DNA from: Candidatus Latescibacterota bacterium
GTDB taxonomy: Bacteria; Latescibacterota; UBA2968; UBA8231
Direction: 5' to 3'
DNA: 64,000 nt
NCBI GenBank assembly: GCA_965248265.1
Contig: CBDFJF010000002.1
Location: 3,840,001 to 3,904,000, forward strand
Both the position numbers and the translations under genes were made by a program. Under the pieces are notes generated by a model that was not told where the DNA came from, searched no databases, and saw only the letters and a list, made by a program, of their open reading frames with translations. Shown piece after piece: positions 1 to 64,000 of this stretch. Positions within the stretch are counted from its first letter, which is position 1. Every line of letters starts with the position of its first letter.

Positions 1-81
1 GCTGGCCGGAGCCGCGTAAACGAACCACAGCACGGACAGCGCCAGCAGCAGCCAGCGTTTGGGGGTATTCGGTGTATGCAC
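1..81 (-). CDS. 5' end of a secreted protein running off the window, probably flagellar P-ring protein FlgI
   Basis: GTG at 81 opens MHTPNTPKRWLLLALSVLWFVYAAPAS, a signal peptide. Identity inferred only from its position after flgH. Confidence 0.45.
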   Translation of the reverse strand, partial: MHTPNTPKRWLLLALSVLWFVYAAPAS

Positions 82-95
82 AATTCTATTCACGG

Positions 96-695
96 TTATA
101 GCAGCCAATTCACGAAACGGACGAATATTCCTGGACGCGATCCCTGCGTAATCGTGCCTTTCCCTGTGTATTCGATATTCAAATCACCGACGCTCGTGGA
201 GAGGATGGTGTTGTTGGAGCGAATGAACGACGGCGCCACGAAACCACTGACATGAATGGCCTCGGTCTCGCCGTTGATCTTCAAGGTGCGCACCCCCTCG
301 ATCAGCAAATCGCCGTTGTGTTTCTTGCCAACCACGTTCACGGTGACCTGGGCGTTCAAACTCGCGCTCCGTGAGGTCGAGCCGGAACCGTCGAACTCCG
401 ACGAGGAACTGCTGTCCAGCGCGTGCAGGGGAACGAAATCCAACACGTTGCCGGCGCCCGGTATGGCGCTTTCGATCTGGACATCGTTTCCCTTGTCCGT
501 CGAGGTCGATGTCCGGTTGGTAGCTGACGCACTTTCCTGAATGATCACGGTCAGAGCATCACCGATATTGGCGGCCGTGGGATCCGAAAACATCGATCCG
601 GCCTGGGCGTGAGCATCTCCCAATACACAGCCGCAAATCAAGCAAAAGAGCGCGGCCGTCTTGACTAAGATTTGATGGCGATTCATGTCGTTCAC
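96..695 (-). CDS. flgH: Flagellar L-ring protein
   Basis: Motifs IGDALTVIIQESASA, NGDLLIEG, IHVSGFVAP..I..NNTI; synteny with flgA and flgG. Confidence 0.9.
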   Translation of the reverse strand: MNDMNRHQILVKTAALFCLICGCVLGDAHAQAGSMFSDPTAANIGDALTVIIQESASATNRTSTSTDKGNDVQIESAIPGAGNVLDFVPLHALDSSSSSEFDGSGSTSRSASLNAQVTVNVVGKKHNGDLLIEGVRTLKINGETEAIHVSGFVAPSFIRSNNTILSTSVGDLNIEYTGKGTITQGSRPGIFVRFVNWLL

Positions 696-1498
696 AGCCC
701 GATCCTGACCGAGCCGTCCTCGTTGACGAAGCCGTAGAGGATTTTGCCCGATTCCTTATTCTTGACCCGGATGCGCTCTCCCTCCGCCCCGTCCTGAAGG
801 GCGAGACCGAAGGTGGCAAGTTGCATGTACCTGGACACGACGCTCATGACGATCTCGTCGCCCCGGTGAACGAGGGGAATCGGTTTGACGTGGCTGCGGC
901 TGACAATATCACCCGCACCTATCGGCCGGCTTACTTGTAATTGTGCCAACTCTTCGTAGGCCGTGAAGTAGCCATGCTTGAGGCTGGTAATATCACGCTC
1001 TGCCAGTTCAACCATGTCAGGAGTCAGTTGCCCTCCCCGGCGAACGGTCCTCGAGGTCACCACCACGGGGCGATAGAACCGGGTGTCCACGGTAACGGTC
1101 AGGGCGCGCAGCATGGTATGGCCCTGGCTGATCTCCACACGCACGAGGGTCGGGCCGCGGAATGGTTTGTCGGACAGCGGTGCCACCTTCAGGTCGAATG
1201 GGCCAGCGGCCACTTCATCGAACAGGATGTCACCTTGCCAGCGGGGCCTTACCTCGACCCGCTCCTGCTCGGCGATGTCGTCGGCCCGCTCGCTCTCAAC
1301 GCGTGCATTCACGTATTCCTGCACCGCGTTTCGGACGGTCTCTTCCGTGAGAACATTTAGTATGTGCGGGAGGGAGTCCGTGCCGGTGCTTCCCTGAACT
1401 GGGGGGCCCGCCAACGTCGACAGGCCGATTGCCATGATCACGGACAGTCTGATGGCACTCATCTGATCTATCCTCACCTTATCCTTCATGCGCCCCAT
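692..1498 (-). CDS. flgA: Flagellar P-ring formation chaperone
   Basis: SAF-like region plus C-terminal LVHRGD..GLALQDGAEGERIRVKNKESGKIL. Confidence 0.88.
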   Translation of the reverse strand: MGRMKDKVRIDQMSAIRLSVIMAIGLSTLAGPPVQGSTGTDSLPHILNVLTEETVRNAVQEYVNARVESERADDIAEQERVEVRPRWQGDILFDEVAAGPFDLKVAPLSDKPFRGPTLVRVEISQGHTMLRALTVTVDTRFYRPVVVTSRTVRRGGQLTPDMVELAERDITSLKHGYFTAYEELAQLQVSRPIGAGDIVSRSHVKPIPLVHRGDEIVMSVVSRYMQLATFGLALQDGAEGERIRVKNKESGKILYGFVNEDGSVRIGL

Positions 1499-2286
1499 TA
1501 GCGCCGCAGGTTATTGGCGTTGGCGAGCATTTCTTCTGAGGTCTGGATCGCTCGGGCATTGATTTCGTAGGCGCGTTGCGCCACGATCATGTTGACCATC
1601 TCATCGACGACTTCCACGTTCGACAACTCGAGGAACCCCTGCGACAGCTTGCCAAAACCCTCGGTATCCGGTGAGCCACTGACGGGGGTGCCGGAAGCCT
1701 GAGTCTCCAAAAACAGGTTGCGCCCGATGGTCTTGAGTCCGGCCGGATTGACAAACCGGGCCAGCTCCAGCTGGCCGACGGTCTGCAGCGTCGGATCGCC
1801 CGGAATCTTGACCGAGACCTCGCCGTTGGACGATATGTTGATCGCCGTGGCATCCTGTGGGATGGTGGTTTGGGGCTCGATGTTGTATCCGTCCGATGTC
1901 ACGATGCTGCCTTCCGCCGACTTCTTCAGGGCGCCGTCTCGAGTGTAGGCAACCGTGCCGTCCGGCAGCTGCACCTGAAGAAACCCATCTCCATCGATTG
2001 AGACGTCGAGCGGGTTGTTGGTGGAGATCACCGTGCCCTGCGTGAAAATCCGTTGTGTGGCCACCGGTCGGGTTCCGTAGCCGATCTGGAGTTCTACTGG
2101 TACTTGCGCGCCCTCGGCCTGGGTTGCTCCCGCCAGGCGAAGCTGCTGGTAGAGTAGATCCTGGAACTCCAGTTTGGATTTCTTGTACCCGGTCGTGTTC
2201 ACATTGGCCAGGTTGTTGGCGATGTTGTCGACGTTCATCTGCTGGGCGATCATGCCCGTTGCGGCCGTATAAAGTGCCCTGCTCAT
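1498..2286 (-). CDS. flgG: Flagellar distal rod protein
   Basis: ANNLANVNTTGYKK, YTRDG, LELSNVEVVDEMVNMIVAQRAYE; 262 aa. Confidence 0.96.
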   Translation of the reverse strand: MSRALYTAATGMIAQQMNVDNIANNLANVNTTGYKKSKLEFQDLLYQQLRLAGATQAEGAQVPVELQIGYGTRPVATQRIFTQGTVISTNNPLDVSIDGDGFLQVQLPDGTVAYTRDGALKKSAEGSIVTSDGYNIEPQTTIPQDATAINISSNGEVSVKIPGDPTLQTVGQLELARFVNPAGLKTIGRNLFLETQASGTPVSGSPDTEGFGKLSQGFLELSNVEVVDEMVNMIVAQRAYEINARAIQTSEEMLANANNLRR

Positions 2287-2331
2287 CGCTTTTGATTTCC
2301 TCCGCTGTGGATGCTGCTTGCTGATTTTTGT

Positions 2332-3120
2332 CTATCTCACCACGCCGACATCGTTCACCGCTCGATCCAGGGTCTCGTCCTGGATCTGCAGGGCTTTTTG
2401 ATCCGCTTCATAGGAGCGGAACACGTCGATCATTTTCACCATCTCCAGCACCGTCTCGACATTGGCCTCCTCGAGAAAGCCCTGTTGTATCTCATAATCC
2501 TCGCCCGCTACCTGCGTCACGCCCGGTTGGGGAATGAAGTAACCGTCCTTGGACTTGTTGAGAGCTTTCTGAAATGGAGTTTGTGCAGAGAAATTGGGGT
2601 CGTAGAGGTCGGGAAAATCGGCGATCTGCAGGCGTCCCAGATTGCTGTCGATCCCGAGGAGCTCATCCCGGCCCTTGAGGTTACCCCCACCATCTATGAT
2701 CAACGTGACAGCATCGGGAATCTGGATTTCGTCTCCACCCTCGTCCAAAACGGAGTGGCCGAGTAGATTCGTCAGTATGCCCTCGCTGTTTCGAATGAAG
2801 GTACCGTTGCGGGTGAATTGGTCCCCGGCTGGGGTTTGTACGACAAAGAATCCATTGCCGCTGATGGCCATGTCGAAGTGGTTGCCGGTGCGCCGGAGCT
2901 TGCCCTGATCGAAATCGGTCCAGCTGCCCTCAAACCGATTGATACGCCAATCGGGGTAGTCACCGGACTGCTGCTTCTTGGCCTCCTGCATCTCGCGCAG
3001 AAACAAGCTGTCCCGCTTGAACCCGGGTACCTCTATATTGGCCAGATTGTTGGCGATCGCCTCCTGCTGCGATCCTTTGGGCAGCATGCCTGAAGCCGAG
3101 ATGAAAATTCCTTCTATCAT
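2332..3120 (-). CDS. flgF: Flagellar proximal rod protein
   Basis: ANNLAN, FTRNG, LEEANVETVLEMVKMI; immediately upstream of flgG. Confidence 0.88.
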   Translation of the reverse strand: MIEGIFISASGMLPKGSQQEAIANNLANIEVPGFKRDSLFLREMQEAKKQQSGDYPDWRINRFEGSWTDFDQGKLRRTGNHFDMAISGNGFFVVQTPAGDQFTRNGTFIRNSEGILTNLLGHSVLDEGGDEIQIPDAVTLIIDGGGNLKGRDELLGIDSNLGRLQIADFPDLYDPNFSAQTPFQKALNKSKDGYFIPQPGVTQVAGEDYEIQQGFLEEANVETVLEMVKMIDVFRSYEADQKALQIQDETLDRAVNDVGVVR

Positions 3121-3188
3121 TCCCCAAAACTCCTCATAATCTGTGTCGGGTCGGGCGGATGCAGTTTGCCCTGTTCCCGACAGGAGTG

Positions 3189-3204
3189 AGCAACGTGTGT
3201 GCCA
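3189..3204 (-). promoter_or_regulatory. Sigma54 (-24/-12) promoter for the flgF operon
   Basis: Minus strand reads TGGCAC-ACACG-TTGCT, matching TGGCAC-N5-TTGC, about 70 bp upstream of flgF, with an AT-rich tract further upstream. Confidence 0.75.
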
Positions 3205-3653
3205 TGACCCGATCCAAACCCAGTATGTCCTTTAACATATTGTTTATTAATGTCTTAATAGATTCGAAGGCGACGGGCATTGGGATTGGTGTCCAGGAAA
3301 GATATTCTCTGCTATGATCTCGACCGACCACTTCTCGCCAACTGCTGTTTTGTTCGTCAGGAAACTGGAAATGGAGTGGAATCATCAAGCGGAATGAGCT
3401 TTGCTGAGGTTTATCGTATGCTGGCCACGATGTCGCCGGCATACGCTTGCAATTGGTCCTGAATTATGTGTTTATTTAATTGTGTTACAACGAGTTGTGT
3501 TTCCTGACGGTCAGATTAGCTGAAGCCTGCCATCATCGATGGCCTCGACTCTCGGCTACCCCAGTCAGGGGCGAAAGAGGAAAGTTTGGCTGCTGAAGAG
3601 ATCACGATATGCGCCGGGTCCGGTTTGGCCGCATTGAAAGGCGCAGACGGTAA

Positions 3654-4268
3654 ATGAACCTCCGGATAACGATCCTGCTGGTTCTCGGAATGAGCCTGTC
3701 ATTCAGCATCATCCTTGGTGTGCTCGTTACGTCCCGACATCGAGAAGTCCCTCGAGAGCGGCTCCCGATATTGCGAGCACCGACAGCAGAAGAAATCGCC
3801 GCATCTCACAGGCGCAGAGTTGAGCCTTCATCTTCCGGAAAAAATCAAGTTATCGACTCTAAGACCAAGAACACCAATGAATTAGAGTATGCAGATTCGA
3901 TCGTCGCTGACCGCGAGGATTGGAGCGTCGACCGTCTCCAACTCACCAAAGCAGAGCCCGCGCAGGCAGACTTCAGGGCACCTTCAAAACATCTCGATCG
4001 CATGCAGGCAGAGTTAATGCGGCAGGTGCAAACCCTCAGAGAGAGCCGCGATTTGATGTTAGCCGAGTTGGCAGAACAGTTTGAGGAAATGACTGCGGCT
4101 CAAGTCGTTACCGAGTTGAAAGTCCTCGACAACGAATCAGCCGCTATTGCTCTGGCCAAACTCTCGAAGAAGAAGCGCAGCGCCGTGCTGGATCGGCTTG
4201 ATGACAAGAGAGCAAGGACCTTGGGGCGCCTGGCCAGAAACTACTCCTCGCAGAACAGAGAGGGATAA
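3654..4268 (+). CDS. Membrane-anchored MotE/MgtE-N-like flagellar-associated protein
   Basis: N-terminal TM, coiled coil, C-terminal LAEQFEEM..AAIALAKLSKKKRSAVLDRLD helical repeat; divergent from the flg operon. Confidence 0.55.
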   Translation: MNLRITILLVLGMSLSFSIILGVLVTSRHREVPRERLPILRAPTAEEIAASHRRRVEPSSSGKNQVIDSKTKNTNELEYADSIVADREDWSVDRLQLTKAEPAQADFRAPSKHLDRMQAELMRQVQTLRESRDLMLAELAEQFEEMTAAQVVTELKVLDNESAAIALAKLSKKKRSAVLDRLDDKRARTLGRLARNYSSQNREG

Positions 4269-4272
4269 CGCC

Positions 4273-5121
4273 GTGACAACGACAACGGGAATGCCCAAGC
4301 GGATGACGAATGCCATCGTCACTCCCGTTCTGGGGATGCACCACAGTGGTTCATCGGAGTGGTCGCGTTGCCTGAACCTGCTCGGAGTGGAGCTGGGACA
4401 GGCCCCAGATCCACCCAAGAACGGAGGCCATAAACGATTCTGGGAGAATGAATTCTTCCATACACTTAACATAAGAATTCTACGCGCGATGGACAGGGAT
4501 TTCCATGGCTACGGCGGCTACACAGCGCTGGCTGAGATCCCAGAACTCGCAGTGGGCATTAACCTGAATCAGGAGGATGAGGATTTTGTCGGTGAGTACA
4601 TTGCCCGGACATTCGCGTGCGCCCATTGGGGGTGGAAAGACCCTGCTTCAGTGCTCCTGTTCCCCTTTTGGCTCAATATTTTGACCTCTCTGGGATTCAG
4701 AGATATCCGTCCGTTGCTGGTAGTGAGACATCCGGCGGCCTGCGTGCAGGCCCTGCTCCGTGAGGCAGATATCCTGAGCCTGGCGAACCAGATGCGCCAG
4801 GATCCTACTACCCTGTGCCTCGAAATGTGGCGAGTGTACAACCAGGTTCTACTGACCGTTCTGGACGAAACAGATTGCTTCATCAGCATCCACCGATGGT
4901 TGGGCGATGCCGATCATGCCCGTGGTGAGTTACAGCGGGCAGCACAGTACCTGGAGATAGGCGAAAATGGCGCCCTCCAGGAGGCCATCACCTGGCTGGA
5001 TCCGGGTACGGGTACCGTTCCTGTGGACGAAGACGGGGATGCAGCTTTCGTGGATGCTGAATCCCTGGCCCTTTACTGGACCCTCGTCAGTCGAGCGGAG
5101 GGCCAACGGGCAGGTACCTGA
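4273..5121 (+). CDS. Sulfotransferase-family (P-loop-like) protein
   Basis: VLGMHHSGSS (cf. GMHRSGTS), FWEN, WGWKDP, VVRHP motifs. Start taken at GTG 4273; ATG 4291 is an alternative. Confidence 0.7.
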   Translation: MTTTTGMPKRMTNAIVTPVLGMHHSGSSEWSRCLNLLGVELGQAPDPPKNGGHKRFWENEFFHTLNIRILRAMDRDFHGYGGYTALAEIPELAVGINLNQEDEDFVGEYIARTFACAHWGWKDPASVLLFPFWLNILTSLGFRDIRPLLVVRHPAACVQALLREADILSLANQMRQDPTTLCLEMWRVYNQVLLTVLDETDCFISIHRWLGDADHARGELQRAAQYLEIGENGALQEAITWLDPGTGTVPVDEDGDAAFVDAESLALYWTLVSRAEGQRAGT

Positions 5122-5123
5122 GA

Positions 5124-6260
5124 CTACTGCCCCAGGACACGGTCGTAGACTGATTCGAGCGAGGCGGACTGGGTGCGAGCATTGTAACTCTCCTCGACGT
5201 GGCGGCGCCCCTGACGGCCCATCTCACCCCACTTTTCTTTGGTTGTAAGCAACACCCGAATGTGGTCGGACAATCCGTCCACGTCCCGTTCCGGAGCCAG
5301 CAGACCACTACGGCCGTCCAGGACATATTCGGGAATATCGTCGTGTTCGGTGGCAATCACCGGAAGGCCTGAGGCCTGCGCATCCAGAAGAACGACCGGC
5401 GCCCCTCCTTCTGCGTCTCCGTCAGCAGCGGTCGCACTTGGATGGAGAAGGAAGTGACAGCGCCGCATCTGCTCCAGAACGCCGTCATACGGCTGAATTC
5501 CCAGCATCTCGACTCGCTCCGACAACCCTGAATCTCTTACCGCCTCGAGTACCTTCGGTTTCTCGGGACCATCGCCCAGGATGACGACCCTGCAGTCTAC
5601 GGATAAACCCTGGAGGGCGTTTCCGAGTGCCCTCAAACCATCCGGAATGCCCTTCTTCTCTCTAAAATTCGCACACATCAGAACCCTGACTTCCCCGTCA
5701 TCGGCGATTCGCTCAGTGAATCGTATGGCTTCCGTGTCCACGCCCAGGTGATGAATTGCGATCCGCTCAGCAGGACAGCCCGCTCCCTCGAGTCGTCGGG
5801 CCATGTGCCCACCCTCAGCCAGAAAGAGCTCGCCCGAATTGAAGAGGCGCTCGAAGCGCGAACGCCATGGAGGGCGATGGGCGTCTCTGGTGGCATCCAA
5901 ACCGTACAGGGAAGTGACCATCGGCAGTCCTGTCCTGGCCTTGGCGCGCAGACACCGGAAGCCCTGGTAGCCAAAATGGGCGTGAATGATATCAGCATGC
6001 TCATGCGTCAGAAAACGGTCATAGAAAGGGTACGTCCCCGTAACTCGAGTCACCATCCGGTTGTAGAGTTTCTTGACAGATCCATACTCTTCCGACGAAC
6101 GCAGCCGCTCCACAGGAAAGTGCTCGGTGTTGCGGGCCTCTTGGGTCAGAACCACGGTTCGGTAGCGCTGCTGATGGCGGATCTGGGTGTGTAACCAGGG
6201 TGCAAAGAGAGGCGCGAACGGGGTGGCACAATGGGCGACCGTCTTCACTGTGAAAACCAT
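5124..6260 (-). CDS. GT4 (WcaL-like) glycosyltransferase
   Basis: IIHAHFG, EKKG, DGDAEGGAPVVLLDAQASGLPVIATEH motifs. Confidence 0.88.
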   Translation of the reverse strand: MVFTVKTVAHCATPFAPLFAPWLHTQIRHQQRYRTVVLTQEARNTEHFPVERLRSSEEYGSVKKLYNRMVTRVTGTYPFYDRFLTHEHADIIHAHFGYQGFRCLRAKARTGLPMVTSLYGLDATRDAHRPPWRSRFERLFNSGELFLAEGGHMARRLEGAGCPAERIAIHHLGVDTEAIRFTERIADDGEVRVLMCANFREKKGIPDGLRALGNALQGLSVDCRVVILGDGPEKPKVLEAVRDSGLSERVEMLGIQPYDGVLEQMRRCHFLLHPSATAADGDAEGGAPVVLLDAQASGLPVIATEHDDIPEYVLDGRSGLLAPERDVDGLSDHIRVLLTTKEKWGEMGRQGRRHVEESYNARTQSASLESVYDRVLGQ

Positions 6261-6506
6261 CCCTCGGCACGGCCCCAAAACGGCACGTATGACCTTTGAT
6301 TACAACAGCTTGACATGTGTTAGACGGGTCCCGTATACTGTTTTCTTGAGCGTTCGCTTGCCTGTTTCTTGCGCGTTTGCTTGCCAGGCTAAAAATACGC
6401 CCCCCACCTGTTCGCTACCATTATTTATTATCGATAAGTTGACTACAAATTCTCACTGCTGGCCGGTGGCCGACACTGGCCTTTGCTCTCCACCCTGGAT
6501 TGAGTG

Positions 6507-9500
6507 ATGGACCCGAGATTTCTGCAGCAAGACGGAACGGGCATTTTCACCGGAAACGAATTGATCGTCAAAGGTGCGCTCGAAAGCAGCATCGGCGAAA
6601 TCACGGGATATCCGGGCTCACCCCTTGCCGAAATCTTCGACACTCTCGAACGCATCGGTTCCCTGCTCAACGAACACGGGATCGTCGCCCAGATTGCCAA
6701 CAACGAGGCGCTGGCCGCTGCCCGCCTGAATGGTTCGCAGATGGAGCGAATCCGCGCCATGGCGGTGATGAAGAGCGTCGGCATGCATGTGGCTGCCGAT
6801 GGCCTCGCCCTTGGCAACATGGCCGGTGCAGCGCAAGGAGCTGGCGCCTTGGTCGTGGTCGGAGACGACACCTGGTCGGAAGGCACCCAGGTCCCTGCCG
6901 ATTCTCGCTTTCTCTCGCAGCATCTGTACATGCCGGTGATGGAACCGGCAACTTTTCAAGAAATCAAGGATTGGGTCGGGATCGGCTTTGACCTTTCGGC
7001 TCAGTCACGTTTGTTCGTGACCTACCTGGTTACCTCAAACCAGGCCGATGGCGGCGGCAGTGTGAATGTTCACCCGAACCATTTCGATGATCGACTGAAC
7101 GCCAATCGTTCGACCACCCTGGACACGGCCACGATCGGCACGGATGATCGAGTGATCATCCCCCCGGTGACGGTGATCAAAGAGAAGGAGGTCCTCCAAC
7201 AGCGCTACCCCCGCCTGCTTGAGTTGGCTCGCGAACGAGGCATCAATCAAATCCTGCCGGCCACAGACACAACCGCCGGCATTCCGGATCTCGCCTTCGT
7301 GACGTCCGGACTCGCTTACGTGTACCTCGAGCACGCGCTGGGAATCCTCGGATTAACGGGCCACTTTTCGATTCTCAAGTTAGGTATCACCTATCCGGTT
7401 GATGAGACTCTGATCGGTGAGATCGCAGGACGCCACGAACATCTGTGCGTGGTGGAGGAGAAACGAGCCTTTGTCGAGCCGCAGGTGGCCGCGGCATTGA
7501 ACCGGATACGGCAATCCAGCGACATAGACGCGAAGCTTTGGGGCAAACGCTTCCCCGATGGTGGCCGTGGTTTTCCAGAAACCGCCGGACTCATGCCGAC
7601 CTCGACGGCCGATCGCGTCGCCCATTTGTTAAGGCTGCTGGAAACCGGCAGTAATGCGCAAACCCTGAATTGGAGCCGCATCGACTCGGAACTCGGTATC
7701 GAGTCTCCTGGCGAGGATGAGCGGTCTCAAGCCGTACCGCCTCGGAGTCCTTCGTTTTGCCCGGGATGTCCCCACCGAGATTCGGCCAGCGTCATTGACA
7801 AGATGGCGCGGGATTTCGCCGATCCCGAATACATGCGAGGCAAGAACGAAGAGACGCAGGACCTGGTTTTCCACGGCGACATCGGCTGTTATTCCATGCT
7901 CAAGTACCCACCCTTTTCGCGACTCATGCACAACCTGTCCGGCATGGGGCTGGGAGGCGGCACGGGGGCTGGAATCGACCCGTTCATAGACAACAAGCAG
8001 CTCGTGTTCATGGGCGACTCGACATTCTTCCACACCGGCATGACCGCCATTTCAGACTCGATCAAGAACAATCAGGACCTTACCTACGTAATACTCGACA
8101 ACAAGACCACGGCCATGACCGGCCACCAGCCGACTCCGGGCGTCGACGTAGACCTGCTCGGTAGACCGACCTTCGCCCAGGACATCGAGCAGATCGTGCG
8201 CGGACTGGCCGGCGACGGCGACACCTTCATCGCTCGTATCGATCCTGCAGAGCGCCGGGAGTATAAAAAGCTCATCGAAGAGGCGACCCTACGTCCCGGC
8301 GTCAAGATCATCATCGCCGATAAGGAATGCGGCATCACCTACCACCGGCGCCAACGCGCACTGGCTTCAGCGCAGATCAAGGAGCTGGGGTTTTCTCCTG
8401 TTGAGCACCACATCAACATCAGTGAGGATGTCTGCGAGAACTGTATGGAGTGCACTCGCGCCACGGGGTGCAGCGGGTTGACGGTGAAGGGAGAGACGGA
8501 ATACGGTCCCAAGATCGCCATCGACCTGTCCTCCTGCGTCACCGACGGCGCCTGCACCCGGGTCGAGGTAACAGGGGGCGACAAGACCTGTCCCTCGTTC
8601 GAGGAAATCACGATCCATCGAAAGCAGGCCCCCGCCAACGACCTGCCGCCGATCGATCCGGGGCGCATTCCCGAACCGGCGCTGGAGCCGATGACGGACT
8701 CCTGGTACGTCTACATCGCCGGCGTCGGCGGCATGGGAGTCAACGTTATCGCCTCGGTGCTGGCGCAGGCAGGAGTGCGACAGGGGTACGCGGTACAGCT
8801 GACCAACAAGAAAGGGCTGGCGATCCGCAATGGCTCGGTCTATTCCCACCTCAGCTACGCGCCTGACGGACGTATTGTTTCTCCAGTCATCCCCAGTGGT
8901 CGCGCCCATTTGCTGCTGGGCCTTGATATTCTGGAGGCCGCTCGTGGCATCGACCCAGCGGGCCGCCACCGCGTGGCCAGCCGCGCCCGCACCGCAGCTG
9001 CGTTGAACACGGCCAAAACCCCGACCACGGGCACGTTGATCGGCGACCAGGACTTTTCCCCGGAGTCGATGGCACACTTGATCGAGTCCAACACGGACGC
9101 CGGGCGTATGTTCGGCCTGGACCTCTTCGCAATCTCCGAGCGCTTTCTGGGTAACAAGCTATACGCCAATATCATGCTGTTGGGAGCAGCCTTCCAGCGT
9201 GGACTGCTGCCATTGAGACTGGAAAATCTGGAGTGGGCAATCAGTGTCGCCGTGCGCCGGGACCTGGAGACCAATGTGCTCGCCTTCAACATGGGACGCC
9301 GACTCGCCATCGATCCACAGTACTTCGATGCCAAGGAGAGCTCAGCTCGTTCGGCAAACTCACTGATTCGCGATAATTCAGGGCTGCTGACGCGCGTTCA
9401 CGGTCGCCGGGTAGCCGCGATGTATGGCCAGATGTGCCGACAGGCGCTGGAGGCTATGGAGGGAAGAGGACTCATTGAAGAGGATCTGTCTCGCCTGATC

Positions 9501-10142
9501 GTGCGCCTGTACGACTTGATTGAATACGACAATCCAGCCTACGCGAAGCGCTATCTCGATGCCGTCTTGCAGACCTTCGACCGTGATTCGGGTGAACGGG
9601 GCCTGCAGGCGACTTCCGCGGTGATTCGCTACCTCGCCAAGGTGATGGCCATCAAGGATGAGGTCTACGTCGCCCGACTGCTGACCTGCGAGCAGAAATA
9701 TCGCAGAGACCGCGCTCGCTACGGCATCGACCCGGCGCGCGGCGACCGGGTGCAATACCGGCACTTGACCAGGCCTCACTTCCGTTTCCTCGGCCGCGAC
9801 TTCCGCCCTGACGTGAAGGCGCGGGACTGGCAGCTGCGGATTCTCTCTCGCATGAAATTTTTGCGCCGCCTATTCGCTTCATGGTGGCATCGCGAGGAGA
9901 TAGATTTTCGCGAATGGTTTGCTGATCTGGTACACGCTTTTGACGGCGGCGAAAACCGGGTTTCATATGAAACCTGGGTAGAGCTGCTGTCTCTGCCCGA
10001 GGAAGTTCGCGGGTACCGTATCGTACGAACGCCGAAGATGGAGGCAGCTCGCGAGCACGCTAAGACTTTGTTGGCTGCCGCTTCCACACCTTCGCAACGG
10101 ATCAGCGTGCCCGTGGAGGTCGTGGCCGCATCCACTTCGTAA
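6507..10142 (+). CDS. Fused indolepyruvate ferredoxin oxidoreductase family protein (alpha+beta, DUF6537-like C-terminus)
   Basis: TGYPGSP, FCPGCPH, GDIGCY, GDSTFFH..LDNKTTAMTG (TPP site), ferredoxin-like Cys, GVGGMG, MAIKDEVYVARL. Confidence 0.88.
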   Translation: MDPRFLQQDGTGIFTGNELIVKGALESSIGEITGYPGSPLAEIFDTLERIGSLLNEHGIVAQIANNEALAAARLNGSQMERIRAMAVMKSVGMHVAADGLALGNMAGAAQGAGALVVVGDDTWSEGTQVPADSRFLSQHLYMPVMEPATFQEIKDWVGIGFDLSAQSRLFVTYLVTSNQADGGGSVNVHPNHFDDRLNANRSTTLDTATIGTDDRVIIPPVTVIKEKEVLQQRYPRLLELARERGINQILPATDTTAGIPDLAFVTSGLAYVYLEHALGILGLTGHFSILKLGITYPVDETLIGEIAGRHEHLCVVEEKRAFVEPQVAAALNRIRQSSDIDAKLWGKRFPDGGRGFPETAGLMPTSTADRVAHLLRLLETGSNAQTLNWSRIDSELGIESPGEDERSQAVPPRSPSFCPGCPHRDSASVIDKMARDFADPEYMRGKNEETQDLVFHGDIGCYSMLKYPPFSRLMHNLSGMGLGGGTGAGIDPFIDNKQLVFMGDSTFFHTGMTAISDSIKNNQDLTYVILDNKTTAMTGHQPTPGVDVDLLGRPTFAQDIEQIVRGLAGDGDTFIARIDPAERREYKKLIEEATLRPGVKIIIADKECGITYHRRQRALASAQIKELGFSPVEHHINISEDVCENCMECTRATGCSGLTVKGETEYGPKIAIDLSSCVTDGACTRVEVTGGDKTCPSFEEITIHRKQAPANDLPPIDPGRIPEPALEPMTDSWYVYIAGVGGMGVNVIASVLAQAGVRQGYAVQLTNKKGLAIRNGSVYSHLSYAPDGRIVSPVIPSGRAHLLLGLDILEAARGIDPAGRHRVASRARTAAALNTAKTPTTGTLIGDQDFSPESMAHLIESNTDAGRMFGLDLFAISERFLGNKLYANIMLLGAAFQRGLLPLRLENLEWAISVAVRRDLETNVLAFNMGRRLAIDPQYFDAKESSARSANSLIRDNSGLLTRVHGRRVAAMYGQMCRQALEAMEGRGLIEEDLSRLIVRLYDLIEYDNPAYAKRYLDAVLQTFDRDSGERGLQATSAVIRYLAKVMAIKDEVYVARLLTCEQKYRRDRARYGIDPARGDRVQYRHLTRPHFRFLGRDFRPDVKARDWQLRILSRMKFLRRLFASWWHREEIDFREWFADLVHAFDGGENRVSYETWVELLSLPEEVRGYRIVRTPKMEAAREHAKTLLAAASTPSQRISVPVEVVAASTS

Positions 10143-10222
10143 ACCAACCAGACACTGACCCGTCGCGGGGGAGGCAATCCGCCCTTGGTACCCCCCACAC
10201 ACACGATCACGATGAGGACGGG

Positions 10223-10906
10223 ATGTCAGACAAGCTGAAGGAAATCGCCGCTCGCAAAGCAGTCGAGCAGGTTCTCGATGGCATGGTTGTCGGTCTTGGG
10301 ACCGGCTCCAGTTCCAATTTCGCCATCCAGGCACTGGGTGAGCGAGTAGCTGAGGGCTTGTCCATCGTCGCGGTTCCCACCTCCGAGGCGTCGGCTCGAT
10401 TGGCCGAGCAGCTCGGCCTTGACCTTCAGAGTTTGGAGGACAACCCCGTCATTGACCTGACCATCGACGGAGCCGATGAGGTGGACCCTCAACTCGAACT
10501 GATCAAGGGGCTGGGTGGAGCGTTGTTGCGGGAGAAAATCGTCGCCAGTGCCAGCACCCGCGAGATCATCATCGTCGATCCGACGAAGCTGGTGGATCAA
10601 CTTGGAACCCGGTCTCCGCTTCCGGTCGAGGTTGTGCCGTTCGGATGGGCTCCCGTCCGCCTCCAACTGATCGAAGTGGCCGCGGGCGTCGAGTTGCGAC
10701 AGACGGCTGCAGGCGAAACCTTCGTGACCGACAACGGCAATTTCATTCTGGATTGTCGTTTCGAGGGCATCGAAGATCCTGCCGCGCTCGAACAGCGTAT
10801 CAACGCCATCTCGGGGGTTGTCGAGAACGGCCTGTTTGTCGGCCTTGCCGATACCGTCATCATCGCCCGCGACAATGGCTCGTGTGATGTTCGCGAGCGA
10901 AGCTAG
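10223..10906 (+). CDS. rpiA: Ribose-5-phosphate isomerase A
   Basis: GLGTGS, DGADEVD, KGLGGALLREK, TDNGN. Confidence 0.96.
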   Translation: MSDKLKEIAARKAVEQVLDGMVVGLGTGSSSNFAIQALGERVAEGLSIVAVPTSEASARLAEQLGLDLQSLEDNPVIDLTIDGADEVDPQLELIKGLGGALLREKIVASASTREIIIVDPTKLVDQLGTRSPLPVEVVPFGWAPVRLQLIEVAAGVELRQTAAGETFVTDNGNFILDCRFEGIEDPAALEQRINAISGVVENGLFVGLADTVIIARDNGSCDVRERS

Positions 10907-11349
10907 CGGTCGGGCGAAACGCCCACGCCGGTGACCCCGACGCCGTGCACGAACACGAGTTCACCCCCGTAGTAACTCGTCCACCACAGAAGCACACAAC
11001 CGCCGACAGCGACCACGATCCACATCACCAGGGGCCACCCCCCACTGCGCTGCAGGAACAGGGGCAACCGACCCAACGCCGTCGCCATGAACACGATGAA
11101 CACGATCGAGCCGAAGTCCTCGTGTTGCTGGATGAGATCGGCCACCTCGGGCTTGGAGCGGTACGGCAGAGCGGCTTCCGTGCCGGTGATGACGGCGGCC
11201 GAGCTGGACAGCAGCCCGGCGACCAGCAGGGCGTAGGCAAAGCGATGCCATTGCACCTGGTGCTTGATCAGGGCAATCAGATCGACGGCCACGCTGGCGG
11301 TCAGCAAGGCGATCGGGAAATGGACAATCAATGGATGCCAGTTGGGCAT
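10903..11349 (-). CDS. DUF2231-like membrane protein
   Basis: HPLIVHFPIAL, 4 TM segments, GGELVF.HGVG. Confidence 0.8.
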   Translation of the reverse strand: MPNWHPLIVHFPIALLTASVAVDLIALIKHQVQWHRFAYALLVAGLLSSSAAVITGTEAALPYRSKPEVADLIQQHEDFGSIVFIVFMATALGRLPLFLQRSGGWPLVMWIVVAVGGCVLLWWTSYYGGELVFVHGVGVTGVGVSPDR

Positions 11350-11531
11350 GGTTTTTGGATCTGGATGGGCTGAGAGGATCGGACGGTCGGCCGGATAACG
11401 GACCATGCCGCCTGAGTATCCGACATAGGGTGATGTGGTCAAGGTGGGTGGGTATTGAGGGCCGCCACCTCAGTTGATAGGTTTCGAGACCGGACACCAG
11501 AAGCAACCCGCAACCATTGATAGGCAACATT

Positions 11532-12842
11532 ATGTCGTCGGATCTGAAAGAGTTCATTCAGCAGACCCCTCTTTGCGACAGCCACGAGCATCTCAGGAAA
11601 GAGCAAGAGTGGGTCGATGATGGCCCGCGGGACGTGTTGGAGGATCTATTCACCAACTATCAGCCAGCCGATCTGTCGAGCGCCGGCGCATCACACGAGC
11701 AGGTCGAACGCTTGCGTGACGGATCGGATCCCGACCAACAGGGTCGCTTTGACGCGGTGCGCGCTATCTGGGAAGCGGTCCGCTTCACCGGGTACGGTGA
11801 GGCCGTGCGGATCCTGGCTCAAGAGCTGTACGGGTTGCATGAATGGAATGCCGCCGAATTCTCGGCTGCCCAGGAAAAGCTCGACGGTTGGCGACAACCC
11901 GGCGGCCGCTATCACCTGCTCAAAGAAGTGGCCAACATTGATCATGTTCAGACGGATGATTTTTGCTGGCCATGCCTGCCGGACGCCTCAGGGGCAGACT
12001 TCTTCTTCTACGATATCAGCTGGGCCGCCTTCTGCGATGGTCGCATCGACATCGAGATGCTGCATAGCGAAACGGGCGTCGAAGTCACGAACCTGGCGCA
12101 GCTGCGACAGGCGATGGAGAGTATCTTCGACCGCCACGCCGCATACGCCATCGCCGTGAAGGCGCAGCACGCCTACAATCGGACCCTGTATTGGCAAGAG
12201 CGTGACGACTCCTCCGCGGCCGCAGCGCTGAAGGCAGTCCTGGGAAGCGAAGAGCCATCCGAAAAAATCCGCCTGACGCTCGGGGACTGGTGCTGGGCAC
12301 GAGGTGTGGAACTCGCCATCGAGCACAACCTGCCCTTCAAGCTGCACACCGGGTACTACGCCGGCAACGACCGCATGCCCGTCGACCGCATAAAAGGAGG
12401 GAACCTGTGCGCCTTGCTTGCCAAGTACATCGATTGCCGTTTCGTACTCATGCACATCGCTTATCCTTACTCCGACGAGCTTATAGCACTCACCAAACAC
12501 TATCGCAATGTCTACGCCGATTTGTGCTGGGCATGGTCCATCGATCCTTACACCTCGAGCGATTTTGTTCGACGGTTCATCCACAGCGCTCCCGCCAACA
12601 AGCTCTTTGCTTTTGGTGGCGACACCAGCTGGCCGACCAGCGCCGTGGCCTATTCCATCCAGACTCGGCGCTGGCTGCACTATGCGCTCGAAGCAGAAGT
12701 CGCTGACGGATTGCTCTCGGAGACCGAAGCCATAGACGTCGCCGGCCGCTTGATGCGTGACAATCAGCATGCCTGCTTCAACGTGCAGAGCAAACGCGAC
12801 ACCTGTATCGCCGCATTGGCGGAAGGAGAAGCCCCTCGATGA
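11532..12842 (+). CDS. Amidohydrolase-family protein
   Basis: DSHEH metal motif, LHTG, LMH, FGGD. Confidence 0.8.
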
Positions 12843-14512
12843 CCAGTGACCTCAGAAAACACAGTGCGGCCATCGTCGACGGCCCCAGCCGGGCAGGCGC
12901 CCGGGCCATGTACAAGGCCATTGGGTTCGACGACGAAGCGCTCTCCAAGCCGCTGATCGGTATCGCCAACACCTGGACGGAAATCGGCCCCTGCAACTTC
13001 CACCTGCGGCGACTGGCCGAATTCGTCAAGCGCGGCGTGCGTGAGGCCGGCGGCACCCCGATGGAGTACAACACCATCACGGTGTCGGACGGCATCACCA
13101 TGGGTGTCGAGGGTATGAAGACCTCGCTGATCAGTCGTGAAGTCATCGCCGATTCCATCGAACTCGTCGCCCGCGGCCACATGCTCGACGGCCTCATCGC
13201 CATGACCGGATGCGACAAGACCACACCGGGCGCGACGATGGCCCTCGGCCGCCTCGACATCCCCTCGCTCATCTTCTACGGCGGATCCATCATGCCCGGG
13301 AAGGTCCAGGGCAACGACGTCACCATTCAGGATGTCTATGAAGCGATCGGCGCCCACGCCAAAGGCAGCATCACCGACGCCCAGCTCAAAGAAATCGAGG
13401 ACAACGCCTGCCCAGGAGCCGGCTCCTGCGGCGGCCAGTTCACGGCCAACACCATGGCCACGGCTGTGGAAATGCTCGGCATCGCCGCCATGGGTAGCGG
13501 TTCAGTGCCGGCGACTGATCCCGAAAAAAACGACGTCGCTGTCGAAGTCGGAAGGCTGGCCGTTGACCTCGTGCGCCGCGACCTGCGGCCTAGCCATATC
13601 GTCACGCGTCAATCCATCGAGAACGCGATCGCCTCAGTGGCCACGACGGGAGGCTCGACGAATGCAGTCCTTCACTTTCTCGCCATCGCGCACGAATACG
13701 GAATCGACCTGGAAATCGACGACTTTCAGCAGATCAGCTCCAACACACCTTTGATGGTCAGCCTGAAGCCGGGTGGACTTTTCGTCGCGCCCGACCTTCA
13801 TCGGGCGGGGGGCATCGGCTTGGTAGCCCAACGGTTGAAGGAGGCCGGATGCCTGCATGAAGACTGCACAACCGTGACCGGGCGATCGATCGGCACCGAG
13901 GCGGACGAGGCCACGGAGACCCCGGGACAGGAGGTTGTGCGGCCTGTCGACAAACCGATCAAGACCACCGGCGGGATCGTTATTCTGCGCGGCAACCTGG
14001 CGCCTGACGGATGCGTGGTCAAGCTGGCCGGCTACGAGCGCTCGACGCACAGCGGACCGGCGCGTGTCTTTGACGCGGAAGACGGTGTCCTGGATGCGAT
14101 TCAGGCAGACGAGATTCATGAAGGTGACGTCGTCATCGTCCGCTACGAAGGACCAGCCGGCGGTCCGGGCATGCGGGAAATGCTGCAGGTCACGGGAGCC
14201 ATCATGGGTGCCGGCCTGGGTGAATCCGTCGCCCTCCTGACTGACGGCCGGTTTTCGGGGGCAACCCGGGGATTGATGATCGGCCATGCGGCACCCGAAG
14301 CGTATCGCGGAGGCCCCATCGCCATCGTCCGCGAAGGAGATCAGATCAACATCGACACCGAGGCCCGGCGCATCGACGTCGACCTCACCGACGACGAGAT
14401 CCAGTCACGGCTCGCCGAATGGAAGCCACCCGCGCCTCATTACACGAACGGCGTGATGGCCAAATACGCAAAGCTGGTGTCTTCGGCCTCGGTCGGCGCC
14501 GTGACGGGGTAG
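12839..14512 (+). CDS. ilvD: Dihydroxy-acid dehydratase
   Basis: [43 protein letters not shown]. Confidence 0.96.
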
Positions 14513-14517
14513 CTCTC

Positions 14518-15654
14518 ATGAATGGGAACATTCGATGCAGTGAATGCGATACGGACTACGGCACGACGACCACGGCGCACCGCTGCCCCGCATGCCAGAA
14601 TCCACTCACCTTCGACCTGCCGAGCCGATCGTTCCCGACGGACGCGATTACCGAGCGCGCCGCACACATGTGGCGCTACGCCGAAGCCCTTCCTCAGTTC
14701 GATGAACCGATCAGCCTCGGAGAGCCGGTTACTCCTCTGGTGCCGCTGCAAATCGGATCCCTCGATGTTCTGGCCAAATGCGAGTTCCAGATGCCGTCAG
14801 GTTCCTACAAGGACCGCGGTAGCGCCTTCCTCGCCAGCTATCTCAAACAGGCAGGTGTTGCCAACGCGGTGGAGGACTCCTCCGGCAACGCTGGCGCCTC
14901 TCTGGCCGCGTACATGGCGCGGGGCGGAATCGGGTTAAAGGTCTTCTGCCCTGACTCCGCCTCGGCTGGAAAGCTGGCGCAGATCCAGCTTCACGGTGCT
15001 GAAGTCGAGAAGATTCCGGGTGCGCGGCCACGGGCGACTGAAGCACTGCTGGAAGAGATCAAGCGTAGCGGCGCCGTTTACGCCTCGCACTCATGGCACC
15101 CCCTCTTCCTCGAGGGCTTGCGGACGATGGCCTATGAAATTGCCGAACAGCTGGAATGGTCAGCGCCCGACTACGTATGCTGTCCGGTTGGAGGCGGTAG
15201 CATTTTGCTGGGATTATTCCACGGATTCAGCGATCTGCTTGAGGCCGGTATCATCGAACGTCTACCCCGCTTGATCGCAGTACAGGCCGAGAATGTCTCA
15301 CCGGTGTGCGTAGCGTTCGCCGCCGATCAGGACGAGGTGGCCCCGGCAGCGGATCCGCAGCCGACGCTCGCCGAAGGCATCGCCCTGGTGCAACCCGCCA
15401 GACACCGCGAGTTGTTGCAGGCACTGCGCGCGTCGGACGGCCGTGCAGTGGCGGTCAGCGAGGAGGATATAGAAGAAGGAGTTTACGCTCTCGGCAGGAG
15501 TGGATTCTTCGTCGAGCCGACGTCGGCGGTAGTGTGGAAGGGCCTCGCCAGGTTGGATGAACAGGAACGCTTCCCGCACGGATCAACGATCGTCACTATC
15601 CTGTCCGGACACGGACTCAAGGCGAGCGAAAAACTGGCGCAGCTCATAGACTGA
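14518..15654 (+). CDS. thrC: Threonine synthase-like PLP enzyme
   Basis: N-terminal CxxC..CxxC, PSGSYKDRG, SSGNAGAS, VEPTSA, SGHGLK. Confidence 0.8.
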   Translation: MNGNIRCSECDTDYGTTTTAHRCPACQNPLTFDLPSRSFPTDAITERAAHMWRYAEALPQFDEPISLGEPVTPLVPLQIGSLDVLAKCEFQMPSGSYKDRGSAFLASYLKQAGVANAVEDSSGNAGASLAAYMARGGIGLKVFCPDSASAGKLAQIQLHGAEVEKIPGARPRATEALLEEIKRSGAVYASHSWHPLFLEGLRTMAYEIAEQLEWSAPDYVCCPVGGGSILLGLFHGFSDLLEAGIIERLPRLIAVQAENVSPVCVAFAADQDEVAPAADPQPTLAEGIALVQPARHRELLQALRASDGRAVAVSEEDIEEGVYALGRSGFFVEPTSAVVWKGLARLDEQERFPHGSTIVTILSGHGLKASEKLAQLID

Positions 15655-15688
15655 CCAGCTTTAGCTGTCCAGCTTTAGCTGTCCAGCT
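15655..15688. repeat. 14-bp tandem repeat CCAGCTTTAGCTGT, about 2.4 copies, between convergent genes
   Basis: Direct reading; each unit contains AGCT-TT-AGCT. Confidence 0.8.
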
Positions 15689-15702
15689 CGCTTCCGCCCC
15701 CC

Positions 15703-17169
15703 CTACCCAGCCTTGATCTGCTTCAAACGCTCGGCTTCGTCCGTGTTCTTGTAGAACGGATCCAGCGGAAAACATCCTGAGATCATGCCGTTTCTGGGTG
15801 CAGTGGTGCAATCACTGAAGGTGCGACAAATGCGTTTTCGCTTCATTTCGCCTGAGCGCAAGACATCGTCGGGTAGTTCGGGATACGACAACACCATTCG
15901 ACCCAATCCGACGAAATCCACGCTGCCCTCCCGCACCAGCGCCTGGCCCACGTGCGGCAGGAACTCCTGCAGGTAGGAATAGCCCGAGCCGACGATGACG
16001 GAATCGGGAAAACGAGACTTGATCTGGCCGACGACATCCAACTGCCTCGCCACGCCGACCAATGGATCCTCAGGAGGCTGATAACCATCCGACGGCGGGA
16101 ACAACGCCGGTCGCTGGATGTGCGGGTTGTAATACGGAGATCCGCAGGACAAATTAAACAGGTTGACCCCTCTGCCAGCGAGCATTTCGAGGAAGCAAAC
16201 CGTCTCCGTCAAATCGAAGGACATCGGATCATTGCCATCGACACCGAAACCGTATTCGTAGGGCAGACAGGCGGCGTATGGTTCCGGAATGCCCGGACCC
16301 AGTTTGCCGCCCTCAGCGCCATCGGGATCGGGACGGAATGGTACGAAATCGAATGCACTCAGGCGTACTCCGATCATCATTCCAGGGACCTGAGCCCGGA
16401 TACCCTCGATGATGTCGCGGCAGAAGCGTGTGCGGTTTTCGAACGAACCGCCGAAACGACCAGGTCGAGTGTGCGCACTGAGCAGTTCGTGACCCAGGTA
16501 CCCATGACAGTGTTTGACGTCGACGAATCGAAAGCCGCAGTCCGCGGCAATGCCCGCCGCTGAGACATAGTGTTCGATCAGTTGCTCGATATAGTCGTCG
16601 CTGATCAAGGGGTGATCGTCGCTTACACCAAATTTACCATCCAGGATCGGGTGATGATATGCGATGCAGGGCTCCATCCGGTCCTTGCGGAATGGACGAC
16701 AGAAGCGGCCTGAATGAGTCAGTTGCAGACCCAGCAACAGATCATCGGTATTGCCGAAACGCTGTGCGTGCGTGGCTAGCAGCAGCTGCGCGAGTTCGCG
16801 CATGCCGGCGCGATTCTCCTCGCGTGCCATCAGCTGGTTGGGATTGGCGCGTCCTTCAGGGCAGACGGCGAAGGCTTCCCCACCCCAGATCAGCTTGGCA
16901 CCGCTCAAACCGAAGTTGCGCCAACGCTGGCGCACGAAGTCCGTGGGCATGCCCTGCTCCGTCCCATCCCACCCTTCCATGGGCTGAATGGCGAAGCGGT
17001 TGCCCACCGACACCTCGCCAACCTGGCAACTCTGCGCCAAAGGAGACTCCGGCGCGGTCAGGATGTCGTCGTCGCAAGGGACCTTGATACCGAGAGACGC
17101 CGCATGGGCGCGAAAGGCGTCGGTCTCACGCAATGCCGACACTCTTTTGTATCTGGGTTTCTCGCTCAC
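15703..17169 (-). CDS. NADH:flavin oxidoreductase (Old Yellow Enzyme family)
   Basis: [35 protein letters not shown] start at 17169 overlaps the lgt stop. Confidence 0.88.
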
Positions 17170-17948
17170 TGGTTTCGTCGACGCAGGTACAGCATGCCCG
17201 CGAATCCAACCACTATCAACAACAAACTGATCAACTGAGCCCCAGTAAAGCCGAACATGGCGATTGGATTCAGCCGAATGAATTCGACGGAAAAGCGCGC
17301 CACACCGGACAGGATCAGGTACAGAAAGAAGAGAATCCCCGGCGTCGTCAACCGCGTTCGCAAGGACCACAGGATGCTGAACATGGCCACCCCGGCCAGA
17401 GTCTCGTAAACCGGTGCCGGGTGGACCTTCTCAAGCGTCGGCACAACGCCATTGGGATAGGCCATACCCCAAGGCAGGTCAGTCGGGATACCGTAGTCGC
17501 CGTCACCGGCAAGCTGGCATCCGACACGACCGACACCATAGCCGATGGCAAGTCCCATTCCCGCCGCATCGGCCACCTCCAGTACACTGACGCCCCGGCG
17601 TCTTATCAACCAGACGATGGAGGCGGTCGCGACCAGGAAACCACCGTACCATGTCAAGCCGCTGCCGGAAAACACGGCGCTGATCATTCCGGACAGCCCC
17701 GCGCCGGCCGGCACCTCGAAGACGACGAAGTAGAGCTTCGCCCCAACCAACCCTCCGACGATGGCGGCCGTCAGCATGGAGGAAGCAAGCTCCGGATCGA
17801 TGGCCTTTCGGATGAATTCTTTCTTGAGAACCCAGTAAGCCACCAGAAAAGCCAGGACGACCATCGGGCCAAACGTGGGTGCTCGAAAGCCACCTATCTG
17901 ATACGGACCAATCTGAAAAGGGTCGATTTCCAACCAGAAGGGATACAT
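17166..17948 (-). CDS. lgt: Prolipoprotein diacylglyceryl transferase
   Basis: [41 protein letters not shown]. Confidence 0.9.
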
Positions 17949-17962
17949 TCCGACGCGATGCC

Positions 17963-19684
17963 TTAGAGCACTTCGTCGGTGAGCAGATCGTCACCGTCAA
18001 CTTCTGACTCGAACTCAGACTCGTCGCCCCGCACCTCGTCTTTCAACACGTGCCGCCGCAGCCCGGGGATGTGGACATCAGTCATATAGGAGGGCCAGTC
18101 AATGCGGGTGACGTCGGTGTTGAACAGCTGCTGCTCCGCTGAGGGCATCTTCTCGTACATCTCGCGTGTGCGTTTGGTTTCGAAGGCGCAATGCAGATGG
18201 GTGTAGGGGTGATAGATGTCGGCGTAGTAGAGTACCCGTCTGAGCCTGACCTTCAACGATGCCAGCAAACGCCGTTTACGCGCATCAGCCATCTGCTCCG
18301 GGAGTTTGCCGAGAATCCACTCCTGGGTAGAGATGGGGATAAGATATTTCAGGTAGAATTTGAACTTGAACCGCCGCACGCTGGGATAGGACCATTGTTG
18401 CAAGCTGGGAGCCCGTCCGTCACGGTCGCGCAACGGGTTCCTCAAGAAATGATCGCGCACGCTGGTGAACAGGGTCGTCAGCCGCGCCGGGTTCTCCGAC
18501 CCGGTGGCCACCTGATAGATGCGCACCTCTTCTGCGACCGCCTGCGTCGCCGCAGCCAGGGTGGCGTTAACGACGACGTCCACGGGAATCAGATCGAGGA
18601 TAAGATCCTTCTCTGCTGGAAAATCCGGCAGCAGTCCCCGCCCGTAGGCCGTGACCAGCGGATCCATCACCTTGAGACCGGTAATCCATCCCGGCTCCGG
18701 GTCAACGAGGCTGCTTTCGATGATGCTCGGCCGCACGATCGCCAGCACCTGATTCCCCCTGCGCTTGACCAGCATCTGCTCGCCGAGTGCCTTGGTAAAG
18801 GTGTAGATATCGTTCCAACCGTAGCCCTTGGCCCGGGCCATGCCTTCGCTCACCAGTCGCTGCTCGATCCACTTGTCACGACGGTCCTCAAGCAGGCGCG
18901 CCAACCGCGCCTCCGTCAACTCGTGCTTTCGACGCTCGGATCGTATGGCTCGAATGAACTCGGCTTCCCGTGCCGGACTCCGTGCATCCTCATGGACTGA
19001 GAGGCAAAACTCCTCGCAGTCCGCGATTTCGGCCTCCGGGTCGAAGTGACCGGGCACACCTGCGAGCGCGGCAAATCTCGATTCGCCGGCCACGTGCGAG
19101 GCTCGTCCGTTCCGCGAGAAAAAGTCCACCACATCGCGAACGGTGTGTCCGGCAGGCAGCAGTTCCTCGGGGATGGATCCGGTCAGCTGTCCGTTCACGT
19201 AGGCTGTCGAGATGTGGACGAAGTCGACCTCTTTGTGACAACTGCGGGCCAAATCCAGCAGAGCCAACGGCCCGTTCGTGTTCATCTTCAGCGATATATC
19301 TAACGGTTCGTCGAAGACGACGGTCGCCGCAGAGTTGAAAATCGTGTCCACTTCGAGTTCCAGGATCTGCCGCTGCTCTGGAGAAATGCCAAGGCCAGGT
19401 AGGGTGAGGTCGCCGGCAATGGCTACGACCTTCTCCCGTGCCAGGGAAAACTCGGCGGCATTCCTCTCCCGCAAGGAGCTGAAGACACTCTCTTCGAAGA
19501 ACTCCTGCAGGCGCTCTGTCGCCGATACGACAACGCCATCAGCTCGCTTTTTTGGACGAATCAGAACGAAAATACGGCGCACCGTGTTTAGATCGGCAAG
19601 CACTTTGGCGACCAGGGCCTGGCCGACAAACCCTGTTGCACCAGCCACGAATAGGGTGCGGTCTTTGTAGTAGTCGTTCAGCAT
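17963..19684 (-). CDS. Fatty acyl-CoA reductase (NAD_binding_4 plus male-sterility C-terminal domain)
   Basis: GATGFVG, NSAATVVF, HISTAYV, YTFTKALGE, IVRPSII, DLIPVDVVVN, IDW..Y...HIPGL. Confidence 0.88.
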   Translation of the reverse strand: MLNDYYKDRTLFVAGATGFVGQALVAKVLADLNTVRRIFVLIRPKKRADGVVVSATERLQEFFEESVFSSLRERNAAEFSLAREKVVAIAGDLTLPGLGISPEQRQILELEVDTIFNSAATVVFDEPLDISLKMNTNGPLALLDLARSCHKEVDFVHISTAYVNGQLTGSIPEELLPAGHTVRDVVDFFSRNGRASHVAGESRFAALAGVPGHFDPEAEIADCEEFCLSVHEDARSPAREAEFIRAIRSERRKHELTEARLARLLEDRRDKWIEQRLVSEGMARAKGYGWNDIYTFTKALGEQMLVKRRGNQVLAIVRPSIIESSLVDPEPGWITGLKVMDPLVTAYGRGLLPDFPAEKDLILDLIPVDVVVNATLAAATQAVAEEVRIYQVATGSENPARLTTLFTSVRDHFLRNPLRDRDGRAPSLQQWSYPSVRRFKFKFYLKYLIPISTQEWILGKLPEQMADARKRRLLASLKVRLRRVLYYADIYHPYTHLHCAFETKRTREMYEKMPSAEQQLFNTDVTRIDWPSYMTDVHIPGLRRHVLKDEVRGDESEFESEVDGDDLLTDEVL

Positions 19685-19864
19685 AGTACAGGATGGTCTC
19701 GGCGATGCTCGGGCTAGCATCGAACCGGGTCGACTTGGCTACGCAGTATTGCAGTTTCGCGTAAGCCTATATTAATCTGGGAGTTAGGTTGGAAATAACA
19801 TGCGGAAAATATACCGGTTCAGCGGCCAACACACAAGTCTGCAACAGTCACCAGGAAATGGTGT

Positions 19865-20035
19865 CTAGTCAGTAGGACTCTCTCGCTCACGGGTTGAGTC
19901 GCCCTGCGGATCGGCCTCCGCTGTTTCTCTTTTCAACCCCTGCCCTGTTATGTATGGGTGCGGCATCACGGATTTCAACTCGTCGAGGTCCGAGGTCTTC
20001 TTTTTTCGTTTTTTGTCTTTATCCGGCTTTTTCAT
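19865..20035 (-). CDS. Small basic hypothetical protein (56 aa)
   Basis: MKKPDKDKKRKKK..; fills the intergenic gap; no family recognised. Confidence 0.35.
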   Translation of the reverse strand: MKKPDKDKKRKKKTSDLDELKSVMPHPYITGQGLKRETAEADPQGDSTRERESPTD

Positions 20036-20199
20036 CGACTCATGCACGCAACCTTTCGCCACGATGGAATAATCGGTAATCTGCTTGGCTCGTGCACGTT
20101 TACTTGCCTGTGTATTTCCCATTGGCTTTATTCCGGACCCCGATCGCCCGGCCAAGGATATGTCAAGGAGCTGATTCCTCGATGACGAAGGGACTATAG

Positions 20200-21171
20200 A
20201 TGGCTTCACGGGTGCAGAAGATCCGCCTGGGGTTATTTCTACTGATCTCGATCAGTGTCCTCGTCATTTTCCTCGTGATCGTGACGGGTGTCCAGGTACT
20301 GAAGCCGCGGGATCAATATTTCATCGAGTTCGCTTCATCCGTCGGCGGACTGACGAAGGGCAACCAGGTAAAGTATCAGGGGCTCAAGGTTGGTCGCGTC
20401 GAGAACACCTTTATTGACGACGAGGATCTGGGTACCGTAGTGGTCGAGATATCCCTCGACAGAGCGAAGGTGACGAACCTGATCCGCACCGACACCCAGG
20501 CCCAACTGGTCTCACAGGGCCTTGTCGGATTCAAGCACATCGAGCTCATCGCCGGATCTCGGGAGGCTGAGGTCCTGCCACCGGGATCCAGGATCCCATC
20601 TTCGTCAACCAAGCTGGCAAACCTGGGCGAATCGGCCCAGGTGCTGGCGGAGAAGCTGCAGCGGCTGGTGGATAACGCCACTTACCTGACACGACGCGAG
20701 AACAGCGAACGTCTTGGCCTGGCCCTGGATCAGAGCGGACAGCTGATGAAGCGGGGGAATCTCATCGTCGCGGACAACCGGGAATCTATCGACGCCATGT
20801 TCGACAACATGGCTTCCATGACGGAGTCGCTGGCGGAAACCGCCGTGCACCTGGAGGCAACGATGGATTCACTCCACCAGATTGTTGCCGACGGCCACAT
20901 GCGCGGCACGGTCGAGAATCTGCACCTGGCTGCCAAAGCGGCTCGGGCGCAACTCGAGGGGCCGGTGCCCGACCTGCTCGCGCACATGACCCAGGCGACC
21001 GGCAACCTCGACACGACTATCACTCACGTGGACAGGGTGGTCCTCAAGGGGCGCAAGGACTTCCTCGACGCCATGGCCAGCCTGCAGGAGACGCTGGAGA
21101 ACATTCGACAGGCGACGGAAATCATTCGCGAGAATCCCTCAGTGTTGATCCGTGGGACGGACAAGGAATGA
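20200..21171 (+). CDS. mlaD: MCE/MlaD-family substrate-binding protein
   Basis: N-terminal TM, SVGGL..G..V.YQG..VGRV, QGLVG..IEL, helical tail ending NPSVLI. Confidence 0.88.
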   Translation: MASRVQKIRLGLFLLISISVLVIFLVIVTGVQVLKPRDQYFIEFASSVGGLTKGNQVKYQGLKVGRVENTFIDDEDLGTVVVEISLDRAKVTNLIRTDTQAQLVSQGLVGFKHIELIAGSREAEVLPPGSRIPSSSTKLANLGESAQVLAEKLQRLVDNATYLTRRENSERLGLALDQSGQLMKRGNLIVADNRESIDAMFDNMASMTESLAETAVHLEATMDSLHQIVADGHMRGTVENLHLAAKAARAQLEGPVPDLLAHMTQATGNLDTTITHVDRVVLKGRKDFLDAMASLQETLENIRQATEIIRENPSVLIRGTDKE

Positions 21172-21971
21172 CTTCCGTCAGCCGCCACCACCGCACCCTG
21201 TACGTCATGCTGATGGCCAGCCTGCTGCCGGCCTGTTCGCAATTGCTGGGGGGAAAGGCAGTCATTCGGGAGAACAGGAAGTTCGTCGTCGATGATTCCA
21301 TTCCTCTCCGAGTCTCTCTCCCGAGTTCCCAGAGGCCTTACCCTTATAAAGTCGCGGTCGAGCGTTTCGATGTCTCCCGCCTCTACGACCGCAGTCAGGT
21401 CATCTATCGGCTTTCGCCTGAAGAAATCAGGGAAGACAATTATCTGCGTTGGGCCAACCGCCCGAGCGATATGATCACGGATGCCGTCGAGGGGTACCTC
21501 AGGCAATCCCTGCTTTTCAAGGATGTCCGCCAGGAATTCCTCGAGGAGCCCGATTTCACCCTGAGCGGTACCGTCAACAAGATCGAGCGCATCGACAGCG
21601 GTGACCAGTGGTACGCCAAGCTGGCCCTGTCGATGCAATTGACGAACAGGGACGGAGAGGTGATCTGGCGGGGCGACTTCGGTTTTGAGGAACCGGTGCA
21701 GGTATATCACGAAGATTTCGTGCAGTCAGTGGCGAAGATGAACCAGATGCTACACGGGTACATGATGGAGGCGGTCAAGGGCATCGATCTGCAGATTCTG
21801 CTGCGCAAGTACGACAGCGAAAACAGGCCGATCGAGCAGATTGAGCAGTTGTTGTCCGAGTACGAGAACGGAAGCGCTACGACGGCGGAGAGCGACTCGC
21901 TCGACGCGCGCGCTCGGCAGCTCATCCCGAGTAGTGATTACGAAGTGATCCCCGGAAAACCGACGCCATGA
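21168..21971 (+). CDS. PqiC-like ABC transport auxiliary lipoprotein
   Basis: Lipobox LPAC, YDRSQVIYR, RWANRP; follows the MCE gene. Confidence 0.75.
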   Translation: MTSVSRHHRTLYVMLMASLLPACSQLLGGKAVIRENRKFVVDDSIPLRVSLPSSQRPYPYKVAVERFDVSRLYDRSQVIYRLSPEEIREDNYLRWANRPSDMITDAVEGYLRQSLLFKDVRQEFLEEPDFTLSGTVNKIERIDSGDQWYAKLALSMQLTNRDGEVIWRGDFGFEEPVQVYHEDFVQSVAKMNQMLHGYMMEAVKGIDLQILLRKYDSENRPIEQIEQLLSEYENGSATTAESDSLDARARQLIPSSDYEVIPGKPTP

Positions 21972-23539
21972 CAGCCAACGCTGCAAGCTCACGCCATCTG
22001 TGCACGGCGTCCTGTTTTGTGTTGATGGTGCTCTGTGCTCCCCCAACTCGTCTACACGCTGACGAGACCACCTGGAGTGCCAAACCCAGACACGTCCAGC
22101 TGGCCGAGGACCCTCAGCCTCTCCCCAAGGGGAAAGGGATGCTATTCGTGCCGGCGATGAGTGTACCCCGGAGGAACGAGCCCAGTTACCAGGTTTTTCA
22201 CGGTGGGAAAAAAATCGCTGATGAGAATCCGGGCCGTGGGGTGCTGCTCAAGCCAGGCACCTATACCGTGCTGATCGGGTCTGGCGCCATCTCGCAGATG
22301 ATCTCCAAAACTGTGGAAGTATTCGAGGGCCATAGCACACTGTTGAAGCCCGACTGGGCGGCGCTCGTCGTCGACGTCATCGACGAAAGCCGCACCTCAG
22401 TCAACGAGTCGTATGAGCTCTATCAGGAAGGTACTCAGGAGAACTTCGGGTTGGGCTTCGGTATCGAAGAGGAACGCGGCGAGCGAGTCCGCACATGGCT
22501 CTTGAAGCCTGGCGTCTACCATGTCGTCAACGTCGACGAATCGTTCTCCACTATACGCAAGCTCAGCGTGAACCTGGAGTCCGGTAAGCTCGTGCAGCGA
22601 AACCTGGTATTCGACGCCGACGAGAGCCGGTTCATCGGATTTTACCAGCGTCCGGTCGGGCAATACGGCAGCTCCCAGAAGTTCCGGGCATTGACCTCGC
22701 AGACGGAATTGAGTGGCTCGGTCCTGGGGAACACGACTCAGCGCACAGCCCAGGATCGCACCTCTCTGTCTCTTTCCTTACAGATGTTCAACCGCACCAG
22801 CTACAAATCCGACAAGAACATTGCCAGTTTGCGCTTCATCCTCGAAGAGGGGGCGACCAAGGAGGAGGGCAGTGCCTTCCGCAAATCGATCGATAAATTC
22901 GAGGCGCGCGGAACGTATATTTTTCGCGTTTCACCCAAGTTCGGCCCCTACCTTCGCGCCGTCATGACGACGAAACTATTCACGAATGACGTCTTTTTCG
23001 ATCAACCGCGAGATTTCGTCAAGCTCAGCAACATTGGATTAGACGAGCTGGGTAACACTCGTTACGATACGCTTGGGATCGAACCCAACGCTTCTGAGAT
23101 CACGCTATCTCCCTCGTTTTTTCCCCTTCAGCTGCGCCAGGGTGTGGGAATCAACTCACAACTGCTTCGCACCTTCCCCCTCAACATCGATGTCCGTATC
23201 GGGGTCGGTGCGCGCCAGACCTTCAACTCTGATTCGTTCGAACTGGCCGGCAACGACAGCAGTGCCATCGAGCGGGAGAACACCTCCAGCACCGGAATCG
23301 AAGCCCTCTTGATCACAGACGCCAGGTTGGCCAAGGCCATCAACTTCGACTCCGAATTCGACATCCTCATCCCATCCACCGACCCCAACGAGTGGGAGTT
23401 CAGTTGGGAGAACCGCATGAGGATCTTCCTGACCAGCTTCATCAACCTCGACATCGTCGCCGATCTGGAACGCGGAAAATTTCCCAGCCAAACCGCGGGC
23501 CGCGAGCAGATTCTGCTGCGCTTTTCCAGGTTCTTCTGA
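21968..23539 (+). CDS. Hypothetical exported protein, probable outer-membrane beta-barrel C-terminal domain
   Basis: Signal peptide, N-terminal LKPG.Y beta-sandwich repeats, amphipathic strands, terminal Phe (LLRFSRFF). Confidence 0.55.
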   Translation: MTANAASSRHLCTASCFVLMVLCAPPTRLHADETTWSAKPRHVQLAEDPQPLPKGKGMLFVPAMSVPRRNEPSYQVFHGGKKIADENPGRGVLLKPGTYTVLIGSGAISQMISKTVEVFEGHSTLLKPDWAALVVDVIDESRTSVNESYELYQEGTQENFGLGFGIEEERGERVRTWLLKPGVYHVVNVDESFSTIRKLSVNLESGKLVQRNLVFDADESRFIGFYQRPVGQYGSSQKFRALTSQTELSGSVLGNTTQRTAQDRTSLSLSLQMFNRTSYKSDKNIASLRFILEEGATKEEGSAFRKSIDKFEARGTYIFRVSPKFGPYLRAVMTTKLFTNDVFFDQPRDFVKLSNIGLDELGNTRYDTLGIEPNASEITLSPSFFPLQLRQGVGINSQLLRTFPLNIDVRIGVGARQTFNSDSFELAGNDSSAIERENTSSTGIEALLITDARLAKAINFDSEFDILIPSTDPNEWEFSWENRMRIFLTSFINLDIVADLERGKFPSQTAGREQILLRFSRFF

Positions 23540-23559
23540 ACGACTCAAACACACGCACC

Positions 23560-24651
23560 GTGACCGGCATCAGGCGTGACGGCAACGGCGAGATTCGCAT
23601 AGAGGGCGAACTCACCCTGCACAGCGTGGCGCAGTTGGAGATGGAGCTGCACGAATCACTGGCTGTGGAGAGCGTTCGCGTCTTCATCGACTTGGGCGGA
23701 GTGACGAGTCTCGACACCGCGGGTGCCGTTTTTGTACGGCGCCTACCGGACATCGCTCGGATGGCAGGAATCGTGTTGACCCTTGGACCGCTACCCGCAC
23801 ACCTGCGGGGGTTTTTTGACTACGTCGGCGACGCCCCGGCTGCCCCAGTTACTGAACAAGATCAATCCACCCCTCTGGAGCACCTGGGCGGTTGGATGGT
23901 GAAGACCTGGGACGGTCTGTTCGCCTTCCTCTACCTGTTGTCTGATCTGACATGGGATGCCATCTCCGCCCTGCCCAAGCGTGAGGGAATACGCCGCGGT
24001 TCATTCGTGGACCAGGCCGTCTTCGTGGGCTCGCAGGGGTTGCCGATCGTTGCCGTGATCATGTTCCTGATCGGCGCCGTGTCGACCCTGCAGACGATCG
24101 CCCAGCTGCGGCAGTTCGGTGCCAACGTTCTGGTCGCCGACATCCTCGCCATCGGCATAACGCGGGAGCTGGGGCCGCTGATGACGGCGATCATCGTCGC
24201 CGGCCGCAGCGGCTCGGCCATCGCGGCTGAGATCTCGACTATGAAATTCACCGAGGAAATCGACGCCCTGCGCACGATGGCGCTGGATCCCCTTCGCCTG
24301 GTTGCCGTTCCCAAGATGTGGGCGATGATCCTGACCGTGCCACTGTTGACGGTGATGGCTGATTTCATGGGCCTTCTCGGCGGCACACTCACGGGTGTCC
24401 TGTCGATGGAGATCTCCCTGACGACCTGGACGACCCGCATCACCGAAGCCCTGATGCTCAAGGACGTACTCACCGGCCTGCTCAAGAGCGTCTCATTCGC
24501 CTGGATCATCACCGTTATCGCCGTAGGCCGCGGACTGCAACACAGCGGAGGCGCTTCCGGCGTCGGCCAGGCAACGACTGCATCCGTCGTCGCCTCGATC
24601 TTCGGCATCATCGTCCTCGATCTCACCTGGAATCTTATTTTCTACCTGTGA
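23560..24651 (+). CDS. mlaE: MlaE-family permease with N-terminal STAS domain
   Basis: DLGGVTSLDTAGA (STAS), RELGPLMTAIIVAGRSGSAIAAEI, EEIDAL, GVGQATT. Start approximate. Confidence 0.9.
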   Translation: MTGIRRDGNGEIRIEGELTLHSVAQLEMELHESLAVESVRVFIDLGGVTSLDTAGAVFVRRLPDIARMAGIVLTLGPLPAHLRGFFDYVGDAPAAPVTEQDQSTPLEHLGGWMVKTWDGLFAFLYLLSDLTWDAISALPKREGIRRGSFVDQAVFVGSQGLPIVAVIMFLIGAVSTLQTIAQLRQFGANVLVADILAIGITRELGPLMTAIIVAGRSGSAIAAEISTMKFTEEIDALRTMALDPLRLVAVPKMWAMILTVPLLTVMADFMGLLGGTLTGVLSMEISLTTWTTRITEALMLKDVLTGLLKSVSFAWIITVIAVGRGLQHSGGASGVGQATTASVVASIFGIIVLDLTWNLIFYL

Positions 24652-25403
24652 TGATGACGACTACCGCGGCCTCGCTGTTGGCGATTGAAATCGACGAACT
24701 GGCCGTAGCCTACGACGGCCACTTCGTTCTTCGTGACGTCAATCTACAGGTTACCAACGGCGACATCGCCGTCATCGTTGGCGGCAGCGGGTGCGGTAAG
24801 ACGACCCTGCTGAAAGCGATCATCGGATTGGTCGAGCCAACATCAGGCAGAGTCCGTGTGCTGGGTCGCAGTGCCGTCGAAGAGACAGAGCTCGAGCAGC
24901 GTGCCTTCCAGCAGCGACTGGGCGTACTCTTTCAACACGGTGCTCTGTTGAACTCGATCACCGTGGGTGAGAACGTGGCGTTGCCACTGGAAATGCACAC
25001 GCAGATGTCATCGTCGATGATCCGCGACATCGTCATGACTCGGCTGAACCAGGTCGGCCTGGTACACGCTGTCGATCTCATGCCAACGGAGCTGTCGGGC
25101 GGCATGCGCAAGCGCGCCGCACTCGCCCGTGCCATGTCCCTCGATCCCGAGATCCTGTTCTGCGACGAACCTGGCGCCGGCCTCGATCCCGTGACCGCGG
25201 CAGAGGTCGACAACCTGTTGCTGACAATCAACCAGGCCCTGAACACGACCATCGTCATCGTCACTCATGAACTGCTGAGCATCAACCGTCTTGATGGCCA
25301 ACTGCTGATGCTGGATGGTGGCCGGGTCGTGTTTTCCGGGTCCACGGCTGATGCCCGCACTTCATCGCTGCCACAGCTGCAGCAGTTCTTCAGCCCAGGC
25401 TGA
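24648..25403 (+). CDS. mlaF: MlaF-family ABC ATPase
   Basis: GGSGCGKT, LFQHGAL, LSGGMRKRAALARA, DEP, VTH. Confidence 0.9.
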   Translation: MMMTTTAASLLAIEIDELAVAYDGHFVLRDVNLQVTNGDIAVIVGGSGCGKTTLLKAIIGLVEPTSGRVRVLGRSAVEETELEQRAFQQRLGVLFQHGALLNSITVGENVALPLEMHTQMSSSMIRDIVMTRLNQVGLVHAVDLMPTELSGGMRKRAALARAMSLDPEILFCDEPGAGLDPVTAAEVDNLLLTINQALNTTIVIVTHELLSINRLDGQLLMLDGGRVVFSGSTADARTSSLPQLQQFFSPG

Positions 25404-25894
25404 TGGAAACGATCATCATCGCGGCGGTCACCGACAACGACGTCATCGGGCGGGACGGAGGCATGCCTTGGCATTTCCCCGCCGACATGCGCCATTTTGA
25501 GCGCACGACGACCGGGCATTCGTGCGTGATGGGACGTCGGACCTACGAGTCATTCCCCCGGCGCCCGTTGCGCAATCGCACCAACATCGTGCTGACCAGC
25601 AACGCTGATTACGACGCTCCCCCAGAAGTCGTTGTCATGAACAACCTGGGAGGGGCACTCGATTTCGCCGCGACATCGGGGGCAGCCAAGCTGTTCGTAT
25701 GCGGAGGCGCGCGTGTCTATGAGGAAGCCCTGCCGCACGTGGACGAGATGATCCTCACCCGAATCCACCTAAAGGTTGAAGGCGACACGTATTTTCCTGA
25801 CTGGGACGTTGACCAGTTCGAAGTCGTCGACAGGGACGCACTCGATGAGGCGGATCTGGAGGTCGTCACCTACCGACGCAAACCGAATTCGTAA
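25403..25894 (+). CDS. folA: Dihydrofolate reductase
   Basis: VIG..MPWH.PADM, MGRRTYES, RPL.NR, GGARVY, EGDTYFP. Confidence 0.95.
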   Translation: METIIIAAVTDNDVIGRDGGMPWHFPADMRHFERTTTGHSCVMGRRTYESFPRRPLRNRTNIVLTSNADYDAPPEVVVMNNLGGALDFAATSGAAKLFVCGGARVYEEALPHVDEMILTRIHLKVEGDTYFPDWDVDQFEVVDRDALDEADLEVVTYRRKPNS

Positions 25895-25964
25895 TTGTGC
25901 GACCGTAGAAATAGTTTATAGGTACGCACACCTTCTCTCGGCCCCACACCAAAGAGATCAGACC

Positions 25965-27161
25965 ATGTTCGAGTCCGTAGAAATGGCACCCGCTGACCCC
26001 ATTCTGGGCCTCAGTGCCGCGTTCCGCGAAGATCCCAATCCCGCCAAGATCAATCTCGGCGTCGGCGAGTACCGTGACACAGAGGGCAACACGCCGGTGT
26101 TGCAGACCGTGAAGGAGGTCGAGGCTCAGATGCTCAGTCAGGAAACCTCGAAATCCTATCTGCCCATCGAGGGATCTGCCGAGTACGGCGCTGCCGTGAG
26201 AACGCTGTTGTTCGGAGAAGCAGATGTGGACGAGCCAGTTGCCGGGCGTAGCGCAATTACCCTGCAGACTCCCGGGGGCACCGGTGCCTTGCGGTTAGCC
26301 GGTGATTTCATCCACCGCCACTATCCCGGGTCACGGCTCTGGCTCAGCGATCCAACCTGGGCCAATCATCCCAAGATCTTTGAGGCAGCCGGCGTCGCGG
26401 TATCCAGCTATCCCTATTTTGACACCGCCACCAACGAGCTGAATTTCGAGGCGATGAAGAGCGCATTGAGGAATGATGTTGCGCAAGGCGACGTGGTTCT
26501 CCTGCACGGATGCTGCCACAACCCTTGTGGAGCCGACCCGACGCCCGCACAGTGGCAGGAAATCGGCGAGATACTCGCTTCCCACGGCGGAGTTCCCTTC
26601 ATCGATTTCGCCTATCAAGGATTTGCTGATGGATTAGAAGCGGACGCCCAGGGGCTGAGAGCACTGCTACCCTCCTGTCCCGAGGTGCTCATCGCCAGCT
26701 CCTTCTCGAAGAACTTCGCGCTCTACAAAGAGCGCGTCGGGGCGCTTACGGCGGTGACGCCATCGGCGTCCACGGCTGCAGTGCTGAGCCACCTGAAGGT
26801 CTGCGTACGCACGAACTTCTCGAATCCACCAGCGCATGGCGCCGCCATCGTCGCCGGCATCCTCCACGATCCTGATCTGCGCGCGCGTTGGGAAGGCGAA
26901 CTCGCCGCCATGCGTGAACGAATAAACGGCATGCGATCGCTGTATGTAAGCACCATGAAGGCGAAGGGCGTGGAACTCGACTTCACCTTCATCGAGCGTC
27001 AGCGCGGCATGTTCTCGTTTTCCGGTCTCGACAAGGATCAGGTGGAGCAGCTGCGTGAGCGTTACTCGATCTACATCGTGGGCTCAGGGCGCATCAATGT
27101 CGCCGCCATCACTCCAGCGAACGTCGACGGTCTGTGCGAGGCTATTGCTTCGGTATTGTGA
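25965..27161 (+). CDS. aspC: Aspartate/aromatic amino acid aminotransferase
   Basis: APADPILGL, INLGVG, GGTGAL, CHNP, SFSKNFALYKERVG, GMFSFSGL. Confidence 0.92.
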   Translation: MFESVEMAPADPILGLSAAFREDPNPAKINLGVGEYRDTEGNTPVLQTVKEVEAQMLSQETSKSYLPIEGSAEYGAAVRTLLFGEADVDEPVAGRSAITLQTPGGTGALRLAGDFIHRHYPGSRLWLSDPTWANHPKIFEAAGVAVSSYPYFDTATNELNFEAMKSALRNDVAQGDVVLLHGCCHNPCGADPTPAQWQEIGEILASHGGVPFIDFAYQGFADGLEADAQGLRALLPSCPEVLIASSFSKNFALYKERVGALTAVTPSASTAAVLSHLKVCVRTNFSNPPAHGAAIVAGILHDPDLRARWEGELAAMRERINGMRSLYVSTMKAKGVELDFTFIERQRGMFSFSGLDKDQVEQLRERYSIYIVGSGRINVAAITPANVDGLCEAIASVL

Positions 27162-27193
27162 GGACGATGGCGCCAAGGACCGGCGCCGCGCAC

Positions 27194-28357
27194 TTACCCA
27201 AACACCGATAACTCCCGCAAGCGGGTGACCACCTCCGGCACTATCCCGATCACGCGGTCGATCTCTTCCTGATCGTTCGAGTATCCGATGGAAAACCGGA
27301 CTGAGGATGCGGCGAGGCGAGGCTCGAGTCCCATAGCCAGCAAGACATGAGAGGGATCGGTGGAACCCGAGGCGCAAGCAGAACCGCTGGACACAGCGAT
27401 GCCGGCGAGATCCAGTCCCATGACGACGGCTTCGGATTCTACCCCGGTAAACGCAATACTGGATGTATTCGCCAACCGCGCACCGCCATGGCCATGGATG
27501 ACGATGTCATCGAGGGCGGCCGATAGCCCGGACTCGAGGCGGTCCCGTAGACGACCCCAATGCTTGGGGGCTTGGCCCAACTCTCGCCGGGTCAATTCCA
27601 CGGCCCGTCCAAAGCCCACTATGCTGGCGACGTTTTCGGTACCGGCCCGCAACCCTCCCTCGTGATCGCCTCCGTGCATTAGGGCTTCGATCGTCGTTCC
27701 CGCACGCACGTAGAGGGCGCCAACTCCCTTGGGTCCGTTGATTTTGTGAGCCGATACGGAGACAGCGTCGGCATTGAACTTCGATGGATGGACCAGCAGC
27801 TTGCCGAATGTCTGCACGGCATCCACATGAAACGGGATTCCCCGTTCCCTCGCCATGCGGCCAGCTTCCTCCACAGGCTGCAGGGAGCCGGTTTCGTTGT
27901 TCGCGTGCATGATTGACAACAGCGATGTGTCCCCGCCGTCGAGACTGGTTTCCAAGGCCTCCAGATCCAGCACTCCGTGGGTGTCCACCGGCACGTAGAC
28001 GACCTCATGTCCCATACTTTCCAGGAACTGACACGTGTGCAAAACCGCGTGGTGTTCGATTGCCGAAGTCACGATCCTACACCGGGCCCTTGTCGCATTC
28101 AATCCTTTGATGGCCCAGTTATCCGCTTCCGTGCCACCACTGGTGAAGTGAATCTCCTCCGGAGCGCAGGCCAGCGCTGTTGCCAGCGATGCTCTGGCCT
28201 CTTCGATTCCTTGCCGGGCTTGGATGCCGATGCTGTGAATGCTGGAAGGATTGCCGCAGGCCCCTTCCAGAAACGGTAGCATCACTTCGAGCACGCGAGG
28301 ATGTATTGGAGTCGTAGCGTTGTGGTCCAGGTAGATAATGGAGTTACCCGTTTTCAT
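27194..28357 (-). CDS. iscS: Cysteine desulfurase (IscS/NifS)
   Basis: YLDHNATT, NNETG, SAHK, SSGSAC. Confidence 0.9.
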   Translation of the reverse strand: MKTGNSIIYLDHNATTPIHPRVLEVMLPFLEGACGNPSSIHSIGIQARQGIEEARASLATALACAPEEIHFTSGGTEADNWAIKGLNATRARCRIVTSAIEHHAVLHTCQFLESMGHEVVYVPVDTHGVLDLEALETSLDGGDTSLLSIMHANNETGSLQPVEEAGRMARERGIPFHVDAVQTFGKLLVHPSKFNADAVSVSAHKINGPKGVGALYVRAGTTIEALMHGGDHEGGLRAGTENVASIVGFGRAVELTRRELGQAPKHWGRLRDRLESGLSAALDDIVIHGHGGARLANTSSIAFTGVESEAVVMGLDLAGIAVSSGSACASGSTDPSHVLLAMGLEPRLAASSVRFSIGYSNDQEEIDRVIGIVPEVVTRLRELSVFG

Positions 28358-29493
28358 TGGACTAGCACGTCAAAGCTGATCGCCCGTAGCAGTACTGGTG
28401 ACCCGCTCAGGAGTTCGGGTTTGCTGACCAGACTCGCTTCGCCGATGATGAACTTCTCCTCGGAGCCCAACTCGATGCCGTCCCCACCACGCACGATTTC
28501 CACTGGCGCTCCCTCGCCCACTTCTGTCGTCAGGAAGTTCGTGAGTTTGCCATCGATCAAGTCCAGGCCGCGAAAATCCTTCACTTGACCCCGCCTGATC
28601 AGCTCGTCAATCTCTTCGAACAACTCGCCGCGATCGGCGTCCAGCTCCTCGGCAATGACGAAATACAACGTGTGGACAATGTTCTCCGCCTCGAATGTAA
28701 ACGTGCTGGCAATCTGATCATGGCCGGCATATACGGGATTGAGATCGATCAGATCGTGCCGCACGCCGTCGGAGCGAAAGAGAAACGCCCAGACCGCACA
28801 GTCCGCATCCGTGGTGTAACGCAACTGCATCCGATCACCGATGGCCACGGCGGAACCCTCTTCCAACGGCACCAAATCAGTGAAGGAACCGGTGACGCGC
28901 CACAGTATCAGATGAAGGTCAACATTCACGACGAAGGCGGCGTCCGCGAGCTCCTGAGGCTCCAGCTCCCTAAACTTCGCTGCCGCCCGAGTCAGCTCGC
29001 GCTCTGTCAGGCGGGAAGCCCTCGTGTGGCGGACCGCTCCGTTCTGCCTTTCGGTCAGCACTAGGCGCACATACGCCCATGGCGAGTCGTAGTGAACCTT
29101 GCCGCTCAACAACAGCTCCGAGGACAACTCTTGCCAGTCGGTTGGTAACACCGAATCAGCCTTCCAGGAAGGCGCCTTCTTTTCCTGCGAACTTTCCACC
29201 ATCATACCGACACCCGCGGCGACTGGTGCTCGACGGCGCAGCAGCGCATTCATGAGATGGTCGTCGAGCAAGCGAGTTTCAGCCGTCTGCCGACCGTCAT
29301 CATTTCTGAAGCCGAGTACGGCTATCGAGCCGTCCGCTTGATCGATCGTTCCAGCTACCTCGTCCACTAGGTGGCCGATCGTTGGGGGTATGCCCTGCTC
29401 CTGCGGGCGTCGTGGCCATTGATCCCGGATCAATCCGCATCCCGCAACGCAGCAGGAAACCGTCACCCATGCTGCGACCTCCTGCCAGCTCAC
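28354..29493 (-). CDS. Hypothetical lipoprotein with FlgO-like N-domain and DUF4384-like C-domain
   Basis: VAGC lipobox; IAVLGF segment; GDRMQLRY...AVWAFLFRSDG segment. Confidence 0.5.
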   Translation of the reverse strand: MSWQEVAAWVTVSCCVAGCGLIRDQWPRRPQEQGIPPTIGHLVDEVAGTIDQADGSIAVLGFRNDDGRQTAETRLLDDHLMNALLRRRAPVAAGVGMMVESSQEKKAPSWKADSVLPTDWQELSSELLLSGKVHYDSPWAYVRLVLTERQNGAVRHTRASRLTERELTRAAAKFRELEPQELADAAFVVNVDLHLILWRVTGSFTDLVPLEEGSAVAIGDRMQLRYTTDADCAVWAFLFRSDGVRHDLIDLNPVYAGHDQIASTFTFEAENIVHTLYFVIAEELDADRGELFEEIDELIRRGQVKDFRGLDLIDGKLTNFLTTEVGEGAPVEIVRGGDGIELGSEEKFIIGEASLVSKPELLSGSPVLLRAISFDVLVQ

Positions 29494-31562
29494 CCCGACT
29501 CCTCAGCATCTGAATCTCCCGAAGTCGGGAATTCGTCGTCCCGACGACCGTCCACCTGACCCGGCTTGGCGCCTCGCTGCGCGCCGTCCTCCAGGTGTCG
29601 CCCCTCGCCGATCTCCCGGCTCAGCGGCACGAAATCCTCATCAGGAAGCGAGGTATCCAGCCCAAGATCGGGCCCGCCAGGCGACGACGGCAAGTCTGCG
29701 GAGGAGGCTTCGCGACGCGCATCCTCCCGCTGCTGACTCACTCCAGCCACCGCGCGCACGCGCGCTCGAGAGCGCAACTGCCGCTCCAACAGCACCTGAC
29801 CGAGCAGCTGCCGAGCCTGATTGAGGATAACAGCCTTTTTCTCGTCTCGATCGGGCATCTGCTCCAAAACCTCGTAGAGGGCGGAGATCGCCGGCGGCCC
29901 CAGTACCGGTATGTGCTTGGCCAGCTGCTCGTAGTGGTCACTTCGATCGAGCCGGATCAGTATGCTGGCGAGCTGAAAGTTGGCGTCTGGATCAGCAGCG
30001 CCGAACTCGGCCACCGTCCGTCTGTAGGAGCGCACGTACATCAGGACACCACTCGGATCCGATGTCAAGCGGTGAGGATTATCCTCGAGCAGACCGATGA
30101 CAAGCTCGTCATCATGCACTCGGCAGCGCTCAGCCAAAGCCCGGTCTGCGGCACTTCCTCCTGAATCCATGCGGTCGAGGATCTCGCATGCGGTACTGAC
30201 GATGGACTGTTTTTTCATGCGGAAAGTGGCCCACTCGTCTTCGTTCCTCAGTCGGTGCAGTCCGATGACTTGTAGGGCCTCCTCGCGAGCCACATCACCC
30301 ATTTCGATCAGCTGATTGACGAACTCAGGGTAAAAGGGCGATTTGTCGAGGCGTAGCAGGATGCCAGCCAACGCCCGCTCCAGACCGCTCTCAACGCCGC
30401 TGCGCCCAAGCGCCCTGCAGCGACCAAAGCGCGAGAACACGCCCGCTGGATCAGAGCTCAGCGAGCACAGGTACATCCACAGCGGATGAACCAGATCCAG
30501 GCTCTCCGTCTCTCCACTGCGGTGGGATTCGAAGAAGCCCTGCAGGCCACGATGGCCCATCTCGACCACCTGCTGCAGGAAGACCGCCCGGGGCTTGGGA
30601 ATGATGCCCTTGCAGAACGTCGTCATCAGCGGTGCTGGATCGAAGCGGAGGGCATCGCGGTAGTCGTGGAGAACATCGGCAAAACAGGCGGGAGCGATGT
30701 CGTCTCCGCGTGCCAGAGCCACCTGTCGAGCCGCACCGTGAATGATGTCCCGATCGAAGAGAAACATCCGGGGGTACTCGAAGATGTCGGCGATGCGCTC
30801 CATTTTGCCCTGGGACCATCTGTGCTCAAGATCGGCGTTGAACAGACCTCGGGCGATGTCGAGTGGTTCCGTCGAGTAAGCGTTGAAATGCCCGACCCGG
30901 ACCAGGTCGGACCGGTAGCCGTTGATGAACTCCTCGACTTCGCATTGTCCCTGTTCGGGGTGGCTGCGCCGGTGATGGTTGCGCTCGCGCGCGTAGGCCC
31001 GGAAGTACGGCTCCGACAGGCGTGCCTTCCCTCCTCCTGTCCCCTTCACATCCTCGCCGTAGGCGGTGAGCACATCGACCAGCAGCAGATAATCGAGCAG
31101 CATCCAACCGGCATAGATGAGTCCTTCGGCAATGGCCCAGTAATCATAGCCCAATTCCTCTGCCTGCTTCAGCAATACCTCCGGCATGTAGATGGTGCGA
31201 CGCCGCCGCCCTATGTGAACGGCTTGATGGTGACGGTAGTCACGGAAACTCAACAGCGCGTCATCCCTGATCAGGGTGAGACTTACGGGCCCATAAATGA
31301 GCGCTGTGCGAAGGTTATCGGGGATCTTGTTGAGAACTTTCCAGAACAGGAGAACCAGATCATCTGCGGCATGCAACTTGGGAAGTCTGTCATCGTCGGG
31401 AAAATGCGGCAGCCTGGTCTGTTCACCAAAAAGGATCACCTTGTCGGCCAGCGAGATAGCCTCGTTGATCTCGTCGTGCGGAACGTCTCCGTCAAAGATC
31501 CCGAGGTTGACGTCGGTTTTTTCCTCGTTCGCCGTTTGCATCGTCCTTTTCGGATTTGCCAT
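29490..31562 (-). CDS. Hypothetical 690-aa helical protein with internal repeats
   Basis: Long ORF with host-like codon use; 4-bp overlap with the next gene; no family recognised. Confidence 0.75.
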   Translation of the reverse strand: MANPKRTMQTANEEKTDVNLGIFDGDVPHDEINEAISLADKVILFGEQTRLPHFPDDDRLPKLHAADDLVLLFWKVLNKIPDNLRTALIYGPVSLTLIRDDALLSFRDYRHHQAVHIGRRRRTIYMPEVLLKQAEELGYDYWAIAEGLIYAGWMLLDYLLLVDVLTAYGEDVKGTGGGKARLSEPYFRAYARERNHHRRSHPEQGQCEVEEFINGYRSDLVRVGHFNAYSTEPLDIARGLFNADLEHRWSQGKMERIADIFEYPRMFLFDRDIIHGAARQVALARGDDIAPACFADVLHDYRDALRFDPAPLMTTFCKGIIPKPRAVFLQQVVEMGHRGLQGFFESHRSGETESLDLVHPLWMYLCSLSSDPAGVFSRFGRCRALGRSGVESGLERALAGILLRLDKSPFYPEFVNQLIEMGDVAREEALQVIGLHRLRNEDEWATFRMKKQSIVSTACEILDRMDSGGSAADRALAERCRVHDDELVIGLLEDNPHRLTSDPSGVLMYVRSYRRTVAEFGAADPDANFQLASILIRLDRSDHYEQLAKHIPVLGPPAISALYEVLEQMPDRDEKKAVILNQARQLLGQVLLERQLRSRARVRAVAGVSQQREDARREASSADLPSSPGGPDLGLDTSLPDEDFVPLSREIGEGRHLEDGAQRGAKPGQVDGRRDDEFPTSGDSDAEESG

Positions 31563-31740
31563 GGTCGGTTGATAGTGAATATAGGGGTCGCAATCCGCAC
31601 GGCCAGCTATCGCGATGTGGTAATATGGCAGTGTTGGTGTTATTATTGAACTTGCGGCAAGTTCTGCCTGCCTGAACGGTGCGCCTGGCCTGCCCTTCTT
31701 CTGTATATCGGTCCGCTGAGGACATCACCCGACATACCAA

Positions 31741-33399
31741 GTGAAAATCTCATCCCCCCAAATACCAGCCCTGGTAGCCCTGGCTGTGAGCTGCTACGCG
31801 CTTTCCTGCAGCTCTCCTCCCGCACCGATGGCACCCGAACGCACACCGGTTGCGGAGGCGGGCTCCGCCCAGACAGTCACCTCCGGGCAGATGGTTACCC
31901 TGGATGGCAGCGGCAGTTCTGACCCGCTACAGCGCACGTTGTCCTACCGGTGGGAGCCGGGGACAGACAACCCGGGCTCGGTCGGCGTACTGACTGCAAC
32001 CGCCATCGTCCAGTTCACCCCGCAAAGACCCGGAACCTACACATTCTTCCTGACGGTGACCGCGGACGGGCAGGTCAGTACAGCTGATTCGGTCACCATA
32101 ACCGTCCTCGACGTGGACAACAGCGCTCCCGTGGCTGACGCCGGGCCCGATCTGGGGTTTCCCCTCGATGCAATCATTTTTCTGGATGGCAGCGCCAGCA
32201 GCGACGACGACGGTGATTCGCTGTCTTTTGTGTGGCGTTTGACCTCCGGTCAAGGAACTGTAACCCTGCTGGATTCTACCGCCGTCCAGACCAGTTTCAC
32301 CGCAACCGTTGCCGGCGACTATGTTTTTGTTCTATTGGTCAGCGACTCGCTGCTAACCGTCAGCGACGACGTCACGATCAGCCTGTCGGCTGCCGACAAC
32401 ATCCGCCCGATCGCCGTTGCCGGCGCCGATACGGTAGTTACTGTAGGTTCCGAGCTTGTCCTGGACGGATCCGCGAGTTCGGACCCCGACGGCGACGACG
32501 GGAGCCTGGTGTACGCGTGGACGATTTCGGGACCAGCCGGGGTGCAGGTTACGCTCTCTGATCCCACCAGCCAGACGCCCTCGTTCACACCGCCTGAAGA
32601 AGGCGAGTACGTCGTCGCCTTGACTGTCACCGACACCAAAGACCTGGTGAGTTTGCGGAATCAGATAACCGTCCATGCACAGGCCCAGATCTACGAGAAA
32701 AGAGGCGGGATGATCGAGATTCCGGCCGGGCCGTTCGTGATGGGGACCATCGACGGGCTGGCCGACGAACGTCCCCCGCATACCGTCAGCGTCTCCACAT
32801 TCTGGATCGATGAATTCGAGGTGACCGCCTCACAGTACCAGGTCTGCGTCGACGCCGGAAGCTGCGACGAGGCGGGGCTCGACGTTGGATGTAACGCCAA
32901 TCTTCCTGGCCTGGGTGAACACCCGATCAACTGCGTGGAATGGTCGCAAGCTTCGAACTTCTGCTCGTGGGCAGGCAAGAGATTGCCGAGGGAAGCCGAA
33001 TGGGAAAAGGCCGCCAGGGGCACGGATGAACGCCGCTTCCCGTGGGGCCACACGGCACCCCAACCCAACCAGCTCAATTACAACGACCTGTTTGGCTCGA
33101 CCGTGGAGGTCGGTCTGTATGACGATGGCATCAGCTTCTATGGCCTCCACAACATGGCGGGCAACGTCCAGGAGTGGACGGCCGACCACTACGCCTCTGA
33201 CTACTACAGCATCGAACCGACCCCGCCGGACCCCCAGGGACCAGCCACCGGGGATTTCCGAGTGGTCAGAGGTGGCAACTGGAAACTGAAGATCAACCTG
33301 GGGGACGCGCTGTTTACGACGACGATACGAGGAAGATTCAGGCCGGATGACAGCGAGAACACGGTCGGCTTTCGCTGTGCCCGAAGCGATCCTCCCTGA
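31741..33399 (+). CDS. Lipoprotein with three PKD/Ig-like repeats and an FGE-sulfatase (SUMF1) domain
   Basis: 3x PVA.AG..LDGS.S.D repeats; RLPREAEWEKAARG, MAGNVQEW, RVVRGG, GFRCA. Confidence 0.85.
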   Translation: MKISSPQIPALVALAVSCYALSCSSPPAPMAPERTPVAEAGSAQTVTSGQMVTLDGSGSSDPLQRTLSYRWEPGTDNPGSVGVLTATAIVQFTPQRPGTYTFFLTVTADGQVSTADSVTITVLDVDNSAPVADAGPDLGFPLDAIIFLDGSASSDDDGDSLSFVWRLTSGQGTVTLLDSTAVQTSFTATVAGDYVFVLLVSDSLLTVSDDVTISLSAADNIRPIAVAGADTVVTVGSELVLDGSASSDPDGDDGSLVYAWTISGPAGVQVTLSDPTSQTPSFTPPEEGEYVVALTVTDTKDLVSLRNQITVHAQAQIYEKRGGMIEIPAGPFVMGTIDGLADERPPHTVSVSTFWIDEFEVTASQYQVCVDAGSCDEAGLDVGCNANLPGLGEHPINCVEWSQASNFCSWAGKRLPREAEWEKAARGTDERRFPWGHTAPQPNQLNYNDLFGSTVEVGLYDDGISFYGLHNMAGNVQEWTADHYASDYYSIEPTPPDPQGPATGDFRVVRGGNWKLKINLGDALFTTTIRGRFRPDDSENTVGFRCARSDPP

Positions 33400-33437
33400 T
33401 ACGATCATGAGACGCATAATGAGACGACGTGAGTTCG

Positions 33438-33812
33438 ATGACTGAAAGCGACACACAGGTTCTCGTCGTCGATGACGACGAGCAAGTTCGCGCGTTTCTG
33501 ACAAAAGTGCTGGAGCGGGAGGGCTACCTGATACTGCCTGCCGGCGACGCCGGCAAGGCCCTTGACGTCCTGGATCGCAACGATATTGATCTCGTCCTGC
33601 TCGATCTCCACATGCCCGGCCCCGCGGATGGAGAGGACTTGCTATTCCTGCTGCGGGACAGGGGCGATGATGTACCCATCATCATTGTGTCTGGCTTCGT
33701 CGATGACGAAACTACGGACCACCAGCCAGACTGCGTTCACGCCGTGTTGAAGAAACCCGTTCGCATCGAGGCCTTGGTTGCCAAGGTCCGGGAGGTCCTG
33801 GCTCTGTCCTGA
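33438..33812 (+). CDS. Single-domain response regulator
   Basis: VLVVDDD, LLDLHMP, SG, KKP. Confidence 0.9.
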   Translation: MTESDTQVLVVDDDEQVRAFLTKVLEREGYLILPAGDAGKALDVLDRNDIDLVLLDLHMPGPADGEDLLFLLRDRGDDVPIIIVSGFVDDETTDHQPDCVHAVLKKPVRIEALVAKVREVLALS

Positions 33813-33988
33813 GCCTCGTGGCGAATGTGCTCCCGGTCACGTTCAGGGACGTTGCCGGAGCCGTTATTTTGCGTATCTTCGCCATACCTCCTCCACGGGA
33901 CTCTTACAGCCCGGCAGCATATTCCCGATCAGTATTTCCACAGATACAAAGCGAAGGTGAGCTGAAGGAGCAGAGAGGTCTATCTGCC

Positions 33989-36319
33989 ATGCAATCTCTA
34001 ACAGCCCACATAGCCGAACCTGCTGGCGTGAATCGTCGCCGCTGGCCGATCACTGCAGGCGTCCCTTTTGCCCAGGGTGAGATCCGATCTGGCGACCAGA
34101 TCAGACTCGAGTGTGACGGACAACCGGCCCCGTGCCACTGGGACGTGCGCGCCCGATGGCCCGACGGCTCGGTACGTTGGACGTTGCTAGACACTCAGGT
34201 GGATGTGGCAGCCTCCTCGCGCACCGAATGCGTGATCCATTACGGCGCTGACGTCTCACCGGCACCCGAAACGGAGCCTTCCCCGCTGCAGGCAACCGAG
34301 ACTGAGGACACGATCGACATCGACACCGGCGTCGCCAAGATTTCCATCGGCCGCCGCGGACAACAGCTCTTCGCCGCCCTCTCAGTCGGAGGTCAGGCGC
34401 TGCTGGGAGACGGATCGAAGCCTCAGCTGATTGCGACTGCCAGCTCATGCACGTCACCTCTGCATGCGGAAATCGAGGACGCGATCATCGAAGAGCACAA
34501 TACCGTGCGGCTGGTTGTGCGCGTCCGCGGCCACTACGTGAGTCAAGGTGCTCCGTCATTTGGCTGGACCGTGAGGATGCATTTCTTCCTGAATCACAGC
34601 CATGTCAGAGTGTACCACACGATCCTCCACGACGACCCGACGCACCAGACGATAACGCTCAACTCACTTCGGCTATCGCTACCACTGCAACTGGATAAGC
34701 CTCGAACAGCCCTTGTGGGTTCCCTTGCCCCGACAGAGAATCCGTGTGGCCCCCGTCGAGACCGCAATCCTGCAGCGCACGAACTGAGCGCGCCCATCGG
34801 GCTATTGCAGACTCAACCACAACATCACCAGGTCTCGGGCATGGTCCCTGACGGCCAAGGTGTGCAGGAGAGAGAGGACAACTGCTTCGGGTGGATTCAT
34901 CTATCTGATCGAAGAATCGGTGTGACCATCAAGCTGATTCGGCCCTGGCAGAATGGGCCAATGGCGCTGTCTACCGATGGCTCGAACCTGGATCTGCACC
35001 TCTATCCGGACCTTGGCCAGCCCGGACTTACAGCCATGGGATCCACCTCCATGTCCGGCGTGAAACTCCCACAGGGAATCGCCAAGACACACGAACTGGC
35101 ACTCCATGTTGGCCCACCATGCGCGCAGTTTCTAGCCGCGGACCGCATAGCCATTGGGCTCGAGTATCCCCTTTTGTTGTCGCTGCCTGGCGAGCATTGG
35201 GCCGAAACCGGTGTTTTTGGATCGTTCCAGATTGTTGCGGAAGATTGCTGGCCCCTCGAAGCGAAACTGCGCACCTGGTCACGAGTGCCCTCCGACCTCG
35301 GCTTTCTTGAGTTTGGTGGTTGTGCAGATCCGAGCGAGCAGAGGTTTGGGCTGGTCCGTTCTCTGTTGTTGCAATACCTGCGCTCTGACGACCAATCCCT
35401 GTTCTGGCGAACTCAAGCGCTACTCTTCCACGAGATGGATGCGGGAACATGTCATTTTCACGCCGATCATCCCGAGTGGATCGGCGGCCCGTATCGGCCT
35501 GATCAGATTGGTTCCTCGGCACTGAGTGCAGAATTCGCCCGAGTGGACGGCTTGATCGATTTTTATTTCCTCACTGGGTACCGTCGCGCCTACGAAGTAG
35601 CCGAGTCCTGCGCTGACTTCTGCAGGCGCAATGCCCCCTATGACTGGCGAGAGGAGCTCGACGACAGCGCCGATTCTGGCAGCGCCGATTCTGGCGCTGG
35701 CATCAGCGGTTTCGGCGCCCTGGCGACCGTGGGAAACGCCTTGAACGCGATGGGAACCTTCTTCGCCGCCTTCCCGGAAGAGCGCTTCCTGCGTTCAATG
35801 GAAGCCCTCGTCGATCTGCTGGAAGCATGGCAGGACGCCGATGGGCGCTGGAGTCACCCGATCGGTCTCCACAGAAATGGCGCAGAGCCCGCCCTCACAG
35901 CCTCGGTGCTCGAGGGGCTTTCTCAATACAACGCGGCCTCAGGTGATGAGCGCGCCCGACGCATGGCCACCGATGGGGCCATGTACCTGGTGCATCACGG
36001 CCGGACGGCTGAGGGGCTCTTCTTCCGGCAGCAATCCCCTGCTGATCTTCGCCCGTGTGCGCGCTCACTGGCGCTGCTGCCGGCGCTGAGCGAAACCTTC
36101 GAACGCACTGGTGACTCCGAGTTGTTGGATGCCGGTCTGAGAGTATTCCGCTGGGCCATTCACCACGATCTCGTCACCGCTGCCCACCTCAAGGATCTGA
36201 TTGCCTTCATGCCTGTGTTGGAAAATCTGAAGCTTCTGGAGGAGTTCCGCGCACCCATTAGCGCAGTGGATCGCATGCGCGAACCCTGGCCACACTCGGT
36301 CGTATCCGGGGACCACTAG
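33989..36319 (+). CDS. PcRGLX/YetA-like (exo-rhamnogalacturonan lyase-like) protein
   Basis: GVPF..G, WPDGSVRW, beta-sandwich followed by helical barrel (YFLTG). Confidence 0.6.
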   Translation: MQSLTAHIAEPAGVNRRRWPITAGVPFAQGEIRSGDQIRLECDGQPAPCHWDVRARWPDGSVRWTLLDTQVDVAASSRTECVIHYGADVSPAPETEPSPLQATETEDTIDIDTGVAKISIGRRGQQLFAALSVGGQALLGDGSKPQLIATASSCTSPLHAEIEDAIIEEHNTVRLVVRVRGHYVSQGAPSFGWTVRMHFFLNHSHVRVYHTILHDDPTHQTITLNSLRLSLPLQLDKPRTALVGSLAPTENPCGPRRDRNPAAHELSAPIGLLQTQPQHHQVSGMVPDGQGVQEREDNCFGWIHLSDRRIGVTIKLIRPWQNGPMALSTDGSNLDLHLYPDLGQPGLTAMGSTSMSGVKLPQGIAKTHELALHVGPPCAQFLAADRIAIGLEYPLLLSLPGEHWAETGVFGSFQIVAEDCWPLEAKLRTWSRVPSDLGFLEFGGCADPSEQRFGLVRSLLLQYLRSDDQSLFWRTQALLFHEMDAGTCHFHADHPEWIGGPYRPDQIGSSALSAEFARVDGLIDFYFLTGYRRAYEVAESCADFCRRNAPYDWREELDDSADSGSADSGAGISGFGALATVGNALNAMGTFFAAFPEERFLRSMEALVDLLEAWQDADGRWSHPIGLHRNGAEPALTASVLEGLSQYNAASGDERARRMATDGAMYLVHHGRTAEGLFFRQQSPADLRPCARSLALLPALSETFERTGDSELLDAGLRVFRWAIHHDLVTAAHLKDLIAFMPVLENLKLLEEFRAPISAVDRMREPWPHSVVSGDH

Positions 36320-36341
36320 GCGGAAGGGAGCGTAGATTCTC

Positions 36342-37364
36342 ATGTGGCTCGGAGTATTCGCCGTTATCGTAGCCGTCAGCTTCGCCCTGATCAAGTTTCT
36401 GACGGGTGTACACTGGCGCCGGCTGCGAGAACGCCAGGCACGTCTACAGGCCGACTTGAACAAGAATCGCCTGAGGTTGCAATCACTCGACGGTACACTA
36501 CAGGTTGAGCGCGGCCGCAAAGGCGCAATCGAGCAGAAACTGAAACTGGGTCGCCGTTTCAAGGATGAACTCTATCACCGGCTGCGCCTAGAGCTCCCGG
36601 GCCCGCTCGTCAGCGAAGCGCAAAATTGTATCAACCACAACCCAATCCCCCAACCTCGGGGAGTTCGACTGTTTCACGAACTCAAAATCGCCGACAAAAT
36701 CGCCAAGACCCTGCAGTCCATGGCCGTCGGCTTGTTCGAGTTTTCGATCCCCGACGAAGACACGCGCTCAAATTTGATGGATGCCTTCATCGAAATGCTG
36801 GATGAGGCTGAAGTGTCCTACATCCGGGGTAAGCCTGGTCAGGAGGATGCCAGTGCCTCCCTGCTTGAAGAGCACGCGATCGTCTGCGCCTTCGACCATG
36901 CCACCACGTGCATGGAATTGACCAGAGCCTTCATCCAGAAAGCCGGCGGTGATGTGGTCGGTCAGGTGCGGGCCATGTTGCTGGCGGGGGTGAACACCAG
37001 CCGGCATGCCGACGACGACGTCAGTCGCCTTTTCGCCCGCGCCCTGGATCACGCCCTCGAGTTCATCGCGCGCTCGCCGGACGGTTCACTGTTGATGAAC
37101 GCTGTCGCCTATGAGGATCTCGGTGACACCGCGGATGGCGTGGAATTGTTCGACAAGGCAGAGCAACTGTACGTATTCGCGTGGCAGGCCCTGCAGGAAG
37201 AGACCGAGTCGGCCGAATCGGAGGAGACGGCCTCCGGGGAAGAGGTGGTTCCAGAGGGCGAAATCGAGGAGTCGGAGTCGGAGTCAGAGGCAACGGTCAC
37301 CGAGCAAACTGATGTTGACACGGACGTTGACACGGACGTTTCCACGGAGGAGGAAAGGCCCTGA
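36342..37364 (+). CDS. Membrane-anchored coiled-coil protein with degenerate class III cyclase-like domain and acidic tail
   Basis: N-terminal TM, heptads, AIVCAFD..VRAMLLAG..PDGSLLMN pattern, E/D-rich C-terminus. Confidence 0.5.
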   Translation: MWLGVFAVIVAVSFALIKFLTGVHWRRLRERQARLQADLNKNRLRLQSLDGTLQVERGRKGAIEQKLKLGRRFKDELYHRLRLELPGPLVSEAQNCINHNPIPQPRGVRLFHELKIADKIAKTLQSMAVGLFEFSIPDEDTRSNLMDAFIEMLDEAEVSYIRGKPGQEDASASLLEEHAIVCAFDHATTCMELTRAFIQKAGGDVVGQVRAMLLAGVNTSRHADDDVSRLFARALDHALEFIARSPDGSLLMNAVAYEDLGDTADGVELFDKAEQLYVFAWQALQEETESAESEETASGEEVVPEGEIEESESESEATVTEQTDVDTDVDTDVSTEEERP

Positions 37365-37657
37365 TGTCTGCATTTTACACCATCGTCATGATTGCCTTCG
37401 CCAGTTTGAGTGTCGTCACGCTCTTCAGCCATCTGGTGCGAATCAACGAAGCCAAAGAAGGCATCAACGAACTACGTGACGGCATAGAAAAAGAGGAGGA
37501 GCGTATTGCCATCATTCAGGCCGAGATCAAGGACCTCCGCTTTGATTCCCAGATACTCGATGAGGAACGCGTAGCGGTCGAAAAACAGACAGAGTGTATG
37601 CTCAAGGTCGAGGAGAAATACACCCGACACCGGGAGCGCACCGAGGGCAGGCAGTAG
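37364..37657 (+). CDS. Small TM plus coiled-coil hypothetical protein
   Basis: TGATG translational coupling; N-terminal TM then heptads. Confidence 0.6.
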   Translation: MSAFYTIVMIAFASLSVVTLFSHLVRINEAKEGINELRDGIEKEEERIAIIQAEIKDLRFDSQILDEERVAVEKQTECMLKVEEKYTRHRERTEGRQ

Positions 37658-37666
37658 GCGCTGAGT

Positions 37667-38593
37667 ATGGAACATGCGCTGGGTGAAGAGCTGCTGCAGG
37701 CCCACGTCGAAGTTGCGCTGCGAGAGGACCTCAACAGCGACTCTCTGGATGATGGCGCGGCCGATCTGACGACGTCGTTATTGATTCAGCCTTCTGCTCC
37801 CAGCAGCGCCCTGATCGTAGCCAAAGAGAGCGGTATTCTAGCTGGCACCCTGCTGGCGGAGGCCGTATTTCGCCGACTGGATCCGAAGGTTCACTGCGAG
37901 ATTATCAAGGCGGACGGGAACGCGGTTGGGCCAGGAGCGACCGTCATGACCATGACCGGTTCCGCGGGACCCCTGCTCACCGGAGAACGCACGGCACTGA
38001 ACTTTCTCCAGCATCTTTCCGGAATCGCCACCTGTACCCGAGGTTTCGTCGAGGCCATTGCCGCCAGCCCAGGGACACGAATCACAGACACTCGAAAGAC
38101 GACCCCAGGACTCCGACTCCTTGAAAAATACGCTGTCACCCAAGGCGGAGGAGTCAATCACCGCATGGGCCTATACGATGCCGTGCTGGTGAAGGAGAAT
38201 CACGCAGCCGAATCTGGCGGAGTGGCGGAGGCCATCAGGAAGGTGCGTTCACAAGAACGCGATTCGAACGTGAATGTCGTACGTGTAATGGTCGAGGCCA
38301 GACACCTCACCGAGGTCGAAGCCTTGCTCGCCCTCGAAATATCCGAACGTCCCGACCGCATTCTGTTGGACAACATGCCGCCGGTTGCCCTTGCTGAAGC
38401 GGTTGCCCTTATTCGCGCCACCGACGCAGGTCACATCGAGATCGAGGCGACCGGTGGCGTCGACCTGGACACTGTGGCTGAGATCGCGGCTACTGGAGTG
38501 GATTTGATTTCAGTAGGCACCCTCACCCACTCAGCTCCCGCCCTTGACCTGAGCCTGCTGTTCGAATCCGTGGACGAAAAGGTCAACGGCTAA
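37667..38593 (+). CDS. nadC: Nicotinate-nucleotide diphosphorylase (carboxylating)
   Basis: ERTALNFLQ, DTRKTTPG, NHRMGL, KENH, LLDNM. Confidence 0.96.
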   Translation: MEHALGEELLQAHVEVALREDLNSDSLDDGAADLTTSLLIQPSAPSSALIVAKESGILAGTLLAEAVFRRLDPKVHCEIIKADGNAVGPGATVMTMTGSAGPLLTGERTALNFLQHLSGIATCTRGFVEAIAASPGTRITDTRKTTPGLRLLEKYAVTQGGGVNHRMGLYDAVLVKENHAAESGGVAEAIRKVRSQERDSNVNVVRVMVEARHLTEVEALLALEISERPDRILLDNMPPVALAEAVALIRATDAGHIEIEATGGVDLDTVAEIAATGVDLISVGTLTHSAPALDLSLLFESVDEKVNG

Positions 38594-39624
38594 CGAAAAG
38601 CAGGTCGGACTGGCTGCGATCCTTTCGTTGCCGATTTGGTTGCCGCTTCCAGTACACCGATGACGCGCGATGACGACTCCGGGGTCACCGACAACCTTGC
38701 TCGTCCCTGTATGTGGCGGCAAACATTTCGGTAGTAGATTTCTGCGCCTTCGTTGGGCGCGTCCGAGGACAGCTCAGCGTTCATCTGACGACCGTTTACC
38801 AGGCTGTTGACGACGTAAGTCTTGCGATCCCACGATTCGATCGCGCCCTGTTCGCCCAGGATCCGCCACTGCGGTCTTGGAGCCATGCTCATCCCGGATA
38901 TGGTGACTGTGGCTTCGCAACCTCTCTTAAACTTCACGGTGACCTCCGAGTGATCATCGTTGGTGTAGCCCTTCCACTGCCTGTTCTTTACCTGAAAACC
39001 GCTGACCCAGTCTATGTCGTCTGAAACCAGCTGCAGCACCCAGTCGACGAAATGGGCACCCCAGTCGTACATGTTGCCGCCCGAAATCTTGCGGTCTGAG
39101 CGCCACCAATCACGCTGCATACCGTACCGGTGGAAGCCGCAATCGATGCGGAACACACGACCAACCAGTTTCTCCTTGCAGACCAGGTCCTTCAACAGCA
39201 GGAAATCGGGGTCCCAGCGACGGTTGTGGAAGGTTGACAGCATCACCCGCCGGCGGCGCGCCATGGCCAGCATGGCCTTGCACTGGGCACTCGTGATCGC
39301 CATCGGCTTCTCTGTAACCGTGTTCACCTTGGCGTCCAGGCACTGGGTTACGAGCTTGGCATGCGTGTTGTGAGGCGTGATCACGGCGACGAGGTCAAGA
39401 TCGGCGTGTCTGAGCATGTCACCAACCCGCGAATATAGCGCGGCTTGAGGCCAATCTTCGGCGGCGACTTCCAGCCGTGCCGGATCGAGTTCGCAGACGG
39501 CGGCTACCTCCATCCGTGGATTCAACGACATCATACTCAGATGCGCCCTGCCCATGTTGAAGGCACCTCCGTAGCCGATGACTCCACAGCGATACGTCCT
39601 GCCCTTGCTCCCCACACTCTTCAT
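38590..39624 (-). CDS. Gfo/Idh/MocA oxidoreductase
   Basis: GVIGYG, EKP, HNRRWD, DWGAH. Confidence 0.9.
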   Translation of the reverse strand: MKSVGSKGRTYRCGVIGYGGAFNMGRAHLSMMSLNPRMEVAAVCELDPARLEVAAEDWPQAALYSRVGDMLRHADLDLVAVITPHNTHAKLVTQCLDAKVNTVTEKPMAITSAQCKAMLAMARRRRVMLSTFHNRRWDPDFLLLKDLVCKEKLVGRVFRIDCGFHRYGMQRDWWRSDRKISGGNMYDWGAHFVDWVLQLVSDDIDWVSGFQVKNRQWKGYTNDDHSEVTVKFKRGCEATVTISGMSMAPRPQWRILGEQGAIESWDRKTYVVNSLVNGRQMNAELSSDAPNEGAEIYYRNVCRHIQGRARLSVTPESSSRVIGVLEAATKSATKGSQPVRPAFR

Positions 39625-39739
39625 CTGCGCACTCTCCTTGATCGATTCACTCGTACAACTTTTCTTGATGCGAGCGGGCCAAGCCTACTTAACCCATTGA
39701 CGAGAGTCAATCGACACCCACTACATACAGCTGCCACGC

Positions 39740-40606
39740 ATGAAACTATCCTGTACCAGTGTCATGTTGCCGCGATGGACCCTTGAAGAGACCTTCGACA
39801 AGCTGGCTGAACACGGCTACGACGGCATCGAGCTGCGCTGTCGCTACAATCCGGCGAAGACGAGCGACACCCCATCGTCCAGGTCCTTCTGGGGACCACA
39901 CCGGTGTGACATCGATCCTGACAACATCGTCACGCGCTCGTCGGAAATTCGGGACGCGGCCGCTCGAACAGGCGTGCGTGTCGTCGCACTTGCACCTCAA
40001 TGCAGACTGGGCGAGGATGAGCATTTCGGCAAGCTGCTGGCCGGCGCTGTGGCCATCGATCCGAATGCTCCACCGATGATTCGAGTGCAGGCGTTGCCCT
40101 ACGATCGCAACCAGCCGTACTCGCCGCAGTTCGATGACGCACGCGCCGGATTCGCTCGAATCGCCGAAGCCGCGGGTAAGGAGGGCGTCCGTGTCCTCTA
40201 CGAAATTCACGCCGGAACCCTTGCCGTGACGGCATCAAGAACCGTCGAACTGCTGCGTGATCTCGATCCCGTGACGATCGGTGCTATTTACGACGTACCC
40301 AACATGGTGGTCACCGGCTTGGAGGACACTCGTATGGGACTCGAACTCCTCGGTCCCTACCTCGCCCACTGCCACATCGGCAACCGCAAACCGGTTGGAA
40401 ACAGAGACGCCAGCGGCGAGTCCATGGAGTGGAAATGGGAATTCTGCGGATTAACCGAGGGACTCGCTCCGATCAAACAGATCATCGAAGATCTCAAGGT
40501 GATCGGGTATGGCGCATGCCTGTCCCTCGAGGACTTCGGTCCAGGTGACGACGAGGAAAAAATCCGTGACCAGGGGGCTTATTTGCGAAGGCTCATGAAC
40601 GCATGA
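39740..40606 (+). CDS. Sugar phosphate isomerase/epimerase (xylose isomerase-like TIM barrel)
   Basis: GYDGIELR, EIH, YD..N, HCHI, SLE. Confidence 0.82.
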   Translation: MKLSCTSVMLPRWTLEETFDKLAEHGYDGIELRCRYNPAKTSDTPSSRSFWGPHRCDIDPDNIVTRSSEIRDAAARTGVRVVALAPQCRLGEDEHFGKLLAGAVAIDPNAPPMIRVQALPYDRNQPYSPQFDDARAGFARIAEAAGKEGVRVLYEIHAGTLAVTASRTVELLRDLDPVTIGAIYDVPNMVVTGLEDTRMGLELLGPYLAHCHIGNRKPVGNRDASGESMEWKWEFCGLTEGLAPIKQIIEDLKVIGYGACLSLEDFGPGDDEEKIRDQGAYLRRLMNA

Positions 40607-41445
40607 TCAACGCGTACAGATCCTCGGTCTTCGCGGTAGCAGTATTCCTCACCTGTGGTCTGGCTGGCTGCTCCGCCGTACGTCAGACGTTGGGCATGAG
40701 CCTGGTCCCGGTCGAAACCGAAATCAAGCTGGGACGAGAGCTCGCGGCTCAAATCGAAAGCCAGCAGCGCTTGCTTCCCGACGAGGCCATCCAGCAGTAC
40801 GTCAACGATATCGCCCTGCCGTTGTTGCTCGCCAGCCGCGCCGACCGCTCGGACCTGCGCTACCACATCGCCGTACTCGACGATCCCAAGCAGGTCAATG
40901 CCTTCGCGCTGCCTGGTGGCTTCATTTACGTCTATTCTGGTTTGTTGCTGTTCGCTCACAACGAAGCGGAGGTTGCCGGCGTGCTGGCGCACGAAATCGG
41001 CCATGTCGTCGGTCGTCACTCAGCCAACAGCCTGGCGACCCAGATGGGCATGGGAGCGCTGCTGAGTCTTGCGCTGGGGCAGGCACAGGATGAACTGGCT
41101 GAGGCCGCCGCGCAGATGGCCGGCGCAGGTACCCTTGCCGCTTTCAGCCGAAAGGACGAACGTGAGGCTGACCGTTACGGGGTCGCCTACACGGTAGCTG
41201 CGGGATATCATCCGCGCGGACTTGTGACCTTCTTCACTCGGTTGATGCATGCTGAGGGGGGGTCTTCTTCGTACCGGACGTCGTACGAAGTACTCATGTC
41301 ATCCCATCCCGCCACCTCCGAGCGTATTCGGGACGTTGAGCGTCTCATCGCCAGCACCGGAGTTACATCCGGGCGTACGGAACAGGAACGCTTCGATGAC
41401 ATTCGCTCACGGCTGCAACGCGGCTACCGGGTACGATCGCCTTAG
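40603..41445 (+). CDS. M48 metallopeptidase lipoprotein
   Basis: LAGC lipobox, NAFALPGG, HEIGH, EREAD, SHP. Confidence 0.9.
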   Translation: MINAYRSSVFAVAVFLTCGLAGCSAVRQTLGMSLVPVETEIKLGRELAAQIESQQRLLPDEAIQQYVNDIALPLLLASRADRSDLRYHIAVLDDPKQVNAFALPGGFIYVYSGLLLFAHNEAEVAGVLAHEIGHVVGRHSANSLATQMGMGALLSLALGQAQDELAEAAAQMAGAGTLAAFSRKDEREADRYGVAYTVAAGYHPRGLVTFFTRLMHAEGGSSSYRTSYEVLMSSHPATSERIRDVERLIASTGVTSGRTEQERFDDIRSRLQRGYRVRSP

Positions 41446-41542
41446 CAGCAACTCAAGTTTGTGAAGCACAATAGAAACGGGCGCGATGGCTGGTTCCCAA
41501 ACCCACCACGCCGTCTGCTGAGACGTTACCACCAAGGTGATG

Positions 41543-42446
41543 CTACTTCAGAGAATAGCCCCTCACCTTGTCCTTGTGCTCGACCACCAACAGATCGTCG
41601 GTCACCAGGTAGAACTCCCCTACCACATCCTTGTCCGCCCACTTGACCTCTCCGGTCTTGCCGTCGATGCCGTGAAAGCCCTTGCAGGCGTAAACGATGT
41701 CGTCGTTGGCGCCTACGAAGATGGGATCGAACTGCAGATTCTTCTGGTCGTTGTCGTACTTCCATTGGTGCGTCCAGACGAGGGTCCCGTCCTTGTCAAC
41801 GCGGATGATCGCCTTGTCGCCGAAGACGATGAAATGCCCGCCGCGATTTTCGGCCCGCAGGATACGACGCGGATCCGACCAGGTCGTCGTCGTCGTCGAC
41901 CCGAAGCCGCTGAAAGTGCTCTTTTCACCTTGACGGCCCAGGCCTTGTCGCCAGCAGCTTGGAGCTAGGCGCCACCGGCAGTGACCACTTCTCCTCACCG
42001 GTTTCCGGGTCCAGGAGCATGAAGTTGTTCTTGATCTGAAACACCGCACCGTAGTCGGTCTCCCAGTACCGGTCGACGTTCTTGAACTTCAGGTTGCTGA
42101 GCTCCTTCGACCACGCAACTTCGCCTGTCGGAATATCGAGACGAGCGACTCCTTTCTTGGTCGAATACAGCAGGAACCGATCTTCCCATTTCAACGTGAA
42201 TTTGCCGTCGTACTCCGGCAGCTCCTTGTGTTTCCAGATCAGCTCTCCGGTGCGGGCATCGTGCAGTTCACGCCCTTTCTTTATGCTGAACCAGACGTAT
42301 TTCTCGTCGACGATATCGGTCCAGCTCTGGCCTTTCATCTTGAACTCGTAGAGCTGATCAGCTCCATCCGCGTCAGCGGCCGCCGCTCCAGTCAGCAATG
42401 CCAGGCAGATTACTCCGAAAACCAGCTGTGCGATCTTCAAGGTCAT
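41543..42446 (-). pseudogene. Exported PQQ/BamB-like beta-propeller protein, disrupted near 41925-41960
   Basis: DxxTGExxW repeats occur in two different frames (41925-42446 and 41543-42049). Confidence 0.65.
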
Positions 42447-42527
42447 ATCCCTCCGTTGAGGTCAAAAAGCGGGTGCATTTTGGGGGCAGAAAAGATATAA
42501 ATCTAGGGGATTTCAGACAATCCAAGG

Positions 42528-42543
42528 AGCATGCCTGTTGCCA
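42528..42543 (-). promoter_or_regulatory. Possible sigma54 promoter for the beta-propeller gene
   Basis: Minus strand TGGCAACAGGCATGCT has GG-N10-GC spacing, about 80 bp upstream of the ATG. Confidence 0.35.
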
Positions 42544-42672
42544 CTTCCGATTCAGTAACAAGGAAGGCACTGACCCCTCACAATCGGGCTCACTGAGGTG
42601 ATCTGACGTAAGCAATGGTTTTTTTATATGTTATGGCCAATTCTACCACGCTGGCCCGACACGCGACTCGGC

Positions 42673-43176
42673 ATGGAAACAAACCCCTTATTGCCGGACC
42701 TCCAGCAGCTGCACGAGGGAATCGACACCAGGAATGCTCGCTTGTCGTCCCTTCACGCACAACGGCTCCAATGTCGTCTCGGCTGCACCATGTGCTGCGT
42801 CGATGACATCACAGTATTCGAGATAGAGGCAGAGAACATCCGTCGGCACCATCAAGAACTGCTCGAAACGGCACAGCCCCACCCACCTGGAGCCTGCGCC
42901 TTTCTCGACGACGGAGCCTGTCGCATATACGAACACCGCCCATACGTGTGCCGCACTCAGGGTTTGCCACTGCGCTGGTTTGAGACCTCTGCCGCTGGCT
43001 CCACGGTCGAGATGCGGGACATCTGCCCGCTGAATGAGTCCGGCGAGCCTCTGGAGAGTCTAAACGCAGATCACTGCTGGACCATAGGTCCAACCGAATC
43101 CTCGCTGGCGCAAATTCAGGCTGCCCAGGACGGCGAGCCGCTGCGGCGGGTGCCCTTGCGAGACCTGTTTCGTTGA
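42673..43176 (+). CDS. YkgJ-family Cys-cluster (Zn/Fe-chelating) protein
   Basis: CRLGCTMCC, CAFL..C.IYEHRP..CR. Confidence 0.85.
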   Translation: METNPLLPDLQQLHEGIDTRNARLSSLHAQRLQCRLGCTMCCVDDITVFEIEAENIRRHHQELLETAQPHPPGACAFLDDGACRIYEHRPYVCRTQGLPLRWFETSAAGSTVEMRDICPLNESGEPLESLNADHCWTIGPTESSLAQIQAAQDGEPLRRVPLRDLFR

Positions 43177-43240
43177 GCCCAATTTACCAGCCAATCCCTC
43201 CGTGTTCGCATCGTGCATGTAGCTGCAAAAAAGAGAGGCT

Positions 43241-43804
43241 ATGATCGTGACCATTCCTGAACTCTGGCTCTGTATCGTGCTGGCCGCAGTGATCGTCTGG
43301 ATCGCCAGCGCCCTGATATGGATGGTGCTTCCCCACCACAAGTCCGACTTCAAGGGCATGCCGGACGAAGAAGCCGCACGCGCAGCGCTGGCACCGCAGT
43401 CCCTGCAACCGGGCCAGTACAACATCCCCCACCTGCCCTCGTGGGACGCCATGAAGGAGCCCGAGCATCGCCGCAAGTTCGATGAGGGCCCCGTGGGATT
43501 CCTGACCGTGTTGCCAAACCGCCCGCCTCCGATGGGCAAGGCGATGTTTCTGTCGTTCGTGTTCTTCGTCGTCGTCAGTATCATGGTCGCCTACGTCACC
43601 GGCAGGACGCTGTCTTCTGAAGCCGAGTACATGACGGTCTTCAGGGTCGCGGGGACGGTCTCATTCCTGGCGTATGGATTCGGCAGCATACCGAGTTCAA
43701 TCTGGTTTGGCAGACCCTGGTCGGCCGTGATCAAGGATCTGTTCGACTCACTGGTCTACGGCCTGCTCACAGCAGGAGCCTTTGCCGGCTTTTGGCCTGA
43801 ATGA
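43241..43804 (+). CDS. Hypothetical membrane protein
   Basis: Multiple TM segments; PHHK.D and PGQY motifs. Confidence 0.7.
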   Translation: MIVTIPELWLCIVLAAVIVWIASALIWMVLPHHKSDFKGMPDEEAARAALAPQSLQPGQYNIPHLPSWDAMKEPEHRRKFDEGPVGFLTVLPNRPPPMGKAMFLSFVFFVVVSIMVAYVTGRTLSSEAEYMTVFRVAGTVSFLAYGFGSIPSSIWFGRPWSAVIKDLFDSLVYGLLTAGAFAGFWPE

Positions 43805-44499
43805 ACATCTTCCTGCTCACAGGCCAATCCAATATGGCCGGTCGGGGTCCCCTCGACACTGTGGAGCCGTTGCGCAATCCGAATATCCTGGTACTGCGTG
43901 AAGAGGGCTGGACGGAAGCCAGCGAACCTCTTCACAGCGACAAACCTACCGCTGGGATCGGCCTCGCCATGAGTTTCGCGCAGCGCCTGCTGGAGCGTTC
44001 ACCGCAGGCGACCATCGGACTCGTCCCCTGCGCCGAAGGCGGCTCGCCCCTCAGTAGATGGATGCCGGGTCAGGATCTGAGTGACCAAGCGCTGGCACTC
44101 GGCCGCCAGGCGATGGAAGACGGTGAGTTGCGGGGAATCCTGTGGCACCAGGGTGAATCAGACTCGGGAACCAAGAGTGATGCCAGCTCCTATGCGTCCC
44201 GGCTGACGAAAGTGATTGCCCATCTTCGCGAGCAGTTGACCGCCACTGACGTGCCGTTCATAGCTGGAGAGATTGGACTGTTTCTGCGCGAAGTTGAGAG
44301 CAAGACGTATTTCGCCGTGGTGAATGATGCCCTGCGAACGGTAACCGAGAGCTTGTATGCCTGTGCCAGTGCCCGCGACCTGGCTGACACGGGCGATCAC
44401 GTTCATTTCGATTCTCCGTCCCTACGTGAGTTCGGCTGTCGCTACGCCGAGGAGTACCTCCGGTTGATTCAAGAACACCACCTGCCACCACTGAGTTGA
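43801..44499 (+). CDS. Sialate O-acetylesterase / CE6-type SGNH esterase
   Basis: GQSNMAG, WHQGESD, D.VHF. Confidence 0.88.
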   Translation: MNIFLLTGQSNMAGRGPLDTVEPLRNPNILVLREEGWTEASEPLHSDKPTAGIGLAMSFAQRLLERSPQATIGLVPCAEGGSPLSRWMPGQDLSDQALALGRQAMEDGELRGILWHQGESDSGTKSDASSYASRLTKVIAHLREQLTATDVPFIAGEIGLFLREVESKTYFAVVNDALRTVTESLYACASARDLADTGDHVHFDSPSLREFGCRYAEEYLRLIQEHHLPPLS

Positions 44500-44517
44500 T
44501 ATTGAGGGAGCGAACGC

Positions 44518-44901
44518 ATGCCCGTTGTTACGTCGTTGAGGGCCAGTAACCCTCCGCTTTGGTCGGAGGTGACGGCCGCGGGCATCTTCCGCGTTAGCGC
44601 CGACGACAACGCCACCTTCGATTGCCATTTCCACGATTGCCACGAGTACTGGCTCGTGTACAAGGGGCGCGCCAAAATCGTCACCGAGGGCGTCGAACAC
44701 TACGTGAAGCCAGGTGATATCGTCTGTACCAAGGCTGGCGATGAGCACGACATGCTCGAGGTCTACGATGATTTCGAGGCGTTCTATTTCGAGGATAGCA
44801 CGCCTCCCGGAGGGCGCACCGGTCATCTGCACAAGAATGCCAGCAAGGCGGAAAAGCATCTCGTACCGACACGACCCCTACCACCCGACTTCCCTGTTTA
44901 G
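44518..44901 (+). CDS. Cupin-domain protein
   Basis: HFHDCHEYW..G..PGD..G.EH. Confidence 0.82.
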   Translation: MPVVTSLRASNPPLWSEVTAAGIFRVSADDNATFDCHFHDCHEYWLVYKGRAKIVTEGVEHYVKPGDIVCTKAGDEHDMLEVYDDFEAFYFEDSTPPGGRTGHLHKNASKAEKHLVPTRPLPPDFPV

Positions 44902-44949
44902 ATTGTCAATGGAGGAATTGTTGCGACGACTCAACTCAGTACCGGAGGC

Positions 44950-47685
44950 GTGACCATGTCACGGAATTCCCAGTCGATGGGAGAGCCCGTACCCGACAGA
45001 GGCCAGCAAGGAGAGGAAGACGCCGAAGCCCGGGAGTGGATCGAATCCCTTGACTATGTGCTGGAGCAGTCGGACCCTGAGCGTGTCATCCAGCTGCTCG
45101 ACCTGCTGCAGACGCACGCTCGACAACGGGGGGTCCCCATTCCAAGCGCCACCAGCACCCCTTACGTGAACACGATTCCCGCAACGCACCAACCTCCGTA
45201 CCCTGGAAGCCACGACCTCGAACGACGCATTCGCAATATCATTCGCTGGAACGCCATGATCATGGTCGTGCGCGCCAACCGCGAAGACCCTACCATGGGC
45301 GGCCACATCGCCACCTACGCCTCGCTGGCGACGCTCTACGAAGTCGCCTTCAACCACTTTTTCCGGGGCGGTGATCCGTCAACCGACAGTGACTCATCAA
45401 CCGACCGCGATACGTCATCCGACGGGGACCTGGTTTACTTCCAAGCCCACACTTCCCCCGGCATTTACGCCAGAGCCTATCTCGAAGGACGGTTGAGTCA
45501 GGAACAGCTGGAGAATTTCCGTCATGAGCTGAGACCGGGTGGCGGATTGTCTTCCTACCCACACCCGTACCTGATGCCGGACTTCTGGCAGTTTCCGACC
45601 GCGTCGATGGGGCTTTGTCCGATCACGGCCATCTACCAGGCACGCTACAATCGATACCTGGAGGATCGTGGCCTGAAGGAACCATCAGACGCCAGGGTCT
45701 GGGCCTTTATCGGGGACGGTGAGACCGATGAACCCGAATCCCTCGGTGCCATCTCCCTGGCTGCCCGCGAACAACTGGACAACCTCGTTTTTGTCGTCAA
45801 CTGCAACCTGCAACGCCTGGATGGACCGGTCCGCGGCAACGGCAAGATCATTCAGGAATTGGAGACCTTTTTTCGCGGCGCCGGCTGGAATGTCATCAAG
45901 GTTATCTGGGGCAGCGACTGGGATCCCCTTCTGGCCATGGACAACGACGGATTGCTGAGCAGGCGCATGGGTGAACTCGTCGACGGCCAGTACCAGAAAT
46001 ACAGCGTCTCTGACGGCGACTACCAGCGCAACCATTTCTTCGGTGTTGACGAGCGCCTGATGGAACTCTCGCGACAACTCACGGACGAGCACATCCGCAC
46101 CATCAGGCGTGGCGGTCACGATGCCGACAAGGTCTACGCCGCCTACCAGGCTGCGGTCGAACACAAGGGCTCACCATCGGTAATTCTCGCTAAGACTATC
46201 AAGGGGTATGGCATGGGCTCGGTGGGCGAGGGTCGCATGACCGTCCATCAGCGCAAGGCGTTGGACACGGAGGCGTTGAGTGAGATCCGCACCCGCTTCG
46301 GCATCCCGATCTCGGACGACGAGGTCGAGCAACTCTCCTTCTACCGTCCACCCGATGACAGCCCGGAAATCGAATACCTGATGGAAAGGAGGCGCGCACT
46401 GGGCGGGTTCGTTCCGCAACGAAAGATCCCCAGCGCCCAAGCGCCTCAGCCACAGAGCGATCTCTTCGACGAATTCACCGCGGGCACGGGCGATCGCGAA
46501 AGTTCCTCGACCATGTCCTTCGTGCGAATACTGGCCAAGCTGCTACGCGATCCTGAAATGGGTAAATACATTGTCCCAATCGTCCCGGACGAAGCTCGCA
46601 CCTTCGGCATGGAGGGCCTGTTCAGGCAATACGGCATTTATTCTCATATCGGGCAGCTTTACGATCCGGTTGACAGCGAAAACCTCACGTATTACCGCGA
46701 GGCTCAAGATGGGCAACTCATCGAAGAGGGTATCAGCGAAGCCGGAGCCCTGTCTTCCTTCATCGCGGCTGGGACCGCGTATGCCAGTCACGGGGTGCCG
46801 ACCCTGCCGTTTTTCGTGTTTTACTCCATCTTCGGCTTCCAACGGGTCGGCGATTTGATTTATGCCGCCGGAGACCAACGCGCCCGTGGCTTCCTCATCG
46901 GTGCCACGTCGGGACGCACGACTCTCAACGGCGAAGGACTGCAGCACCAGGATGGCCACAGCCACTTGCTCGCCTATACCCACCCGCACGTCGTCGCCTA
47001 TGACCCCGCATTTTCCCACGAACTCGCCGTCATCATCCGCGAGGGCATCCGTAGAATGTACCAGCAACAGGACGACGTGATCTACTATTTGACCGTCCAG
47101 AATGAGAGCTATCCGATGCCGGACATGCCGGCTGGCGCCGAAGAGGGGATCCTCAAGGGGCTTTACCTGCTACGTGAACCCATTCGCCCGGCCGCCAAGA
47201 GATCCGCACAAGCGCATCTGTTCGCCAGCGGCAGCATCATCCGCGAAGCCTGCCGCGCCCAGGAGATCCTCGAAGACTACGGGGTGGCGGCTAGCGTCTG
47301 GAGCATCACCAGCTTCCAGCAGCTGCACCAGGACAGCGTCGACGTCAACCGTGTCGGCACCCTCAATCCCCTGGAAAAGCCCGGACAAGGATGGATACAG
47401 CAGTGCCTCGATGGCACGACCGGGGCCTACGTCGTCGCCTCCGACTACGTGAAAGCCCTGCCGCACACGATCTCGCATTGCTTCCCCCGCCAACCCGTAG
47501 TCCTCGGAACGGACGGGTTCGGACGCAGCGACAGCCGTGCCGCCCTTCGACGGTACTTCGAGATCGACGCCGCCGCCATCGCCTGGGCCGCCCTTGGTGA
47601 CCTGGCTCGCCAGGGCCTCGTCGATGGCAAGCTGTTGAACAAGGCGAGTGCAGCACTTGGAGTTGAAGCGGGAACACCAAGCTGA
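44950..47685 (+). CDS. aceE: Pyruvate dehydrogenase E1 (homodimeric)
   Basis: GGHIA, SSYPHP, GDGE.DEPES, NLQRLDGPV, GEGLQHQDG, GTDGFGRSD. Confidence 0.93.
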   Translation: MTMSRNSQSMGEPVPDRGQQGEEDAEAREWIESLDYVLEQSDPERVIQLLDLLQTHARQRGVPIPSATSTPYVNTIPATHQPPYPGSHDLERRIRNIIRWNAMIMVVRANREDPTMGGHIATYASLATLYEVAFNHFFRGGDPSTDSDSSTDRDTSSDGDLVYFQAHTSPGIYARAYLEGRLSQEQLENFRHELRPGGGLSSYPHPYLMPDFWQFPTASMGLCPITAIYQARYNRYLEDRGLKEPSDARVWAFIGDGETDEPESLGAISLAAREQLDNLVFVVNCNLQRLDGPVRGNGKIIQELETFFRGAGWNVIKVIWGSDWDPLLAMDNDGLLSRRMGELVDGQYQKYSVSDGDYQRNHFFGVDERLMELSRQLTDEHIRTIRRGGHDADKVYAAYQAAVEHKGSPSVILAKTIKGYGMGSVGEGRMTVHQRKALDTEALSEIRTRFGIPISDDEVEQLSFYRPPDDSPEIEYLMERRRALGGFVPQRKIPSAQAPQPQSDLFDEFTAGTGDRESSSTMSFVRILAKLLRDPEMGKYIVPIVPDEARTFGMEGLFRQYGIYSHIGQLYDPVDSENLTYYREAQDGQLIEEGISEAGALSSFIAAGTAYASHGVPTLPFFVFYSIFGFQRVGDLIYAAGDQRARGFLIGATSGRTTLNGEGLQHQDGHSHLLAYTHPHVVAYDPAFSHELAVIIREGIRRMYQQQDDVIYYLTVQNESYPMPDMPAGAEEGILKGLYLLREPIRPAAKRSAQAHLFASGSIIREACRAQEILEDYGVAASVWSITSFQQLHQDSVDVNRVGTLNPLEKPGQGWIQQCLDGTTGAYVVASDYVKALPHTISHCFPRQPVVLGTDGFGRSDSRAALRRYFEIDAAAIAWAALGDLARQGLVDGKLLNKASAALGVEAGTPS

Positions 47686-47776
47686 TCATCGCCCGAGGCA
47701 GCCTTGTCGGAATCGCCTCGCATCCTCACCTTTTGAGGCTTCCCGATTGTGTGAGAATTCTCTGACCGAGATACCT

Positions 47777-48817
47777 ATGGTAGACGGTGTGGTAGAAGGC
47801 GTGGCAGACGGCGACCCTACGAAAAAAGAGATCAAAGAGCCTCCGATGCTGTTCGACCGCACTCAGGAGCTCCTGTCTCATGTAGAAACCGTCATGGGCT
47901 GCAAGACCTTCACGTACTGGACGTCGGATCGCGGTATGGTTTGTGACAACGACGTGGTCGCCCTCTACGAGCTCTTCAAGAAGATCGGCCCCGCGGAAGA
48001 AATAGCCGTCTTCATCAAATCTCCGGGAGGCAGCGTCGAGGCGGCGCTGCGAATCGTCAACCTTATGCGTGAGTATTACACCAGAGTGACGGCACTGGTA
48101 CCGCTGCAATGCGCTTCAGCGGCCACGATGATCGCTCTTGGTGCGAATGAGATTCGGATGGGTCCCCTTGCCCATCTCACTGCCATCGACTCTTCCCTTA
48201 CCCACGATTTGTCCCCGCTCGATGACCGCGAAAATCGACGCGTCAGTGTCAGCCAGGACGAGCTCGCCCGCATCGTCAGCCTGTGGGACAAGAGTTCTCG
48301 GGAACACCACGGAAATCCCTATACCGACATCTTCAAGTACATCCATCCTCTCGTGGTCGGTGCCCTCGATCGCGCCAGTTCGCTCTCGATTCAGATCTGC
48401 AAGGAAATCCTCTCGTATCATGTAAGCAGTGAGGCCGAAGCAGAGCGCATCAGCACACACCTGAATTCGAATTACCCCTCACACACCTACCCGATCACCC
48501 TGCAGGAAGCCGGCCGCATCGGCCTCAACATCAAGGAACTGGACGGGGCGATGAACGACAGCCTCATCGACCTCAACGTATTGTATTCCGAGATGGCCCA
48601 GAAGGCGCTGACCGATTTCGATGAGTTCGCCTATCACGACAACGAAATCCTGAACATCCTCGAAGCCAACGGCTCACAGATCTACTACCAGAATGACCAG
48701 GATTGGAACTACATCAAGGAGGAACGTCGCTGGCACACCCTCAATGATGAGAGCTCATGGCGACGAATCGATCTGGAAAACGGGGAAAAGGTTCACGGGA
48801 TGTTCCACATTCGCTGA
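47777..48817 (+). CDS. ClpP/crotonase-fold serine protease (SDH_sah-like)
   Basis: KSPGG, ASAATMIALGANEI.MGP, H.YPI. Start could also be 47846. Confidence 0.75.
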   Translation: MVDGVVEGVADGDPTKKEIKEPPMLFDRTQELLSHVETVMGCKTFTYWTSDRGMVCDNDVVALYELFKKIGPAEEIAVFIKSPGGSVEAALRIVNLMREYYTRVTALVPLQCASAATMIALGANEIRMGPLAHLTAIDSSLTHDLSPLDDRENRRVSVSQDELARIVSLWDKSSREHHGNPYTDIFKYIHPLVVGALDRASSLSIQICKEILSYHVSSEAEAERISTHLNSNYPSHTYPITLQEAGRIGLNIKELDGAMNDSLIDLNVLYSEMAQKALTDFDEFAYHDNEILNILEANGSQIYYQNDQDWNYIKEERRWHTLNDESSWRRIDLENGEKVHGMFHIR

Positions 48818-48887
48818 AGCCATCGCGGAGTGCGGAATTCTGTCCATCTAAGTATCCGCTAACAGAACGCGGACGAACCAGGATGAA

Positions 48888-48921
48888 CGGACGTGACCCA
48901 GCTAAGCCTGGGTCACGTCCG
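48888..48921. repeat. Perfect 14-bp inverted repeat (possible terminator or REP-like hairpin)
   Basis: CGGACGTGACCCAG-CTAAGC-CTGGGTCACGTCCG; no U-tract. Confidence 0.7.
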
Positions 48922-49137
48922 ACCTGAACGTTCTCCTCTAATCTTCCCAGCGTCCGCGACGGAGTATCGGTTCGACGTGGGCGCACAATCAGATCGCCTC
49001 GAAGGGCACCAAGTCCAGTATGCCTGAGTGGAATCCATCGAGTGTTGTGAAATGGCGATCGTCCTGACCCTCGTTCCCTGAATCTGATTACCGGGCACTC
49101 GGCTGAAACTCGTGCGATTGGATTCCTTCCCGCGATT

Positions 49138-49340
49138 CCCGGGACTCCCTGAGGGGGGTCAGACCCCGGATCCGGTTTTCGGAGAGCTTGGACTACCGAT
49201 AAGATGTATTGCCGGTAGTATCGGACCGGTCTTCGCGGGTGACGGCGTGAGCGGGGACGGCCTCCCGCATCATCCCCGGGACTCCCTGAGGGGGTTTACA
49301 CCCCGGATCCGATTTTCGGAGAGCTTGGACTACCGATAAG
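49138..49340. repeat. Two 66-bp direct repeats (49138-49203 and 49275-49340) with internal hairpins
   Basis: CCCGGGACTCCCTGAGGGGG..ACCCCGGATCCG.TTTTCGGAGAGCTTGGACTACCGATAAG occurs twice with a 137-bp period. Confidence 0.9.
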
Positions 49341-49478
49341 GCGTTACTCGTTAGTCTGCACGTGAAACTCGATGAGGTTTTCCTCGGTGAGGGGCTAAGG
49401 GTAGACGCAGTGACAGAAGGCCGGCCTTCCGGTGTTGTACAGTAGATAGTGACCATACTGACATCCGGAGGAACACTC

Positions 49479-50183
49479 ATGTCTCCCTCAGCATTCCCAA
49501 TCCATACCCGCCGCTGTCTGCGGCCGTTTGCACTGTCCGTGATCTGCTCCCTCGGACTCTTGACCGCCTGTGGCGACGGGGCCGACTCGAGTACCGGGCC
49601 CGGTGATGATGATTCCGGAGAAATCACGACGCTGCAATCCTCGAAGGCGAGGGCGAGCGCTGCCGGGATCGATGCGGCCGACCTCCATGCACTGGTCGCA
49701 AGCAACACGGAGTTCGCTTTCGGTCTGTACGAATTACTGCGCGCCGAATCAGACGGCAACCTGTTCTATTCTCCATACAGCATCTCCCTGGCGCTGGCAA
49801 TGACCTGGGCCGGCGCGCGGGGCGAGACCGACGCACAGATGGCAGACGTCCTTCGGTTCAGTCTGCCCTCGGAGCGCCTGCATCCGGCCTTCAACGCCCT
49901 CGAACAAGAGCTGGCGAGTCGCGGCCAGAGCGTGCCCACCGATGAAGACGGGACCGGGTTCCAGCTCAGTATCGCTAACTCGATCTGGGGTCAGCGCGAC
50001 TTCGACTTCGAGGACGGCTTTCTGGATCTGCTGGCGGAGCAGTACGGCGCCGGTATGCGTCTCGTCGATTTCATCGGCTCTCCCGATCCATCGCGGCTGC
50101 TGATCAACGACTGGGTCGAACAGCAGACGGAAGACCGTATCAAGGATCTGTTGCCCGAAGGATCGGTGAATGTGTTGACGAGG
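49479..50183 (+). pseudogene. Serpin-family lipoprotein, 3'-truncated
   Basis: LTAC lipobox, NLFYSPYSISLALAM..GA.GET, IANSIW, INDWV..QT..RIKDLL. Similarity stops at VLTR; no reactive-centre loop. Confidence 0.85.
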
Positions 50184-50517
50184 GGACCGCTGCAAGCATA
50201 TTATATGGGATGTTGCTTCCCGCATCTTGTCTTTGGGTGTTGATGCTGTACTGGATTTCGGGTTCTGGAGGAGGGCAGAGCGCGACAAATATCGAGGTCT
50301 TGTCCGGGAATGCGGCGCAAACTTCCAGCTCCACTACCTCGACTGCGAGCACTCTGAACTGAAGAATCGGCTCAAAGAACGAAACAGGGCGTTGCCCAAC
50401 GGCACATACGAAATAACAGAAGAGATGTTCGAAGAATTTATTCCCAGATTCGAGCCCCCTGAGTCAGAGGAGCTCATAACAAACGCATGCACCGGACGCG
50501 CTGGGGCGCGCCGGTGA
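50182..50517 (+). pseudogene. 5'-truncated AAA_33-type (predicted kinase) cassette gene
   Basis: RCKHIIWDVASRILSLGVDAVLDFGFWRRAERD..RLKERN..FEPP; no P-loop; ends inside an attC. Confidence 0.75.
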
Positions 50518-50532
50518 TGGCTGCCGTTAACA
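50474..50532 (+). other. attC site (short type, 59 bp)
   Basis: TCATAAC-AAACG-CATGCACCGG..CCGGTGATG-GCTGCC-GTTAACA with an extrahelical base in the L box. Confidence 0.8.
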
Positions 50533-50543
50533 CGAAATAGAGA

Positions 50544-51311
50544 ATGACAAACGACTACCATAGAGCGAACAGGAATAGATGGGAGGCTAGTGCCGAGAAT
50601 TGGGCGAAGGGTGCTGATTCTCGCGGAATTTGGCGCCGATGTCCCACCGACCCCGCCCTTGTCCTGTCGCCAGTGGAGTTGGAATACCTCTCAGACGTGA
50701 AAGGAAAGCGCGTCTGCGTACTCGGTAGCGGCGACAACCAAGTCGTTTTCGCCCTGGCAGGGCTTGGCGCGAGCGTCACCTCGGTGGATATCGCTCAGGG
50801 GCAACTCGACGTTGGGTCGCGGCGGGCACAGGAATTAGGACTATCTGTGTCCTTTGTCCGTGCGGACGTGACAGATCTTGCAGAATTTGCAGATGGCCAC
50901 TTCGACATTGTTTACACGGGTGGACATGTCGCAGTGTGGGTGTCAAACCTGAAGCACTTCTACTCAGAGGCAGCTCGAGTTCTTCGTGTAGATGGATACC
51001 TGATCGTCGCCGAATACCATCCTTTCCGGCGAATATGGAAAGACTCATCGGAGCGATTGGAAGTCGGCGTGTCCTACTATGAACGCGGTCCATTCACGTT
51101 CGACTCGAACGACCATATCCTCAGGTCAGAGCCAGGTGACCTGAGATCCTATGAGTTCCATTGGAGAGTTTCCGACTACGTCAATGCGATCTGCCAAGCC
51201 GGTTGCCAAGTGTTGACGACGGACGAGTTCGGCGAGGACGTGGCAGATTGGGAAGGTGCCCCAATGCAAGGCCTGCCCGAGTTTCTTTTGATTGTCTCTC
51301 AAAAGAGATAG
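50544..51311 (+). CDS. Class I SAM-dependent methyltransferase (cassette)
   Basis: VCVLGSGD, GASVTSVDI, ADV, FDIVY, ARVL..G, HPF. Confidence 0.88.
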   Translation: MTNDYHRANRNRWEASAENWAKGADSRGIWRRCPTDPALVLSPVELEYLSDVKGKRVCVLGSGDNQVVFALAGLGASVTSVDIAQGQLDVGSRRAQELGLSVSFVRADVTDLAEFADGHFDIVYTGGHVAVWVSNLKHFYSEAARVLRVDGYLIVAEYHPFRRIWKDSSERLEVGVSYYERGPFTFDSNDHILRSEPGDLRSYEFHWRVSDYVNAICQAGCQVLTTDEFGEDVADWEGAPMQGLPEFLLIVSQKR

Positions 51312-51410
51312 CGACAACAAGGTGACATCGGTCAGTCTCGACGGATCGAGGGAATCGGACTCATCGCCGCTCCTCAGGCCTCATTCGAGAAGTGGCAAGA
51401 CGATAGAGAC

Positions 51411-51531
51411 GTATAACACATGATCGAGCGGACCGAACGATGGTGATGTCGTGGCGAATGCGGCGTTGGGATACCAACATGGCCGTCCAAATGCCATTGC
51501 ATGGTCCGAGCCGCTCATCATTCTGTTGTCC
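51411..51531 (+). other. attC site (121 bp)
   Basis: GTATAAC-AC-ATGATCGAGCGGACC...GGTCCGAGCCGCTCATCAT-TCT-GTTGTCC. Confidence 0.75.
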
Positions 51532-51547
51532 CAAGACGAATGCCCGT

Positions 51548-53591
51548 GTCGAGTAGCCGAGGCCCTGTCATGCGGCCCCGGCCCTCACCAGATCCCAGCG
51601 AGCAGATTTCCCGCACTGGGCTCCTCCATTGACACGTCTCGCGGTTAGGAAAACCAGATCGATACAACGATCCGGGGTCTTGGGAGTGGATACTGCCGGA
51701 GCAACCCCCGGTAGTATCGCTCCCACGTCAGGCGCGATCGCTGGCTACGTCGATTCAACCACTTGTACCACGCAAACATCGCTGCGGTAGTGAGTTGGGT
51801 TACGCTGTTCCCATTCCCGCTGATACCGAAGTAGTTGATGTGGCCTTGGATGCGCCTTACGAGGTCGGCGTGCTGCTTTGGTATCGGCCAGTTCCGATGG
51901 CGACGGCACAGCCGATACAGGGCCTGCACAGACCGCTTGAGCCGATCACGCCGTGTCTTGCTCGTCAGCACCCATCGACCATTCGGGGCTCTCCGCCAAA
52001 ACCACGTGAAACCCAGAAGGTCGAAGGTACCTGGCCCTTTACCCTTCGTCTGCTCCTGTGGTGGCCGCTCGAAAGGGATGAGCCGGGTCTTGTCTGGCTG
52101 CAGGGTTAGTCCGTATTTGTCCAGCCGCTTGCTCAGCACTGCCCTCACGCGCTCGGCATCCTCCGGCAGTTCGAAACCAATGATGAAATCATCGGCGTAT
52201 CGGACCAACGTTGCTCTACGACGCAACCGTGGTCTGATCTCGACTTCAAACCACTCGTCGAGGACGTGGTGCAGGTAGAGGTTGCCAAGCAGTGGCGACA
52301 AACAGGAGCCCTGTGCGGTGCCTCGGTCCGGCGTAGAAAACTGTTCGCCATCCAGCACCCCAACGTGCAAGCACTTCCCCACGAGCCGGGTGATCGACCC
52401 ATCGGGAATCCGCTCCCGGAGAAACTCCATCAGTTTGGATCGATCCAAACTGTCGAAGTAGGATGTAATATCCGCCTCCAGAATGACCTTCGCTTCCCCG
52501 TTCATCACCACCCGATTCAACACCCGCAGAGCGTCGTGGGCACTGCGTCCCGGACGGTAGCCGTATGAGCAATCCCGAAAGTCCTGCTCGTAGACCGCCG
52601 ACAGCACCTCGCGTAACGCCTCCTGGACAATCTTGTCCTCGAAGCACGAGATGCCAATGGGACGAGTCTTCTTGCCTTTGCCGTCCTTGGGGATGTGGAC
52701 TCTACGAATGGGCTGGTGGCGCCACCGCTTAGTGCGCAGTCGCCGGTGCAGATCCTGCAGATTCCTCTCCAGGTCCTGCCCATACTGCTCCTTGGTCACG
52801 CCATCTACCCCGACTGCAGCGCTCGGCTTTTGATGGTCGAACGCCCTACGCAGAGCTTCCACGTCGATCAGGTGTGCCAGCGAGTGAAACTTGGCCTGCG
52901 GCTCTCGCCTCGCTCTCTCCGCTACCTCCAAAAGTCCCGGTGACATGGACCCCGAAGTCAATGCATCGGTCATGGTGCCCTCCTGAAGTTCGTGTCAACA
53001 CGGACCGCCTTGGCTCCGCCGGGTCCAGCTGCCAACCGTTCCCCGACTTCTCAGCTACTACACGGTCCTCCGACTCCCCATGCTCCATCGGTCGCCGCTC
53101 CGGTTCCCCTCGCAAACGACCTACCACGGTGCCCACGCTTGTTCTTAATCGGCCACGCGTGCGTGTGCTGACGCGTGGCGCGTCGGAGACTTCTTCACCG
53201 GCTCTCCGTAGCACCGGAATCAATCCGTGGAGAGGCTGGGGCCTCCCAGGTTCCTGGGTCATCCTCTGCGAGCGTGCCCTGGTCGTATCACACCCCGCCG
53301 GGGTGTCGTCGCCTTGCCCACATAACGCCGACGACACTGCTGCCTTCAGGTAATCCGGCACCCTCAGCTATCCCGGAACGGTCTCATTTCAGGGCCGCAA
53401 TCCCACAGCCCGCTCGCTCACTGCCCTACTGCTTCGCCTGCCCCGTTACCGGGAACACACGCAAGGGCTCGTTTCTGGCCTGCCGGGCTCAGCTTTGGCC
53501 AGGCGGGTTTTGCACCCGCGGGACGACTAACCGTATTTCAAGAAAGTATCACCTCCTTCTATTCCTACGGACCAGACTTGCCTGGTCGCAT
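51548..53591 (-). mobile_element. Group II intron (IIB-type, probably bacterial class E-like)
   Basis: 5' ATGCGACCAGG; D5 GAGGAGCCCAGTGCGGGAAATCTGCTCGCTGGGATC; D6 ending CTACTCGAC; EBS1 CCGGAU (53353-53358) pairs with IBS1 GUCCGG; internal RT ORF. Confidence 0.88.
51645..52973 (-). CDS. ltrA: Group II intron reverse transcriptase/maturase, no endonuclease domain
   Basis: GVDG, RRVHIPK, RPIGI, SYGYRPGRS, ADITSYFD, GTAQGS.LSP, RYADD, FDLLGF, X domain GHINYF. Confidence 0.95.
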   Translation of the reverse strand: MTDALTSGSMSPGLLEVAERARREPQAKFHSLAHLIDVEALRRAFDHQKPSAAVGVDGVTKEQYGQDLERNLQDLHRRLRTKRWRHQPIRRVHIPKDGKGKKTRPIGISCFEDKIVQEALREVLSAVYEQDFRDCSYGYRPGRSAHDALRVLNRVVMNGEAKVILEADITSYFDSLDRSKLMEFLRERIPDGSITRLVGKCLHVGVLDGEQFSTPDRGTAQGSCLSPLLGNLYLHHVLDEWFEVEIRPRLRRRATLVRYADDFIIGFELPEDAERVRAVLSKRLDKYGLTLQPDKTRLIPFERPPQEQTKGKGPGTFDLLGFTWFWRRAPNGRWVLTSKTRRDRLKRSVQALYRLCRRHRNWPIPKQHADLVRRIQGHINYFGISGNGNSVTQLTTAAMFAWYKWLNRRSQRSRLTWERYYRGLLRQYPLPRPRIVVSIWFS

Positions 53592-53715
53592 CCGGACACA
53601 GAGTCCGATGGGCACCAACAGGACCCGATCGGAAACGATCAACGACGATAGAGGATTCAAATCGTACCCCTGTGCTGGGTCCGCATTGATTCGTGATCCG
53701 CAACGGGCTGCTTTC

Positions 53716-54105
53716 ATGAGGTCAAAATCTATGTACTATGCCGTCTTGCTTCTCCTGGCTAGCTGTGCTTCTCATGGCACTGGCAGCTCAGCGCTCATTG
53801 GGGATTGGACCATCGAGATGACTAAGCATGACCATCACATCAAAAAGACGATGAGGTTTGAAGCAGATGGTGTATACCAGGTTGTGATGAAAACGAGAAT
53901 GGCTGCAGCAAATGCAGACACTCAGTGGCGCGAACACACAGAGATTGGCACTTGGCGGATCGATGGCGACACCCTGTTCACGCATTTTGCGACTCTGGAT
54001 GTGCATCCGAAAATGCTTTACACAGTGAGAAGCGACACTCTTTTCCTTGGAGCGACATATGACGGCACTACTAGGTTCGTCCCCCACCTCAGAGAGATAG
54101 AATGA
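53716..54105 (+). CDS. Lipocalin-like lipoprotein (cassette)
   Basis: LLASC lipobox, LIGDW, F.ADG, GTWRIDGDTL. Confidence 0.65.
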   Translation: MRSKSMYYAVLLLLASCASHGTGSSALIGDWTIEMTKHDHHIKKTMRFEADGVYQVVMKTRMAAANADTQWREHTEIGTWRIDGDTLFTHFATLDVHPKMLYTVRSDTLFLGATYDGTTRFVPHLREIE

Positions 54106-54283
54106 ATGCCGTTTCGGCGACAACTGTCGCTGGTCTGTGACGTCGCTATACGCAATTCGCTCAAGCGCCGGTCGGAGACAGAATCCGACGGTCAGCTGAC
54201 CCTCGAATCTTCCTTGTGATTGTTCGAGGCCGAGTCCATCTTCCCCTGTTGAGCCCTGGACGCCTCGGCGTTGGAGAGAAATC

Positions 54284-54718
54284 GTGGAGGAACCCTTCAA
54301 CGTCACACTTGAGGAACGCCCCACGAACGAGGACCTGGAAATCGTTCGCAAAGGGCTCGCATCCTACAACAGAGCGAACGCACCCGAAGACGACCACCAA
54401 CGCATGTCGATCCTTCTACGCGACGCCAATGATCTCGTGATCGGTGGTGCGCTTGGCGGGACGTATTGGGGCTGGCTTTACATCGACTGGCTTTGGGTAG
54501 ATGAACCGGCTCGTCGGAGCGGGTACGGCAGTGCTCTACTTGCTGCTGCGGAGCGGGAAGCCGTTGAGCGTGGATGCCGATACGTACATCTCAACACTCA
54601 CTCGTTCCAAGCTGTGGAGTTCTACGAGCGCCACGGATATCGCAAGGCGGGTGAATTGCCGAACCTACCATCGGGACATATCAAGTTCCTGCTCTGGAAG
54701 GAATTGCCCGAGCGGTAA
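54284..54718 (+). CDS. GNAT acetyltransferase
   Basis: LWVDEPARRSGYGSALL, TH SFQAVEFYERHGY. Confidence 0.92.
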   Translation: MEEPFNVTLEERPTNEDLEIVRKGLASYNRANAPEDDHQRMSILLRDANDLVIGGALGGTYWGWLYIDWLWVDEPARRSGYGSALLAAAEREAVERGCRYVHLNTHSFQAVEFYERHGYRKAGELPNLPSGHIKFLLWKELPER

Positions 54719-54796
54719 TTAGTCCGATGCTTGGTTCGTCGGGAAACGACCGAACTGACGCGAAATTGTCCGTCCACCCACAAAGCATAGTCTGCA

Positions 54797-55597
54797 ATGA
54801 CTGATTCTAATCTTCCACGCAAACGAGCATCCCATCGCGAAATGTTAAGGGACGCCTGGGGCGACTACCACGAAGCCTACATGGACTTCAACCTGAAAGA
54901 GGTGCCGGACTTTCACAGGCGGTACGCTGAGGGCGCTGTCACGCTAGACTCTGATGTCGTGGAACTCGTTGGTGATGTGTCCGGGACGCATCTCCTGGAT
55001 ACCTGCTGCGCCGGTGACGCGAAACAGGCTTTCTCTTGGGAGAATCTAGGGGCGCGAGTCACGGCCTGTGACATCAGTCCGGTGGCGATTCGAATTGCGA
55101 AAGAAAACGCAGCCAAGATCGATTCGAACGTCACGTTCGTCGAAGCTGATGCACAGACCTTGGACCCGATACCCAACAATAGCATCGATATAGTGGTTGC
55201 CACATACATCTGCTGGTTCGAGGATCTGTTTTTGTGCTGCCGCAACTGGCATAGAGTCCTAAAGACCGCTGGTCGATTGGTTCTGACCCAGGGCAATCCA
55301 GTTATGGAGTGCCTATCGGAGCGCGATGGCATCTTCACGGTCGAAAGAGACTACTTCGATACATCACCCGAGTACTACCGCTTTGATGGAACTCCGTTAG
55401 CTGATAAACACGGCGGTTGGAAGGGAGAGCGAGAAATCGTCGAGTTCTTCCATCCCTTCGCTGAGGTTGTGAATGCGATCGCCGATGCCGGATTTCACAT
55501 TCGACGACTTCAAGAATTGGAGAGTTGGGATAATGTCGATAGTGAGAAGGATGTACCACGACTCCCGGTAGGAATGGCCATCTTGGCAGAAGCGTGA
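54797..55597 (+). CDS. Class I SAM-dependent methyltransferase
   Basis: LLDTCCAG, GARVTACDIS, ADAQ, RVLK..G. Confidence 0.85.
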   Translation: MTDSNLPRKRASHREMLRDAWGDYHEAYMDFNLKEVPDFHRRYAEGAVTLDSDVVELVGDVSGTHLLDTCCAGDAKQAFSWENLGARVTACDISPVAIRIAKENAAKIDSNVTFVEADAQTLDPIPNNSIDIVVATYICWFEDLFLCCRNWHRVLKTAGRLVLTQGNPVMECLSERDGIFTVERDYFDTSPEYYRFDGTPLADKHGGWKGEREIVEFFHPFAEVVNAIADAGFHIRRLQELESWDNVDSEKDVPRLPVGMAILAEA

Positions 55598-55605
55598 CTC
55601 TTCGC

Positions 55606-55686
55606 GTCACACGTCCGTGTCCCACTTTGGCTTTGGCACGCATTGGCGCAACCGCGGCTCAGCAAATGGGAGCTCGTCCCGGTAAT
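55606..55686 (+). other. Eroded attC remnant
   Basis: ACACGTCCGTGTCCC resembles the 62770 attC; TCCCACTTTG/CAAATGGGA stem with one bulge; AAC and GTT cores lost. Confidence 0.4.
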
Positions 55687-55945
55687 CACTTCTACAGACC
55701 GATGCTCGGTTTTACCCGATATTTTGTGTTACGACCAAAAGTTCGTGTACCAACCCGTTTTTCTGAAATTACGCGCACCTTTTGTTCACATATAAGCAGT
55801 TATGAGAAATGCCAAAAGCTTGCTCCATATTTCGTGTTGATTGCAAGTCGTTAGTTTTTGTCCAAGATGCTCGCCATGGTTATTTGTTTGAGCGGGGGAT
55901 CGTAACAGCCTACGTCTACAATTTTTTGGAAGGATAAGGTCTCCT

Positions 55946-58900
55946 ATGATAGCCAGACCCAAAGGCACTGCCAGGCGAGTAATCAAGGCCGTCGCGCTGG
56001 TCACAGCGGGCCTCGCGTTCCCAGCCACAGCTCAATTCTACGAGCGAGCTACCGCCTATCGAACACCCACACCCATCCAGATCGACGGTCAGCTCGATGA
56101 GGTCTCGTGGACCCTGGTCGCGCCCCTGGGACCGTTCAGAGATATAGAGTCGGGTGAAGCGGTGACTGCGACGACCTTGGCGCGCCTACTCTGGGACGAC
56201 GACAATCTTTACATAGCCTTTGAGTGCGAGGATGCTGACATCCAGGCCACGAAGACGGGTCGAGACCACAGACTCTTCGAGGAAGACGTGGTAAATATTA
56301 CACTGGGCTTGGCAACACAGGGTGAAGTCATCGACATCGAAATAAACCCTCTCAACGCTTTCAGCGATACGTACTATGCGGGGCGCTGGCAGGACGAAGA
56401 GGTGGATAGAGATTGGGACGCCGTGGGCATACAAACCGGCGTGCATGTAAGGGGCACGATTTCCGATTCCGAGGACCGGGACCAGAAATGGACCGTGGAA
56501 GTGGCAGTCCCCTGGCAACTCTTTGAATCTTTTGACCAAAGGAGTCGTCCTCTCCCCCCCACCGATGGAGATCTATGGCGCTTGGGTCTGTTCCGCGTCG
56601 AACGCTCCGCCACTGAAGGGGCCTTTGAGGCACAGGCTTGGTCTCCCACGAAAACCCTAAGTACTGGCTGGCCCGAACGATTTGGCGCCGTCCTTTTCTC
56701 CACCGCGACCGTGGCATTCGAACGGCCCGTTTTGACGCTCCAAGGTTTCCAGCTTGGCGGCCTTTCTGGTGCAGCACGGCACCGTGATTTGTCCGCCTCA
56801 GGCGGGGAACAGACGCTCAGACTTGTGCTCAGAAACCACGCGCCCCGTGCGACGGGCATGGTCACGGCTCTGCTGCGGAGCGAGAATCCCCTGGTAGCGG
56901 TGCTGGATTCGCTGGTCAACATCGGAACGATTGACGGCGAGACCGAGGTGCTGACCGATGCCTTCCGTGTCCAGGTCGGCGATGGCTATACAGCACAAAG
57001 GCCATTGCCGATGCTGCTCTTGCTCAAAGACAACGACGGCCGACGATGGATCGAGAGTCTGGACCTCTACCTCGACGGCATAGAAGACCGGCCTTACACG
57101 CTTGGCGACATCGAGGGTGAGAAGAAAATCACTCTGGTGAAGAAGTGGCGCTACCATGCCGCGACGACCTCTTATGGGCCGAGCCACACTACGACGATAG
57201 CGAGTGGGAGTTGGTCAACCCGCTGCTGTTACCCGGCAGCCTGCCTCAGGATGGTTGGCCGGGCCGCGGTTGGTTCCGCGTGCGCGTCGCCATCGACTCC
57301 ACCCTGTGGAATGTGCCCCTGGCCCTTGAGCACGTGCAGACAGGCGCATCTGAAATCTATCTGAACGGCCGACTTCTCTATTCTTCCGGCAAGATCGGAG
57401 CAGACCAAAACGAAGAAGAACCCTATGTGGAAATCTTCGCAGGGACTGATCCCAGATCGTTCATTTTCGATCGGCAATACGACCAGGTTATCGCCGTCCG
57501 CTATTCAAATCTCTCCCTCGATAAATTCCACTTGCACCACTTTCAGGGAGGGTTTGGTCTGGTCTTGGCAGACTTGAACGAGAGCATTGGCAATCGTGTC
57601 GAATGGGTCTCGAAGCAGAGAGTAGCACAAGCGATAACCACATCCGTCGCCGCGCTGCTTGCCCTCCTGCATTTGATGCTTTTTCTGTTTTACCCCAAGG
57701 CGCGGGAAAACCTCTACTACGCCATCGCGACGGCTCTTTTCGCGGTTTTCTTCTACTCCATCGTACAATGGTCCCGCGAGACGGATCCTGAGTTGATGTT
57801 CTACGGCTTCCATGTCATGGAAGTGTCCGTTTACCTTGCCCTCATCGCGACCCTACGCTTTGTGTATGCTGCTTTTTACGAGAGCTTGCCCAGGCTATTC
57901 TGGATCCTGTTCGCCTTGAGCCTGATTGCGAACATATTCGAATTCCACCGCGATAGTGGTCCCCCGCTCGCCATGGCTGCAAGTGTTCTGCTCCTAATCG
58001 CGGAGCTGTTGCGATCCATGTTCAAGCAGATCCTCGCTCGAAAACCAGATACGTGGATCATTGGCATGGGATTCCTCTGCTTGATGATGGGCATGGTCCA
58101 TTTCGTAATGGTTGTGTTTGACGTCATCTTGCCAATCGTTGACGGCCCTGCCCACCTCTGGGGCATGCTGGCACTGCTGGCATCGATGTCCGTTTACCTG
58201 ACCCGCACCATCGCTCAGACGAACAAGGACAGAGATTTTGTCCAGGGCGCCTTTGGCCAGTACCTCTCCCCCGCCGTTGTCGATGAGCTCATGGCCAACC
58301 CCGACATGGTCAACCAGCTCGGCGGTGAAGAGCGTGTCATGACTGCCCTGTTCTCCGACATCGCCAGTTTCTCTACCATCTCCGAGCGCCTCACCCCCGG
58401 CGAGCTCGTGCACTTCATCAACGAATATCTAAGTGAGATGTGCGCCATCATCGAAGAGTACGGCGGCACCATCGACAAGTTCGAGGGTGACGCTATTGTC
58501 GCGTTCTTCGGCGCACCCCTCCACTTCGACGACCATGCCGAGCGAGCCACCCGCGCCTGCCTTGATCAGCAGCAAAAATTGGTAGAATTGCGCCAGCGCT
58601 GGAACGAAGACGGAGCGTTACCCCCAGCGTTGTGCGAGTTGCGCTCCCAATGGCAGGCAGAAGGCCGCGTGTTCGCCCAGGTGCGCATGGGCCTGGCCGC
58701 CGGCCCAATGGTGGTGGGGAATATGGGCTCGCAGAACAGAACCGACTATACCATGATGGGCGATACGGTTAACCTGGCCGCCCGCTTTGAAAGCGGCCAG
58801 AAGATCTATGGCACCGATATCATGGTTAACGAACAGATCTACGAGCGGGTCAAAGAGCTGGTCGAGGCTCGCCAACTCGACGTGATCCAGGTGATGGGCA

Positions 58901-59157
58901 AAGAGGAGCCGGTAACGGCTTATGAGGTGCTGGCTCGCAAGGACCACCTGAGCGCAGAAAAGCGGGAGACGCTGGCCCTCTACAATCAGGGCTTGGCGGC
59001 CTACCACGCCTTCGAGTTCACCGAAGCGCTGCGACTCTTTGAGAAGGCGCTCGAACTGGACCCCCAGGATGGCCCTGCGCTGCTTTATGTTGATCGCTGC
59101 AAGGAATTCGCTGCGGATCCGCCGACAGATCTGGTTTTTCGGGCTCGGGCTAAGTAA
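55946..59157 (+). pseudogene. CBM9-like + 7TM + class III adenylate cyclase + TPR protein, split by a 1-nt deletion near 57161
   Basis: IDGQLDE..W, LWDDDNLY, WTVEVAVPW. KWRYHA continues into DDLLWAEPHYDDSEW only in another frame. Cyclase motifs FSDI, DKFEGD, DYTMMGDTVNLAARFES. Confidence 0.8.
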
Positions 59158-59191
59158 CTAACGCCTAAACAAAGCCGGGAGGTGGCACATC

Positions 59192-59280
59192 TCATAACAA
59201 GCGCGTTTCCGCTGCGCGGCTTGCGCCGCTTGGCCTCTGGCAACCCACTTTGTGGGTTCGGAAACGCCTGCACGTTATAT
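59192..59280 (+). other. attC site (branched family)
   Basis: TCATAAC..CGTTTCCG...CGGAAACG..GTTATAT. Confidence 0.85.
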
Positions 59281-59305
59281 GAAATTGAGAATAGGTGACC
59301 ACAAT

Positions 59306-59629
59306 ATGAGACTTCATGGCGTTTTAACTTGGTTCACAGCTAACCGACACGGACTGATTCTTGGCCTTGTTGTTGGCGTGATTGCTCCGCCGTTTCTTGC
59401 GATGTTCGGGCTTGTCATTGCGTCCCCTGAGGTTGTACGCCCCCTCCTTATCGGACCATTTGATCTCATGGGAAGCTTCATTCCTTCCGTCTTAACCTCA
59501 CCGAACAGCGGCTACATTCCCTGGTACAAGTGGATTCTGACTTTGGGATTTAACGGTATCTGTTATTCTATGTTGGGCGGAATTGTTCAAAGCGTCATCC
59601 GCTTCTGGGCCTCTACACGTGAACGGTAG
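59306..59629 (+). CDS. Hypothetical membrane protein (cassette, lower GC)
   Basis: ORF directly after an attC; hydrophobic segments. Confidence 0.6.
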   Translation: MRLHGVLTWFTANRHGLILGLVVGVIAPPFLAMFGLVIASPEVVRPLLIGPFDLMGSFIPSVLTSPNSGYIPWYKWILTLGFNGICYSMLGGIVQSVIRFWASTRER

Positions 59630-59639
59630 TCTCAAGGTC

Positions 59640-60953
59640 TGCAGCAACCGGGCTGATAGGTAACAGTCTAAACCGGGTTGATGGGTGACACTATTGTTTT
59701 GATTGAATTCACTCCCGTACGATCATGTCCCTCTCGTCGACGGTGGCTAGGAGGACGGTGTTGAAGTAGATGGCCCAGACGCCGTCGTCGATCTCCTCGA
59801 GACCGATGTCGAGATGCTTGAGAGACTGAGCGATGAAGATGAGCTTGTGGCCGAGGCGTATGGTCCCGGCTCGGGTGACGTGCTTGATGACGAAGTGACC
59901 GGGGTACTCAATGGTCGGCATGCGGCCGGGATAGGGCCGGGGTGATGGGTGGTACCGGGAGCCAGGAGTCTTGCCGTTGAGGGCGTCATGGGGACGCTCG
60001 TCGTTGTAGAGCTGTCGGAAGCGCTGGAAGGATCGCTGCTGGGCGGCCTTGTTGGCGGCGGGTGGCCGACAGGTAGCGGCCTTCAAGGTGCGATGCATGC
60101 GTTCGTGGGCGCCATTTTCCTGCGGCGATGCCGGGCGGATCCGCTGGTGCACGATGCCGAGCCTCATCCACCAAACGTTGAGTCGGCATAGCCCATGCAA
60201 TCCTCTGGAAGCAAAGGGAACGCCGTTGTCGGTGCGAATGGCCTGAGGCAGGCCGAATTCGCGGAAGGCTCTCTCGAAGACCGGACGCGCATGCAAGGTC
60301 TTGATGTCGGGCAGGGCGCGGCAGGTCAGGAGATAGCGAGTGTGCTGATCGCTGATGGTGAGAGGGAAACACCAAACTCCGTTCTTGGTAGGAAATTGGC
60401 CTTTGAAGTCGGCCGTCCACAGATCGTTGGGGTTGTCGGTGGTCGGCGGCACGGCTCCGGGGTGCTGACGTGGGCGTCGTCGTCGTCGCTTCTTCACCAG
60501 GCCTTCGCGCACCAGCAGATCGCCTGCCGTACTGACCGCCGGCCAGGAGCAGATGTGCGGATGTCGAGGCGCCAGCCAGTCCAACAGTTTGTTCGGTCCC
60601 CAATCGGGGTGCCGTGTGCGCGCTCCGAGAATGAGCTCGGCAATCTCTGGCGCCATGCGATGCGGACAGGTGTGGGGCGCGTGACTGCGGTCCTGTAACC
60701 CGGGCACCCCCTCTTCGGCGTGCCGCTGAAGCCACTTGTATCCGGTTTTGCGGCTGATCCCGTATCGCTCGCACAGCTCCGCTCTCGAGTAGTGCCCGCG
60801 CTGATCGTCGGCGATAAATCGCTTACGTTGTTCCATGGGTGCTGTCTCCATCCAGGGCATCGACCAACCTCCCAATTGGGGTTGGTCAAAAAGTAGAAGG
60901 AGTGTCACCCATCAACCCGGTCAGATGTGTTACCAATCTACCCGGTTTGTACC
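59640..60953 (-). mobile_element. IS481-family insertion sequence
   Basis: About 53-bp imperfect terminal IRs sharing AACCGGG..GAT.GGTAACA..ACCGGGTTGATGGGTGACACT; GTC flanks both ends (possible 3-bp TSD). Confidence 0.85.
59709..60860 (-). CDS. IS481-family DDE transposase
   Basis: MPWME..ELCERYGISRKTGYKW HTH; WTADFKG, TDNG.PF, NG.HERMHRTLK, YNDERPH. Confidence 0.93.
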   Translation of the reverse strand: MPWMETAPMEQRKRFIADDQRGHYSRAELCERYGISRKTGYKWLQRHAEEGVPGLQDRSHAPHTCPHRMAPEIAELILGARTRHPDWGPNKLLDWLAPRHPHICSWPAVSTAGDLLVREGLVKKRRRRRPRQHPGAVPPTTDNPNDLWTADFKGQFPTKNGVWCFPLTISDQHTRYLLTCRALPDIKTLHARPVFERAFREFGLPQAIRTDNGVPFASRGLHGLCRLNVWWMRLGIVHQRIRPASPQENGAHERMHRTLKAATCRPPAANKAAQQRSFQRFRQLYNDERPHDALNGKTPGSRYHPSPRPYPGRMPTIEYPGHFVIKHVTRAGTIRLGHKLIFIAQSLKHLDIGLEEIDDGVWAIYFNTVLLATVDERDMIVRE

Positions 60954-60962
60954 GTCAACTTC

Positions 60963-61053
60963 ACCTAACAGCGCGTTTTGCGCTGCGGCGCGTTCGCGCC
61001 TTGGCCTTCGCCAACCCGCATTCGCGGGTTCGCAAACCGGCAAACCGTTAGCC
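60963..61053 (+). other. attC site (branched family)
   Basis: ACCTAAC..GTTTTGCG...CGCAAAC..GTTAGCC. Confidence 0.87.
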
Positions 61054-61155
61054 GAAAGCAGGTAGAATTCATTGCGGAAGCGTATCGACTGAACCTTTAG
61101 TTCTCATCAGGGACCAATTTCACGATCCACGCTGTGCTTGACAGGGAGAGATTCT

Positions 61156-61608
61156 ATGTCGGCCATACATCACATTGGACTTCGCGTCTCGACCAGCGGT
61201 GAGCGGGCGAAGGGTTTTTACGACGCAGTGCTGGAGGGCCTGGGATTTTCGTCACCTTCAAGTAACGGGGTGTACCTAAAGGATGATCTGATTGTTCTGG
61301 TTGCTCCCGCAGAGCATAAGGAGAAACATAAACACGGAGCGATCGGTTTGGGCCATCTGGCTTTTTCGGTCGATTCACGGGAAGCAGTGGACACGTTTTA
61401 CAATGAAGTGCTTCTCAACCTGGATGGTGTCACTATCGAAGACCCACCAGTTGACTGCCCGGAGTACGGATACGAGGAGTACTACGCCACATTCTTCTAC
61501 GACGTAGACGGCATCAAACTGGAAGTTGTCTACTCAAAGGGGATTTGCACCTGGGCGGAAGCGGAGCCGGTTCGACCATTCAGGCGAAGTTCAGATCAAG
61601 CTTCGTAG
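61156..61608 (+). CDS. VOC/glyoxalase family protein (cassette)
   Basis: IHHIGLRV, HLAFSV.SR..VD, YYATFF.D.DGIKLEVV. Confidence 0.9.
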   Translation: MSAIHHIGLRVSTSGERAKGFYDAVLEGLGFSSPSSNGVYLKDDLIVLVAPAEHKEKHKHGAIGLGHLAFSVDSREAVDTFYNEVLLNLDGVTIEDPPVDCPEYGYEEYYATFFYDVDGIKLEVVYSKGICTWAEAEPVRPFRRSSDQAS

Positions 61609-61644
61609 GGCGCTCACTGCGGCAATGCAGAAGTTATCGCCTTC

Positions 61645-61737
61645 GGCTAACAACACGTTTGCCGCTGCGCCGCCCTTTGGGCGTCTTGGCCTGCGGCAAC
61701 TCGCTTCGCGAGTTCGGCAACCGGTGAAACGTTATCG
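61645..61737 (+). other. attC site (branched family)
   Basis: GGCTAAC..GTTTGCCG...CGGCAAC..GTTATCG. Confidence 0.88.
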
Positions 61738-61780
61738 GTAATGGGGTGATGCGGTTAGACCAACATGAGAGGAGGACAAA

Positions 61781-62077
61781 ATGTGGGGATGGAAAACAGT
61801 GGAGAGGCAGATCACCCCGAGTATCTCACTCGAGAACGCCCGGGACTTACTGATCGAGGAGGGCTTTTCCGAGCATGTTGCAAACCCAAACCATATCATC
61901 ATGAAGCGTTCCGGGACCCAGCTTGCCGTATCAGGCGAGAAGTTCCCCGTAGAGTTAGCGGTCGCGCAAGCAGAAACAGGTCTCTTTCTCCAGCTTCGAT
62001 ACGATACTTTTGCCCTGTTCGACACCGGAGACCTTGGTCGATTAGCCGACTCACTCGCCGAAAAGCTGTCCCAATAG
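61781..62077 (+). CDS. Hypothetical protein (cassette, 98 aa)
   Basis: GGAGG RBS; fills the cassette between two attCs. Confidence 0.7.
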   Translation: MWGWKTVERQITPSISLENARDLLIEEGFSEHVANPNHIIMKRSGTQLAVSGEKFPVELAVAQAETGLFLQLRYDTFALFDTGDLGRLADSLAEKLSQ

Positions 62078-62086
62078 CCCCACAAC

Positions 62087-62174
62087 CGATAACAGCACCG
62101 TTCGCGCGGCGCGCCGTTCGGCGCTTGGCCTTCGGCAACCGCTTCGCGGTTCGCAAACCGGCGAAACGTTATAC
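62087..62174 (+). other. attC site (branched family)
   Basis: CGATAAC..GTTCGCG...CGCAAAC..GTTATAC. Confidence 0.87.
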
Positions 62175-62192
62175 GAAATCCTTTGAGTGATC

Positions 62193-62729
62193 ATGTCAGA
62201 TAATCCCGCTGGCTGGTGTCTTGGCGGTAGCCATCCGAACGACTATGAAGTCGGAGTGGATAGAGATAAGGCTTATAGCGGTGGGGCCAGCGGCTTCATC
62301 AAGTGCACAACACCGAATCCGGCTGGCTTTGGTGCCCTTCATCAAGTATGCAAAGCGGATAAGTTTCTCGGACAACGTCTCAGAATGTCCGCATTCCTCG
62401 CAGCCAAATTCGTACAGAACTGGACAGGTCTCCTGCTCAGGGTGGACGGGATCGCTGGAAACCTATTGAGTTTCGACAACATGCAAGATAGGCCGCTTAG
62501 GGGATCCTTCGATTGGGAGAGTTTCGATGTAGTTCTAGATGTTCCACACGATGGCCATCGCATGACGTTCGGACTTCTCCTTGTTGGCCCCGGACAGGTT
62601 TGGGTTGACAGCTTTGCGTTCGAGCAAGTAGGGAGCGAGGTACCTACTACAGGAAGGGGCAAACGCCGGGCGGAGCTCAACCTTCCAGACGGACCGGTGA
62701 ATCTTGGCTTTGAGGATAGTCAGATGTAG
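62193..62729 (+). CDS. Stand-alone galactose-binding-like beta-sandwich domain protein (cassette)
   Basis: PAGW..GS.P.DY.VG.D, LRVD, FDNMQDRP..G..DW, VVLDVP, G.VW.D, NLGFE; a domain type usually fused to regulators or hydrolases. Confidence 0.7.
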   Translation: MSDNPAGWCLGGSHPNDYEVGVDRDKAYSGGASGFIKCTTPNPAGFGALHQVCKADKFLGQRLRMSAFLAAKFVQNWTGLLLRVDGIAGNLLSFDNMQDRPLRGSFDWESFDVVLDVPHDGHRMTFGLLLVGPGQVWVDSFAFEQVGSEVPTTGRGKRRAELNLPDGPVNLGFEDSQM

Positions 62730-62769
62730 TGGCTGCGTTGCTGATGAGAATGGTTAGCTCTGCGGCTTC

Positions 62770-62854
62770 GTATAACACGTCCGTGCCCGGCTTCGGGCGT
62801 ACGCCCTTCGCGCAATCCGCTTCGCGGGTTCGGGCGGCGGCGAAAACATTATGC
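62770..62854 (+). other. attC site with mutated crossover (ATT instead of GTT)
   Basis: GTATAAC..GCCCG...CGGGC..ATTATGC. Confidence 0.75.
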
Positions 62855-62895
62855 GAAGGCTTTGACCAAGATGCTATTTTCGTCTAGGAGGCAAG

Positions 62896-63348
62896 ATGCT
62901 CGATTCGTCCGGATTGGCTCCTTACCGCACGGTGCACACGGTTGCCGTGGCGCTATTGGCAACAGTTTGTGCAAGCCTGATCCATGCTGGGGTCCACTGG
63001 CTCCAACCTGAGTCGGCCCACGCTACGAGACTCTCAATGACTCCCATCCTTCCGTTTCTCGCCGCCTCGCTGTTTGCCGGAACCCGCGCCAAATTTAGGC
63101 ACGCACCTGAGGCGTTTCTGTGGCTCAACTCAATTATCTTGTCCGCAATCGGGGTTGGCGCGCGCGTCGGGCATGCAATTCTGAGCGACGGCCATTTCGC
63201 ACATCACATATATGTTGGAATCTCTTGGCCGTTTCTGGCAGTCATCACGTTTCAGTTTGGATTGGCGTCTGCTCTCTTTTTCGGGCTTGGATTTGGTTCG
63301 TGGCGACTATCAAAACGCGTGGGGGTGAATCCGCACCATCCTGACTGA
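62896..63348 (+). CDS. Hypothetical 4-TM membrane protein (cassette)
   Basis: AGGAGG RBS; hydrophobic segments; lies between attCs. Confidence 0.7.
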   Translation: MLDSSGLAPYRTVHTVAVALLATVCASLIHAGVHWLQPESAHATRLSMTPILPFLAASLFAGTRAKFRHAPEAFLWLNSIILSAIGVGARVGHAILSDGHFAHHIYVGISWPFLAVITFQFGLASALFFGLGFGSWRLSKRVGVNPHHPD

Positions 63349-63419
63349 GACCTGGTTCAGCCTTCTCGAATCGAGGTGCTGACCATGGCGGAACGACCTG
63401 CGCGAGTTGGGAAGCCATC

Positions 63420-63502
63420 GCATAACACCGTGCCCCCGGCTACGGCGCGTTCGCGCCTTCGCCCAACCGCTACGCGGTTCAGGGACACGAGAACCGTTAT
63501 GA
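63420..63502 (+). other. attC site (branched family)
   Basis: GCATAAC-AC-CGTGCCCC...GGGACACG-AGAACC-GTTATGA. Confidence 0.85.
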
Positions 63503-63723
63503 GAAATGCCCAACTAATACTATCGCTTGTTCCACTGAACTACCAATGGCACGTTTCCATCAGGGGTACTTTATACGTCGACAGAAGAAGCAGATGATCA
63601 CATCAAATGCCGGGCTGGAAAGATGGGTCGCACATGGTATAGAGCGTAGATGAAAGGCATTTTTGCTGGGTCAATGGGATCGATTCCGTTTTTGTAGTTC
63701 AATCACGCGTTTGCAGGCGAAAA

Positions 63724-64000
63724 ATGATGTTGCCGAAAGCATACAAAAGCTTAAACCGCTTTTCAAAATGGATGATGGCTCTATCGCTCCCCTTTGTTAT
63801 TACAGGGTTGGTGTTCGTCGTGCATACCTATTTCTTCCTTCAGCAGGTAGTGCCTGGCAAGGGTACCATCATACAGTTGATGGAAAGACCCAATGATGCT
63901 GGCGACATGCTCTATGCCGCCGTCTTCACTTTTTTCGATGCCGACGGACAACAGCACAAGATCGTCTCGTCGACCGCTAGTAATCCTCCCATTGGTGATG
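63724..64000 (+). CDS. DUF3592-like membrane protein, partial (runs off the window; not in the ORF track)
   Basis: MMLPKAYK..TM..GKGTIIQL..YAAVFTFFDADGQQH..SSTASNPP. Confidence 0.7.
   Translation, partial: MMLPKAYKSLNRFSKWMMALSLPFVITGLVFVVHTYFFLQQVVPGKGTIIQLMERPNDAGDMLYAAVFTFFDADGQQHKIVSSTASNPPIGD

Follow-up and report, generated by a model that had tools for sequence, protein, structure and literature searches.

We consider it probable that six repeats near the end of the window (the whole 64-kb stretch of DNA analysed here) are the attC-type cassette sites of an integron-like array, one run by an insertion-less integrase. The sites share a branched architecture, their cassettes have defined boundaries, their hairpin loops are biased to one strand, and the link between site, candidate attI and integrase holds in two phyla. 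The initial annotation had proposed six related, branched-core sites; all six are there, every one on the + strand.

The array in the window

The six sites span 59188-63506, with one small ORF before each, and the array of R1 sites (as we call the family) runs on beyond the end of the window. In order, the features are:

57145..59157, + strand, flanking chromosomal gene, 7TMR-DISM with adenylate/guanylate cyclase and TPR (Pfam)
59188-59284, + strand, attC-type site 1 (R1 covariance model, 92.3 bits)
59306..59629, + strand, cassette ORF, 107 aa (no Pfam family)
59640..60954, - strand, IS481-family insertion sequence (transposase 59709-60908; Pfam rve, rve_3, LZ_Tnp_IS481)
60959-61057, + strand, attC-type site 2 (R1, 102.2 bits; DNA folds of both strands)
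61138..61608, + strand, cassette ORF, glyoxalase/bleomycin-resistance/dioxygenase superfamily (PF00903, E 3.3e-5)
61641-61741, + strand, attC-type site 3 (R1, 87.3 bits)
61781..62077, + strand, cassette ORF, 98 aa (no Pfam family)
62083-62178, + strand, attC-type site 4 (R1, 93.3 bits)
62187..62729, + strand, cassette ORF, 180 aa (no Pfam family)
62766-62858, + strand, attC-type site 5 (R1, 41.9 bits; short form without hairpin M)
62896..63348, + strand, cassette ORF, 150 aa (no Pfam family)
63416-63506, + strand, attC-type site 6 (R1, 43.7 bits; short form without hairpin M)

Site 1 is the first of the array in the window and lies directly 3' of the adenylate-cyclase gene, which is the left border of the array and stands outside the cassette system; a covariance-model scan found no R1 site upstream of that gene within the window. 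All six sites start xTAAC and end GTTAx, except site 5, which ends ATTAT and so has ATTA in place of GTTA as its right box. The insertion point of the IS481-family element is about 11 nt 5' of the TAAC box of site 2. It has nine copies in the genome, four of which end 4-6 nt before an R1 site.

Most of the hairpins quoted in the initial annotation were found as written: CCCAC-TTT-GTGGG in site 1, CTCGC-TTC-GCGAG in site 3 and CCGC-TAC-GCGG in site 6. GGCGCG-TT-CGCGCC is present in sites 2 and 6 but reads as GGCGC-GTTC-GCGCC, with a loop of 4 nt rather than 2 nt. The TTGGCC..CAA linker is also real, but in sites 1-4 it is itself a third mini-hairpin, GCC-TTC-GGC, which is absent from sites 5 and 6.

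A conserved four-way junction

The core of the R1 sites is a conserved four-way junction, and linear folds are not favoured. Each site consists of an outer R stem (TAAC/GTTA), a spacer, a 9-bp L stem and a four-way junction from which hairpins A, M and B project; short-form sites lack M. When 12 copies are aligned with MAFFT, 91.9% of cells are paired, and with slid partners the figure is 23-44%. In that alignment 12 of 28 pairs have changed on both sides, a count that none of 500 shuffles reached. Ninety-four copies (93 distinct) were also placed on the R1 model, an alignment fitted to the structure model itself. There 94.5% of cells pair, slid partners give 28-44%, and 26 of the 28 pairs have changed on both sides across the 93 distinct sites. 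The same 28 pairs, with covariation, fit 59 sites from Paenibacillus. Eight of the nine L-stem pairs have changed on both sides (90.8% of cells paired), and the TAAC/GTTA pairing holds, position by position, in 84-89 of the 93 distinct sites, as it does in all six window sites (with ATTA in site 5).

The two arms are not equal. The spacer between R and L measures 3-4 nt on the left and 6-7 nt on the right, and in 87 of 94 sites the left (R''-L'') arm is the shorter one, by 2-4 nt. On the left arm the L stem counts 9 nt in 82/94 sites, on the right arm in 90/94. By eye, one variable bulged base sits on the left arm, beside a covarying 2-bp mini-helix.

The initial annotation had preferred a multiway junction to one long stem, and had named favoured linear folds as one outcome that would speak against it. 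A closed multiloop appears in the minimum-energy fold of 78-80 of 94 sites, and the fold is a single hairpin in only 1-2, in agreement with the covariation. Folded singly as DNA, the six window sites have a branched or multi-hairpin minimum on both strands, with energies only modestly better than shuffles (bottom-strand z of -4.9, -2.2, -2.5, +0.1, +0.7 and -2.6 for sites 1-6). Site 1 forms a closing stem and three hairpins on both strands (z -4.4 and -4.9), and the bottom strand of site 6 a three-way junction. Sites 4 (z +0.1 to +0.2) and 5 fold at shuffle level and hence are no better than chance on energy alone; the structural case lies in the comparison between copies and not in single-site energy.

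Loops that distinguish the strands

Strand-specific loops had also been claimed, and the family as a whole bears this out. The hairpin loops are GNA or GNAT when read on the bottom strand, and only there. Among the triloops of hairpin M, 42 of 53 are GNA on the bottom strand and one on the top; for hairpin B the counts are 39 of 45 and none. Bottom strands contain the heptamer GCGNAGC 65 times, top strands never. Five of the six window sites carry it on the bottom strand, as had been noted for several of them, and in site 1 the sole occurrence is GCGCAGC, from the junction linker. That the GNA loops may also be folding nuclei, as the initial annotation inferred, or may set the choice of strand is a separate proposal. 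In energy the bottom strand is favoured by a mean of only 1.5 kcal/mol (DNA nearest-neighbour parameters): it is the more stable strand in 79 of 94 sites and the top strand in 14, while in Paenibacillus the top strand is the more stable in 19 of 59.

Cassette ends and a candidate attI

Cassette boundaries fall at G|TT, as in integrons, which supports the attC identity first proposed. Compared as complements, the left flank of each site and the right flank of its predecessor agree at a mean of 4.56 of 7 positions, and at five or more of the seven in 42 of 62 pairs; controls gave 2.80/7 for a site's own right flank and 2.73/7 for random sites. In the window, site 3 matches site 2 at 6/7, site 4 matches site 3 at 5/7, site 5 matches site 4 at 6/7 and site 6 matches site 5 at 6/7. 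One cassette is found in two contexts, after an attC (C1:779840) and as the first cassette beside an integrase gene (C1:1755323), and the identity between the copies begins at G|TTA and stops at GTTA|. The first cassette is antitoxin-like; the cassette ORFs are mostly small and without known families.

A conserved, putative attI adjoins the short integrase gene in both phyla. Upstream of the gene the sequence is conserved in six genomes as far as GTTA and diverges completely beyond it, and the conserved region holds a covarying inverted repeat of 8-9 bp. At 14 Paenibacillus loci the same conserved-then-divergent pattern lies downstream of the integrase.

Could the sites be nothing more than dispersed REP/MITE-type repeats, or RNA terminators or stabilisers, spread after ORFs without any cassette mobility? 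Each site does stand close behind an ORF, the structure could form equally well in a transcript, and two of the six window sites fold singly like shuffled sequence. We nevertheless regard this as very improbable. Flank complementarity runs between neighbouring sites and not within a site, one cassette, identical in both of its contexts, ends at G|TT in each, the attI junctions are conserved, and arrays lie beside a tyrosine recombinase. An Rfam scan of the sites, without IntegronFinder's curated attC model among its families, returned no match, and the stable GNA loops, being on the non-coding strand, would be absent from mRNA.

A recombinase without the IntI insertion

An insertion of about 35-40 residues near patch III, the I2 helix region, is thought to define integron integrases; in canonical IntI this region contacts the extrahelical bases of attC. 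The array-linked tyrosine recombinase, encoded beside another array of this genome at about 1.755 Mb on contig C1, lacks it. The best PDB match is 2a3v, the Vibrio integron integrase VchIntIA; the alignment is in two pieces, 19 residues of the protein standing opposite 61 of VchIntIA. The protein scores 239.6 bits against the integron integrase model TIGR02249, below the 265-bit cut-off, and profile positions 178-232 are unmatched. The IntI-specific insertion is present in six canonical IntI genes from related genomes; this clade lacks it. The predicted structure has no extra helix at that position, and its best fold match is again 2a3v. R145, K170/K173, H235, R238, H261 and Y270 are invariant across 28 aligned homologs, and we read them as the likely catalytic set. 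The short integrase and canonical IntI fall in one unresolved group. The curated Xer models score the protein below their cut-offs (207.3 vs 220 for the XerA model NF040815, 173 vs 335 for XerC and 171 vs 330 for XerD). It is very likely that a distinct recombinase is involved with the R1 sites, as the initial annotation supposed: an insertion-less integrase beside the arrays and their candidate attI.

A short integrase of this kind could move cassettes between double-stranded sites, much as Xer does, the hairpins then serving as palindromes for protein binding or as spacers prone to form cruciforms. In favour of this, the enzyme has no I2 region, which Escudero and colleagues, in the portions of their work drawn on here (PMC4792948, PMC7790495), link to single-strand recombination; there is a palindrome in attI; and bulged bases are absent from the L stem in 82 to 90 of 94 sites. 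We hold this to be decidedly unlikely, since the stems covary while their sequences drift, which fits selection for intrastrand pairing better than selection to preserve a fixed duplex sequence. The letters in the loops are also specific to one strand, and the arm difference of 2-4 nt is relevant only when a site is folded.

Two phyla, one architecture

The covariance model and genome survey that the initial annotation had suggested found R1 in 64 of 140 genomes of Latescibacterota, a phylum assignment based on named relatives, and in one Paenibacillus genus, where 84 of 93 genomes have it; this genome has 30 copies. Describing the system as belonging to "this lineage" was thus too narrow. Core structure, hairpin order, linkers such as CTGC and loop letters are all conserved across the two phyla. 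IntegronFinder 2.0 reported only "a few CALIN" in Firmicutes (PMC9024848), which, set beside 84 of 93 Paenibacillus genomes, suggests that most R1 sites have been missed by that program.

In six genomes (G000, G002, G010, G015, G018 and G026) an R1 array stands 0.8-1.4 kb from the integrase gene, the two being divergent. The Latescibacterota loci are not independent cases, as a single ancestral position may be common to related genomes. In Paenibacillus, R1-like arrays lie directly downstream at 15 of 16 integrase loci, and at one locus a site stands behind every ORF. At the Paenibacillus loci, as in G064 and G021, the integrase gene precedes the array and points the same way; in the clade of this genome the layout is divergent. 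Ten of the 20 genomes with at least ten R1 matches had no short integrase listed at the search threshold. Five of these ten were followed up: G064 has an intact homolog, G032, G078 and G021 gave no more than fragments or partial matches, and G048 had no close match. The integrase gene linked to the array is broken in G002, G010, G026 and G032.

Kinship with known integrons

Much here is familiar. Canonical integrons and CALIN likewise have one-orientation cassettes of ORF plus site, RYYYAAC and GTTRRRY boxes, crossover at G|TT, an attI beside the integrase gene, extra arrays elsewhere in the genome, an antitoxin-like first cassette and ORFs that are for the most part small and of no known family. 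The portions of Bouvier 2009 used here (PMC2727003) describe terminal structures of attC sites that extend from 3 nt up to "complex branched", and note that attCereA2 and attCaadA1 have a 5'-GAA triplet on their bottom strand; they cite a change of GAA to TTC that lowered IntI1 binding to attCaadA1 in vitro, and report that a VCR site without its branched core was recombined by IntI1 almost as before. Branched attC cores and GAA loops are therefore already in print, and neither is new singly. The loops of attCaadA1 and attCereA2 are, like those of R1, bottom-strand GAA closed by C-G, but as far as those portions go they have one loop on a linear stem, where R1 has two or three on separate hairpins. 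VCR and other long attC sites share the branched fold above the L stem, though in what we draw on from Bouvier 2009 and Loot 2017 branching is a predicted trait of a variable region; in R1 the core is a conserved junction and the three hairpins covary.

The arms differ too. By the same partial account (PMC2727003), canonical attC has an extrahelical G in L'', a T 6-8 nt further and a longer R''-L'' arm, and VCR has a left arm of 34 nt against 31 nt with a 5-nt spacer on each arm. R1 lacks the longer R''-L'' arm of the extrahelical-base layout and reverses the asymmetry of VCR, its left arm being the shorter. Its integrase, short and below the TIGR02249 cut-off, is likewise unlike canonical IntI. 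The "integron-like" simple tyrosine recombinases include insertion-less members, for which the portions of Smyshlyaev 2021 used here (PMC8138268) report no sites, attI or arrays. Of the architecture that the initial annotation described, single elements had been published; the pairing of a conserved junction with an insertion-less integrase was not found in the literature searched.

These resemblances raise the question of whether R1 sites are ordinary attC run by a canonical IntI, elsewhere in the community or since lost, with a neutral core and a short recombinase that is unrelated (Xer-like or from a mobile element, for example). Branched ends, GAA loops and the minor effect of removing the VCR core (PMC2727003, in part) would all suit that view, as would G021 (39 R1 sites) and G008 (18), which also carry a canonical IntI over the cut-off. 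We think it unlikely. Nine of 11 genomes with canonical IntI have 0-1 R1 sites, and the six loci around canonical IntI genes gave no R1 match at E up to 1. G000 has no canonical IntI, nor has any of the five Paenibacillus genomes tested an IntI over the cut-off, yet sites occur in most of that genus. The conserved attI and sharp cassette junction lie beside the short integrase in both phyla, and core structure and loop letters are conserved between them, unlike a neutral region.

How the sites would work

On the reading we favour, of cassette sites run by the insertion-less integrase, the window array, a CALIN in that it has no integrase beside it, would be served in trans by the recombinase from the array at about 1.755 Mb on C1. 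Strand exchange would take place at G|TT of the right-hand box, and cassettes would be inserted at the conserved attI next to the integrase gene. The bottom strand would be the one recombined, in folded single-stranded form, and the three capped hairpins may speed or bias its folding. The altered arm geometry may stand in for the contacts that extrahelical bases and I2 make elsewhere. The repeats thus appear to belong to a gene-capture system with an insertion-less recombinase.

The array and its cassettes

Toward the end of the window lies an array of attC-type sites, which runs past the window's edge to about position 3907700 of the contig (C2; the other contig of this genome, G000, is C1). 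We call the site family R1, after the covariance model built from its copies in G000.

Features of the array (window coordinates)
Within 59188-63506, + strand: six attC-type sites (sites 1-6), ~80-90 nt from box to box, starting xTAAC and ending GTTAx
Directly upstream of site 1: 670-aa signalling gene with 7TMR-DISM, adenylate cyclase and TPR domains (Pfam)
59640-60954: IS481-family element, inside the second cassette

Each of sites 2-6 follows a small + strand ORF at a distance of 11-72 nt. One of these cassette ORFs encodes a member of the glyoxalase/bleomycin-resistance superfamily, Pfam assigns no family to three others, and the ORF truncated by the window edge has a Pfam match below the cut-off only. 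A scan of window 58000-64000 against Rfam (E up to 1) matched nothing. Elsewhere, at 49135-49340, a 69-nt sequence unrelated to the attC family occurs in two direct copies, 93% identical and 137 nt apart.

The IS481-family element has nine copies in G000. Four of them (at window site 2, C1:966966, C1:1011481 and C1:1758789) stop 4-6 nt before an R1 site, ~11 nt 5' of its TAAC box and in the same orientation, suggesting that the element prefers to insert at the left flank of R1 sites.

A branched site with conserved pairing

The initial annotation had described the sites as a branched attC family, with short hairpins in place of one long stem. Folded singly with DNA parameters, all six window sites are branched or multi-hairpin on both strands. 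Against shuffles, z for sites 1-6 was -4.9, -2.2, -2.5, +0.1, +0.7 and -2.6 on the bottom strand and -4.4, -2.5, -1.6, +0.2, +0.1 and -1.3 on the top; since only some sites beat shuffled sequence, single-site energy is weak evidence. Covariation carries the argument. The structure we propose combines R and L stems of 4 and 9 bp with hairpins A, M and B of 5, 3 and 7 bp (the last including an AA/TT extension). In a plain MAFFT alignment of 12 G000 copies, 91.9% of cells are paired, against 23-44% with slid partners, and 12 of the 28 pairs have changed on both sides, a number reached by none of 500 shuffles.

R1, which took over from iterated nhmmer searches, collected 94 sites (93 distinct) from G000 and 16 of its relatives. 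Here 94.5% of cells are paired, a value inflated by the alignment having been fitted to R1, although slid controls still stay at 28-44%. Both-side changes reach 26 of 28 pairs, including 5/5 in A, 7/7 in B, 8/9 in L and 3/3 in M. Minimum-energy folds contain a closed multiloop in 80 of the 94 sites on the top strand and 78 on the bottom, and are a single hairpin in only two and one, respectively. The core is thus branched rather than linear, linear stems not being favoured, and the original observation is confirmed and extended. In 79/94 sites the bottom strand folds more stably, the mean difference being 1.5 kcal/mol (nearest-neighbour DNA parameters).

The loops set the two strands apart. 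On the bottom strand, GNA accounts for 42 of 53 triloops in hairpin M (31 of them C-GAA-G; one on the top strand) and 39 of 45 in hairpin B (none on the top). Hairpin A has a tetraloop in 63/94 sites, with GAAT (16), GAAA (8), GTAT (6) and GAAC (6) on the bottom strand and 20 of GNNA type. Bottom strands contain the heptamer GCGNAGC 65 times, spread over 50 of the 94 sites, and top strands not once; for CGNAG the counts are 237 and 29. Part of the GCGCAGC share of the heptamer count stems from a linker outside the hairpin loops. It joins the L'' arm to hairpin A and is CTGC (more rarely CGGC, CTAC or CTTC; in the window, for instance, 59211-59214), which reads GCAG on the bottom strand and, with neighbouring bases, GCGCAGC. 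This linker is nearly invariant in the sites of Latescibacterota and Paenibacillus alike. GCGNAGC and GCGNNAGC mini-hairpins are reported to be extraordinarily stable, and the stability of GNA triloops to vary with the closing pair (PMC13037366, PMC3201870). The GNA loops may plausibly act as folding nuclei. Branching and GAA loops as such are already known. The sites offer a natural DNA junction with strand asymmetry encoded in its hairpin loops, of relevance to structure-specific recombination tools.

A recombinase without the IntI hallmark

No protein of G000 exceeded the cut-off of TIGR02249, the model for canonical integron integrases (IntI). The best candidate, a tyrosine recombinase, lies beside another array of the same genome.

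Candidate integrase and attachment site
C1:1754213-1755118, - strand: best integrase candidate, 296-301 aa, 0.9 kb from a five-site R1 array and divergent to it
C1:1755285-1755327 (L016:3286-3328 in the extracted locus): putative attI, in which an inverted repeat of 8-9 bp, enclosing a 4-5 nt loop, is followed after 6 nt by GTTA

Its best sequence match in the PDB is the Vibrio integron integrase VchIntIA (2a3v; E 2.6e-47), in a two-piece alignment that sets 19 residues opposite VchIntIA residues 175-235. It scores 239.6 bits on TIGR02249 against a cut-off of 265, and is also below the cut-offs of Xer models. Alignment with six canonical IntI of relatives showed that it lacks the ~29-residue insertion bearing the LPxALxRKYP-type motif, and a second one of ~10 residues. 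In an AlphaFold model (mean pLDDT 82.6) helices 181-194 and 212-226 are joined by a short hairpin only; by fold, too, 2a3v is the best match (E 4e-17, 34% identity), with XerA next. Across 28 homologs the usual catalytic positions do not vary.

The closest integrases among named relatives come from 'Candidatus Latescibacterota' genomes (86% and 85% identity), and homologs at 45-60% identity from Clostridia, Paenibacillus, Bacteroidota and other groups. The 45-60% identical recombinases at extracted loci L065-L136 (Clostridia, Bacteroidota, others) are widespread, many with a long N-terminal extension; near them R1 gave weak single matches at a few loci only (L066, L081, L084, L085 and L092). 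A quick maximum-likelihood tree of 89 recombinases separates the canonical IntI of relatives (support 100), an array-linked Latescibacterota clade (100) and a Paenibacillus clade (99). The three groups meet in an unresolved backbone, with the Xer outgroup on long branches, and rooting this tree failed to order the forms with and without the insertion.

attI, crossover and cassette mobility

Sequence 5' of the integrase gene can be aligned in six Latescibacterota genomes up to an inverted repeat, 6 nt and GTTA; nothing is shared beyond. This putative attI looks like the L' arm, spacer and R' box of an attC site. Its repeat varies on both arms (ATGCGAAC/GTTCGCAT vs ACCCGAAC/GTTCGGGT), and because it covaries among the six genomes attI may itself fold. 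In Paenibacillus the stretch 3' of the integrase is conserved in 14 loci to GTTA-NNN-GAAA, and then diverges.

In G000 the point of divergence is also the left end of a duplicated cassette. One copy lies after a site (C1:779840-781951) and the other is the first cassette by the integrase (C1:1755323-1756120); both are identical from G|TTA to ...GTTA|. From these boundaries each site belongs to its upstream ORF, as in classical cassettes. We had considered the flipped orientation, in which the true top is the - strand and a site stands upstream of its ORF, because the arm asymmetry is reversed relative to canonical sites. It is ruled out by the duplicated cassette, which keeps its site with the upstream ORF and ends GTTA|, and by the attI junctions, where the order is attI, first ORF, first site.

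Neighboring sites also match across their flanks. Taking 7 nt on each side, the left flank of a site is complementary at a mean of 4.56 positions to the right flank of the site before it, with at least 5/7 in 42 of 62 pairs (4, 6, 5, 6 and 6 in the window). Controls give 2.80 for the left flank against the site's own right flank (n = 93) and 2.73 against random sites, where at least 5 was reached in 154/2000. Such complementarity is the expected outcome of exchange within the right-hand box.

Other observations in G000 concern individual cassettes and the orientation of the arrays. A 1.3-kb insertion with ACAG at both sides (C1:780014-781324) breaks the C1:779840 cassette copy. The site at C1:779762-779849 has no right spacer, its GTTA box coming straight after the L' arm, and may have arisen through exchange at a secondary point. 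The first cassette by the integrase (C1:1755446-1755991; L016:3447-3992) encodes an HTH_3/MqsA-like antitoxin-type protein, recalling the toxin-antitoxin cassettes of large chromosomal integrons. All but one of the 30 R1 sites sit on their contig's + strand, nearly all in regions where the cumulative GC skew indicates negative + strand skew. Tentatively, from skew in a two-contig assembly, their bottom strands would be the lagging-strand template. Loot 2017 found the opposite orientation in 25/30 sedentary chromosomal integrons; there, the lagging-strand-template orientation of the bottom strand favours folding and goes with small arrays.

Do the integrase and the sites belong together?

We surveyed 81 genomes, G000 and 80 relatives. 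Of these, 39 have R1 sites, 11 a canonical IntI above the cut-off, and 15 two-piece, insertion-less integrase matches. Nine of the 11 genomes with canonical IntI have 0-1 R1 sites, the exceptions being G021 (39 sites) and G008 (18). At six loci around canonical intI genes R1 (E up to 1) had no match, and a look for attC arrays by canonical IntI of relatives, again at six loci, gave one clear short linear site only, too few for a contrast within the phylum: L062:1132-1190 in G020, a linear-stem attC of 59 nt carrying two bulged bases, 0.8 kb from the IntI gene. Both integron types are therefore present in one family of organisms. The insertion-less integrase gene lies 0.8-1.4 kb from an R1 array and divergent to it in G000, G002, G010, G015, G018 and G026; in G068 the gap is 5 kb.

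Against the link, 10 of the 20 genomes with at least 10 R1 matches showed no short integrase at the survey threshold, and several array-linked integrase genes are broken. A protein search of five of those ten found an intact 54%-identical homolog upstream of an array in G064, fragments beside sites in G032, a partial homolog beside an array in G021, fragments only in G078 and nothing close in G048.

The association extends to a distant phylum. R1, built from G000 alone, matches arrays at 15 of 16 Paenibacillus loci, directly 3' of the integrase and on the same strand. The sites have the same element order and shared motifs, the same 28 pairs fit them with covariation, they fold into four-way junctions, and their bottom-strand loops read GAAT, GTAT or GCAT. 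At one locus seven + strand ORFs come after the integrase gene; of the six R1 sites there, five lie 20-50 bp past an ORF. With a threshold of 1e-6 on E, R1 matches 84 of 93 genomes of one Paenibacillus genus, and all five Paenibacillus genomes tested had only insertion-less integrases. Within Latescibacterota, 64 of 140 genomes (at least 85% complete) have R1 matches, in 6 of 13 families sampled.

Comparison with described integrons

Bouvier 2009 (PMC2727003) puts the extrahelical bases on the R''-L'' (left) arm, which in Vibrio sites (VCR) is the longer at 34 vs 31 nt, with a central spacer of 5 + 5 nt. In R1 the L stem of 9 nt is bulge-free (left arm 82/94 sites, right arm 90/94), the R''-L'' arm is shorter by 2-4 nt in 87/94 sites (by 3 nt in 55/59 Paenibacillus sites), and the spacer measures 3-4 nt in the left arm against 6-7 nt in the right. 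By eye, the spacers hold a covarying 2-bp mini-helix and, on the left, one variable bulged base opposite a 5-nt T-rich bottom-strand bulge.

Cury 2016 reports CALIN (integrase-less arrays) in Firmicutes and places only 50/18,808 non-IntI recombinases near attC sites, concluding that these 'are not IntI'. Its supplements list 21 recombinases without the IntI region beside attC sites, which may bear on priority. The IntegronFinder 2.0 paper (PMC9024848) gives one complete integron and 'a few CALIN' for Firmicutes. Ghaly 2021 constructed taxon-specific attC models for 11 taxa, with neither Latescibacterota nor the Paenibacillus group among them. In open-access papers and preprints we found no description of a system of R1 sites and short integrase.

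A second integron lineage?

Most likely, and here we have reasonable confidence, this is a cassette system of integron type that has a site geometry of its own and whose integrase lacks the IntI hallmark. We lean, rather more cautiously, toward a second integron lineage, one whose integrase either lost the I2 insertion or was always without it, and whose attC sites are conserved four-way junctions with GNA-type loops on the recombined strand. In such a lineage junction geometry and mini-hairpins would play the part that falls to extrahelical bases and the I2 helix in classical integrons.

Both the detection and the theory of integrons are built on the IntI-specific domain. IntegronFinder depends on its presence, Cury 2016 argues that domain-less recombinases beside attC sites are not integron integrases, and the I2 helix, which Escudero and colleagues link to single-strand recombination (PMC4792948, PMC7790495), has been presented as the innovation that made it possible. 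If attI, integrase and array do work together without that domain in two distant phyla, many orphan CALIN or missed arrays would have a cognate enzyme. Gram-positive soil bacteria would then hold large unrecognised cassette pools, and the origin of folded-DNA reading by integrases would become testable, because cultivable, non-pathogenic Paenibacillus strains carry the system. Were the insertion-less form ancestral, we would have in it a living intermediate between the Xer recombinases and the integron integrases. A second lineage, if true, would be common in Latescibacterota and near-universal in one large Paenibacillus genus; the phylum of that genus, Firmicutes, is considered almost integron-free.
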